Shown here: positions 1 through 64,000 of the stretch, in pieces
How positions within the stretch are numbered: position 1 is the stretch's first letter
Layout of the letters: the number at the start of each line of letters is the position of its first letter
Assembly: GCA_951406725.2 (NCBI GenBank)
Contig: OX597842.1
Location: forward strand, 3,100,001-3,164,000
Length of the DNA stretch: 64,000 nt
Direction: 5' to 3'
DNA from: Octopus vulgaris
Taxonomy: Eukaryota
Notes under the pieces: generated by a model
The model's database searches: none
What the model was told of the DNA's origin: nothing
Seen by the model: the letters and a program-made list of their open reading frames with translations, nothing else
Made by a program: the position numbers and the translations under genes

Positions 1-196
1 GAAGAAGAAGAAGAAGAAGAATGATATAATTAATATATAAATATATGCATATATACATACATATATGTACATACCTACATATATATGTATATATACATGC
101 ATATGTGGGTACAGGACACCAAAAAAACGTAGACAGAATGAGAAACGGGAACATAAAAAAGAACAAAAATATAGAAAACGAACTTTCCACAACCGA

Positions 197-288
197 AAGA
201 GCTACAAATAGTTTCATGCTATTATGATACTTGAACAGGCATTTTTATAAAATATGCCATGTATCTTAAAACAATCTTTCAGGCTCTC
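197..288 (-). ncRNA. Degenerate minimal type-I hammerhead ribozyme motif
   Basis: Minus strand: GAGAGC-CTGAAAGA-[long imperfect helix II]-GAAA-CTATTTG-TA-GCTCTT. Helix I is GAGAGC/GCTCTT; the core has one extra A relative to CUGANGA. Confidence 0.5.
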
Positions 289-344
<56 letters not shown>

Positions 345-345
345 G

Positions 346-379
<34 letters not shown>

Positions 380-1043
380 AACATTTTATCATTAATTAAA
401 ATCTTAGGGTAGCAAGAATATTCATAGAAAAATTCTTAGTTACCAGTGGTCTAGTGAAAAAGGAAAAAATTAGTCAATAGACTATATATTATTCAAAGAA
501 GAATACGGTGTACGTTCAAACACAAAAGAGATACCTGAAGAATAGGATATCTGACTAGCTAGAAAGAGCAGTTAAAACTCCAAGCCACCAATTGTTGTAA
601 TTCCGAAAGTGAATGGAAAATAAAAACTTTTTAAAACTATATATATATATATCAAACAAAGAGAGATTAATAAGGGATTAGTAGTCTCAGGCGAAATAAT
701 TCTTAAGCTCTCTGTAGATAAAAATATACCAGGCTACGGAAGTCTTCCTGTTCGGTATTGTAGTTCATGTAATCTAAAATCAAGGTTCGGCAGTTACAAA
801 AGGAGGAAATCCATGGTTCGGCTACCAAGATTGTATGATTTTACAGAATGATACAGAAAAAATAATGATACAGTCAGAAATAATAGGTTATATACTTTTA
901 TATATTTATTATAGGCTTACAGCTGTTTCAGACACACATTTGAGAATGATCATGCTGAAATCGAACGATCGATCCATCAAGTGAAAATATAGGGAACCAC
1001 TACTCTGAAGCCATTTTCTTTAGAGAGCAACAAACCAATTCTT

Positions 1044-1268
1044 GTATTTGTTTCAGTAATGTTAACTGCAGCCATGCTGGAGCACCGCCTTTAGTCGAAT
1101 AAATCGACCCCAGAACATATTCTTTGTAAGCCCAGTACTTATTCTATCAGTCCCTTTATATGTAAGTTACAGAGACGTAAACACACCAGAATCGGTTATC
1201 AAGCGATGGTGGGGAGAGGACAAATACAGACACACAAACAAACATACATACATACATACATACATACA

Positions 1269-1304
<36 letters not shown>

Positions 1305-1664
1305 TAAGAGATAATGGTGTCATTGAGACCCAAAGGTGTCAGGTATTGCTGAATAAGTGATTTAACTTTCCTCTCACACCGTCTCCGATGAAGGGATATT
1401 ATTAATAAATATCCTAGAAACAGCTGTAAGACCTTCTATCTGTAAATGCTCTAATATCTACATAGCCTTGGGTTTTTTTAATCTTATTACGCAAAAAATT
1501 TCCTATATATATATATACACGGAACGGGCTTCTTTCAGTTTCCGTCTCTCACAAGCCTTTGGGCGGCCCGAGGCTCAAGTAGAAGACACTTGCCCAAGTG
1601 CTACGCGGTGAGGCTGAACCTGGAACGATGTGGTTGATAAGCTAGCTACTTACCACACAGCCAC
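1044..1664 (-). mobile_element. tRNA-derived CORE-like SINE (family A) with a hammerhead cassette in its internal microsatellite
   Basis: Family A tail (GCCATGCTGGAGCACCGCC) and head (CTTACCACACAGCCAC) read on +; foreign ~200-bp insert at ~1308-1503 between (TA)n. Confidence 0.85.
1381..1432 (+). ncRNA. Minimal type-I hammerhead ribozyme motif (U4>C variant)
   Basis: GTCT-CCGATGA-A-GGGATATT/AATATCCT-A-GAAA-CAGCTG-TA-AGAC; palindromic helix III; helix I GTCT/AGAC. Confidence 0.65.
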
Positions 1665-1763
1665 AATTGCCAAAGAAACGAAAAGAGGAAGGAATTTGAT
1701 CTCGGTTGGCATTTTTAGAGAACCAAGTCATCTACTTTTAGTCAACAAATCTTTAATCATAAA

Positions 1764-3035
1764 CGCAGGTGTGGTTGTCCCGTAAAGTTTGCTTCCTAAC
1801 CAAATGGTTCCGGGTTCAGTCCTACTGCGTCGCACCTTGGGCAAGTATCTTCTCATGTAGCATCCGGCTGGCCGAAGTCTTGCGAGTAGATTTGGTGGAC
1901 GGAAACTAAAAAATGCCCGTCGAATATCTGTGTGTGTCTCCGTCTACGTAACTTAGCAGTTCGGCAAAAGAGACAGTTAGAATTAGTACCAGGCTTTACG
2001 AAAACATTAAGTCCTGGGGTCGATTTGTTCGACTAAAATTCGTCAAGGCGGTGCCCCAGTATGGCCGCAGCGATATGACTAAAACAAGTAAAAGATAAGA
2101 TGCCACGAGTTTAATGGTATTGACATCCAGTAAACAAATTCGATACTTTACTGCTGGGGTTCTCAACCATTTTTTTTTTACCTATAAACGCTTACTATTT
2201 TATTCTGGTGGACCCCACCATAGCCATTCGATGGTTCATAGGGCAAGTGTCTTCTACTATATCTTCTGGCCGACCAAAGACTTGTGAGTGGATTTGGTTG
2301 AAGGAAACTGAAAAAAACCCATCGTATATATGTTTGTATTTGTGTATGTGTCTTTGTATCTGTGTTTGTCCCACCCCCTCATCACCACTTGACAACCGGT
2401 GTTGGTGTGTTTACGTCCCCGTAACTAAGTTGTTTGGGAAAAGGATCTTGATAGAATACGTACTAGGTTTTGAAAAAAGTCCTGAGGTCGATTTGTTTGA
2501 CTAAAACCTTTCAAGGCGGTGCTCCAGCATGGCCGCAGTCAAATGACTGAAACAAGTAAAAGAATAAAAGAGGGAGAGAGAAAGTGTGTCAGTCTTTGTG
2601 TGTTTGTTCCCCTCCTACCGCTTGGCAACCGGTATTGGCGTGTTAGTGTCCCTGTAAGCTAGCAGTTCGCCAAAAGATACCGATAGAATAAGTACATGGT
2701 TTAAAGAAAATAGGCGGCGAGGTGGCAGAAACGTTAGCACGCCGGGCGAAATGCTTAGCGGTATTTCGTCTCTCTTTACGTTCTGAGTTCAAATTCCGCC
2801 GAGGTCGACTGTGCCTTTCATCGTTTCGGGGTCGATAAATTAATTACCAGTTGCGTACTAAAGTCGATTTAATCGGCTGGCCCCCTCCTCAAAAGTTTCG
2901 GACCTTGTGCCTAGGATAGAAAATAAAGAAGGCTTAAAGAAAATAAGTACTGTGGTCAGTTCGTTCGGCTAAATAAATTTTCAATGCGTTGCCCCAGCAT
3001 GGCCGCAGTCTAATGACTGAAACAAATAAAAGAAT
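1764..3035 (+). mobile_element. Cluster of family A SINE copies with a nested family B SINE (2713-2925)
   Basis: Repeated GGTTCCGGGTTCAGTCC / ACCTTGGGCAAGT / GGCGGTGCYCCAGCATGGCCGCAGTC motifs; the B copy is flanked by duplicated TTAAAGAAAATA. Confidence 0.85.
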
Positions 3036-3834
3036 TACAGATGAAGGACCGGTGTGAAAACCAAAAAATATTGATAGTGTTTTCGAATAAAAACAAAGAA
3101 AACTACAAAAACTACTCCACGTGGCATTTGTTCCGTCCAAGTTAGACAAACAATCCCTTATCACATTAAACGTCATAAAAAATGCAGTACACCACTGATT
3201 AGCCCTGTTAGTAAGCACGCCGCTATTGTTCACAGTTACACTCTATAACATAAATAAGACGATATAGCAGAACAGAGGCGACAATACAACGGGGAAATCT
3301 TTGCACAAATATCAAGTCAGCTTATGAATGCAAGATTAACAAATACAGGTGGCACTGAATTTGTGAATATATTTCACTTATCGTTTTTATAGATTCTATA
3401 TTTTGGCATAATTTCAGTCAAAGACGCCAAACCAGACAAAAGCTGGCATTACAAGAGGGAATTCTTGTAACCGAAGTTGGAGTCAATGATGAATATTTAA
3501 TTAAGAACTACATGAGAATAACGTAACACTTTCCCAGTAGCCACAAAACTTACTGAATTTGTTAAAATCATTCGGTGAGCCAGACGCATTGGACACCTCT
3601 GCTAGAAATGACAGTTAAATCTATTTCTATATCGTCCGTAAATTGCGTTTTTTTTTAAAGTTAACTTTTTCGTTACGGGGGAGCAAGGGGAGAGATCGCT
3701 CCATCTCATCCCAATTTTCAAAATTGGCCCCTTTCAATTTTTTTAAAAGTCTTTAGTTCACTTGTACGATAACAAACGAATCCCCGACTCCACATTTTTG
3801 TCTATGGTCTTGGAAGAACTTTTTTTCCTTACTT

Positions 3835-3897
3835 GTTTCCATTAGACTGCGGCCATGCTGGAGCAGCGTCTTGAAGAATTTGTAGTCGAACTTATCA

Positions 3898-3928
<31 letters not shown>

Positions 3929-4181
3929 TACATACACACATATATATGCACACACACATACATACATATATACATATATATATATATGTTCTTTTCTTTT
4001 ATTCTTCTACTTGTTTAAATCATTTGACTGTGGCCATCCTGGAGTAACACTTTTAGTCCAACAAATCGACTCCAGGACTTAATCTTTGTGAGCCTAGTAT
4101 TTATTCTATCGGTCTCTTTTGCCGAACCACTAAGCTACAGGGACGTAAACATACCAGCATCGGTAGTCAAGCGATGATAAG

Positions 4182-4230
<49 letters not shown>

Positions 4231-6078
4231 CGACGGGATTCTTTCAGTTTCCGTCTACCAAATCCACTCACAAGGCTTTGGTCGGCCCGAGGCTACAGAA
4301 GACACTTGCCCAAGGTGCCACGCATTGGGACTGAACCCGGGACCATGTGGTTAGTAAGCAAGCTTCTTACCACCAGGCTACATTTTCGGGAGTCATTACA
4401 TTCTTTGATCAGCCTCCCGTGTTTCGGAACTGTCTGCCCAATCTCCCGTGATGTGTTGTTCGTCGCTGATATCTGAAGAACAAATACAGACCCTGACGTC
4501 ATAACCTCTCAGCATCGGACATTCCCATGGCGTTTCATCGTTTGTCATGTCACACCTACGTCATGAATTGTAAGTTTTATACATAAAGACATTGTTACCG
4601 GAACATGAAATTAATGAACGTAGAATACAATTACATATATTACATCTAATTAAATATTTCGTGTAATGTAAGAGAAATTAATTAAAAATTACTTGGTATA
4701 GGTGCAGGAGAGGCTGTATGGTAAGTAGCTTTCTTACCAACCACATGGTTCCGGGTTCAGTCCCACTGCGTGGCACCTTGGGCAAGTGTCTTCTACTATA
4801 GCCTCGGGCTAAGCAGAGCCTTGTGAGTGGATTTGGTAGACGGAAACTGAAAGAAGCCCGTCGTATAATGTATGTGTGTGTGTGTGTGTGTGTGTGAGTC
4901 TTTGTGTGTGTTTGCTTCTCTCCTACCGCCTGGCAAGCGGTATTGGCGTGTTTACGTCCCTGTAATCGTGCAGTTCACCAAAAGATACCGATAGAATAAG
5001 TACAAGGCTTAAAGAAAATAGGCGGCGAGGCGGTGAGGTGGTAGAAACGTGTGTTTGTGTGTCTATGTTTGTCCCCCAACATCGCTTGGCAACCGATGCT
5101 GGTGTGTTAACCAGCGGTTCGGCAAAAGTGACCGATAGAATAAGTACTAGGCTTACAAAGAATAAGTCCTGTGGTTGATTTGCTCGACTAAAGGCGGTGC
5201 CCCAGCATGGCCGCAATCAAATGACTGAAACAAGTAAAATAGTAAATGAGAGTATGTGTCTGTCTGCTTTTTCTGGATCTTTTTGCTCGCATAACGTTCG
5301 AACCTGGCCACGCTTATTGCATTACTCTTTACTCTTTTACTTGTTTCAGTCATTTGACTGCGGCCATGCTGGAGCACTGCCTTTAATCGAACAACTCGAC
5401 CCAGGGACTTATTCTTTTGTAAGCCCAGTACATATTCTATCGGTCCTTTTTGCCGAACCGCTAAGTAACGGGGACATAAACACACCAGCATCGGTTGTCA
5501 AGCAATGCTAGGGGAACAAACACAGACACACAAACATACACACACACGCATATACATATATACATATATACGACGGGCTTCTTTCAGTTTCCGTCTACCA
5601 AATCCACTCACAATGCTTTTGTTGGCCCGAGGCTATAGCAGAAGACACTTGCCCAAGGTGCCACGCAGTGGGATTGAACCCGGAACATTGTGGTTGGTAA
5701 ACAAGCTACTTACCACACAGCCACTCCTGCAGCACTGTCTTGAAGAATTTTTAGTTGAATGTATCAACCCCAGTACTTATTCTATTTTTGCTCTTTTGTT
5801 GAACTGCTAATTTATAGGGACATAAACAAACCAATACCGGATGTGAAGCAGTGATGGTGAGGAACAAACCCAGACACAAAAATACGCACACATAGATATC
5901 CATATACGTATACATACATGAAGGGCTTCTTTCGGTTTCTGTCTACTAAATTCACTGACAAGGCTTTGGTCGGCTCGAGGCTATAGTAGAAGACATTTGC
6001 CCAAAGTGCCACGCAGTGGGATTGAACCCGGAACCATGTGGTTGGTAAACAAGCTACTTACCACACAGCCACTCCTGC
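3835..6078. mobile_element. Family A SINE copies in both orientations (4000-4375 -, 4699-5250 +, 5325-5730 -, 5730-6078 -)
   Basis: tRNA-like A/B boxes, CORE-like ACCTTGGGCAAGTGTCTT, internal (CA)n/(TA)n, conserved tail. Confidence 0.9.
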
Positions 6079-6079
6079 A

Positions 6080-6345
6080 TTACCATAATTCTGTTGAAGT
6101 ACACTGCCTTTGTTTCAATTAATCTTTCAAATAATTAAGAATTTATAGTAAAAGAACGTTGTCGTTATTAAGTCTGTGTTTGAAGCATAAATTAACATGA
6201 AATTTTGATGGGAGGTTTTTTTTTTTTTAGACCGCATTAATCCTCTTGTTTGGCGTGTTTCTGTTGAAATTCACTGCTTTTGTTTCAATAAATTTCGAAA
6301 ACAATGAAGAATTTAGTGAAATAACTTAAGCTGGGGTTTGGCATG
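6080..6345 (+). repeat. Two partial copies of an AT-rich repeat, probably DNA-transposon derived
   Basis: TTCTGTTGAARTWCACTGCYTTTGTTTCAAT...AAGAATTT occurs at ~6089 and ~6259. Confidence 0.45.
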
Positions 6346-6439
6346 ACCAGAATTATCAAGAAAGATGGTTGAAAAGAACGAACAGCATGGTACCGTAGGC
6401 TGCAGGTAGCAAGCCCGCTACGTATGAAAAACTACAGCG

Positions 6440-6914
6440 ATTATTTACATTATTTACATTTTACGGATATTTACGGATATTTCCTCGTCTTGTTTGTTGT
6501 TAACACAACGTTTCGGCTGATATACCCTCCACCCTTCATCAGGTGTCTTGGGGAAATTTCGAACCTGGGTTCTCATTCCTAAAGTATTTTTTCAATGGTA
6601 TTCTTCTTCTTCTTCTTATTATTATTATTTTTTCAATGGTATTCTTCTTCTTCTTCTTCTTCTTATTATTATTTTTTCAATGGTATTCTTCTTCTTCTTC
6701 TTGTTATTATTATTATTATTCTGGTCACCGCTTGGAATCGAACTCGGAATCTTGGGGTTAGTAGCCCGCGCTCTTAATCACTTTGCCACTGGAGGGTATC
6801 TCAGCCGAAACGTTGTGATAACAACAAACGAGATGAGGACAAATATCCGTCGAATGTAAATAATGTAAATAATGTAAATAATGTACACAATTCCTCATCT
6901 CTTAAATACAGAAC
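6440..6914 (-). mobile_element. tRNA-headed element carrying a hammerhead ribozyme, with an inverted copy of its 3' end
   Basis: Minus-strand head 6788-6721 has an A-box (TGGCAAAGTGA) and B-box (GAGTTCGATTCC). Hammerhead at 6547-6502. Segment 6440-6531 is repeated inverted at 6789-6883. Confidence 0.7.
6502..6547 (-). ncRNA. Minimal type-I hammerhead ribozyme motif
   Basis: GACAC-CTGATGA-A-GGGTGG/TCAGCC-GAAA-CGTT-GTGTT; intact core; palindromic AACGTT helix III. Confidence 0.75.
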
Positions 6915-6952
6915 ATCGAGTTCCAACAAAACCTGAGTGAAAAGAAACAATA

Positions 6953-7607
6953 ATCCTTTCTACTGGAGGTGCAGGGCCTCAAATTTGTGGGGAGGAGACT
7001 GGTCGATTACATCGACCCCAGTGCACAACTGATACTTAATTTATCGACCCCGAAAGGATGAAAGGCAAAATCGACCTCGACGGAATTTGAACTCAGAGCG
7101 TGAAAACGGACGGAATACCGCTAAGCATTTCGCCCGGCTTACTAACAATTCTTTCTACTATTGGCACAAGGCCTGAAATTTGGTGGGAGGGGGCCAGTCG
7201 ATTAGATCGAGTCCCGTACGCAACTGGTACTTAATTTATCGGCGAGCTGGCAGAAACGTTAGCACGCCGGGCGAAATGCGTTGCTGTATTTCGTCTGCCG
7301 TTACGTTCTGAGTTCAAATTCCGTCGAGGTCGACTTTGCCTTTCATTCTTTCGGGGTCGATTAAATAAGTACCAGTTACGCACTGATGTCGATATAATTG
7401 ACTTAATCCGTTTGTCTGTCCTTGTTTGTCCTCTCTGTGTTTAGCCCCTTGTGGGTAGTAAAGAAATAGGTACTTAATTTATCGATCCTGCAACGATGGA
7501 AGGCAAAGTCGACCTAGAAGGAATTTGACCTCAGAACATAAAGACGGACAAAACACAGCTAAGCATTTCGCCCGGCGTGCTTACGATTCTACCAGTTTGC
7601 TGCCTAA
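6953..7607. mobile_element. Nested or adjacent family B tRNA SINEs (Meta-like central domain)
   Basis: GGCGAGCTGGCAGAAACGTTAGC head, GAGTTCAAATTCC B-box and GCCTTTCATCCTTTCGGGGTCGATAAATTAAGTACCAG core. Other copies at 9765-9988, 17720-18121, 18458-18670, 24470-24590, 34731-34960, 35518-35695, 36775-36960 and 51920-52093. Confidence 0.85.
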
Positions 7608-7980
7608 GATCACTCAGAGAATGCAAACCTCCGCCAAGGCAACACCAATGTCCTCTCAACGATTAACAGGAGATGGTTTTAAAATGAGAATATCTGAAAT
7701 AAACTCGACTGCTCTCAGAAATGAGAATACTAAAAATGAACCTGACCACTCTCAAAAATTAAGTAAAGAAAACAGGAAAAATAATCCAGAATCCTTGTCC
7801 GGTACCGGATCGATCCCAAAATCTAATCAGTTCGTGCCAGTCACGAGGTCAAACATATCTGAAAGTTTCATCCAAATCCATCTAGTGGTTCTTGAGATTT
7901 CTTGTCCACGGACAAACAAACTAACAAACAAATACGACTGAAAACAATACTTGGGCCTTCGCTAAGGCAGAGCTAATAAT
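7607..7980 (+). mobile_element. Non-autonomous Helentron/HINE-like element
   Basis: AAGTTTCATCCAAATCC...ACAAACAAAC...GAAAACAATAC plus terminal hairpin GCCTTCGCTAAGGC; second partial copy at 59742-59922. Confidence 0.55.
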
Positions 7981-8145
7981 AATCATGGCCACCACCGTTG
8001 TTACCTCCACCACCAACATCATCATCACTACAACTAGCATCATCGTCATCACCATCATCCCACCACCATTATCATCATCGTCATCGCAGTAGTAGTAATA
8101 GCTCTTATCGTCATCACTAGCATCGCCATCAAGATCATTACTATT

Positions 8146-8178
<33 letters not shown>

Positions 8179-9029
8179 GTCATCATCGTGACTGTCCCCA
8201 CCACCACCATCATACAGTCGCTGTCACTACCGCCACCCACTGGGCCACACCCTCCCACCCCGCCCGCAACCCGTAACAATATCCCTCCCCCTCCCCTTAA
8301 AACTGAAATAGGTTATGAGTCAACAGGTGGAGTGGATTAACAAAGCGTGACGTACTTCAAGTCACATGGGAGAGGTTAATTAGTGCAATGTGGTCTCTGG
8401 GGTCTGGTGGGAGGAGGGGGATAGGAGATGAAGGTTACTGATAGCAGTGGTGGTTGTGGTTGTGGTGGTGGTGGTGTTTGCGATGACGGTGATGACGGTG
8501 GTGGCGATTGTGGTTTTGATGGTGGTGGTAGTGTTGGCGGTTGTAGTAGTGGTGAAGGTTATGGCGGTGGTAGTAGTACCGCCGCTTGTGGTACTAGGGC
8601 TTGTTGTGGTGGTAATGGTAGTAGTGGTAGTGGTTGTAGTGGCGGCAGTGGTGATGATGGCGGTAGTGGTGTTGGTGTTGGTGGTGGTGTTGGTTGTAGT
8701 ATTGGTATCAGTGGCAGGTGTAGTAAATATCATTTTGGTAGCGGTGGTAGTGATGATGGTTGTAACGGTGAAGATTGCGGTGGCGGTATTGGTGGTGGTG
8801 GCGGTGTGTCATATTAATTAATTAAATCAGTCGGTGGCCAAAGAAGAAAAAAGAATTTGAGTTTAATGAGTTTTGCCCAACCACTGACTCAAACAGGCTA
8901 AAACAACAACAACCACTACAAGAATACTACTACTACTACAAGAATGCAATTACTACTACTACTACTTCTACTACTACTACTACTTCTACTACTACTTCTA
9001 CTACTACTACTACTACGACTACTACTACG

Positions 9030-9061
<32 letters not shown>

Positions 9062-9154
9062 AATAATGCAATTACTATTACTACTACTTCTACTACTACA
9101 TTACTACTACTTCTACTACTACAAGAATACTACTACTTTAACTACTACAAAACG

Positions 9155-9186
<32 letters not shown>

Positions 9187-9304
9187 CACTACTACTACTA
9201 CTACTACTACAATAATTAAAGCAACAACAACCACAATAATTTCCACAATTACTACTACTAAGTAGCAATTATAACAGAAATGACTGCAATAACTACTACC
9301 ACTA

Positions 9305-9340
<36 letters not shown>

Positions 9341-9620
9341 TTGCTACTGTTGCTACTAAGCAAACTGTAGCAACAACGACTACTACATCTATTACCACGG
9401 CTACCATTAATAACACCATTACCACCACTACTATTACGCAATTAGTAAGGACGGCTTCTACTATCACTAGTGCAACTAGCAAACCCCCCTCACACACACA
9501 GACCACCACCACTGCTACAGCAGCAGCAACAACATCAACAACAATTCCAACCACAAATACAATTGCTTCTACTATTTTAGCTACTGCTACAACTGTAACA
9601 AAAACAACAGCAACAACAAA
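7980..9620. repeat. Compound trinucleotide microsatellite block (CAT/CAC/GGT/CTA)
   Basis: Direct reading; source of the poly-Thr/Val/Gly ORFs. Confidence 0.95.
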
Positions 9621-10272
9621 TGCAAATTTCTTCCAGGTCCGGAACTGAGCTTTGGGGTCGCATTCTGCGCCACAGAAACAGTTGATGGCTCTGATAATTC
9701 TAGAGCTAATAAATGCAACTGAATCCGCATAGGCAAGTCATACCAGGGAGTCGTACGAAATAATCTTGTCTACTTTAGGCACAAGGCTCGAAATTTTTGT
9801 GGGTGGGAGCCAGTCGATTAGATTGACCCCCCCCCCCCAGTACGCAATTGGTACTTAATTTATCGACTCCGAAAGGATGAAAGGCAAAGCCGACCTCGGC
9901 GGAATTTGAACTCAGAACGTAACGGCAGACGAAATACCGCTAAGTATTCTGCCCGACGTGGTAACGGTTCTGCCAGCTCGCCGCCTTGACATAGTGTATC
10001 TAGGACTAACTTATCTAATGTATAGGACCGTAGTATTAGTGGCTATTGTTGCTGTTTAGCCCTAGGTCAGACCTGATCCCGCAGACCTGAAACCATCCAA
10101 TTTTTATTCATTATGTATCGAGAGTATGCTATACTCAGAACAAACGGCAAACGAAATACTGCTAAGTATTTCGTCCGGCGTGCTAACGAGTCTGCCAGCT
10201 CGTCGCCTTAGTCGTATGAAATAATGTTTAATGTTAGTTGTCAGCATTGCTTTTGTACTGGTACCCATGCAA

Positions 10273-11250
10273 TCAGATGATATAGTCGGCCTTCGCATTG
10301 GTCACGGTGCAAATATTAGATGGAGAAGTGAGTGACGTATTCAAGTCGTCGAAGTAGCTGCCGCTCACTTTGTTTCTGGTGCCCATCATTGGCTGTTGTT
10401 GTGGACGCACTGGTTTTGAGACGGTGTTCTGTGAAGTCCTGTCTTTCCTATGTTCTGCTTGAAAGGCAGGCGATGTAAAGTCTCTTGCTGAAAGAGTGGA
10501 AGACAAGCAACTTGAAATCAGTCCTTTCCTCACTAGATTTTTTTTTTAGATATTTTAACCAAAATCGTCTTCGTTCGTGCCGCTTTCGCGAATTCCCATG
10601 ACTCTCTCTAGCCATCCAATTCCATGAATTTGAATCGGAGGCTTGAATTTGACTTGGGAACTTGAGTCATAATGAATATTTCATTATCTGATTACAGAAC
10701 CATGGACGTCACCCCTATGGATGCATTGCAGTTATTTTCTTCATAGAGGTTGGTGATCCTGATCTTTGATATAGGATTCTTCCGCTCAACATCAACGTAA
10801 GACGCACCACCGGCTCATTTGAGCTCTCTCGATACCTCTTCACAACCCACCATGCTGCAATCCCATGATTTTACCATGTCTCTGGCAGGATAGCTGGACG
10901 ACTGCTATGCCTTGTCAAAGGGTAGCGTGTAACTATGCAGGGCATAGTCCTCACTTTGTGATATTTCATTAACTGATTATACAACCATGGACGTCATCCT
11001 TATGAATGAGTTGCAGTTACTCTCTTAATACAGCTTGGTGATCTTGACCGCCGAGCTTCTAGGATTCCTCCGCTCAGCCTCAATATAAGAAGCACTGTTG
11101 GCCGAGTTGAGCTTTTCCTCCACCTCTTCACAATCCGCTATGCTGCAGTCCCATGACTTTGCCGTATTCCTGGATGGTGGTTGAACGAGTGCTATGTCTT
11201 GCCAAAAAGCAATCTGTAATTGTTTAGGGCAAGGTCCCCACTCCGTTAGG
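10273..11250 (-). pseudogene. Unidentified decayed coding-like sequence with an in-frame 285-bp tandem duplication
   Basis: Units start at 10676 and 10961. Minus-strand translations KSWDCSIADCEEV..ASYIEAERRNP..ITKLY and KSWDCSMVGCEEV..ASYVDVERKNP..ITNLY show many synonymous differences. Confidence 0.5.
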
Positions 11251-11574
11251 TATTTTGAAAACACTCGCATACCCTTAACCAAAAGTTAAGATTGAGATAA
11301 CCCTGAACGAACATTCTACAGAAGATATGGCCACTTGACTGTGACACGCATGAGTCACCAACGTGTCCTGGCGCTCTAATGACCAGTAACTTGACCCTAA
11401 TGCTTGGGAGGTGGACCAGTGACCCAACTCTATACTGTAAAGAAGAAATAAAAAACAGAAATAGATGTGTCAGTGAACAAAAATGCAAATATAAAAAAAG
11501 GGCACTACCCGAACGATTATCGCAAAACAATCTGGCCGACACCCTAACATATTTGTCAACTGAGCATATATATG

Positions 11575-12050
11575 TGGGCGCAGGCGTGGCTTATTGGCAC
11601 TGGCGTGGCTTTATAGGCGCAGGTGCGACTTTGTGGTAAGAAGCTTGCTTCCCAGTCACATGGTTCTAGGTTCATTCCCACCATAGCACCTTGGTCAAGT
11701 GTCTTCTAAGATAGCCCTGGTCTGACCAAAGCCTTGTGAATGGATTTCGTTGAGGGAAACTGAAAGAAGCCCGCCCTATATATGTCAAAATACATATGTG
11801 TAAGTTTGCATATTACTTTTGTGAGTATATGAATGTGCGTGTGTGAGCGTTTTGTCTATGTTTGTCCCCCACCAACCGGTGTTGGTGTGTTTACGTCCCC
11901 ATAACTTAGCGATTCGACAAAAGCTACTGATGGAATAAGTAACAGCTTTAAAAATAAAATATGCACTGGGGTCGATTCGTTCGAGTAAAATTCCAAAGGC
12001 GGTGCCCCAGCGGGGCCGCAGTCTAATTGCTGAAACAAGTAAAAGATAAA
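11575..12050 (+). mobile_element. Family A SINE
   Basis: Head-core-tail motifs; 5' half of another copy on - at 12505-12670. Confidence 0.85.
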
Positions 12051-12071
12051 ACACACACACACACACACATA

Positions 12072-12253
12072 CAGGGTCAAAATTAGGCTTACAGTTATCA
12101 CGTGTGCACTTCAAATTTGTTTTAAAGCATTTTAATACATTTAAATTTCTATCTTACAATTAACTAAATTAGAATAATGGATTCATATTTTTTATAATTC
12201 AGATCTAAACTTTTAATATATTATTGCGAAAGAGATACTTTTGGACTACCCTG
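12072..12253. mobile_element. Tc1/mariner-type MITE
   Basis: Degenerate TIRs CAGGGT..CAAAA / TTTTGGACTACCCTG with TA on the left; similar element at 27245-27455. Confidence 0.5.
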
Positions 12254-12259
12254 TGTGCG

Positions 12260-12317
<58 letters not shown>

Positions 12318-13073
12318 CATACATACATATATATATATACATACACACACATAAATACATACATACACAAACACACACACACACATACACACATATATAC
12401 ATGCATACATATATATATATATATATACACATAAATACATACACACACACAAACACACGCACACGCACGCACACACACACACACACATATATATAGAGAG
12501 AGACGAGGGGATTCTTTCAGTTTCCATCTACCAAATTCACTCACAAGGCTTTGGGCGGCCCAAGGTTATAGTAGAAGACACTGTTGCCTAAGGTGCCACG
12601 TAGTGGGACCGAACCTAGAACCATGTGGTTTAGCAGCAAGCTTCTTACCATACAGCCACACCTACGCCTAGGTGTGTGTATGTGCGTGCGTGTTTCGCTT
12701 AGTCATAGTAATACAAATCATTTGTGTTCGAATACAATATATGTAGGCTTTAAAAAAATGCATTTGTCAGGTATAAAGCGTAATATGAAATTAAATTAAT
12801 TAGAAGGAAAAAAAATTATGGAGTCCGTTGCATAATTTCTTGTTCCCTTGTCATTTATTTGAAATATTTTTCTATCGCTGAATGGAGAAGATATTCGTTC
12901 AGCCTACCAATAATGGAACAGTACCAACATATATACATACAGTCAGACAGATAGAAAGAGATAGACAGACAGATACACTGGCATACATACATACAGAGAG
13001 GCAGACATGCAGATCGGTAGACAGGCGTGTGCGCGTATGGAGAGTGTGCGATATGTGACAGATATACGCATGC

Positions 13074-13142
<69 letters not shown>

Positions 13143-13339
13143 CAAATAGTTAGTAGTGAATGAGAGAAACACGCTGAGATAGAGACAGCTAGGGAGAGAG
13201 CGGGGGGCAGACAGACAGATATATATATATATATATATATAACGGGAAGCTTTATGAAAATAAACAAAAGACGAAGGCAGGTGGAAAACAAACGAACAAT
13301 TGTATTAGTATGGCGCTCAGGAAATATAAATAAAACAAG

Positions 13340-13377
13340 TCTTTAACGTTTCGAGCCTACGCTCTTCAACAGAAAGA
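13340..13377 (-). ncRNA. Minimal type-I hammerhead ribozyme motif (CUGUUGA variant) in a ~210-bp cassette (13241-13449) between (TA)n
   Basis: TCTTT-CTGTTGA-A-GAGC-GTAG-GCTC-GAAA-CGTT-AAAGA; perfect helices I and II. Confidence 0.7.
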
Positions 13378-13545
13378 TACACAGAGAGAGAAAAACACAG
13401 AAAGAAGGAGAGAAAAAAATGCGTGCAGTAGCTAACGAATCAACATGGATATATATATATGAGAGAGAGACAGATGGACAGGTAGATAGATAGGTAGATA
13501 AATAGATAAACAGACAGACGGACAGACGGATAGATAGATAGGTAA

Positions 13546-13618
<73 letters not shown>

Positions 13619-13661
13619 GACATACAGACAGATAGATAGATGGACATATAGAGACAAATAG

Positions 13662-13692
<31 letters not shown>

Positions 13693-13789
13693 TGGACAAA
13701 TAGATAGTGTGTGTGTGTGAGAGAGTGAGAGAGAAACAGGCAGCCGACAAAGAGGGCGCGAAAGTGGTGACGGTGGCGTCATCCTGAAC

Positions 13790-14760
13790 AATAAAATATA
13801 TTGTAACTATTATACTGTACATTAAATAGTGTAGTCCTAGATACACAATGTCTGAAAAAAAGATAGGATAGTCACAGCTGGAATTCTTTGATTACATGTC
13901 TGTCTGGATCAGGACTGACCAGGGGCTAAACAACAGCAATAGCCACTTATACTTTTATACTATACATTAGATAATGTACTCCTAGATACACTATGACAGA
14001 AGAAAAGATGGGATGGTCACAGTTGGAACAACGTTGATCATGGTTCTACTGGATCAGGAGTGACCTGGGGCTAAATAACAGTAGCCTCAAATATTAACTA
14101 CTATACATTATCTAATGTAGTCCTAGATACACTATGTCAAAAGAAAATATGGGATGGTCACAGCTGGAACATCGTGGATCATAGTTCCACTGGATCAGGA
14201 CTGATTTAGGGCTAAATAACAATAGCTTCAAATATTAACTACTATACTATAGTGTAGTCCTAGATACACTGTGTCAGAAAAAAAGATGGGATGGTCACAG
14301 CTGGAACATCGTTGATCATAGTTCTACTGGATCAGGACTGACCTGGGGCTAAATAACAGTAGCTTCAAATACTAACTACTATACTATAATGTAGTCCTAG
14401 ATACACTATGTCTGAATAAATGACGGGATGGTCACGGCTGGAACGTCGTTGATCATAGGTTTGGTGGATCAGGACTGACAACAATTATAACCACTAATAC
14501 TAATACATTAGATGTAATAACGGATATGTGTCTGAATTAAGGTGTTGGTCACCGTTGGAACAACGTTAATTCTTGGTCTATTAGATCCGGTCTAACCTAG
14601 GGCTAAACAAGAGCAATAGCCACTAATACTAACTACTATACTGAACATTAGATAATGTAGTCCTCGGTGTACTATGGCTGGATAAAGATGGAATGGTGAC
14701 AGTGGAACATCTCTGATCATAGGTCTGCTAGGTCAGGACTGACCTAGGGCTAAACAAAAA
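13790..14760 (-). repeat. Tandem array (~7 copies) of a dispersed ~137-150-bp repeat
   Basis: Recurring TAATGTAGTCCTAGATACAC...GGATGGTCACAGCTGGAAC...GGATCAGGACTGACCTGGGGCTAAA. Confidence 0.9.
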
Positions 14761-14864
14761 ACAACAACAACAACAACAGCAGCAATAACGCCCACAACAC
14801 TAATAACTATAGCACCACTCCAGCCGCCGTAACCCTAAAGCTAAAAGCTGAAGAGCTCTGCAAA

Positions 14865-14878
14865 AGGTCAAGAGGTCA
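14865..14878 (+). promoter_or_regulatory. Perfect DR2 nuclear-receptor element AGGTCA-AG-AGGTCA (candidate)
   Basis: Exact consensus half-sites in a unique-sequence island; function not demonstrated. Confidence 0.3.
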
Positions 14879-15081
14879 GCTTGTTAAGAATTCGACACTG
14901 AAAGCTTGATTTAACAGCGAGAATGTGATTTGGGCAATGCGGTTTCGCTTATCTGCCAAATCGCTATCGCTGCCCCAGCTTGGACGAACGTGCGGAAACG
15001 TCTTCAAGAACAACAACAGGAACGACATCAACTATTACCACCACCACTGCCACCAGCGCTTCTACTACTACTACTACTACA

Positions 15082-15121
<40 letters not shown>

Positions 15122-15138
15122 ACACCACCACCACCACC

Positions 15139-15219
<81 letters not shown>

Positions 15220-15848
15220 ACTACCACCGCTATGCTACCACCAAAACCACCACTACTATCACAACTTTTACCACAACCACTGTTACTACCACCACCAGCA
15301 CCACCGCTACTACTACCAGCGCCTCTAGTACTACCACCACCACCGATACCATCTCTACAACCAATACTACTACTACAACTTCTACCACCGCCATCACCTC
15401 TACTACTACCACCACCAACACTATTACTACCACCACCACCATCACCAACATCAGCACCACCACCACTACCGCCTCTACTACTACCACCAGCTCCTCTTCT
15501 ACTTTCACCACCACCCCTCAACCACGACCACTACAACTATTACCACAAATGTGTTTCTCCATCGTTTTCTGGGGCACAAAAATAGGAACCTCCCTCCCCA
15601 CGCACCCCACACCCACACACACCATCCGAATCCCATCCTCATGGCCACCACCACCACCACCACTGCCAAAATGTCGACTCATAGTCTCAGTATCCATCCT
15701 CAGAATTTTCCAGAATTCTTCACCGTGTTCGTCTTGCCCTTGGCGCACACGTCGAGTTCCATTCTAGTTGAAGTGATTTTGAGGGACGGAAAAATTATCT
15801 CTCGGATAAATTTACGCCATATTAGGCGCCCATCTTACTTAAATTTAT

Positions 15849-15885
<37 letters not shown>

Positions 15886-15912
15886 CATATATACACATAC
15901 ACGTATACATAG

Positions 15913-15945
<33 letters not shown>

Positions 15946-15985
15946 ACACACATGTATATATATATACATATGTATATATATATAC

Positions 15986-16040
<55 letters not shown>

Positions 16041-16207
16041 CATATAACTGTTTCATAAATATGTATACTAGCGCATGCATATAAAACAAATTATACACAC
16101 ACATGTGAATATATGAGGATAAGTATATAATGTATTATGCTATATATCGCTTATAATATTATACATGTGTATGCGTATTTTCCTTTGTATATACATATAT
16201 ATTCGTG

Positions 16208-16281
<74 letters not shown>

Positions 16282-18131
16282 GTTGTATACATGAAACACT
16301 CATACACACATCTATATCTTTCTATCTACCTACATATGTGTGTGTATATACATATATATATATATATATAATTGATATATATATATATATACACATGTAT
16401 TATTCTTAGACAAGAATTTTGTTGAGAGTGACTTCGAAGCTTCGGCTAGTTACGTGTTCTTGTTTAAGAACGATAGATTTGTACTCTACAAAGGTATGAA
16501 GGAACCCATCAAATTAATGTACAAATTGATTTTATTATAACTAAATATAAAATGGAAACATTAATGTGTGTGTATTTATATATATATGCATATTAAACGT
16601 ATATACGTATATGTATATATATATATGCACGCATATCACACATGTGTATATATATATATATGCATGCACCTCACACACACACATACACATATTAACATAT
16701 ATTTACCAAAATTACATTAAAATATCTTGGAATACTAAAGATTAAATCTATTCAATAAAATCGCCATTGGCTTCAACCAGTCTCCAGACAACCTCGGAAT
16801 TTCCTGCAATTCTTCTGGACGGTCATGCGTACTGTAGTCGATCAAATCGGCTAGCCCCCTCTCTAAACATTTTTGGCCTTGTGCGTAGAGTAGAAAAGAA
16901 TATTGAATCTACCATAGACACATTTAATAAACCTAAGTTTAATAGGTATTACCAAAATAGTACTTCTAAGGAGAATACTAAATATAATAAATGTAATAAT
17001 AATATACTTGAACGAATTTAGATGCGTCGAATATCGATGCTTAAAATTAACCGTAGATCTAGTATATTGTACCTCGTAGAATTATGAAACGTGTTACGAA
17101 CCATGCATTTGTAAATCACATTAAACTTTCTGCAGTGAGTTTGCAAAGGACATTTATTCATAGATTTGCTATTGCAGCTAGACCTATCTAACATTTCCGC
17201 TACGTAAATTGGATTTTGTATGATTAGGGGAGCATTACCCTAGGACTTAGGGTAGCACCCTCTAGTCTGCCCCCAGCGCATTCATTACTATCGATGTCGT
17301 TTGTACATATAATGTATGAATTAATAAATGAAATCATAGATTTTGTCGGTTGGTATCAGAAACTCTCTTACCGTAACTGGCACGAGAGGTATTGCTGCTA
17401 TTATTAGCATTATCAATACTGACACTAGTCGTATTATCATAGTAATTATCACAATCATTAGGGCGGCTATTAGCCTTAGCATTAGGACCACCGTCAATAG
17501 TCTAACCATTAATGGTAGTTTTAAGGCTGTTGTCAGCGTTTCCATTACGATGGTTAATATTAGTGCTGCGATTATGGCAGATGTATTCATTATTATTATT
17601 ATAATCATTATTATTATTATTACATTTGTTATATTTAGTATTCTCCTTAGACAGTAATACCTATTTTGGTAATACCTATTAAACTTACGTTTATCAAATG
17701 AGTTTATGATAAATTCAATATTCTTTTCTACTCTAGGCACAAGGCCTAAAATTTTTGTGGAGTGGGCCAGCCGATTTGATTGACCCCAGTACGCAAATGG
17801 TACTTAATTTATTGGCTGCGAAAGGATGAACTGCAAAGTCGACCTCGGCGGAATTTAGACTCGGAACGTAAAGATAGATGAAATACCTATTTCTTTACTA
17901 CCCACAAGGGGCTAAACACAGAGGGGACAAACAAGAACAGCCAAACAGATTAAGTCGATTATATCGACCCCAGTGCGTAACTGGTACTTTATTTATCGAC
18001 CTCGAAAGGATGAAAGGCAAAGTCGACCTCAGCGGAATTTGTACTCAGAACGTAATGGCAGACTGAAATACCACAAAGCATTTCGCCCGGCGTGTTAACG
18101 TTTCTGCCAGCTCGCCGCCTTATTGTGGATT

Positions 18132-18290
18132 CAGGGCACCGTTAAACGAAAAGTTAACTTCGTTAATCAATAATTCGTTAACCAAAATGTTAACCTCGTT
18201 AAACGTTAATCTGATAATTCTTTGAAAATGTAACGGAAGTTCATGTTAATTCGTTAACGTTTATTGAAAAAGGTATAACTACAGTTTAAT
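18132..18290 (+). mobile_element. hAT-like terminus with subterminal GTTAA(C) repeats
   Basis: Starts with CAGGG followed by about 8 GTTAA/GTTAAC motifs; opposite end not found. Confidence 0.4.
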
Positions 18291-19482
18291 ACTCCACCGA
18301 CTTTGTTCCCTCATAATTTCCAGAAGAATTGATACTTTTTAACAAAACGTTCACCAAATAATCGCTTATATTCTGTAGATTGAGTGTATGCAAAGATTTG
18401 TTGGGAAAACATTAGCAAATCTACCATTTCGCAGTCTAATATAAGAGAGACCAGCAAGGCAGCGAGCTGGCAGAAACGTTAGCAAGCCGGGCAAACTTCT
18501 TAGCGGTATTTCGCCTGTCTTTACGTTCTGAGTTCAAATTCCGCTCAGGTTTACTTTGCCTTTCACTCTTTCAGGGTCGATAAATTAAGTACCGGTTGCG
18601 TACGGGGTCGATCTAATCGACTGGTCCCCTCCCCAAAATTTTCAGGCTTTGTGCCTAGAGTAGGAATGAATATAAGGTTTTGAAGTATCGTAACACATGC
18701 GCAGACTAAAACGCACGCTCAGATACGTACACATAAGCACACAGCCATACACACACACATCCTCTCAAACCCACATATAAACACACACAGGCACAAGGCA
18801 CACAAATACATCAACAACTCATTCAGACACACACACTAACAAACTCATACACACATTCACAAAGAACTCAAACCATTCACACACGCAGACATACACACCT
18901 GGACATACACACTAACAACTCATACACACACACACACGCGCACATAACCATCACCATCTCCAACGGAACACGCATTCCTCAGTTCCAAAACATTTCAACA
19001 AGCCTGTAGTCTGTACGCAAGTTATATTCCAATGGCCGACATATTTGCTATTAGCCGTTGTCGTCTGCTTTCTTTGAAATGTAACGAAGACAACAACAAC
19101 TACAGATGATGATGATGAGGAGGAGGATAAGAAGAAGAAAAATTGGAAGAAGAATTGGAAGAAGAAGAAGAAGAAGAAGAAGAAGAAGAAGAAGCTATCC
19201 AGATGGCGATACGTTCTGTAAAGACATGTCGACATGTTAACACTCAAGAATTGATTTAGAACGAACACGTTATTCTTCCACCTGTCTTAACGAGGAATCT
19301 GTTTGTTTAGATGGGATTTCTTTTCTTCCAATAAAAAGCCTTCTTGCTTGTTTTTGTCTTGTGTTTTATTTTAAAAGACACTCCATTTTAGCTTCTTTTG
19401 TTGGCCGTCGGAGAATTCTTGTGTGTTCTTGCTGCTGGTTCGAGATCAACCGTTATCCATTAGGTGTTCCATCTACGACCGT

Positions 19483-19637
19483 CACTAGCGTAGCTGAGGG
19501 TGGGGCAGGGGGGCGCTCTGGGCGGCACTTTTAAAGGGGCACCGCTTTTGGGTCTGCAATATGTGCTTTTTTTGTGGGAACTGTGAGCGACAAATGGAAG
19601 GGCCGCCCCGGGCGGCAAAACTCTAGCTACGCTACTG
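19483..19637. mobile_element. hAT-type MITE
   Basis: TIRs CACTAGCGTAGCT / AGCTACGCTACTG; near-TSD ACGACCGT / GTGACCGT (8 bp). Confidence 0.7.
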
Positions 19638-19776
19638 GTGACCGTCCCAACTTTCATTCACTGTGTTTCTAGGGATACATACATACACAAGGCTGTGATT
19701 TGAGGAGGATTTGGCTGATATTTCTAGCGTATCCAGCCACCATATAGAGGTCTTCTCATTGGCTTACACACACACG

Positions 19777-19816
<40 letters not shown>

Positions 19817-20204
19817 CACACACAGGGATATTTGGCTACTATTTTGACCAGGTCTAGCTACCATGTAGAGGTGTCCTTCATTTGCTTATACATACATACA
19901 TACATACATACATACATACATACATACATCCATACATACATACATACGTACATACATGCATACATACATACATACGTACATATATGCATACATACATACA
20001 TTCATACATACATACATACATACATACATACATACATACATACATACATACATACATACATACATACATACTTACATACACACACACATACATACATACA
20101 TACACACATACACACATACATACATACATACACACATACATACACACATACATACATACATACATACATACATACATACATACATACATACATACATACA
20201 TACA

Positions 20205-21795
20205 TGATGATGGTTGCCAACACGATTTCGAGTAGAGCCGTTGCCTGATTTCTTTATGTCCTACAATATCATCAATGAGCCGCACGAATACGGCTTTTGA
20301 GGCCTGCCAAAGACTTACATGCTTTTTGACAATTAGCGCCAGAAACTTGGTGATTGTATAGTTTACACTTCCATGAACTTCACTCTGCCTTTTCAAGCCA
20401 CTTTTTGATCTGCATACTTTATGACAGACACGTATTCTAAAACATCTGTCCATCTATAATGAATGTGCGGTTGTGCAGTGTCTGATTTTATACAACTCTT
20501 TAACCCAGCCTAAGACAAATCTTTCCCCATGCATCACATATAAGATCATCACGTTCATTTATACTTATTAGAACATCATTCCTGTCACGTTTTCTCATCT
20601 TTCTTTTGATTTTTGCATGTTCCATTCTCTTCCTTTCAATTCATTTTTGCCTTCATACACAACTCTTTCCCATTTTTCTCGGCAAAGCGCTAAATCTCCC
20701 CAGTTGTCAATTACAACATTTATCTTATTCAATCCCGGCTCCAGACAATCTTTGTACCTCATCTTTGGTTTGTGGGACGCACGCTTACCTGTCACCAATT
20801 CCCCGTAAAAAGATTGTTTAGATATTATATTGTCTGTCGTTCTAAGTGTCTACTCCATCTCAATTTGTACTGTAATAGCAAAGCTTCAATACTGAAGCAT
20901 TTCCCTCTTTCAGACACCTCATCGTCACTCAAACATTTTCCAGCTGATCCTCAAAATCCTTCTGAGACATTGTTGATGAAAACGTTCCAGAAGTTCTAAT
21001 TGCTTACGATACACAGTCCAGGTTTCGCAAGCATACAATAAAGAGGTTAAGATACATGTATTGCATACCTTAACCTTTGTTGCAATAGAATTACCATGTC
21101 TAGGCTATAGTCTGTCTTCCAGTTTACCAAAAGCAAAACTGGCTTTCTGAATGCGTAGCGACTCTTCATCATCAAGATTCACTGATGTGTTTAGTGTGTT
21201 CCCTAAGTAAACAAACTTAGAAACCAAAACAAGTTTTCTTCCATACACGAAGATACCAGGTTCTATGTATGGCATTCCTGGTGCTGGCCGAAACAGGACA
21301 ACAGTATTGGTTAGATTTATGGTTAAGTCACGTGACTCACAAGCCATTGAAATTACATTCATAAGATTTTGCATGTTCTCCTCAGTATGAGCGACAGCAC
21401 CACAAGCATCTGCATAGACGAGATCTCTAATAAGAGCTGAGAAAGTCCTTGACTTAGCTGACATTCTTCTGATGTTAAAGATTTTTCCTGTTGTGCAATA
21501 TCCGATATATATATGCTTTCATAGGAGCCTTTGAAAGCCAATTGAAAAACTATAGTAAAATAGAGGGTGAAGAGAGTGGGTGCTGGTATGTCACCTTGTT
21601 TTACCCCATTCATGACAAAGAAAGGCTCCGAGAGCTTTCCACCAATGCTGATCCTTACTTCCATGCCATCGTGAAATTGCTTCAGAATAGTGAGAAACTT
21701 TACCAGGCATCCAAGCCTCCTCAAGATCTCTCACAAGGCAGTTCGATTGACAGAGTCAAAAGCCTTAGTAAGATCAATGAATACGTACATATAGC
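20205..21795 (-). mobile_element. 5'-truncated RTE-clade LINE (decayed reverse transcriptase to 3' end)
   Basis: FIDLTKAFDSVNR, GVKQGDIPAPTLF, LVYAD, FVYLG, RIQKASFAFGKL and a C-terminal Cys/His motif; frameshifts and stops; ends at (CAT)n/(TACA)n. Confidence 0.92.
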
Positions 21796-22110
21796 CAATA
21801 CATACATATATCCACAAATAAGAGAGTTGTGTGATTTAAGGGAGATTTGGTTGCTATTTCTAACAGGTCTAGCTACCATGTAGAGGTCTCCCTCATTGTC
21901 TCATACATACGACAGAAGAGTTACCAGGCGCTTCGTGCTTTTCTTTTATATTTTCTTCTAATCTGCTTCGTTGTTGGCTACGTTTAGAATATTTGGTTCT
22001 TTTGAGTATTTTAACCTAGATTTTTCCTTGTTTTTTTTTTATTGTTCTTAGTATTCGCTATGCCACAAAACACACACACACACGCACGCACACACACATA
22101 CATACAAATG

Positions 22111-22141
<31 letters not shown>

Positions 22142-22454
22142 ACATGCATATACTCACACGTGTGTATTTTTATGTGTTTATGATCCTTGATACGTATCAG
22201 AGATTTTAAGATATAAAATTGTTTGCTTGAATATGTGTGTATGTGTGTGTGTGAGAGAGAGAGAGAGTTTGTGTGTGTTTATTTGTATATACTATATACA
22301 CATCTATATGTGCATATATATATATAAATATATATATATATGTCTGTAGATTTACATAAGGTATCTGAAAGTATAGGTGTCTATACGTATAAATAATTAT
22401 TTATAATAATTATTTATACGTAGACACTTAATGTGTGTGTGTGTAAGTATACGC

Positions 22455-22519
<65 letters not shown>

Positions 22520-22940
22520 GTTGAAAGACTCGTTACTTCAAAGAGCTAATTAGGCCATCATCGTGATGTAGCACTCAAAGCAATTGGCACTGAGGGAAAA
22601 TATTTATTAAAAATATACAAAGAATGGTACACATTATGGAGCCGTTTCGGTTCAACCAGCTCTTTATTAAGCATGTGTGGGGGTTATGCGGATGTTTGTG
22701 TTTGTGTGTGTGTGTGTGTAGGTGCAGGCATGTCTGTTTGGTAAGAAGCTTTCTTTCCAACCACATAGTTCTGTGTTCAATCCTACTACATGGCACCTTG
22801 GGAAAGTGTCTTCTACAGCATCAGGCCGACCAAAGTCTTGTGAGTAGATTTGGTAGATGGAAACTAAAAGAAATCTATCATGTGTATATATATATATACA
22901 CATGATACGTATTTACATATTACGTAAATAAAGGAATTTG

Positions 22941-23143
22941 TCTGTAAATGTAATATGAGACAATTATTTGGTAGCCATGATAAAACTCCGAGTTTCGGAT
23001 GCCGAGGTGGACATCCATGACGCCATCTCTTCAGTTATCCGGCCATACCATTTTTCCGATGGCCGGATAACTGAAGAAATGGCAGCGTGGATTTCCACCT
23101 CGGGCATGGCTACCAAATAATTGTCACTTATTACATTTACAGA
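22941..23143. mobile_element. Foldback element made of two inverted hammerhead-bearing units
   Basis: Arms TCTGTAAATGTAATA..GGCCAT / ATGGCC..TATTACATTTACAGA around a 12-nt spacer; flanked by TA-rich microsatellite. Confidence 0.75.
22979..23039 (-). ncRNA. Minimal type-I hammerhead ribozyme motif
   Basis: GATAA-CTGAAGA-GATG...CATC-C-GAAA-CTCGGAG-TT-TTATC; perfect helix I; intact core. Confidence 0.7.
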
Positions 23144-23174
23144 TATATATATATATATATATATATATCTCACA

Positions 23175-24435
23175 GAGGTCGAGCAATGGTGAAATAGTTG
23201 GATAATGATGGTCGCTTTTGATAGGATCTTATAGAGCAGGTACCTCAGGATGCTACCCGCAATGATCAGCAAGAGACCAAGAAGGAGTTGATTGGGTAAT
23301 ATCCATAGTTTCAGGTGGTCAAGCTTTGGAATCTATCAGGTAAGTGTAATAACTGATTGCTTCTGATGGGACCCTATGGAGGATGTGTTAGAGGACTATC
23401 ACCACGACTCCTCCTAGAAACAGTAGGCGAAGACCTCAACTCCGGTACTAATTACATGTGATTCGAAGGTCAAGGGAAAGAATCACAAACCGGAAACTTC
23501 AAGCCAAGCCAATTGGTATGAGACCTAGGGGTGGGCCAAGAACGAGACGTTTGGATAATACCCGTAGTCTATATGAGGACTGTGTCCCCGTGGCCAGTAG
23601 AAGTGCAAGGGCTGACGAAGAGCATGATAGCTGGATAATATCCACAGACTCAGTTGGTCATGCTTGGGAATCCAAATGGAAAGTGTGATGATAGTTGCTT
23701 CTGACAGGATCTTATGGAGGAGGTACCCAAGGACTCTACCACCATGACAGCTTATCCAACTCTCAATCATCTCGTTCTTGATCTATCTTGGGCAGGGGTC
23801 ACCAAACTACGGTCCCAGTCCATTCGACCAACCACCGCACTGTACCGTTTGTGTAAGTCCCTGCAATGAGAGTTCACTTGCATCTGGTATGGCATCAGTG
23901 TTTGGAACGACTTAAGTTTGTGAGCAAACATTTTCAAAAATGAAGTATGTGGAGTCAGCACATCGAACGAGGTTGACTGATGAACATTTGAAAGCAATTC
24001 TCTTGGTTGGATGCAGCAATTTCAAAGCAAATATTGATTATATCTTAATAGCTAAGCACCAGTTTCACAAATCTCACTAACCTTTTTTGCTGTTTAGTTT
24101 GTGTGCGCACTGGGTGTGATTGATAACATTTTAGGAAATCTGTTGGTTGTCTTTATTTTATAGTGTATCCATTCACGGTATTGTATTGAACAAAATGCTT
24201 GTGCGACCCGCGCTCGTCATTATCTCGGGTATCTGACCCGCCGTGAAAAAGGTTTGGTGACCCCTGATCTAGGGGTACACCAAGAGCGGGATGGTAGCTG
24301 TTTGGATAATATCCATCGTCTCAGTTGGTAATATTTAGGAATCCAGCTGGAAAGTGTAATAACAGTTTCTTGTGATAGAATCCAAGGAAGGAGGTACCTG
24401 AGGATTCTACCAGCACGAGGGTCCCAGGAATGGTA
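23175..24435 (+). mobile_element. Serial repeats of an RTE-type LINE 3' end, interrupted by a hAT element
   Basis: GMRPRGGPRTRRLD plus about 4 diverged copies of GATAATATCCA..CTCAGTTGGTCA..TGATAGGATC..GGAGGTACCT. Confidence 0.6.
23793..24266 (+). mobile_element. hAT-Charlie/Buster internal-deletion derivative
   Basis: TIRs CAGGGGTCACCAAAC / GTTTGGTGACCCCTG; TSD ATCTTGGG / ATCTAGGG. Transposase C-terminus VFGTT*VCEQTFSKMKYVESAHRTRLTDEHL...QFHKSH* at 23874-24080. Confidence 0.92.
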
Positions 24436-24619
24436 GATGGAGAAGATGAATAGATAGATGTGTGATATTTTATTTCATCGGCCCTGGAAGGATGATAAAC
24501 GACAAAGTTTGACTCGGCGGGTTCTGAACTCTGAAGCCGAAATAAAGACCGCGTGGCATTTTGTCTGATGCTTAAACGATTCTGCCAAACCAGTTTTGTA
24601 ATAACAGAAATAGTTTAAC

Positions 24620-25030
24620 GATGTCATCATCACCGTCGCCATCGTCGTCATGAAGATCATCACCATCATTAACATCATCATCACCATGATCGTTATTATA
24701 CACATCATCAACATCAATGCTACCACCACCACCACCACCCAACATCGTCATCATTAGCACCGCCTTCGCCAACATCATCTGTAACCATCGCCGTCATCAT
24801 CATCATCATCATCATCATCAACAAAGACAGCAACAAGAGCTACAACAACAACAACAACAACAACGAAAAGATCAATAACTTCAATCGTATTAACAAAAAC
24901 AACATCAATGTCATTGGGAAGCTCAACATCAACAACAACAATAACAGCAGTAGCAGCAGCAAGAGAATGAGAGACGAACAACAGTTACGACAATGATATC
25001 AAGCACATCAACAACAAGATGAACAATACG

Positions 25031-25064
<34 letters not shown>

Positions 25065-25246
25065 GCATCAACAACCAAATATAACAACTATAAAAACAGC
25101 ATCGTCATCACCATCGTCATCATCGTCATCGTCATCATCGTCTTCGTCATCATCATCATCGCCATCATCATCATCATCGCCATCATCCTCATCATCATCA
25201 CCATCATCATCCTCATCCTCATCATCATCATCATCATCGTCTTCAC

Positions 25247-25280
<34 letters not shown>

Positions 25281-25407
25281 GTCTTCATCATCATCTTCAT
25301 CATCATCATCATCATCGTCTTCATCATCATCACCATCCTCCTCCTCCTCCTCCTCCTCATCATCATCATCGTCTTCACCATCATCTCCATCATCATCATC
25401 ATCATCG

Positions 25408-25440
<33 letters not shown>

Positions 25441-25543
25441 CCATCATCATCACCATCATCATCATCACCATCATCGCTACCATCACATTATCATCACCAT
25501 CATTATCATCATCATCACCATCATCATCATCGTCTTTATCTTC

Positions 25544-25575
<32 letters not shown>

Positions 25576-25719
25576 CGCCATCATCATCATCACTATCATC
25601 ATCATCATCATCATCATCATTATCATCATCATCACCACCATCATCATCACCACACCATCATCATCATCATCATCATCATCACCACCACCATCATCATCAT
25701 CACCACCATCATCATCATC

Positions 25720-25750
<31 letters not shown>

Positions 25751-25790
25751 CCGTCTTCATCATCATCATCATCATCGTCATCATCATCAC

Positions 25791-25821
<31 letters not shown>

Positions 25822-26135
25822 GTCATCATCAACAGCAGTTGCAATAATGACAGAACAACAAAGACATCTGAACGATTTGCAAGGCAATCGATAAGAACAA
25901 CACGGTTAACAACAACAACAACAATAATAGCAAAAGTACAACAACAAAAAAAGAAAAGAAATCAATGACGTCAACAACCACAACAACAACAACGAGATTT
26001 TCACCGTTTGATGAGTCAGCATTGTTATCATTGCGTAACTGGGACACACAGACAAGAAGCATGTGTGTGTATGTGTATGTGTGTATATGTGTGTGTGTTT
26101 GTGTGTGTTTGTGTATGTGTATGTGTGTGTGTGTT

Positions 26136-26196
<61 letters not shown>

Positions 26197-26341
26197 ATGT
26201 GTGTTTGTGTGTGTTTGTGTTTGTGTGTGTTTGTGTTTGTGTGTATGTTTGTTTGTGTGTGTTTGTTTGTGTGTATGTTTGTGTGTGTTTGTGTGTGTGT
26301 TTGTGTGTGTGTGTTTTTGTATGTGTATTTGTGTGTGTGTA

Positions 26342-26377
<36 letters not shown>

Positions 26378-26845
26378 TGTGTGTATATTTGTGTTTGTGT
26401 GTGTTTGTGAGTTTGTGTTTGTGTGTTTGTGTGTGTGTTTGTGTGTGTGTTTGTGTGTGTGTGTTTGTGTGTGTGTGTTTGTGTGTGTGTGTTTGTGCGT
26501 GTGTTTGTGTGTGTGTGTTTGTGTGTGGGTGTTTGTGTGTTTGTGTGTGTGTATGTTTGTGTTGCATGTTTGTGTTTTTGTGTGTGTATGTGTGTATGTA
26601 TATCTATGTGTGTGTATGCATATGGGTGCCTGTGTAAGTGCGCATGTTTGAAAGTATGTGTGTGTGTGTGTTTGTGCATGCAACACATGGCAATGTGTCG
26701 ATATATACACATTCAGATGCATGCATTTGAAAGTGTGCTGCATATGTGTGCAGCATGTGCGCTGCATATGTGCATTTATTTCATCATTTAGTGCAACTCA
26801 GCGTGATTAAGTGCACTGTTGCTCATGCGTATACGAATACACACA

Positions 26846-26903
<58 letters not shown>

Positions 26904-26994
26904 AACCCGTAAGATTTACTTCACACTCAAAATCATCCTTAAAATGTACTCTTTGTGTGTGAGTGTGTGTGTTTGTGTACAAACACACACACAC

Positions 26995-27027
<33 letters not shown>

Positions 27028-27119
27028 TATATATATACACATATATATATATATACACAAACACACGTACATATATATACACACACACACACACATATAT
27101 ATACATATACATACATACA

Positions 27120-27150
<31 letters not shown>
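24620..27150. repeat. Very long (CAT)n/(CAA)n and (TG/TGTT)n microsatellite blocks
   Basis: Direct reading. Confidence 0.95.
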
Positions 27151-27155
<5 letters not shown>

Positions 27156-27729
27156 GTTAGGATAATAGCTAGTTATCTCTATTTCTCTTTAGCTGTGTGT
27201 GTGTGTATGTGTGTGCGTGCGTGTGTGCGTGTGAGCACACACCACACGGTGTCTATAAATTGCAATGGCAATTTGAAAAATTCAGAAAATAATGAAGAAT
27301 ACGGAGAATTCAGCGGAGTTTATTGGCAAACAAATAAAGTTTTATTAGAAACATCAGAACATTTCCACGTGGGCTCCATTGGTTGCACGCAACACGTCTA
27401 AACGATACAATATAATAAATTGTGGAAGCTGTAAAAATAATTTATGAACACCCCGTAAACACATATACATTTATATAAACTTTGTCAATATACCATACTG
27501 AATTTATGTGTGGTTTTGAAAAGCCTGGCGCTGGGGTTTTCATCCAGGAAAAATCCCTTCATAGATTTGTGTTAAAAACACGATATGCTTCGGAGTTAAA
27601 TGAAATGAAATCACCCCAGAAGCGTCCTTGGGAGCGACAGAAACGTATTTCACCGTTGTTGCCGCTTGTCAATGCTACATTGTGATGTTCCTTCTGAAAC
27701 GCAATCGAATGAATCAGTCTCAGCTATAT

Positions 27730-28846
27730 CTTTTATCTTTTACTTCTTTCACACACTAATCGACCCCTGGACTTATTCTTTGTAAGCCTAGTACATATTC
27801 TATCAGTGACGTAAACATACCAGCATCGGTTGTCAAGCGATATTGTGGGGGCAAACACAGACACACAAACATATACACACACATACATATATACATATAT
27901 ATATATACGACGGGCCTCTTTCAGTTTCCGTCTACCAAATCCACTCACAAGGCTTTGGTCGGCCCGAGGTTTTAGTAGAAGACACTTGCCAAAGGTGCCA
28001 CGCCGTGGGACTGAACCCAGATCCATGTGGTTGGTAAGCAAGCTACTTACCATACAGCCACTCCTGCGCCATGCTGGAGAACCGCTTTGTAGAATTTCTA
28101 GTCGAATGAATCGACCCCAGCACTTTTTTTAAAAAGCCCGTTATTTATTCTAAGTCTCTTTTGCGACATCGTTCAGTTATGGGAAAGTAAACACACTAGC
28201 ACCGGTTGTCAAGCGGTGGGGGCAGGGAGAGAAAAACACAAACATAAAAGTCACACACGCACACACATATATACGACAGGCTTCTTTTAGTTTCTGTCTA
28301 CCAAATACACTCAAAAGGCTTTGTTTGACCCGAAGCTATAGTAGAAGATATATGCCCAAGGTGCCAAGCAGTGTGTCTGAACCCGGAACCATGTGGTTGG
28401 AAAGTAAACATCTTCTCACACAGCCACAGATGTAGTATTTTATAAATTGGACACCGATACGTAAAAGAGCCACATGGGCAGAATAAAATTCGAATTATGC
28501 AATAAAAGCAGGTCTGAAGTAAAAACTATATCAAAACAACATAAAATGTTTGGTTGAAAAACCAGAGATTGAATATTTCGCTGTTTTTGTGGCTCCTCTA
28601 CGTCACGCACTCGTGTGTGTGTGTGTGTGACTTGCTATTGTCGAGCAATTTGTTACTTTTTTACTCTTTTACTTGTTTCAGTCATCTGACTGTGGCCATG
28701 CTGGAGCACCGCCTTTAGTCGAGCAAATCGACCCCAGGACTTATTCTTTGTAAGCCTAGTACTTAGTCTATCGGTGACGTAAACACACCAGCATCAGTTG
28801 TCAAGCGATGTTGGGGGTACAAACACAGACACACAGACATATACAG

Positions 28847-28885
<39 letters not shown>

Positions 28886-29050
28886 TACGATGGGCTTCTT
28901 TCAGTTTCCGTCTACCAAATCCACTCACAAGGCTTTGGTCGGCCCGAGGCTATATTAGAAGACACTTGCCCAAGGTGCCACACAGTGGGACTGAACCCAG
29001 ATCCATGTGGTTGGTAAGCAAGCTACTTACCACACAGCCACTCCTGCGCC
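27730..29050 (-). mobile_element. Three family A SINE copies
   Basis: Copies at 27730-28070, 28070-28428 and 28655-29050 with family motifs. Confidence 0.9.
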
Positions 29051-29529
29051 TATTGTTGTAAACAGCAAAACATTTACTCATAGGAGTTCTCAATATATTT
29101 CACAGAGTGAAACGTTTTGATAGTATCGAGCTGAATAGGACTCATAGTTACGCATCTTAATTGTTTATTTAACCTGCTTGAATAAATGGTTCATTGCGGA
29201 ACTTGAAGTCGCAGTGAACTCAACATATATTGTGTTGAATCAAAGGTTTTGCAGTGTTTTAGTAACTTTTTTTGCTTTATTCGTTCAATAACAACAAAAG
29301 CAGAATTGCAACTTCGACAAGAACCCCACCGAAGTAATTAATCCAAGCACTGTAAGAAAATTCAATCATCGCAGTTCTTCTGAACAACAAACATCGAAGA
29401 ATTCTTCAGAACAGCAATAGGTTCGCATGAGAAGGAAAAGAGACCAGTGGCGATGATTATAAAAGCCTTTAGAGTTGCACCCCAACAACTGGCTGCATCA
29501 CTTAAGGGACCTCGATGATGATGATGATG

Positions 29530-29573
<44 letters not shown>

Positions 29574-29605
29574 AGCAGAAACAGGTGTGGTATTCAAAGC
29601 ATTAT

Positions 29606-29699
29606 AGGACGTACACGTGTTTCAACGAAATGCCTAAATATTTACATACGAAATGATAGAAATATTATATAATCATGCATTATGTCTCATCAGTGTCCT
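29606..29699 (-). ncRNA. Minimal type-I hammerhead ribozyme motif with long helix II
   Basis: AGGACA-CTGATGA-GAC..AATGC/GCATT..GTT-GAAA-CACGTG-TA-CGTCCT; palindromic helix III; intact core. Confidence 0.7.
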
Positions 29700-30764
29700 G
29701 CTATAAATACACATATACACTCATACACACATATGAGGCTGCTTTCAGTTTTCCTCTACCGAATCCACTCACAAGCCTTTGGTTGGCCCAGAGCAAGTTC
29801 AGAAGATTCTTGCATAAGGTGTCACACAGCGGGACTTTAGAATAGAACTCAAGACCATGGGATTATGAAGCAAACTTCTTACTACACAGCCACTCCCGCA
29901 CCTACTTTTCCGAATATGAACGTATCCACTTATGACATTCACCGTATAATTTTCGCTGGCGTTAATTTTCCACTGTTACCGGTTTCTCAGGATTTTGATG
30001 CTTTTAAGCACATTATATTTAACTTAATCTCTCACATATAGTTAACATAGTTTAAATTAATAACATAATTTAAATTAATTTATTTAATATTTGCATAACT
30101 GAATATATACAACATATACATTTTGGCGCGAGAATCGAAACTAAATTGGCTATGACGTGTGTTGGTGGTGGTAGCGGTGGTGGTGCCGGTTGTGGTGGAG
30201 GTACTAATGGTGGCAATGGTGGTAGTGGTGATGATTGGAGCGATGGTGAGATGGTGGTGATGATAATGATGGTAGTTGTGGTGTCAGCGAGGTGGGATAT
30301 TTGGCTGCTGTTTCCAGCAGACGTTTTGACCTCGTAGTGGCTATCTCTTGCACACAGTACGCTTGAAAGTAACTGAATAGAATAGACCTACAATGAAAGG
30401 CGTACCAGCCATGACCATCGCATCTTAGACTACAATGGCTGATATGTACTTCTTTTTCTCTAAGACAATAGATTGCAATTTGTAGATTGGCTGCTATTTC
30501 TAACAGGTCTAGCTATCATGGTGAAGTCTGCATCGCTCACATGTATTTGAGGCACATTGGACTGCTATTTCCAGCAGGTCATGGTTACCCTATAGATGTT
30601 TCATCCATTGGCACATACATTCATATAAGACAATGGAGTGTGATTTGAGGGAGATTTGGCTGCTATGTCTACAAGTTTTATCTGCCAGGTAGAGGCTTTT
30701 CTCTTTGACTTATCACCGATCTTGCTGTTACTATTGTTGTAGTTATTGTAATCGGTTATCGTTG

Positions 30765-32827
30765 TAGATGATGGTGGTGGTGGTGATGATCATGGTGGTG
30801 GTGGCGGGGATGATGATGGTGTTGATGGTGGTGATGATGATGGTGATGGTGATGGTGGTGGTGGTGGTGGTGATGATGGTGGTGGTGGCGGGATGATGAT
30901 GGTGATGGTGGTGGTGGTGATGGTAGTGGTAGTGGTGGTGGTGGTGGTGGTGGTGATGATGATGGTGCTGATAATGGTGGTGATGATCATGGTGGTGATG
31001 ATGGTAATGGTGATGATGATGGTGATAATGATGATGGTGGTGGTGATGATGATGGTGATGATGGTGGTGATGATGGTGTTGGTGGTGATGGAGGTCGTGA
31101 TGATGATAGTGGTGACGATGATGAGGATGATGATGATGATGATAACATTGATGATGACGACGACGATAATGATGATGATGGTGGTGATGGTGGTGGTGGT
31201 GGTGGTGGTGGTGGCGGTGATGATGATGGTGGTGATGATGGTAATGATGATGATGGTGATAATGATGATGATGGTAATGGTGGTGGTGGTGATGGTAGTG
31301 GTGGTGGTGGTGGTGGAGGTGATGATGATGATGATGGCGTTGTTTTTTCCAAAGTTCTTCATCCAGAAAAGTATTTAGGTGCGGGCATCAATTGGTAAAG
31401 GTGCGGGAAAGGGGAGGGGTGCGGGAGTGGATGGTTATTTTGTTGTGTCGAAAGGGAGATGTGAGATGGAGAAAAGCGTGTGCGGTGGGGTGGATAGAGG
31501 TAAGAACCCGGTTAGTGGTGGTGGTGGTGGTGGTGGTGGTGGTATGTTGGACATTTTTGGGGGGAGTTAAGTGACGTTTTCAATGTGTTGTTTCCGGTGA
31601 CAATAGCATAACACCACCAAATGCACCACCGCCACTACCACTAAAACTACAGACTCAACAACAATTACCACCACCAAAACAACAACATCGCCACTATCGC
31701 CATCAATACCCATACTGTAGGCATCATTACCATCATCATCATCAGCATCACCAATTGCAATGTTGACTACGACGGCTACAACCACTACCACCAACATCAT
31801 CACCACCACCAACAACTACTACTGTGATCCTGACCTCCACCACCATCACCACCACAACTACCACTGTCACAATAACATCAACCATCACCACCATCATCTC
31901 CTCCATCACCATTACCACCACCACCACTACCATGATCATCACCACTAATACCACCGTCACCATGCCGATCACCATCACTGCCACTACAACAAGGACAATC
32001 ACCACCGCCACAGTAACAGCAACCACCATCCTCACCACTACCTCTACCACCACCGCCACCAGTACCTCCACCAACACCACCACCACCACCATCACCACTG
32101 CCTCCAACACCACCGCCACCACCACCATCGCCACCACCATCACCACCACCACCACCACCACCACCATCACCAGTACCTCCACCAACACCACCACCACCAC
32201 CACCACCACCAGTACCTCCACCACCACCACCACCACCACCAGTACCTCCACCAACACCACCACCACCACCACCACCACCATCACCACCACCACCACCACC
32301 ACCACTAAACACTACAAAAGAAATGCCAACATCAGTGGATGTCAGAAAAAGACAACAGCAACAACTTCAACAACAACAAAAGCTTCGTCGTGGCCCCTCG
32401 GGGTGTACAATTGCTGCTAGCAAGATCGATCCCACGCTTCACTGCTTCGCATGATGTGATGATGGCAAAGTGTTCCAGATTGATACGGCGTGTATGGTGG
32501 TGGTGGTGGTGGTGGTGGTTGTGGTGGGAGGAAGGGGGGACAGCACGAAACGGGTGGAGCGGGTGGAGGCGAGTAGGGGTGGATGTTGTCGGGGAAGAGG
32601 GAGGGAATTAAGAAAGTATTGCTTCCGGTAACGGTCTTCCGCTGCTGGAAGTAGTGGTGGTGGTGGTGGTGGTGGAGGTACTGGTAGTAGTAGTAGTAGT
32701 AGTAGTAGTAGTTGTTGCTGTAGTAGTGGTGATAGTGGTTATGAATTACCCGTGGCGGTGAAGGGGTTCAAGTAATGGTGTTGTGGTTGTGCAATGGTGT
32801 AGTAGTCGTAGTAGTATCTATCTCTCA

Positions 32828-32883
<56 letters not shown>

Positions 32884-32914
32884 GTCTGTCTGTCTGTCTC
32901 TCTGTATGTCTGTA

Positions 32915-32981
<67 letters not shown>

Positions 32982-33003
32982 TTATCTATCTATTTATCTG
33001 TCC

Positions 33004-33040
<37 letters not shown>

Positions 33041-33065
33041 CCTATCTATCTTTCTATCCTATCCC

Positions 33066-33117
<52 letters not shown>

Positions 33118-33265
33118 CCATCTCTATCTATCTATCTACCAATATATCTATCTATCTAGCTACCTATCTGTCTGTCTGCCTGTCTGTCTATCTGTCTGTC
33201 TGTCTGTCCGTCTATCTACCTACCTACCTACCTACATACATACCTACCAACCTACCTACCAATCT
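30765..33265. repeat. (GGT/GAT)n, (CAC)n and (TATC)n microsatellite blocks with short unique islands
   Basis: Direct reading. Confidence 0.95.
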
Positions 33266-33443
33266 CTATAATAAAATAAATAATATATATATATATGCAT
33301 ATATGGGTACAGGACATCAAAAAAACGAGAACAAAAGCAAGGAAAACAAACTTTTTTTCGAACAACGAAAGAAACAACTAGAGAAACGAGAAAATCAACA
33401 TAAAGAACATTCCCTTCATCAGTTGTCATAATATATATATATA

Positions 33444-33837
33444 CTAGCAGTATCGCCCGGCGTTGCTCGGGTTTGTAAGGGAAATAACTATATAAGCATT
33501 TTTAGAGAGTTATAGCCAAAATATAGCAAAAAAATGCATTAAAAATGGAAAAAAATTATGGTAAATTTTTTTAAAAATCGTTGACTCATCGCAGACATTT
33601 TTAGAGAGTTACTTCCCTTATATAATAGCAAAAAAAATGCATTAAAAATGGGAAAAAATGATGGTAAATTTTTTTAAAATCGTAGACTCATCGTAGACGC
33701 GCGCTAATACCCAGGCTCGATATGAATCACGACTATAAGATACCCGGTTTTGGTTAAACCGCACCGCAAAATGTGGGAGTAGTTAGGAATCTAAATCGTA
33801 GGAGACAGACACACAACTTGACTTTTATATATAAAGA
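33444..33837 (-). mobile_element. Non-autonomous Helitron
   Basis: Minus strand A|TCTTTATATATAAAAG ... hairpin CCCGAGCAACGCCGGG ... CTAG|T; internal ~100-bp tandem duplication. Confidence 0.88.
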
Positions 33838-33839
33838 TA

Positions 33840-34220
33840 TATTGTGTGTTAAATAGCTTGTTTACGAACCACGTGGTTCTGGGTTCAGTCCCACTGCGTG
33901 GCATCTTTGGCAAGTGTCTTCTACTATAGCCTCGGGCCGACCAAAGCCTTGTGAGTGGATTTGGTAGATGGAAACTGAAAGAAGCCCGTCGTATATATGT
34001 ATATATATGTGTGTATGTGTATATGTGTGTTTGTCCCCTCAACATCGCTTGACAACTGATGCTGGTGTGTTTACATCCCTGTAACTTAGCGGTTCAGCAA
34101 AATGAGACTGATAGAATAAGTACTAGGCTTCCCAAAAAATAAGTCCCGGGTTCGATTTGCTTGACTGAAGGCGGTGCTCCAGCATGGCCACAGTCAAATG
34201 ACAGAAACACGTAAATGAGT
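33840..34220 (+). mobile_element. Family A SINE
   Basis: Head-core-tail motifs. Confidence 0.9.
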
Positions 34221-34351
34221 ATATATATATGTGTGTGTGTGTGTGCATGAGTTTGTGTATATTCGGGTGATTGGACAAGCGAAAGAAAAAATACTCAACA
34301 CATTTAGTACGAGTAGCATGTATTATTTATATGTATGCATATATATATAGT

Positions 34352-34672
34352 GAAGGTGCGTGGCTTAGTGGTTAGGACATTCCGCTCACGATCCTACGGT
34401 TGTGAGTTCAATTACCAGTGAAGTGTTGTGTCCTTGGGCAAGACACTTTATTTCACGTTGCCCCAGTCTTCTCAGCTGGCAAAAATGAGTAGTACCTGTA
34501 TTTCAAAGGGCCAGCCTTGTCACACTCTGTGTCACGCTGAATTTCCCCGAGAACTACATTAAGGGTACACATGTATGTGGAGTGCTCAGCCACTTGCACG
34601 TTAATTTCATGCGCAAGCTGTTCGATTGATCGTATCAGCTGGGACCCTCGTTGTTGTAACCGACGGAGTGCT
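34352..34672 (+). mobile_element. tRNA-derived SINE family C
   Basis: A-box TGGCTTAGTGG, B-box GAGTTCAATT and TGTGTCCTTGGGCAAGACAC; related pieces at 44960-45290 (+) and 54925-55165 (-). Confidence 0.75.
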
Positions 34673-35414
34673 CCTATGGATATCTATGTGTGTGTGTGTC
34701 TGCGTTTGACCTCCATCACCGCTTCACAACCTATTTCTTTACTGCCCACAAGGGGCTAAACGCAGAGGGGACAAACAAAGACAGACAAACGGATTAAGTC
34801 GATTATATCGACCCCAGTGCGTAACTGGTACTTATTTAATCAACCCCGAAAGGATGAAAGGCAAAGTCGACCTCGGCGGAATTTGAACTCAGAACGTAGC
34901 AGCAGACGAAATACCGCTAAACATTTCGCCCGGTGTGCTAACGTTTCTGCCAGCTCACCGCTTCACAACCGATGTTAGTGTGTCTACGTCTCCGTAACTT
35001 AGCGGTTCAACAAAAGAGAACGATAGAATTAGTACTATGCTTAAAAAATTAAGTCCCGGGGTTGATTTGTTCGACTAAAACCCTTCAAGGTGGTGCACTA
35101 GAATGGCCGCAGTCAAACGAATGAAAAAAGAAAAATAATAATATAACCCCCCCCCCCAAAAAAAAAGAAGTATACACGTTATACAATGAAAGGAAATATA
35201 CATGGTGTACAAAGGTTAACAAAAAAAGGGAAGATGAGAGAGATGCAGTTCTCCTGAAAGAGGATGACCTCTAGTGATAATCGAGGAAACCCACCGTCCA
35301 ACATCTTCAACACTAAGGGCAAGTGCCCTCTCTAATTCCCTTTCTCCGACTCACAGGTCTACACTTGGAGCGGTGCCATCCACTCTTGCCATTTTCACCA
35401 CCCCCTTCAATACC

Positions 35415-36116
35415 AGCCACTGACTCTCATGGCTTCTGTTCTTAATTGATTGAAAGTATTATCCTATGATTTGTCTCGGTGTAAAAGGTGGGCTACCGTA
35501 ACTATTCTGCTCAATCCCTATTTCTTTATTACCCACAAGGGGCTAAACATAGAGGGGTCAAACAAGGACAGACATAAGTATTAAGTCGATTACATCGACC
35601 CCAGTGCGTAACTGGTACTTAATTTATCGACCCCGAAAGGATGAAAGGCAAAGTCGACCTCGGCGGAATTTGAACTCGGAACATAACGGCAAAGTTCAAA
35701 TTTTGCTCAATACCACAGATTTACTTATCAGTCGCTTGACTTTAATTAGTTGAGCATGTCTCTTCGTCGCTGATGATTTATGTATCTCTGATCACAAGCA
35801 GAAATAGTGATGGAGCATCATAGCCATGTATTGAGAGGAATTCTTTGGGCTTGAACAATTCCCCTTTAGAAAGATGGGGGATTTGTTCATCATCTTTAAA
35901 CAAATCTTATTCAAGGACCTAAAAGAACATTCTAAATGGGCTTCTCCTGAAAGGTGATGCCCTGTTTATCTTGATATGGCATAACCATGTCGCGCACATA
36001 TGGTTGTGAGGTGTGCCTAATGTACCCTTATCAGACAGGTAGACAAGCTGGATATATTGGGCTTCGTCTATTTGTACTTCAGTGTCACTTTGATGGTATG
36101 CGCTGATTTCTCACTC

Positions 36117-36180
<64 letters not shown>

Positions 36181-36729
36181 GCCCCGATGCTGTACCAAGC
36201 AGTGGCTCTCGCGGCTTCTGATCTTAACTAATTGTTATCATGTACATTGTTTTGTCTTGGTGTAAAAGATGGACTACAGCAAATATTCTGCTCAATACCA
36301 CAGATTTGCTTGTCAGTTGTTTAACCTTAACCAGTTGACCATGTCCCTTAATGGTTGACAATATGTGCATCTCTGATCACGGGCAGGAATAGTGGGGGAG
36401 CATCATAGCCATGTGTTGAGAGGGATTCTTTGGGGTTTGAATAATTCACCTCTGGAAACATGGGTGGTTCGTTCATCATCCTTAAACAACCCTTATTCGG
36501 CGACCTTTTGAGCAGGATGGGCTACTCAACCAGAAGAAAATTCCAACTGGGTCCCACCTGCAAGGTCATGTGCTGTTTATCTTGATATGAGATCGCCATG
36601 TCGTACACATGTGGTTGTGATGCATGTGCCTGGTGTACCCTTCTCAGACGGGTAGTCATGATGGGTATATTGGAGTTCGTATATTTGTACCCCAGTGTCA
36701 CTTTGATGGCATGCGCTGCTCTCCCACTC

Positions 36730-36775
<46 letters not shown>
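35415..36775 (+). mobile_element. Two copies of an (AAT)n-terminated retroelement 3' region (Dong/R4-like)
   Basis: Copies 35415-36117 (interrupted by SINE B) and 36179-36730 both end CTC.CACTC(AAT)n; third copy at 60107-60421. Confidence 0.65.
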
Positions 36776-37518
36776 GTTTCACATTTTGGTAGAAAGCCAG
36801 CAATTTCAGGGAAGGGGCTAAGTCGATTACATCGACCCAGTACTAAATTGATATTTATTTTACCGGCCCTAAAAGGATGAAAGTCAAAGTTAACCATGGT
36901 GCAATTTGAACCCTGGACGTACAGACGGATTCGTCCGACAAGCTAACCATTCTGCCAGCTCAACAGTAATCGTAGTGTTTTAATAAAAAAATAAATAAAA
37001 TTTTTCTAAATGGCGTCACGTAGGGGAAACAAACAGCGTTTGAACAGGACGACATTTTATCTCACATAGCCGCATCGAATTTCGCCATAAAAAAATTATA
37101 TTTTCTTTATGTCTGCAATAAAATACACAATTATATTCGTTATTTTTTCTTCTTCCTCGCATTAATATATAGGCAATTAATTTTCCGGGACTTATTATAT
37201 ATTATACATTATATATTAATATTGTATTATATTATGTTATTAAATTGTATTATTATATGCTGTAAAACTTTATTTTTAAACCAAACAACAATAGGAGTAA
37301 TAAATTATATATAAATATTTGGTGTGTGTGTGTGTGTGTATATATGTGTTTGTGTGTTTGTAGGGGAGGTATGTTTAATGCAAATAAATTCATATAAATT
37401 TACCACACACGCGTCTCTATCTACGCATATATGTATGTGCATCTTTGTATATGCACAGATATATATATATATATAAATATACACGAGCTAATCTATGTAT
37501 ATATGTGTGTATGTTTAT

Positions 37519-37599
<81 letters not shown>

Positions 37600-37997
37600 A
37601 ACGCACACTGTAGTTTAAATATAATTTATAACTTAAATTCCACTTTAGGTTATATAACTAATTATACACGCACACATAGACACACATATATATATATGTA
37701 CATAACCACACATACCCATACATATATACTTTTGAATATAAATATTCTAAAAAATTACGTATATGGCATAACACAAACATACACGCGTGTTAATATATAT
37801 ATATATAGATACACACACACGCACACACATATGCACGCACAATGATACATCTATACATACATTCGATAGAGCACATTTAAAAGATAATACATAATTTACA
37901 CTCTTTCTCACATTATATATATATACACATAAAATATATATTTACACACAAACACACATATACAGCGATTATATGTGTGTTAAAGTACGCCTGTATT

Positions 37998-38031
<34 letters not shown>

Positions 38032-38534
38032 ATGTATGTATGTATACACATACATATATATGTTTGTTATTCATCTATATGTATACGTTTATGAATATAC
38101 ATACACACAAGTAACACCCACACACACAATGCGTACATACATTTGTTTGCGAGGGTGTGAAGTTCTATTCCATACACACACACACATATGTGTATGTGTG
38201 TGTATGTAGAGAGAGGGAGGGAGAGAGCGCGAGACACATTCACACACACACACACACAAATACATTTATCAATCTATTAACGAAATACAAATAGGTTTAT
38301 AAATTTGAAGTTAAATGTCATTCCATTTCCAACAATTGTTTTTGACTAATTTATGTCGGCAAAATCCGAACATTTATTGTCAAGTTTCCGATAAAATACA
38401 AATATTATACGGCCGCCATTTTGTTTTCCGTTCTCTTCCCAGAAATTCCTGTTGGATAGCTTAGGATGATGTCATCATTATAGTGAAATTGGTAGGATAG
38501 GTTTATGTTGCTGATGTTGATGATGATGATGATG

Positions 38535-39310
38535 CTGTTTAGCCCTAGGTCAGTCTTGATCCAACAGATCTATGATCAAAGATGTTTCAGCTGTGACCAT
38601 CAAATGTTTTATTCAGATCAGATGCAGTTCACCTAGGACTACATCATCTAATGTTCAGTATGGTAGTTAGTATTAGAGGCTGTAGCTGGTGTTTAGCGCC
38701 AGGTTTGTCCTGGTCCAGCACATCCATGATCAGATATTCTCCAGCAGTGATCATGCAATCTTTCACTCTGTCATAGTGTATCTAGGACTACATTATTTAA
38801 TGTATAGATGTGCTGTCTTTGTCTTGCCCCTGATCAGTCCTGGAGGTAACCATCCCATCTTCTTTTCAGACACAGTGCACCTAGGACTACATTATCTAAT
38901 GTACAGTATAGCAGTTAGTTTCAGACACAGTGCTTGCTAAACCCCAGGTCAGTCTCGATCCAGCAGACCTATGATCAAAGATATTCCACCGATGACCATG
39001 TCATCTTTTATTCAGGCATTGTGTATCTAGGACTACATTATCTAATGTACAGTATACAAGTTAGCATTAGTAGCTATAATCATTAATTGTTGCTGTTAAG
39101 CCCCAGGTCAGTCCTGACCCAGCAGTTGTTCAAAAACGTTCCAGCTAAGACCATCCCATCAATTATGTAGACAGTGTATCTAGAATTACATTCTGTGATT
39201 TATAGTATAATAGATAATATTTGAGGTTGTACTTGTTGTTTAGCCGGCAGGTTAGTCCTGGTGATCAAAGGCGTTCCAAATATAACCATCCTATCTTTCA
39301 TATTGATATA
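38535..39310 (+). repeat. Array (~5-6 copies) of the ~140-bp repeat
   Basis: TTTAGCCCCAGGTCAGTC..GACCTATGATCAAAGATGTTCCAGC..GTGTATCTAGGACTACATTATCTAATG. Confidence 0.9.
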
Positions 39311-39328
39311 CTCTATCATACTCTATCC

Positions 39329-39492
39329 AGGCGCAGGAGTGGCTGTGTGGTAAGTAGCTTGCTTACGAACTACATGGTTCCGGGTTCAGTCTCACTGCGT
39401 GGCACCTTGGGCAAGTGGCTTCTACTATAGCCTTGGGCCGACCAAAGCCTTGTGAGTGGATTTGATAGACGGAAACTGAAAGAAGATCATCG

Positions 39493-39571
<79 letters not shown>

Positions 39572-39783
39572 ATGTTTGTGTGTCCGTGTTTGTCCCCCCA
39601 ACATCGCTTGACAACCAATGGTGGTGTGTCTACGTCCCCGTAATCTAGCGGTTCGGCAAAAGAGACGATAGAATAAGTACTAGGCTTACAAAAAAAAGTC
39701 CTGGGGTCGACTTGCTCGACTAAAGGCGGTGCTCCAGCATGGCCACAGTCAAATATCTGAATCAAGTAAATGAGTAAAAGAGT
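39329..39783 (+). mobile_element. Full-length family A SINE
   Basis: GGCGCAGGAGTGGCTGTGTGGTAAG head through GGCGGTGCTCCAGCATGGCCACAGTC tail. Confidence 0.92.
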
Positions 39784-40684
39784 ATCACTAAATTGTCTAA
39801 TGTACCGTTTAGTTGCTAGTATTAGTAGCTCTAGTTGTTGTTACTTTTTAGCCCCAGGCCAACTCGTTGCCAGCACACCAAACTGTAATAATGTTCCCGT
39901 TAACTATTTAGTAGTAACAATGAGAAATAAGTATGTGCCTCTATAACAAGCATAAAAAACCTTTTGGTAGCGTAAGATGATACATTTAAACTAAAAGTGG
40001 GGTTAAACCATACTGTATCGCACATATGCGGTCACTTTTTCAGTTAAGCAAAGTATAACTGGTTGATATATCCTTCTTTTCGCGGAGAAAACCACTCTCT
40101 TTCAAAACAATATCATAATAGGGAGCTGCAAGATTGAACATTCCTTCATCTGGTGAGATGTTTGAGATGGGACCACCAAGGCTATTTTGCAAGATTCTTC
40201 AAGAATATCCTAATATCACTAGAATATGTTTTCAAAATATACCAACTTCACATTTGACTCCTATATTGCTAATATAAATAGTTACGTACAAATTATTCGT
40301 CTTAAATTTAACGCAATTATGATGAAGACTAGCTCATATTATGATTTAAAGTAGTTTTATAAATACACCCGGATTAACGACTTATTAACAATATGGCATG
40401 TGTGTATATATATATATATAAATACATACATTTACACACAAACACACACACATGCTCACAGACATAGTTACGTACATTCATATATTAACATATACACTTA
40501 TGCATACATGCATACACTTTCTAAACACATGCAGATTTTGGTATATTCATTTTCATATTAAGTACTACGTATATATAATTATATTATAAGGCATGTTTTT
40601 TTATTACTTCATCAACTCCCAAACCCGATTCTCACCTGTCTGTCTGTACGTCTTCTGCTTACCTATCTCTTATATATATATATA

Positions 40685-41440
<756 letters not shown>

Positions 41441-41651
41441 GTATCGTTTATTTTTTTCTTTGAGTTATTACACTGCGGCCATGCTGGGGCACCCCCATTA
41501 GTCGCATGAATAGACCCCAGTGTTTACTTTCTTTAAAGACTGGTAATTTATTCTATCGGACCCATTGCCGAACCGCTAAGTTATGGGGACGTAAACACAA
41601 TAACACCGGTTGTCAAACGATGTAGTGGGGGACAAACGCGCACACACACAC

Positions 41652-41708
<57 letters not shown>

Positions 41709-41809
41709 TACACACACAAGAGAAAACTACAAGTCTATTACAAAACTACAACCGAAACATGTAACCGTACTGAAAATATATCCAAACTTATACAAAAACA
41801 AAAACTTCC

Positions 41810-41898
41810 ACCACTACTACAATTTCTACTACTACCACCACCACAGTACTATGACACCCGCCACCATCAGCGCCACCACCACCACCACAGCAAACAAA

Positions 41899-41936
<38 letters not shown>

Positions 41937-42042
41937 ACCACCACCTACTACAATTTCTACTACTACCACCACCACCACTACTATGACGCCCGCCACCATC
42001 AGCGCCACCACCACCACCACAGCAAACACCATTAACACCAAC

Positions 42043-42089
<47 letters not shown>

Positions 42090-42563
42090 AAGTACCGCCA
42101 TCATCCCACCAGAACTTGTACTACTACCACCACCACCACCACTACTATAACGCCTGCCACCATCAGCGCCACCACCACCACAGCTAACACCACCACCACC
42201 ACCACTACTACTACTACCACCACCACCACTACTACTACTACTACCACCACCACCAGTACTATGACACCCGCCACCATCAGCGCCACCACCACCACAGCTA
42301 ACACCACCACCACCACCACCACCACCACCACCACCACCACCACCACTACTACTACTACTACCACCACCACCACTACTACTACTACTACCACCACCACCAC
42401 TACTACTACTACTACCACCACCACCACTACTATGACGCCTGCCACCATCAGCGCCACCACCACCACAGCTAACACCACCACCACCACCACCACCACCACT
42501 ACTACTACTACTACCACCACCACCACTACTATGACGCCTGCCACCATCAGCGCCACCACCACC

Positions 42564-42602
<39 letters not shown>

Positions 42603-42680
42603 GCTACCACCACCACAAGTACCGCCATCATCCCACCAGAACTAGTACTACTACAACCACCACCTCCACCGCCACTATTA
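41810..42680 (+). repeat. Compound VNTR: ~6 copies of TATGACRCCYGCCACCATCAGCGCCACC separated by (CAC)/(TAC)n
   Basis: Anchor copies near 41850, 41982, 42146, 42260, 42431 and 42530. Confidence 0.85.
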
Positions 42681-42914
42681 TACCAACACGAAGGACTGTG
42701 AAACTGTTAAAAGTGCTTAAGACCAACAAGAGAAAGAATTAAAGAATTGTAATCGTATCTTTGAGAATGGAACAGGATAATCCGCTTCAGCTGGTCGTTA
42801 ATCCGGCAGTGGAGAAACATTTTCATATGATACGTTCAGCTGTTGAGAGAGTGGTGGTGGTCATGGTGATGATGGTGGCGCAGGGTTTCGCTTTCTTTCA
42901 TCTATTCTTGGTAG

Positions 42915-43790
42915 CGTTGTTGTTTAGCCCCAGGCCTGATCCAGTAGACCTTCGATCAAAGATTTTCCTGCTGTGACCATCCTTTCTTTTATTAAAACAC
43001 AGTCTATGTAAGACTACATTATCTAATGTACAATATTACTAATTTCTGCGCCCTTTTCAAGCCTAGCCAGGCTCGTGGGCCCGGTTTCCCGGTTTCTGTG
43101 GCGTATGTCTTCCCCCCCAGCTGGACGGGACGCCAGTCCATTGCAGCATTACTCAAGAAACAGGAAGAGAGAGTGAGAGAAAGTTGTGGCGAAAGAGTAC
43201 AACAGGTTCGCCACCAACCCCTGCCGGAGCCTCGTGAAGCTTTTAGGTGTTTTCGCTGAATAAACACACACAATGCCCAATCTGGGAATCGAAACCGCGA
43301 TCCTCCGACCGCGAGTGTGCTGCCCTAACCACCGGGCCATTACCCCTCCACAATGTACAATATAGTAGTTAGTATTCGTAGCTATAATTGTTGTTGTTTA
43401 GCCCCAGGTCAGTCTTGATCCAGCAGAACATCCAAAGATGTTCCATCTGTGACCATCCCATCTTTTATTCAGACGTAGTGTATCTAGGACTACATTTTCT
43501 AATGTACATCAGTTAGTATTAGTGGCTATAGCTTTTATTGTTTAGCCTCAGGTCAGTGCTAATCCAGCAAACCTTTAATCAAAGATGTTCCTGCTGTGAC
43601 CATCCCATCTTTTATTTAGCCATAGTGTATCTAGGACAACATTATCTAATGTATAGCGTAGCAGTTAGTATCAGAGACTAGAGTTGCTTTTGTTGTTGTT
43701 CTTGATGAACCTTAGGTCAATCCTGACCAAACAAACCTATGATCAAAGACATTCTATCTGTGACCGTCCCACCTTTAATTCAGATAATGG
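42915..43790 (+). repeat. Array of the ~140-bp repeat interrupted by a V-domain SINE
   Basis: Same unit motifs as the other arrays. Confidence 0.85.
43037..43351 (-). mobile_element. tRNA-derived SINE with V-SINE-like domain and 12-bp TSD
   Basis: A-box TGGCCCGGTGG, B-box GTTTCGATTCC and GCAATGGACTGGCGTCCCGTCCAG; TSD AATGTACAATAT at 43025-43036 and 43352-43363. Confidence 0.85.
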
Positions 43791-43836
43791 ATCCCTCATG
43801 AATTTTTAGTTACCTTGTGAAAATTCAGATGTGGGG

Positions 43837-43910
43837 AGAGTCTTAGCTTAATGGTACAGAGCACTCAGCTGAAAATGGAGAGGTGTAGGGTTCGATTCTT
43901 TGCAGAGGCT
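43837..43910 (+). pseudogene. tRNA-like remnant (GAA anticodon loop) or SINE head
   Basis: TAGCTTAATGGTACAGAGCA D-arm, CTGAAAA loop and GGTTCGATTC T-loop; acceptor and T stems poorly paired. Confidence 0.4.
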
Positions 43911-43924
43911 TGCTAGCCACTTTT

Positions 43925-44072
43925 GGCGCAGGTGTGGCTGTGTAGTAAGAAGCTTGTTTCTCAACCACATGGTTCCGGGTTCAGTCCCACTGCGTGGCAC
44001 CTTGGGTAGGGGTTTTTCTACTATAACCTAGGACCAACCAAAGCCTTTTGAGTGAAACTGAAAAAGCCTGTC

Positions 44073-44124
<52 letters not shown>

Positions 44125-44247
44125 CAAAATTGAAGTTGTAAGGCACCGCACGAGTAGAATTATATATGAAAGAAGGTTTGAAAATGCAATTTTAAAAGTA
44201 AATAAAAGTAAATATACATATTTTAAAATTGCATTTTCAAACCTTCT

Positions 44248-44285
<38 letters not shown>

Positions 44286-44505
44286 CATATATATTTATAT
44301 ATATATGTGTGTGTGTATGTCCCCTACCACCGCTTGACAACCGGTATTGGTATGTTTGCGTCTCCTTAATTAAGCAGTTCGGCAAAAGATACCGATAGTA
44401 TAAGTATGAGTCTTTAAAAATGTTCTAGAGTCGATTCATCCAACTAAAACTTCTTTTAGACGGTACCTCAGCATGGCTGCAGTCTAATGACTGAAACAAG
44501 TATAA
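43925..44505 (+). mobile_element. Family A SINE with a hairpin insert in its (TA)n
   Basis: SINE halves flank an insert with ~36-bp inverted arms at 44161-44258. Confidence 0.8.
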
Positions 44506-44517
44506 GATACATTACAG

Positions 44518-44577
<60 letters not shown>

Positions 44578-45322
44578 AATATGGCCAAAAAATAAATATG
44601 GCAAAAAAACACATTTAGCCAAATTTGGACATACGACAGCAACGTTGCTATTGTGTTAAACTGTCGTATGTCCAAATTTGCCAAATACAATTTTTTGCCA
44701 TATTTATTTTTACTTACAATAGCCGGTTCTTTTGGTCAAATAATCATATCTCCATCTGCTTCAGATGTCAAGTTGTCAAAAACTGTCAAAGTGTAGGACA
44801 GCAGTTTTGCTATGGAATGGAGAAACTATTTTTCGTTTTCTGTAAAGGCAACGTTTGGGATTTACGACACTTTTGTATAATAGCAGTAGTTTATAATATA
44901 TACAGACATACATGTGTGTATGTGTGCGTGTATGCAAGGTGGTGGTGGTGGTGGTGGTGAGGGTATGTTGCTTAGTGATCAGGGTGTTGGACTCACGATT
45001 GTAAGATTGTGGTTTCAATTCCTGAACTAGGCAATATAATGTGTCCTTGAGCAAAACACTTCATTTCACTCCAGAAAAGACTCTTAAATGCCTGGGTCAA
45101 GGTTGACAGGTTAGGTGTTGGACCATGATTGGAAGATTGTGGATTCCTGGACAGGTAATACATTGTGTTCTTGAGCAAATCACTTCATTTCACTTCCAGT
45201 CCACTCAGCTGGCAAAAATGAGTATTCCTGCGATGAAATGGAGTCCCGTCCAGGGAGGAATATTTAGGTCAGAGAATCCGGTAAAGTGGCCCTATGTACC
45301 TTACGGAGTAATGTAGATTAAG

Positions 45323-45392
<70 letters not shown>

Positions 45393-46685
45393 AACACACA
45401 CACAGTACTGCTTTATATATATAGGGTTATATGAGGATTATATATAGCCCTTAGCTAGTATAGTTCCAGGTCTACTCTAACTCAGAGCAGTAGCACCTGT
45501 CAGGGGCCCAGCATGGGCTCACCAGCCATTGAACCAATGGAAATAAAGGACCCCTAGTTAAAACTTCCTTCTAGGAAGTTTTAACTAGGGGTCCTTTAAA
45601 GTCAAGTAGAAAAAAACAACCTGAAGTGCCGTTGGTTTCTGGACATGTCAACCTATGTTGTGCCGCTAGTTTTAGAGCTGGTTTCTCTGAAAAGCCGCTT
45701 CAGTGCTACGCAACACTATTTACTCGAAACAAATTTACGCATAGGAACTTTGTGGGTTCTCAGAATATTTGCACGGACGGACTTTAGGAAGTGGTCTTAC
45801 TCCATCACGAGCCTACTTTCACCATTTGTAGCTATAAACACAGAAAACTTAATTGGTGTTTTAAAACTATATAACATACACGTTTTCGTAAATCGACTGT
45901 CGTCATTACGTAAGCCAACTGGCTCCATTACATAATACAATTGACTCACTTTTTCGGCATTATCAGCAAAAAATACAATGTGAAGATATATGCGTGACTA
46001 TACCTCAGACGTGCAAATTAAGCGTTATTTGTTTGGAGTAGCAGCCAATATGAAGAGAGCGTGTGAGATAGTAGGATTGTGTGAGAGTGATGATAGAGGG
46101 GAGATAAGGCTTTTGTAGCCATGCCCACCGTCGTACATATTCCGATAGATCCGTGTGCACTCACACACAGTCGTATCAGCACAAGTATATATACAGAAGA
46201 TGGGAAAGAGAGCAGCCTAAAAAATACCGTGGTGATATTTCCTCAATAATTTCAATTCTGTCTGTGACTATTTGGAAATGGCCAGAAATTCATAAGGCTA
46301 CACCCTTATGAAGTTAACCCCTCAGTTTCAGAAAACTTTCCTTTAGTTTGTAAAGTATATACAGACCCACAAGTCTGAAGACTCTATAGCTATATCAAAT
46401 TCGCCTACCCCGGTGTTAAGCATTTTTTAAACTAAAATGGCAGTACCAATGGGCTTACGTAATAGCAACAATCAGTTTAGAGAAACACGTATGGGTTATA
46501 CAAAGCTTAAAAACACCAATTAAGTCTTTTTCTTTGGGTGTATGAATGTTTATTATTACTATAGGGATGTAACTGTTACTGCTAAACTGTGCCAAGTATA
46601 GAAGTGAATAGAGTGAAGAATTCTCTGACGAGACCTGCTATTTTGGTAACAAGTTGAGCCTTCTAGTGCACTTTGCAGAATATGC

Positions 46686-47093
46686 TCTTTACTCTCTTTT
46701 ACTCGTTTCAGTCATTTGACTGTGGCTATGCTGGAGCATCGCCTTTAATCGAGCAACTCGACCCCAGGACTTATTCTTTATAAGCCTAGTACTTATTCTA
46801 TCGGTCTCTTTTGCCGAACCGCTAAGTGACGCGACGTAAACACACCAGCATCGGTTGTCAAGCAATGCTAGGGGGACAAACACAGACACACAAACACACA
46901 CCCGCATATATATATATATATACATATATACGATGGGCTTCTTTCAGTTTCCGTCTACCAAATCCACTCACAAAGCTTTGGTCGGCCCGAGGCTATAGTA
47001 GAAGACACTTGCCCAAGGTGTCACGCAGTGGGACTGAACCCGGAACCATGTGGTTGGTAAGCAAGCTACTTACCACACAGCCACTCCTGCGCC
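46686..47093 (-). mobile_element. Full-length family A SINE
   Basis: Near-consensus head, core and tail. Confidence 0.92.
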
Positions 47094-47212
47094 TATATAT
47101 ATATGTAATTTTAAGATCTAAGGATCTGAGTGTAGAAAGTTTGTAAGCTTCGAGCAGTCCGTTGTAGGTATAAAGAACAACTGTCAGGAACAAGAAAATT
47201 TTATTGGCCTAG

Positions 47213-48220
47213 AGTGACTTCAACGCAACCAAAGCATTCTATAGGGGATTAGTGGAGGGGAGGTACGACGACGATCTTGGGGCAAACCTGGGCGTCGACG
47301 AGGAATACCTGACCCACCTGTTTGAAACGACTTTCGGACCGGGACCTATGGACAACTTCCAGAGATCCCTGGCCTGGCGGTGCTACCGAGAAGCGCTACC
47401 CGTTCGGGATAAGCTCTATAGGCATGGCTCGAGAAACACGGGGCCGACCTGCCCGAGATGCGGGCAGAGCGACGAAACCGCTCTGCACGCAATCGTGCAG
47501 TGTCCAGCAATTTCCGACCTGTGGGCTTATGTCGAACGACTGCTGTCACGTGTGGGACGTGTCGGTTTATCAGCCGAGTCTATCGTTAATATCGTCACGC
47601 CTCCTTCCTTCAAACGGGAAGGAAGAGCTATTTTTATCATACTTGTGGCAATGGCGAAAGAATGTATCTGGTGGACGCGCCTAAAAGGATTAGAGACAAA
47701 CACTGACCTCTCTGGTCAATCTCTCATCAACTTCTTCAAGTACCACTTGAAGAGGAAAGTGAGAGTAGAGAGGCAAGTTTTGTCTAGTGAATGTTTTAAA
47801 AAAAGATGGGTGAATGTAGCAAGGATGGCACGTATGAATGACGAAGCCACCTTGACTATGATCCTATGAACCGTAAAAATGAATACAGAGAGTTGCTTAT
47901 TTGTAAAAAAATATAACATGTGACTTCATTGACCGAGGTTACTGTGATCTTTTCCGTAGGCTTTTCTTTCCACGGGTAAACCTCACCTGTCCTCCCCTTT
48001 ACACTTTATATTGACATTTCTGTGATAACGATCCCTATTGATCGATTTTTTTTCTTTTTCCTTTTATTTTACCCCCCCCCCTTTTTTTGCTTTCCTCTTT
48101 CCTTCCTTTTACGATCCCTTTTGATCGAAAACCAACCCCCCTTTTTTTTACCCGCAAAAGAAAAGCTCTACCTTGTAATTTGTCCCGTCTGTGTGCAGCC
48201 CTGTGTGGCTAATAAAGAAA
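47213..48220 (+). mobile_element. 5'-truncated Tx1/L1-clade LINE (ORF2 C-terminal zf-RVT-like region plus 3'UTR)
   Basis: Open frame 47213-47869 with WRCYREALPV...CPRCGQSDETALHAIVQC; pyrimidine-rich UTR; AATAAA at 48211, followed by (TATC)n. Confidence 0.85.
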
Positions 48221-48261
48221 TATATCTATCATCTATCTATTTATCTATCTACCTGTCTGTA

Positions 48262-48330
<69 letters not shown>

Positions 48331-48367
48331 GTCTGTCTATCTGTCTGTCTATCTATCTGTCTATCTG

Positions 48368-48438
<71 letters not shown>

Positions 48439-48981
48439 GTCTGTTTGTCTGTCTGTCTGTCTATCCATCTATCTATAGCTCTATCTATCTATTTATCAGT
48501 TTATTTGCATGTCTCTCAAATTCTATTTATATTATCTCTCCCTACATAGGTGTGTGTGTATGTGTATGTGTGTGTGTGAGAGAGAGAGAGTATGTGGGTG
48601 TGTGTGCACGGATACATATTGTTCAGTGAGTGAGTACCCGAGATGCTTTGTCCAGGGTAGGTAACTGTAAATATATATCCAGGCATAATCTTCAAAGAAC
48701 TACAGAGGTACGTCAAGGCATGTGGCTGGATTTGTGCTTGCTTAGGGGTGGTGTGTCTGTGTATAAGTTTGTAAGAAGATATATCTATATATATATACAT
48801 ATTTATATATAGATACCTACAAATATGATCTGTATACACACATATACTGCTGAATATATATACGTGTATAAGAATATGCCTATATGTCTATATACATATA
48901 TGTGTATATTATTGTATAAGTAATTATCTATATGTCTATACGGGTATGCAAACATACACACATGTATATATACACACATGT

Positions 48982-49012
<31 letters not shown>

Positions 49013-49343
49013 ACCATATATTTTATAGACTCATATTTGCGCGCGTCCACACACCCATAAATATATATATATATACATACCCTCCACAGCCCGAACGGAG
49101 GAGAGATGGGGGTATATGTTGCTAAAAAATATCAGATCGTTTTCACTCGTGAAGGGTACTCATTAGTAAAATATCTCTACCCTGCACCCGTGTATACATT
49201 ACCTCCGTGTTTCACTTATTCTATCGCACCACACTGCACCCCGATACCCGTTTGTCTTCCCTTTCATCTCACCCCAAACGTACCCATCTTCACCTCTCTC
49301 TCTCTCATTCTCTAACGCCTGCCCGTTTTATTCTCCCTCCCTC

Positions 49344-49394
<51 letters not shown>

Positions 49395-49403
49395 GTATAT
49401 CTG

Positions 49404-49527
<124 letters not shown>

Positions 49528-49562
49528 ATGTATGTATGTATGTATGTATCTATCTATCTGTA

Positions 49563-49660
<98 letters not shown>

Positions 49661-49774
49661 ATGTATGTATGTATGTATGTATCTATCTATCTATCTGTAT
49701 GTCTGTATGTCTATCTATCCACCTCTCTATCCATCCATCCATCCATCCATACTTACGTATTGATATATACTCTT

Positions 49775-49993
49775 TTTACTCTCTTTTACTCTTTTACTTG
49801 TTTCACTCATTTGATTGTGGCCATGCTGGAGCACCACCTTTAGTCAAGGAAATCATCCCCAGGACTTATTCTTTGGAAGCCTAGTACTTATTCTATCGGT
49901 CCCTTTTGTCGAACCGCTAAGTTACGTGGACATAAACACACCAGCATCGGTTATCAAGCGAAATTGGGGGGATAAACATAGACACACAAACAT

Positions 49994-50030
<37 letters not shown>

Positions 50031-50710
50031 CATACATATATACGACGGGTTTCTTTCAGTTTCCATCTACCAAATCCATTCACAAGTCTTTGGTCGGCCC
50101 AAGGCTATAGTAAAAGACACTTGCCCAAGGTACCATGCAGTGGAACTGAAGCTGGAACCATGTTGCTGGTAAGCTAGCTACTTACCACACACCCACTCCT
50201 TCACCTATATATATATATATCTTCTATCTTTGTCATTAGACTGCGGCCATGCTGGGGCATCACTGAGGAAATTTCAGTCGAATGAATCAACCTCAGTACT
50301 TTCTTTTAAAGCCTGTATTTATTCCATCGAACCCTTCAGCCGAACCGCAAGGTTACGGGGCCATCAACATACCAGCACTGGTTGTGTAGCTGTGGTAGAG
50401 GACAGACACAAAGACAAATGCACACACACACACAACAGGCTTCTTTCAGTTTCCATCTACCAAATCCACTCACAAGACTTGGTCAGCTTGAGACTATGGT
50501 AGAAGCTACTTGCTCAAGGTGTCACGTTGTGATTATATATGGCATGGCTGTGTGGTAAGAAGTTTGCTTCCCAACCCCATGGTTTCGAGTTCAGCCCCAC
50601 AACGTGGCACCTTGGGCAAATGTATTCTACTGTAGCCCTAAGCAGGCCAAAAGTGGGGTGAGAGGATCGGTTGACGGAAACTAAACGAATTGCGCCGTGC
50701 GTGTATATAG

Positions 50711-50759
<49 letters not shown>

Positions 50760-51893
50760 CTCCACCATGGCTTGACAACCGTTTCTGGATTATTTACGTC
50801 TCTGTAACTTAAGAGTTCGGCAAAAGAGACCGACAGAATAAGTATTAGGATTTAAAAAAACGTCCTGGGGTCTATTTGTTCAACAAAAGCTTTTCAACGT
50901 GGTGCTCTAGCATGGCCGCAGTCAAATGACTGAAACAGGTAAAAGATAAAATATAGGCACAGGGTTTGGGATTCAATACCATCCTGCGGCACCTTTAGCC
51001 TCGAGCCAACCAAAGCCTTGGGAATGAATTGGGCAGACAGAAAGTTTTTAAAAAATTGTATATATTTATCTATGTGTGTGTGTGTCACTAAGTGTGTTTG
51101 TCCCCCACCACTATGACAACCGGTGTTGGTGTATTTACGTCCCCATCAAGTAGCAGTGTGGAAAAAATGAGACCGATAGATTAAGTACTGATCGATTTAT
51201 TCAATTAAAAATCCCCAAGGCGGTACCCCCACATGGCCGCAGTCTAATGACTGAATCAGGTAAAAGTAACATACATAATGTTAAACTGTTATATATCCAA
51301 ATTTGGCCAAATTCGTTTTTTTCAATATTTATTTTTGCTTACAATAGTCGGTTTTTTTCGTCAAACTATCGTATCTCCAGCTGCTTCAGATGCCAAGATA
51401 TCAAGAATTGTCAAAGTGTATTACAATGGTTTTGCTATGGAATGGTGAAAGTATTGTTTTCGTTTTCTGAAAAAAAAAAATGTTTTGGACTTACGATACT
51501 TTTGCATAATAGCAACTATATATATATTTGTTTACTTGTTTGTCAGTTGACTGCGGCCTTGCTGGAGCACCTCCTTGAAGGGTTTTAATCGAATAATTCG
51601 CCCCAGGACTTATTCTATAGTGGTTTTGCCGAACCGCTAAGTTATGGGAACGTAAACACACCAACACCAGTTGTCAAGCAGTGATAGCGGGGGTACAAAC
51701 ACAGACACACCTACCCACACACATATATACGACAGGCTTCTTTCAGTTTCCGTCTACCAAATCCACTCACAAGTCCTTAGTCGTTCTGAGGCTATATTAG
51801 AAGGCACTTGCCCTTGGTGCCACGGAGTAGGATTGAGCACAGAACCATGTGATTGGGAAACAAGCTCCTTACCATACAGCCACGCCTGCGCCT
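49775..51893. mobile_element. Five family A SINE copies or fragments in mixed orientation
   Basis: Family motifs at 49775-50205 (-), 50230-50520 (-), 50540-50950 (+), 50960-51265 (+) and 51530-51893 (-). Confidence 0.85.
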
Positions 51894-52269
51894 ATATATA
51901 TATATATATATATATATTCTTCTGCTGTTACGTTCTGAGTTCAAATTCCGCCGAGGTCGACTTTGCCTTTCATCCTTTCGGGATCGATAAATAAAGTACC
52001 AGTTACGCACTGGGGTCGATGTAAGCGACTTAATCCCTTTATCTGTCTTTGTTTGTCCCCTCTGTGTTTAGCCCCTTGTGGGTAATAAAGAAATATGTGT
52101 GTGTGTGTGTATGTATGTATTTCAGCGTTACCTGGTCTTAGTCGCCCAAATAAGACAAGAAAACGAGTTTTATTTCTAAGTTTCATATTTCGGTACCCTA
52201 GCACCTTTCACCTTACAAGTGTGTTATTTCTTCCTCTTATTTCCTTTTCAGTGTAAACCAAGAATTTCC

Positions 52270-52442
52270 GGTACTTCTTAAATACAGGTGTTACGTACAA
52301 AACATTTTAAAAGTACGCTGTGTGGACGTGTAATGACACCGTAACCGTAACCCTAACCAGTCCTGAAAGCTAACCCTAAAACTAACCCTCCCTTTCATAT
52401 CGTTACGTAGATGCATCGGGACGTCTGTATTTAAGTAGTGCC
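52270..52442. mobile_element. Merlin-like MITE with internal (TAACCC)-like motifs
   Basis: TIRs GGTACTTCTTAAATACAG / CTGTATTTAAGTAGTGCC; perfect 8-bp TSD GAATTTCC. Confidence 0.75.
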
Positions 52443-52492
52443 GAATTTCCTTATAAACTATATTACGTTTTTTTTCTAGAAGGAGCATATGT

Positions 52493-52565
<73 letters not shown>

Positions 52566-52614
52566 CAATAGTAAATCTCTGAACGAGGTATAAACAGTAA
52601 CTGCACGACAATGT

Positions 52615-52997
52615 GAGGTATACAAGCCATCTCAATATGGCTAACCACTAAGGGTGGGTGTTACTGTAGCTTGTAGCCCCAGGAGATTATCGTCTCCAGC
52701 TGGCTTTAGGCACACTTTCTGTGCCCTTATGGTATTTGCAAAGGGAGAAGAATTTGCATTGGGACCTCCCTTCATCGAAAACTGGTGATTGTCGTACGCT
52801 GAGGACAGGTCAAAACCTAGAAACTGCAGTCCGTGTGTATCACTTAGGTTGACGAGGGAAGCGTGACCTCCTTTTGCAAATACCATAAGGGCACAGAAAG
52901 TGTGCCTAAAGCCAGCTGGAGACGATGATCTCCTGGGGCTACAAGCTACAGTAACACCCACCCTTAGTGGTTAGCCATATTGATATGGCTAGTATAC

Positions 52998-53000
<3 letters not shown>
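52615..53000. mobile_element. 386-bp foldback element (133-bp arms) with a hammerhead ribozyme in the loop
   Basis: Arms 52615-52747 and 52868-53000 differ at about 4 positions by eye; the element lies between (TA)n and (CA)/(TA)n. Confidence 0.85.
52794..52836 (+). ncRNA. Minimal type-I hammerhead ribozyme motif
   Basis: GTACG-CTGAGGA-C-AGGT-CAAA-ACCT-A-GAAA-CTGCAG-TC-CGTGT; intact core; GUC cleavage triplet; palindromic helix III. Confidence 0.78.
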
Positions 53001-53055
<55 letters not shown>

Positions 53056-53056
53056 C

Positions 53057-53103
<47 letters not shown>

Positions 53104-53149
53104 CATATATATATATAAACTTTGTGGACTTGCAACTCTTGTCCATACT

Positions 53150-53534
53150 ACATGCTGTTGCCCATAGAAGAAATAATGTTCTTCCAGTTATACCTCAGCA
53201 ACAGATAAAATTTGTTCCTGAGATTTAAAGACGAAGCAAAAACTAAATTCTATTGGAAATTGTAGCCTTTTGAATACGAAAGAAATTTCTGTCAGACAGA
53301 GTCAAGGGTAGTTTGAAAATAAACCTCTCCTCCCATAAAACAACCAGTTAAAATAACTGCCTGAATAACACAAGACATTATTGCAAATGTGTGCTGTACG
53401 GGATATTCTCGAAGAGTTCTGTTATTTATGCTGTTTTTGAGCAAGAGTGACACAGTTCTGAGTAAGCAGTTACCATCAACCATGACTTTATAGAAGAGAT
53501 ATAAGCTAATATGATTTTGTTCAATATTTCTCAA
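53150..53534 (-). pseudogene. Decayed OTU-like (vertnin-type) cysteine protease fragment, likely transposon-borne
   Basis: VMVDGNCLLRTVSLLL matches the OTU DGNCLFRAxS motif; multiple stops and frameshifts downstream. Confidence 0.5.
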
Positions 53535-53780
53535 TGAATTTGATAAGCTACTTAAACTTCTGTTTAAACTTTAGATGGCTTCTCGTGAAGTAGACGGTGA
53601 TCGATAAGGGTTTGAATAATACCAATTTCCTCCTTAGAAATTTGTCTTTATAGCTTTATAAGTACTAAAAAACAGAAATGAATATTTTTCAATGAATTTA
53701 ATAAGCTACTTTGCCTGCAGTTTAAACGTTAAGTAGCTTCTACGCGAACGGAACCGCGACTGACTATTATAACACCAAAC

Positions 53781-54203
53781 GGATCTTTTCGGTTTGAACG
53801 GCAGTTTTTTCTAGCGGTGTCATATGAAATTGTCACCCGTAATTATGACCCTAGTATCGATCTATTGCATTTCTATCTGTTTTAGGATTAGGGTTAGGTT
53901 TAGGGGTGGGGGGAAGGGTATCTTTATTTTCTTCACAAATGTAAATAAACCCAATCTGTTTCTTAAACGAGGGACATATTCATACAGCACAGAATGTTTT
54001 CACTTCAATAGTTGTCATTGATTGGTTGAAATTGCAGAAATTGAAGAAAAAAAGCAACAAGTCTCTTACAAACTATAGAATTTTCTCAATAAAGCCAAGA
54101 GAAAAAGATGTTTTATAAACACATTCTACCAGTATACGAAGTTTAAAAGTGTTTAGTTACGTGGAAATTATTTTAAAAAACTGCCGTTCAAATTAAAAGA
54201 ACC
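53781..54203. mobile_element. Merlin-like MITE with internal TTAGGG-like motifs
   Basis: TIRs GGATCTTTTCGGTTTGAACGGCAGTTTTTT / AAAAAACTGCCGTTCAAATTAAAAGAACC; perfect 8-bp TSD CACCAAAC. Confidence 0.8.
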
Positions 54204-55174
54204 CACCAAACACTTTGCGGTTGAACAAGACCCATTTTCTCCTTAGAAGCCTGTCATTCTACATTAATAAGTACTAAAAACAGAAATGAATATTTTTCAT
54301 TGAATTTAATAAGGTACCTCACCTTCGATGTTGGCTTTACACGTCTTCTTCGTGGAAAGATTTTAAGCAATTAACAAACCGTACTTCATTACGTCTGCTC
54401 ATAAATGGAAAAGGAATGCTTCGGTTGTTTCCGGATCGTTCCGGTTTAAACAGTGTTTGTTAAATACCCATATGTGTGTGTGTGGAAGTGTGGGGGGAGA
54501 CGAAGAAAGGAAGAAAGAAAGAGAGAGAGAGAGGGAGAGAGAAAGAGAGGGCTAAGAGACGAGAGTGAAAGCATATGAAAGACAAAGACGGAAAAAGAGT
54601 GAGAAGTTGTGCTCACGTAAACCTGTGCGAGTGTGTATGACTGTGTGTGTATGTGTGTGTATGTGTGTGTGTGACTCTGTATGTGTGTGTGTGTGTGTAT
54701 GTGATGAACAGCAGAATGCGTCTTACCATGCCTCTACCACTTAGCTACCTCCCTCACGTCAATCCTCCTCCTCCTTCCACTCACCAAACGTAGTCCACGC
54801 GTCCATTACAGTTTTTATAAGTCATAAGATGAGAAATGCATTCGACAGATAAGGGAGATTTAGCTGTTGTTTCTATCTAGTCTAGCAACCATGTAGAGGT
54901 CTTCTTCGTTGGCTCATTTGTCACACAGGTCCAGTTGATCCGATCAACGAAACAGCCTGCTCATGAAACCATAGTGCAATCAACCCCACAGACACATGGT
55001 CCCTTAACGTAGTTCACGGGGAAATTCAGTGTGACACAGAGTGGGACAAGGCCGACCCCTTTGAAGTACAGGTAGTCCATATTTTTGCTGGCGAAGCAGA
55101 CTGGAGCACGGACTTTCGAGAATCGAACTCATGATTCGTGAGTCGAATAACCTAAGCACTTGACCACATTTTTA

Positions 55175-55230
55175 AAGCCTTGTGAGTGGATTTGGTAGAC
55201 GGAAACTGAAAGAAGCCTGTCGTATATATG

Positions 55231-55261
<31 letters not shown>

Positions 55262-55477
55262 TTGTGTGTCTGTGTTTGCCCCCCTAGCATTGCTTGACAA
55301 CCGATGCTGGTGTGTTTACGTCCCCGTCACTTAGCGGTTCGGCAAAAGAACCCATAGAATAAGTACTAGGCTTACAAAGAATAAGTCCTGGGGGTCAATT
55401 TGCTCGACTAAAGGCAGTGCTCCAGCATGGCCACAGTCAAATGACTGAAACAAATAAAAGAGTAAAAGAGTAAAGAG

Positions 55478-55535
<58 letters not shown>

Positions 55536-55685
55536 ACAGGCTTCCCACAGTTTCCGTCAATCAAATTCATTCACAAAGCTTTGGTTAACTAGAGACTATA
55601 GTAGAAGACACTTGCCCAAGTTGCCATGCAGTGAGACTGTACCCGGAACCATGTGGTTAGGGAGGCAAGCTTCTTACCACACAGG
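55175..55685. mobile_element. Family A SINE fragments (+ then -)
   Basis: Family motifs. Confidence 0.85.
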
Positions 55686-55704
55686 CTCATCCATACAAAG
55701 ACAA

Positions 55705-56310
55705 TAGGTGGGATTTGAGGGAGATTTGGCTGCTATTTCTACCAGGTCTAGCTACCATGTAGAGGTCTCCTTCATTGGCTCATACATGCATACATATATA
55801 CATACGTATGTAGGTGGGATTTGAGGGTGATTTTGCTGCTATTTCTACCAGGTCTAGCTAACATGTAGAGGTCTCCTTCATTGGCTCATACATGCATACA
55901 TATATACATACGTATGTAGGTGGGATTTGAGGGTGATTTTGGCTGCTATTTCTACCAGGTCTAGCTACCATGTAGAGGTCTCCTTCATTGGCTCATACAT
56001 GCATACATATATACATACGTATGTAGGTGGGATTTGAGGGTGATTTTGCTGCTATTTCTACCAGGTCTAGCTACCATGTAGAGGTCTCCTTCATTGGCTC
56101 ATACATGCATACATATATACATACGGATGTAGGTGGGATTTGAGGGTGATTTTGCTGCTATTTCTACCAGGTCTAGCTACCATGTAGAGATCTCCTTCAT
56201 TGGCTCATACATGCATACATATATACATACGTATGTAGGTTGGATTTGAGGGTGATTTGGCTGCTGATTCTAGCAGATCTGGCTACCATGTAGAGATTTC
56301 CTTCGTTGGT
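55705..56310 (+). repeat. Young 106-bp minisatellite (5 full copies plus 1 partial)
   Basis: Units start at 55705, 55811, 55917, 56024, 56130 and 56236 and are nearly identical. Confidence 0.95.
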
Positions 56311-56934
56311 GTTATATTGTGACTTAAATGATTTGAGAGAGGTGTGTGTATATGATTGTATTGTATGTGTCTATGTAGATGTGTGTGTGTGTTTCTCTGT
56401 GTGTGTTTGTGTGTGAGAGGGTTCGGAGTAGAGTGTGGGCACGTCGGTAGAGTTAGGGTGGGGGGCCAATGGAATGAGGGTGGGGGAGCAGGCGGGGTTT
56501 ATGGAGAGGTTGAACGTGAATCCCTGGAAAAGATACGCGGAAATGAATAATTAAAACGCTGAATGATCAAAAGACATATCGAGGAGGGGCAGTGGTGGTG
56601 GTGCCGAGGGTGGTGGTGGTGGTGGTGGAGGTGGTGGTGGTGGTGGTGGTGGTGGTGGTGGTGACGGTGGTGATGGTGGTGGTGGTGAGTTTAGTGGAAT
56701 GATGTTGATGATGGTGGTGGTGGTGGTGGTAGCTTTGTTGTTGAAGTGACATCTCTGGTCAAACTAGTAGTAGTAGTAGCGGTGGTGGTGATGGTGGTTT
56801 TGGTTGTAGTAGTAGTAGTACTAGTTGCTGTAGAAGTAGTTGTAGTTTAAGTAGTAGTGGTCATGAAATATTTGTGGTGGTGGTGGTGGTGGTGGTTGAA
56901 ATAGTGGTGTTGTGGTTGTGTAATCTTTGTAGTA

Positions 56935-56981
<47 letters not shown>

Positions 56982-57138
56982 GGTGGTGGTGGTGATGGTG
57001 GCGGTGGTGGTGGTACAGGTAATTGTACTGTATTAGATGTAGTACTGGTGGTAGTGATGATGTGGTTGGGCCGTTGTTGCTGTGCTAGTGGTGAAATGGT
57101 ACAGGTGGTGGTAGTAGTAGTATTTGTAGTAGTAGTAT

Positions 57139-57207
<69 letters not shown>

Positions 57208-57666
57208 TAGTGGTAGCAGTAGAGGCGGTAGTAAATGTAGTTGGACAGGTACCATTAGGTGAGTGGCAGTGACGACACTGTACGGCATATAATGTATATG
57301 TGGTAGTAGTAACCACTGATTAATACGTGGCTTATGTAACAGTATAGGCAGCAGTGGCAGCATGACGTAGTACCAGTGGTTGTGGTGATGGTGGTAGTAC
57401 TGCTAGTAGTTTTATATATAGTTGTGTTACTTGCAACAGTAGCGGTTGCAGTTGCAGTGGTGATTGTAGAAGTTATTGCAGTTGTTGCCGTTAGTCCCAC
57501 AGGAGTTGTTCTTTCCATTCACAGCGTTCCAGCCATGACCATTCCAACGGTTGTACTATCCAATCCGTCTTGCATCATTTAAGAAAGTTGCTGTGTGATT
57601 CTGAAGGTCATTTGGCTGCTATTTCTGTAAGAACACGTAACCATGTAGAGGTATCCTGGGTTAATC

Positions 57667-58752
57667 GCTGTTGTTTAGCCCCTGGTTAGTCTTAATCCAG
57701 CAGATCAAACGGTCAAAGATGTTCCAGCCATGACCATCCCATTTTTTATTCAGGCATAGTGTATCTAGGACTACATTATCTAATGTATAACATAGTAGTT
57801 CGTATCAGTGGCTATAGTTGCAGATGTTTAGCCCTAGGTCAGTCATGATCTAACATATCAATGATATTCCAGATGTGACCATCCCATCTTTATTCAGGCA
57901 TAGTGTATCTAGGACTAAATTATTTTGTGTACAATATAAGTAGTTAGTATTAGTGGTTATAATTGTTGCTGTTTGGCCCCAGGTCTGTCCTGTCCACACA
58001 GCCCTATGATCAAAGTTGCTCCACCTGTGACCATCCCGTCTTTTATTCAGGCATAGTGTATCTAGGACTACATTATCTAATGTACAGTATAAGTAGTTAG
58101 TATAATTGTTGTTTAGCCCCAAGTCAGTCCTGTCCACACAGACCTATGATCAAAGTTGCTCCACTTGTGACCATCCCGTCTTTTATTCAGGCATAGTGTA
58201 TCTAGGACTACTTAATCTCATGTATAATGTATTAGTTAGCATTAGTGATATTTGTGGTCATTGCTTAATCCCTGGTCAATCATGATCAAAGATGTTCCAG
58301 ATGTGACCATCCCATCAATTATTCAGACATGATGTATCTAGGACTACATTATCTAATGTGTAGTGGTAGGCGTTAGTGGTTATAGCTGTTGTTATTGTTT
58401 AACCCCAGGTCAGTGCTGATCCAGCAGACCTATGATCAAAGATGTCCCAGCTATGACTATCCCATCTATCATTCAGCCATAGTGTATCTAGGACTACACT
58501 ATTTAATGTACAGTATAATGATTAGTATTGATGGTTGTAGTTGTTATTGTTGTTCAGCCCCAGGTCAGTCCTAATTCAGCAGATCTATGATCAAAGCTGT
58601 TCCAGCTGTGACCATCCCATCTTTTACTCAGGCATAGTGTATCTAGGACTACATTATCCAATGTGCAATACGGTACATAGAATTATTAGCTCTCTTAGGT
58701 GTTGTTTAGCCCCAGGTCAGTCCTGATCCCATAGACCTATGATCAAAGATGT
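57667..58752 (+). repeat. Array (~7-8 copies) of the ~140-bp repeat
   Basis: CTAGGACTAC anchors about every 135-155 bp. Confidence 0.92.
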
Positions 58753-59647
58753 GATGGTGTTGACGACTGAGGTGGTGGTTGTAGTGTTGATGGTGGTGCT
58801 TGTACAGGTTGTGGTATAAACGGTAGTGGAATAGTAGTGGTAGTGGTGGAGGTGGACTTGGTTTTAGTTTAGTTGGTATGGATGGTGGTGCTGGTGATGG
58901 TAGTGGTTGTAGTGGTGGTGGTGATGGTGGTGGTGATGGTGTTAATGGTGGTGGTGGTGATGGTGATAGTTGTGGCAGTGGTGATGCTTATAGTGGTGAT
59001 GGTGATGATGGTGGTGGTAATGGTGATGGTTATGGTGATGGTTGTGGTGGTGGTGGTGATGATGATGGTGGTGGTGGCGATGGTAGTGGTGGTGGTGGTG
59101 GTTATGGTGGTGCCACTGTTGATAGGACGATGATAGCGATACCAAGGATAGTGGTGGTGATGGTGCTGATGGTGGTGGAGGTGCTGGTGATGGTGGTGGT
59201 TGTAGTGGTGGTGGTGGTGGTGGTGATGGCGACGGTTGTTGGTAGAGGTGGTGGTAGTGGTGGTGGTTATGGTGGTGATGGTTGTGGTTGTGGTGGTAGT
59301 TATGATAATGTCTTTTGTAGTTAGGGGCATTGCCAGTGGTGCTGGCAATTGTTGTGGTGTTAGTGGTAGTGGTAGTGGTGGTGGTGGTGGTGGTGGTGGT
59401 AGTGGTGCCACTGTTGATAGGACAGTGATAGCAATACCAAGGAACAATCGGTTTGGAATGGAAAGCGATAACTTCAGTGAGGAATTTCTTCAGATTGTGT
59501 TAAGTCAACCATTTTGCAAACGATACCACCAGCACCACCACCAACAACAACACTTACTATCACTATAACTAACAATGCTACTATTACTAAAACAACAACT
59601 CCTCCTCCTACCTCTACTTTTACTAGTACTTTAAGAAATAAGGATAC

Positions 59648-59719
<72 letters not shown>

Positions 59720-60045
59720 CAACAACAATAACAACAACAAGAGAACACCAACATCCTCTCAATAATTATCTGGAGATGATTATTAAAATGAGAATATCTG
59801 AAATAAACTTGATTGCTCTCACAAACGAGAATACTAAAAATGAACCCAATCACTCTCAAAAATTAAGTAAAAACAACCAGAAAAATAATCCAGAATCCCT
59901 GTCCGGTACCTGATAGATCCCAATGGTAGTCATGGAATGTGAAAGTGGGTGTACGGGTCATGTTTGTAATGCTGTGTGTGCGTATTGTCTCCAGTGGGAA
60001 CAGAAACAGATTTCTCTATGAGGGCCTTTTTTAGTCTATCCACTG

Positions 60046-60106
<61 letters not shown>

Positions 60107-60107
<1 letters not shown>

Positions 60108-60421
60108 TTGAGAGGGATTCTTTGGGGTTTGAATAATTCACCTCTGGAAACATGGATGGTTTTTTCAACATCCTTAAACAACCCTTATTCAGGGACCGTT
60201 TGAGCGGGATGGGCTACTCAACCTGAAGAAAATTCTAACTGGGCCCCCACCTGCAAGGTCATGTGCTGTTTATCTTGATATGAGATCACCATGTCGCGCA
60301 TATATGGTTGTGATGCATGTGCCTGGTGCACCCTTATCAGACGGGTAGTCATGATGGGTATATTGGGCTTTGTATATTTTACCCCAGTGTCACTTTGATG
60401 GCATGAACTGCTCTCTCACTC

Positions 60422-60467
<46 letters not shown>

Positions 60468-60575
60468 GCACACTAGGCATAACAACAACATGAACTTCCA
60501 ACCCTGTTGTCTCTTGAGGTCTCTGGGTGAGACTTGGAGCCAACTTGTACAAATATAAAGCAAAAGTCAAACATA

Positions 60576-60577
<2 letters not shown>
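60107..60577 (+). mobile_element. Two different retroelement 3' ends serially inserted in an (AAT)n tract (Dong/R4-like)
   Basis: 60107-60421 and 60467-60577 are each bounded on both sides by (AAT)n. Confidence 0.6.
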
Positions 60578-60607
<30 letters not shown>

Positions 60608-60911
60608 TTAATAATAACAATAATAATAATAATAATTACAATCATTCAGGTCTACAGTGAAAACTTATCCCTGCATGAAAGAAAACGGAAAGGGCCTGCA
60701 TACAGAGCTGTTAATGGAGGTTTAACAACATCGTTGTGCGCAAAAACGTAAGTCCAAGGAGTAAAGCTTCCTTCAAGGCAGAGTTAGAAATGCAATTGTG
60801 AAGAAGGTAAGAGGTTTGAAACAGGAGCGATATATTTAGCAAAACATATTAAGAAACACTAATAATAAATGAAAAAAACATAAAATTAAACAAGCTTTTG
60901 ATGGTTTTATA

Positions 60912-61395
60912 GAAAGGTTGAAACAGCTAAGACTCTACTCCCTGGAGAGAAGACGGGAGAGGTATGCAGTAATATATATCTGGAAGATCCTGGAAGGAAT
61001 TGTGCCAAAATTTGGCATTGTAAGCTACACCAATGCCAGAACGGGATGACACTGCTTAGTGCCAAAGATCCCCGCAATGCCATCACGCTTCAAGACCAGT
61101 TACTGCAACACCCTGGGTTTCAAGGGCCCACAGATTTTCAATATTCTCCCAAAGAGTCTGAGGAACTTGCACAATGTAGATGTAGGGGTTTTTAAATCAA
61201 AGCTGGACCTCTTCCTGTCGAGAGTCCCAGATGAACCTACCTCACGGCAAGAGGTGCAAATGAGGGTAGCTATATCAAACTCCATTCTTCACCAAGTGCC
61301 ACATATTAGAAGAGGCTCTTAGTAATAACAGTGTAGCAAAACGGCGGTGCTCCAGCATGGCCACAGCTCTGAGCTGAAACTAGAGAGAAAAGAAA
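60912..61395 (+). mobile_element. 3' fragment of a CR1-group LINE (ORF2 end plus 3'UTR)
   Basis: RLKQLRLYSLERRRERYAVIYIWKILEG...FKSKLDLFLSRVPDEP...* (one internal TGA at 61047); UTR GGCGGTGCTCCAGCATGGCCACAGCTCTGAGCTGAAAC. Confidence 0.85.
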
Positions 61396-62639
61396 ACAAA
61401 ATTCAAAATTATGATGCTATAATGGTAGGTGGTTCTATTATTTTGTCCAATCCTTGTATATGTAGATAGTTAGATAGCAAGCTAGGTAGATGCACACACA
61501 CACATTCAGTTCAGAGAACACATGTGAGTGAGGAAGCGCAATGGTTAGGGGACTGAGAAAGGTTAGGGAAAATATTGTAGAAGTTGTAATGGCATCATAG
61601 TGGTGTGGAGTGGCGTGTCACGTGTGGTAGTGGTGGTGGTGGTGATAGTGGTGGTGGTAGTGGTGTTGGTGGTGTTGTTGGTGGTCGTGGTGATAGTGGG
61701 GGTGATGATCGCAATAGGGGTGGCGGTGATGGTGGTGGTAGTAGTGGTGGTGGTAGTGGTGGTGGTAGTGGTGGTGGTGGTGGTAGTGGTGGTGATGGTG
61801 GTGGTGGTGGTGGTGTTGGTGGTGGTGTTGGTGTTGGTGGTGTTGTTTGGTGGTAGTAGTAGTGGTGGTGGTGGTGGTGGTAGTAGTGGTGGTGGTGGAG
61901 AGAGTAGTAGTGGTGGTGGTAGTGGTGGTGGTGGTGGTGGTGGTGGTAGTGATGATGCTGATGGTGGTGGCGGCGGTGGTGTTGGTGACGATGGTGGTGG
62001 CGGTAGTGATGGTAGTGATGCTAATGATGGTGGTAGTGCGTGGTGGGGTTGTAGCTCTGGTGTTAGTGTAAAGGAGTTTAAACCAATGATACGTGAATAA
62101 ACAATCACGTTCGCATTAACTTAATGAATGCATTTAGCCTTGGGCTTGAACTCTGGCAGAATGAAGAGAAGGAGGGTAGAGGCACTCCAGCATGGGCAGA
62201 CAGACGATGCTGATGGAGAGGTCATGGCTATGGGCCTGATGGAAATGTCTCCAAAACTTGGTTAGGCATACAAAAACTAAATCCTACACACACACCAAAG
62301 CACACACACACACACACACACACATATATACACACACGCGCACACTGCAGAGCACATGTGCACAGACATACACCAAACCATACACACATGCAAAACCAGA
62401 CACACACATACACACACACGTGCATTCACATGCACAAACACACAAACATACACACATACATATAAGAACACAGAAAGACAACACACATACACACACAAAC
62501 ACATATACATATAAGCACAGAACACAAACACACACATGCACGTACACACACATGCACACATGCACACACACAGCCCACAACAGCTGCACAATTGAGGAAA
62601 ATATGCTAAACTGGAAGCCGCAATGTGGTCAAGTAATCT

Positions 62640-63780
62640 GTTAGAAACAACAGTTAAATTCCCATCTAACCTACATTCTACCGTCTTGAATACTGGAGCA
62701 GAAAGATTGATTGATATATTTAGTTCTTAATAACAGGCAAAGTGGTCACGGTTTGAACATCTTTGATCATAGGTCTGCTGGATCAGGATTGACCTGGGGT
62801 TAAACAGCGACTATAATCACTAATAATAATTACTATATCTTTTGTTTTAGTAATTAGATTGTGGCAATGCTGGAGCACTGACTTAAAATTTTTAGTCAAT
62901 TTGACCCCAGTACTTTTTTAAACTTGCTACTTTTGGTCTCTTTTGTTGAACCATTAAGCTACAGAGATGTAAACAAACCAACTCTGGTTGTCAGGTAGTG
63001 GTGGGGGACAAGTACAAACACAAAAGACAGCGTAGGAGTAGCTCTGTGGTATATATATATATATATATACTGCGTGGCACCTTGGGCATGTGAATATAGC
63101 CTCGGGCCGACCAAAGCCTTGTGAGTGGACTGGTAGGCGGAAACTGAAAGAAGCCCGTTGTATATATGTATATGTGTGTATATATGTTTGTGTATCTGTG
63201 TTTGTCCCCCCCCCAGCATCGCTTGACAACCGATGCTGGTGTGTTTACGTCCCCATAACTTAGCGGTTCGGTAAAAGAAATCGATGGAGTAAGTGCTAGG
63301 CTTACAAAGAATAAGTCCTGGGGTCGATTTGCTCGATTAAAGGCGGTGCTCCAGCATAGCCACAGTCAAATGACTGAAACAAGTAAAAGAGTAAATAGTA
63401 TATATTATATATACGATGGGCTTCTTTCAGTTTCTGTCCGAATCTGAACCACGCGCTACTTACCACACAGCCACATTAGATAATGTAGTCCTAGGTACAC
63501 TATGTCTGAATAAAAGATGGGTTGGTCACAGCTGGAGCCTCTTTGATTATAGGTCGGTTGGATCAGGACTGACCAGAGACTAAACAACAACAAACATTGA
63601 ATAATGTAGTCCTAGATACACTATGTCTGAATCTGAACCACGCGCTACTTACCACACAGCCACATTAGATATTGTAGTCCTAGATACACAATGTCTGAAT
63701 AAAACATGGATTGGTCACAGCTGGGCCATCTTTGATCATAATTCTGCTGGATCAAGACTGACCTGGGGCTAAACAACACC
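62640..63780. repeat. Mixed ~140-bp repeat copies (-) and family A SINEs (62840-63030 -, 63045-63395 +)
   Basis: Family motifs. Confidence 0.85.
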
Positions 63781-64000
63781 CAGCAGTAACAATACTGATA
63801 ACAAAAGCAGAATCAATGTGAACATCAACATCAGCATCAACAACAATCATGCAGCGGTCATGCTTACCACTGTAGTATTATTAAACTCTGGTGGGATGCA
63901 CAGAGATGACGGAAGTCTACCATCACCACCACCAGCAACAATAATGCCTCTAATGACAATAACAACTTAAAGCGCCATATATAACTCCGTCCTCAACAAC

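Follow-up and report, generated by a model that had tools for sequence, protein, structure and literature searches.

The closest described systems are the metazoan non-LTR retrozymes and the endonuclease-bearing Penelope-like elements (PLEs). A recent study makes the case that metazoan non-LTR retrozymes derive from PLEs and are non-autonomous (Li, Clavereau and Pollet 2026, bioRxiv 10.64898/2026.07.22.740005), and the retrozyme-Penelope link has so far been argued from co-occurrence and pLTR similarity. Retrozyme hammerheads of the canonical layout cleave best as dimers (PMC7229834), and the G10.1-C11.1 pair is described as highly conserved in hammerheads (PMC4209133). Published PLE insertions show an inverted 5'-truncated copy and often a tail at one end (PMC8557442), with target-site duplications of 8-10 bp (PMC3846280). 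The purified PLE protein of Anolis cuts and extends both strands in vitro, from two internal start points between which the tail lies (PMC11167929). The present study reveals a dispersed 355-nt octopus family that is, by the testable criteria, a metazoan non-LTR retrozyme, and probably a non-autonomous Penelope-like element.

The window analysed here is a 64,000-nt stretch of the Octopus vulgaris genome. It contains two inverted-repeat arms of 133 nt each (52615-52747 and 52868-53000), 97% complementary with four mismatches and spaced 120 nt apart. The predicted fold of these 386 nt has an energy of -290.8 kcal/mol (z -26.5), matched by none of 100 shuffles. The near-perfect 133-bp arms of the sequence-only reading are thus borne out. 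Its limits for the hairpin are right at the right edge (53000) and wrong at the left, where the family sequence continues for about 52 nt, to 52563. The recent origin that it drew from the near-identity of the arms does not follow, as a 3% arm difference is ordinary in the family (median arm identity of 96% in 50 insertions). The features of the element are collected in Table 1, in which monomer position 1 is the first base after the cleavage site. The window element is incomplete, with monomer positions ~222-271 missing, and over its 253-nt right arm the closest other copy is 96.0% identical. Its flanks contain no resolvable target duplication; any duplication would be hidden in the (TA)n tract. 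An (AC)n run likewise follows site A in three other loci (L097, L108 and L135), and the (AC)n of the right flank, we infer, probably grew by slippage from the terminal CACA of the element.

Table 1. Positions of the features of the element, its flanks and its hammerhead motif in the window
Feature	Position	Strand	Evidence or remark
Entire element, formed of two 5'-truncated monomer (355-nt) pieces, head to head	52563-53000	.	BLAST against the natural partial tandem L028: 52747-52563 minus, 52748-53000 plus
Inverted arm, monomer ~37-221, ends at outer site B	52563-52747	-	92-95% identity to L028 units
Tail of ~50 nt, reaching from outer site A to outer site B, inverted arm only	52563-52614	-	Missing from the right arm
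Direct arm, monomer 272-355 then 1-169, ends at outer site A	52748-53000	+	Best other copies 95-96% identical
Inversion junction, 0-1 nt microhomology	52747-52748	.	Position varies between copies
Segment common to both arms, monomer 37-169, pairs with 52615-52747 as 133-bp stem	52868-53000	+	
(TA)n target tract, left flank	52497-52562	.	Sequence
Right flank, (TC)3(AC)n then TA-rich repeat	53001-53117	.	Sequence
Type I hammerhead motif, predicted cleavage after C52831	52785-52843	+	Sequence; family conservation and covariation
Helix I, 6 bp	52793-52798 with 52832-52837	+	
Outer helix GUGAU/AUCAC, extends helix I	52785-52789 with 52839-52843	+	
Hammerhead core CUGAGGA	52799-52805	+	
Helix II, loop UCAAAA, C-A at base (52806/52819)	52806-52819	+	
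GAAA core segment	52820-52823	+	
Helix III, 2 bp, palindromic UGCA loop		+	Part of the hammerhead motif
GUC site	last base C52831	+	

The element had been read as a rod capped by an intact GUC-site hammerhead. The motif, its core, the GUC site and the GUGAU/AUCAC extension are all present. The word intact is too strong, since a C-A replaces the usual G10.1-C11.1, helix III has only 2 bp and no Rfam hammerhead family was matched, even with the 141-nt loop at an E value of 10; the hammerhead call therefore rests on the pattern and its covariation. The inner pairing that extends helix I is part of the monomer's own fold and is not special to the window copy. Nor is the self-cleaving apex retained: the predicted fold of the full hairpin does not contain the hammerhead (pair probabilities of 0.06-0.10 for helix I and 0 for helix III), and forcing the ribozyme fold inside it costs 9.3 kcal/mol, by nearest-neighbour energies that ignore tertiary contacts. 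In the predicted fold of a transcript of the right arm only, the outer helix and helix II do form. With its single hammerhead motif and no tandem partner, the window copy is likely inert.

The extent of the family was assessed by motif searches of the 2.8-Gb genome. A 29-nt motif at the ribozyme has 697 exact matches and a 32-nt motif near the 3' end has 1,116, with none for either reversed control. Because 21 of 60 independently chosen segments match the 32-nt motif exactly, and 79 insertions correspond to 128 segments, the family can be roughly estimated to comprise some 3,200 segments, spread over some 2,000 insertions. The monomer length is given by natural tandems, partial ones included, which have a 355-nt period. 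Several subfamilies (80-97% identity) keep this same layout, and no RT-like ORF is tied to the monomer in 90 loci. Adjacent hammerhead pairs number 24 genome-wide and include one 10-mer, one trimer and 13 dimers. The sole long array found (L214; G000:C4:13.6208-13.6244 Mb) has 10 hammerheads in units of 355-357 nt that differ at 0-5 positions; the core is U3-A8 with G10.1-C11.1, loop II has 7 nt in nine of the 10 units, and a 12-bp repeat, seen by eye, flanks the array. It is a candidate source locus or a later local expansion. No account of the 355-nt family, or of the counted pairing of ends described below, was found in the main texts searched, which cover few subscription papers; Repbase-style libraries and the supplements of PMC13282606 and PMC7229834 may list the family, and the main text of a recent octopus repeat annotation does not contain the words ribozyme or retrozyme (PMC13282606).

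Comparison of 83 hammerhead motifs from the family shows a conserved core (A9 in 83, A6 in 82 and G5 in 79), whereas position 7 is free to vary (C 30, A 28, U 15, G 10). Positions 3 and 8 are occupied by C3-G8 in 59 motifs and by U3-A8 in 16, and helix II exhibits A-U/G-C swaps. Among the 73 distinct rows, 91.0% of the cells pair, compared to 87.5% after shuffling, and two-sided changes occur in 46 cells, compared to 12.2±2.7 in shuffled rows and at most 13 in slid controls. These covariation counts reflect few inherited events, with U3-A8 and G10.1-C11.1 linked in one subfamily, and the selection of copies partly fixed the 3' half of the core, on the GAAAC...GUC side. Judged as a sequence motif, the type I hammerhead covaries across the family and is conserved under selection, even though 62 of the 83, including the window copy, carry C-A instead of G10.1-C11.1. 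Considering this substitution together with the C at position 4 of 31 of the 83 hammerheads, ribozyme activity of the family may be low or lost. No support was obtained for regarding the C-A lineage as older or dead: the arms diverge by 4.07% in 30 C-A insertions and by 3.95% in eight G-C insertions, so that the two lineages spread at about the same time.

The architecture of the insertions was assessed by mapping 153 loci to the unchanged natural stretch of L028, which yielded 132 distinct insertions. The loci comprise the best hairpin matches, ribozyme-motif matches, and 3'-motif matches from contig C1 and the start of contig C2; the 3'-motif matches provide an unselected set of 79 insertions, i.e., one without selection for hairpin or ribozyme. 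The 132 insertions are composed of 83 simple head-to-head inversions, four complex ones that also start on the minus and end on the plus strand, 44 single pieces and one two-piece direct copy; 87 are thus head-to-head inverted. Their inner ends are scattered over the whole monomer, and almost every copy has its own junction and arm lengths. The outer ends cluster at two fixed points about 50 nt apart, A (~166-176) and, 3' of it, B (~213-226 as mapped). The true B lies at ~218-221, since the last few bases of the L028 reference stretch belong to its TA flank. The stop rate, where well sampled, is highest at monomer positions 31-50 (19 of 73), at the foot of the ribozyme-bearing stem. Of 82 junctions, 21 could be resolved for microhomology (19 with 1-5 nt and two with none, where chance predicts 56% with none) and 61 could not.

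The two outer ends are combined in a strikingly regular manner. Of the 87 inversions, 67 pair A with B, five pair A with A, none pairs B with B, and 15 have one end off site. Hence, A+B, with the ~50-nt tail on one arm only, accounts for 67 of the 72 inversions with both ends on site, as opposed to 35.8 expected by random pairing (p = 2e-15), and for 44 of 45 in the unselected set (p = 1e-12). Among the exceptions to this rule are two near-identical duplicated loci with a complex centre (L023 and L024) and one locus with inverted flanks (L150), which suggests later rearrangement. A non-repetitive target duplication of 8-15 bp accompanies 38 of the 87 inversions (mode 12 bp, in 15 of the 38); the other 49 comprise 22 with duplications in simple repeats and 27 without a duplication. 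Such duplications occur in five of 45 non-inverted copies and in 11 of 600 shuffled flank pairs. The target duplications are AT-rich, and (TA)5 is present on at least one flank of 44 of the 132 insertions, a count that carries no genome background. The two arms of an insertion agree at 614 of 659 subfamily-variable sites (random expectation, 311 disagreements; background difference, 4.1%), which indicates that both derive from the same or a sibling RNA.

The window hairpin is one insertion of this dispersed, non-coding hammerhead-motif family, and its arms were likely made as it inserted, by a reverse transcriptase/endonuclease of Penelope-like type that acted in trans. The endonuclease would make a staggered cut of ~12 nt in AT-rich DNA, and each 3' end of the cut would then serve as primer for copying retrozyme RNA of a single subfamily, with the start at A for one end and at B for the other. 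The two cDNAs would terminate early, often at the foot of the ribozyme-bearing stem, and be joined by their inner ends. The template would be longer than one cleaved monomer, i.e., a circle or an uncleaved tandem transcript. A linear cleaved monomer was rejected as the main template, since of 50 arms extending as far as the cleavage site 47 continue past it and only three stop there; the rarity of tandem source loci favours a circular template without proving it. The ribozyme would serve the monomer, through dimer cleavage of tandem RNA and circle formation, rather than the window copy. In assembled contigs from four of 24 listed runs (three guessed to be RNA, one unlabelled), which cannot show ends, strand or circles, family-like pieces lie along the stretch and none is listed across 52747/52748, a result that speaks neither for nor against expression.

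A more specific version of this account, to which we assign about equal weight for and against, is coordinated two-ended integration: the two nicks of a single ~12-nt cut would be primed at different fixed sites, A and B, with template RNA from a single subfamily (plausibly a single circle held by an RT dimer), and the lineage lacking G10.1-C11.1 would have spread as well as the canonical one. If this is true, the one-sided tail is an obligatory mark of the mechanism and simple self-priming is ruled out. For the PLE reaction in vitro, ribozyme cleavage is reported to be dispensable; no difference in start site between the strands is reported, a point against the mechanism proposed here (PMC11167929).

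Self-priming, whether by snap-back and copying of one cDNA or by an antisense transcript that primes itself, has been put forward for the Penelope elements of rotifers on the basis of palindromes found where inverted copies join (PMC3846280). In the octopus family several junctions likewise fall on short palindromes (e.g., at monomer ~42), and in 47 of 50 insertions the arms are more alike than the median other copy. Among the 67 A+B inversions, the A arm is nested in the B arm in 13, as self-priming would allow, the inner ends lie within 20 nt of each other in 11, and 13 overlap an upstream tail; the last two groups, 24 in all, fit either model. In the other 30, the window copy included, the A arm has sequence that B lacks and the B arm has the tail that A lacks, so that neither arm can be a copy of the other and simple snap-back is contradicted. 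It also leaves unexplained why target duplications are found with inversions and rarely with single arms. We therefore regard self-priming as an unlikely origin of the inverted arm. It is quite unlikely that an undiscovered autonomous PLE left these pieces as truncated 3' ends (pLTRs), with the 355-nt monomer unable to propagate itself. Every feature is indeed one that PLE ends show, short pLTR pieces commonly occur solo (PMC4209133), and the autonomous families compared number two. Such ends would, however, lead into an ORF, whereas long copies wrap into the previous monomer (up to 680 nt, and in the 10-mer); the 5' flanks of the 44 non-inverted copies have no upstream sequence in common except unrelated repeats, and it is the 355-nt layout that the several subfamilies keep.

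The sequence-only reading suggested the 386-nt rod with its apical ribozyme as the biological unit, and such a rod could be a selected viroid-like or regulatory RNA, given its very stable predicted fold, the canonical core letters in the window copy and the fact that about 60% of the insertions are hairpins. This is very unlikely. The rod is not fixed, junction and arm lengths vary almost from copy to copy, and three of the four arm mismatches look private to the window copy. The ribozyme fold is disfavoured within the rod, and a search of the minus strand of the window element yielded no hammerhead core, leaving no ribozyme of opposite polarity. Among 48 unselected simple inversions, the loop holds exactly one whole hammerhead in 14, two in five and none in 29, so that a ribozyme-capped rod is one outcome of where the two truncations fell. 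The unit is instead the 355-nt monomer, the long arms being made at insertion and differing by copy. We give hardly any credence to a MITE, i.e., a non-autonomous DNA transposon with long terminal inverted repeats. The element is short, non-coding, present in many copies and ends in inverted repeats; the variable arms already refute this reading, as neither the terminal inverted repeats nor the length is fixed. Moreover, the ends are asymmetric with a one-sided tail, the inner structure varies, one third of the copies lack an inversion, permuted tandem copies exist, and the duplications are of ~12 bp with a spread of 8-15. The suggestion that the element is related to retrozymes and could be mistaken for a plain MITE was therefore apt, and arm length, which had been proposed as a means of telling a Penelope-type inversion from a MITE, does vary.

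In the search for a helper element, two abundant families were compared with the monomer, and no homologous autonomous element was found. The first (L184-L189 and L154-L183, reached via an RT fragment near L070) is young and abundant, with near-identical copies and (TA)n targets. It encodes an RT (Pfam RVT_1 above cut-off) together with a GIY-YIG domain at the C terminus that scores below cut-off, and its C-X4-C-X2-C linker makes it Neptune-like by the description in PMC8557442. It bears its own U3-A8 hammerhead in the 3' region, and both of the two inverted pairs examined have one plain arm and one arm with a 48-nt tail, as the retrozyme inversions do. It has no sequence in common with the 355-nt monomer; a resemblance of the form CGUG(A/C/G)GU...AUUUAUU between its tail and that of the retrozyme was noted by eye. 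The second, very abundant family (L246-L275, reached via an endonuclease-like ORF near L066) has a C-terminal GIY-YIG-like ORF and (TA)n-flanked ends. No hammerhead motif common to the 3' regions of 30 of its copies was found, and it too has no sequence in common with the monomer.

Several other repeats were encountered. The window contains two more hammerhead-like cores, at 6542 (minus strand) and 1385 (plus strand), in other repeat families, the former in a minimal PLE layout; a tandem of six ~106-nt units occupies 55599-56364, with kindred units standing alone at 54852 and 57604. A further, unrelated partial tandem (L184:1793-2413) repeats every 364 nt and includes a hammerhead-like motif in which position 4 is C; it probably represents another retrozyme family. 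A supposed sister family of the retrozyme turned out to be a Helitron-like carrier of ~395 bp (L216-L245, e.g., G000:C1:151388; also L098:1-390), which holds a captured ~60-nt retrozyme piece (monomer 112-173) between CTCTAAAAAT repeats. In 30 copies read, this carrier starts with A|TC and finishes with a short hairpin followed by CTAG|T. Exact matches to its junction motif number 3,920; a retrozyme insertion in a Helitron master has become more abundant than the retrozyme.

Taken singly, the window hairpin is ordinary, one of about a thousand such by-products, and the value of the analysis lies in the counted A+B rule. Through its tail, inversion and ~12-bp duplication, the family provides evidence at the level of insertions for the movement of a retrozyme by Penelope-like machinery. 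Because its copies are small and numerous, they furnish counts that separate the published self-priming idea from priming at both nicks. The family predicts one A start and one B start per target, which the existing in vitro PLE system could show. It also seeds the genome with near-perfect hairpins of 70-500 bp, which repeat finders could file as MITEs and which would form double-stranded RNA if transcribed.

As in the metazoan retrozymes, the monomer is non-coding and within 150-450 bp, being nearest in size to the 350-390-bp retrozymes of mussel and the 330/350-bp retrozymes of axolotl (Cervera and de la Pena 2020, PMC7229834; bioRxiv 10.64898/2026.07.22.740005). A conserved type I hammerhead occurs in each unit, and at least two consecutive hammerheads occur in the family, though not in the window copy. 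Helix I of 6 bp, helix II of four positions, helix III of 2 bp with a palindromic tetraloop, the self-paired monomer, target-site duplications of more than 4 bp and the presence of PLEs in the same genome are further common features (same sources). A precedent for a mismatched pair at the foot of helix II is the U-U of axolotl HHR_Amex2, which still cleaves, and better as a dimer, although here the pair is C-A. Unlike the metazoan retrozymes defined by tandem arrays, nearly all of the octopus copies are dispersed and fall short of two monomers in length, and most are inverted head to head. Circles and cleavage have been demonstrated for known metazoan retrozymes, whereas the octopus family is known here from its sequence; homology to a PLE pLTR is reported for the Xenopus retrozyme, as opposed to none here to the two abundant PLE families compared. 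With MITEs and viroid-like rods the element shares the long inverted repeat and a highly paired RNA, if transcribed; in contrast to both, it has no fixed termini or length, a motif of one polarity, and the marks of retrotransposition.

The likeness to the endonuclease-bearing PLEs (Arkhipova 2013, PMC3846280; Craig 2021, PMC8557442; Frangieh 2024, PMC11167929) concerns the insertions themselves: a head-to-head inverted, 5'-truncated copy at the 5' end with a variable junction, partial tandems, a tail, often at one end only, bounded by two fixed 3' ends, target-site duplications of about 8-15 bp, AT-rich and (TA)n targets, and two fixed RT starts downstream of the hammerhead with no pile-up of ends at the ribozyme site. 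Unlike these elements, the octopus family has no RT + GIY-YIG ORF between pLTRs, either within or joined to the element, and its tail is about 50 nt compared to 30-40 nt. In the PLE literature consulted the tail is described as optional or often one-sided, whereas the octopus family displays a near-strict pairing of one A end with one B end.
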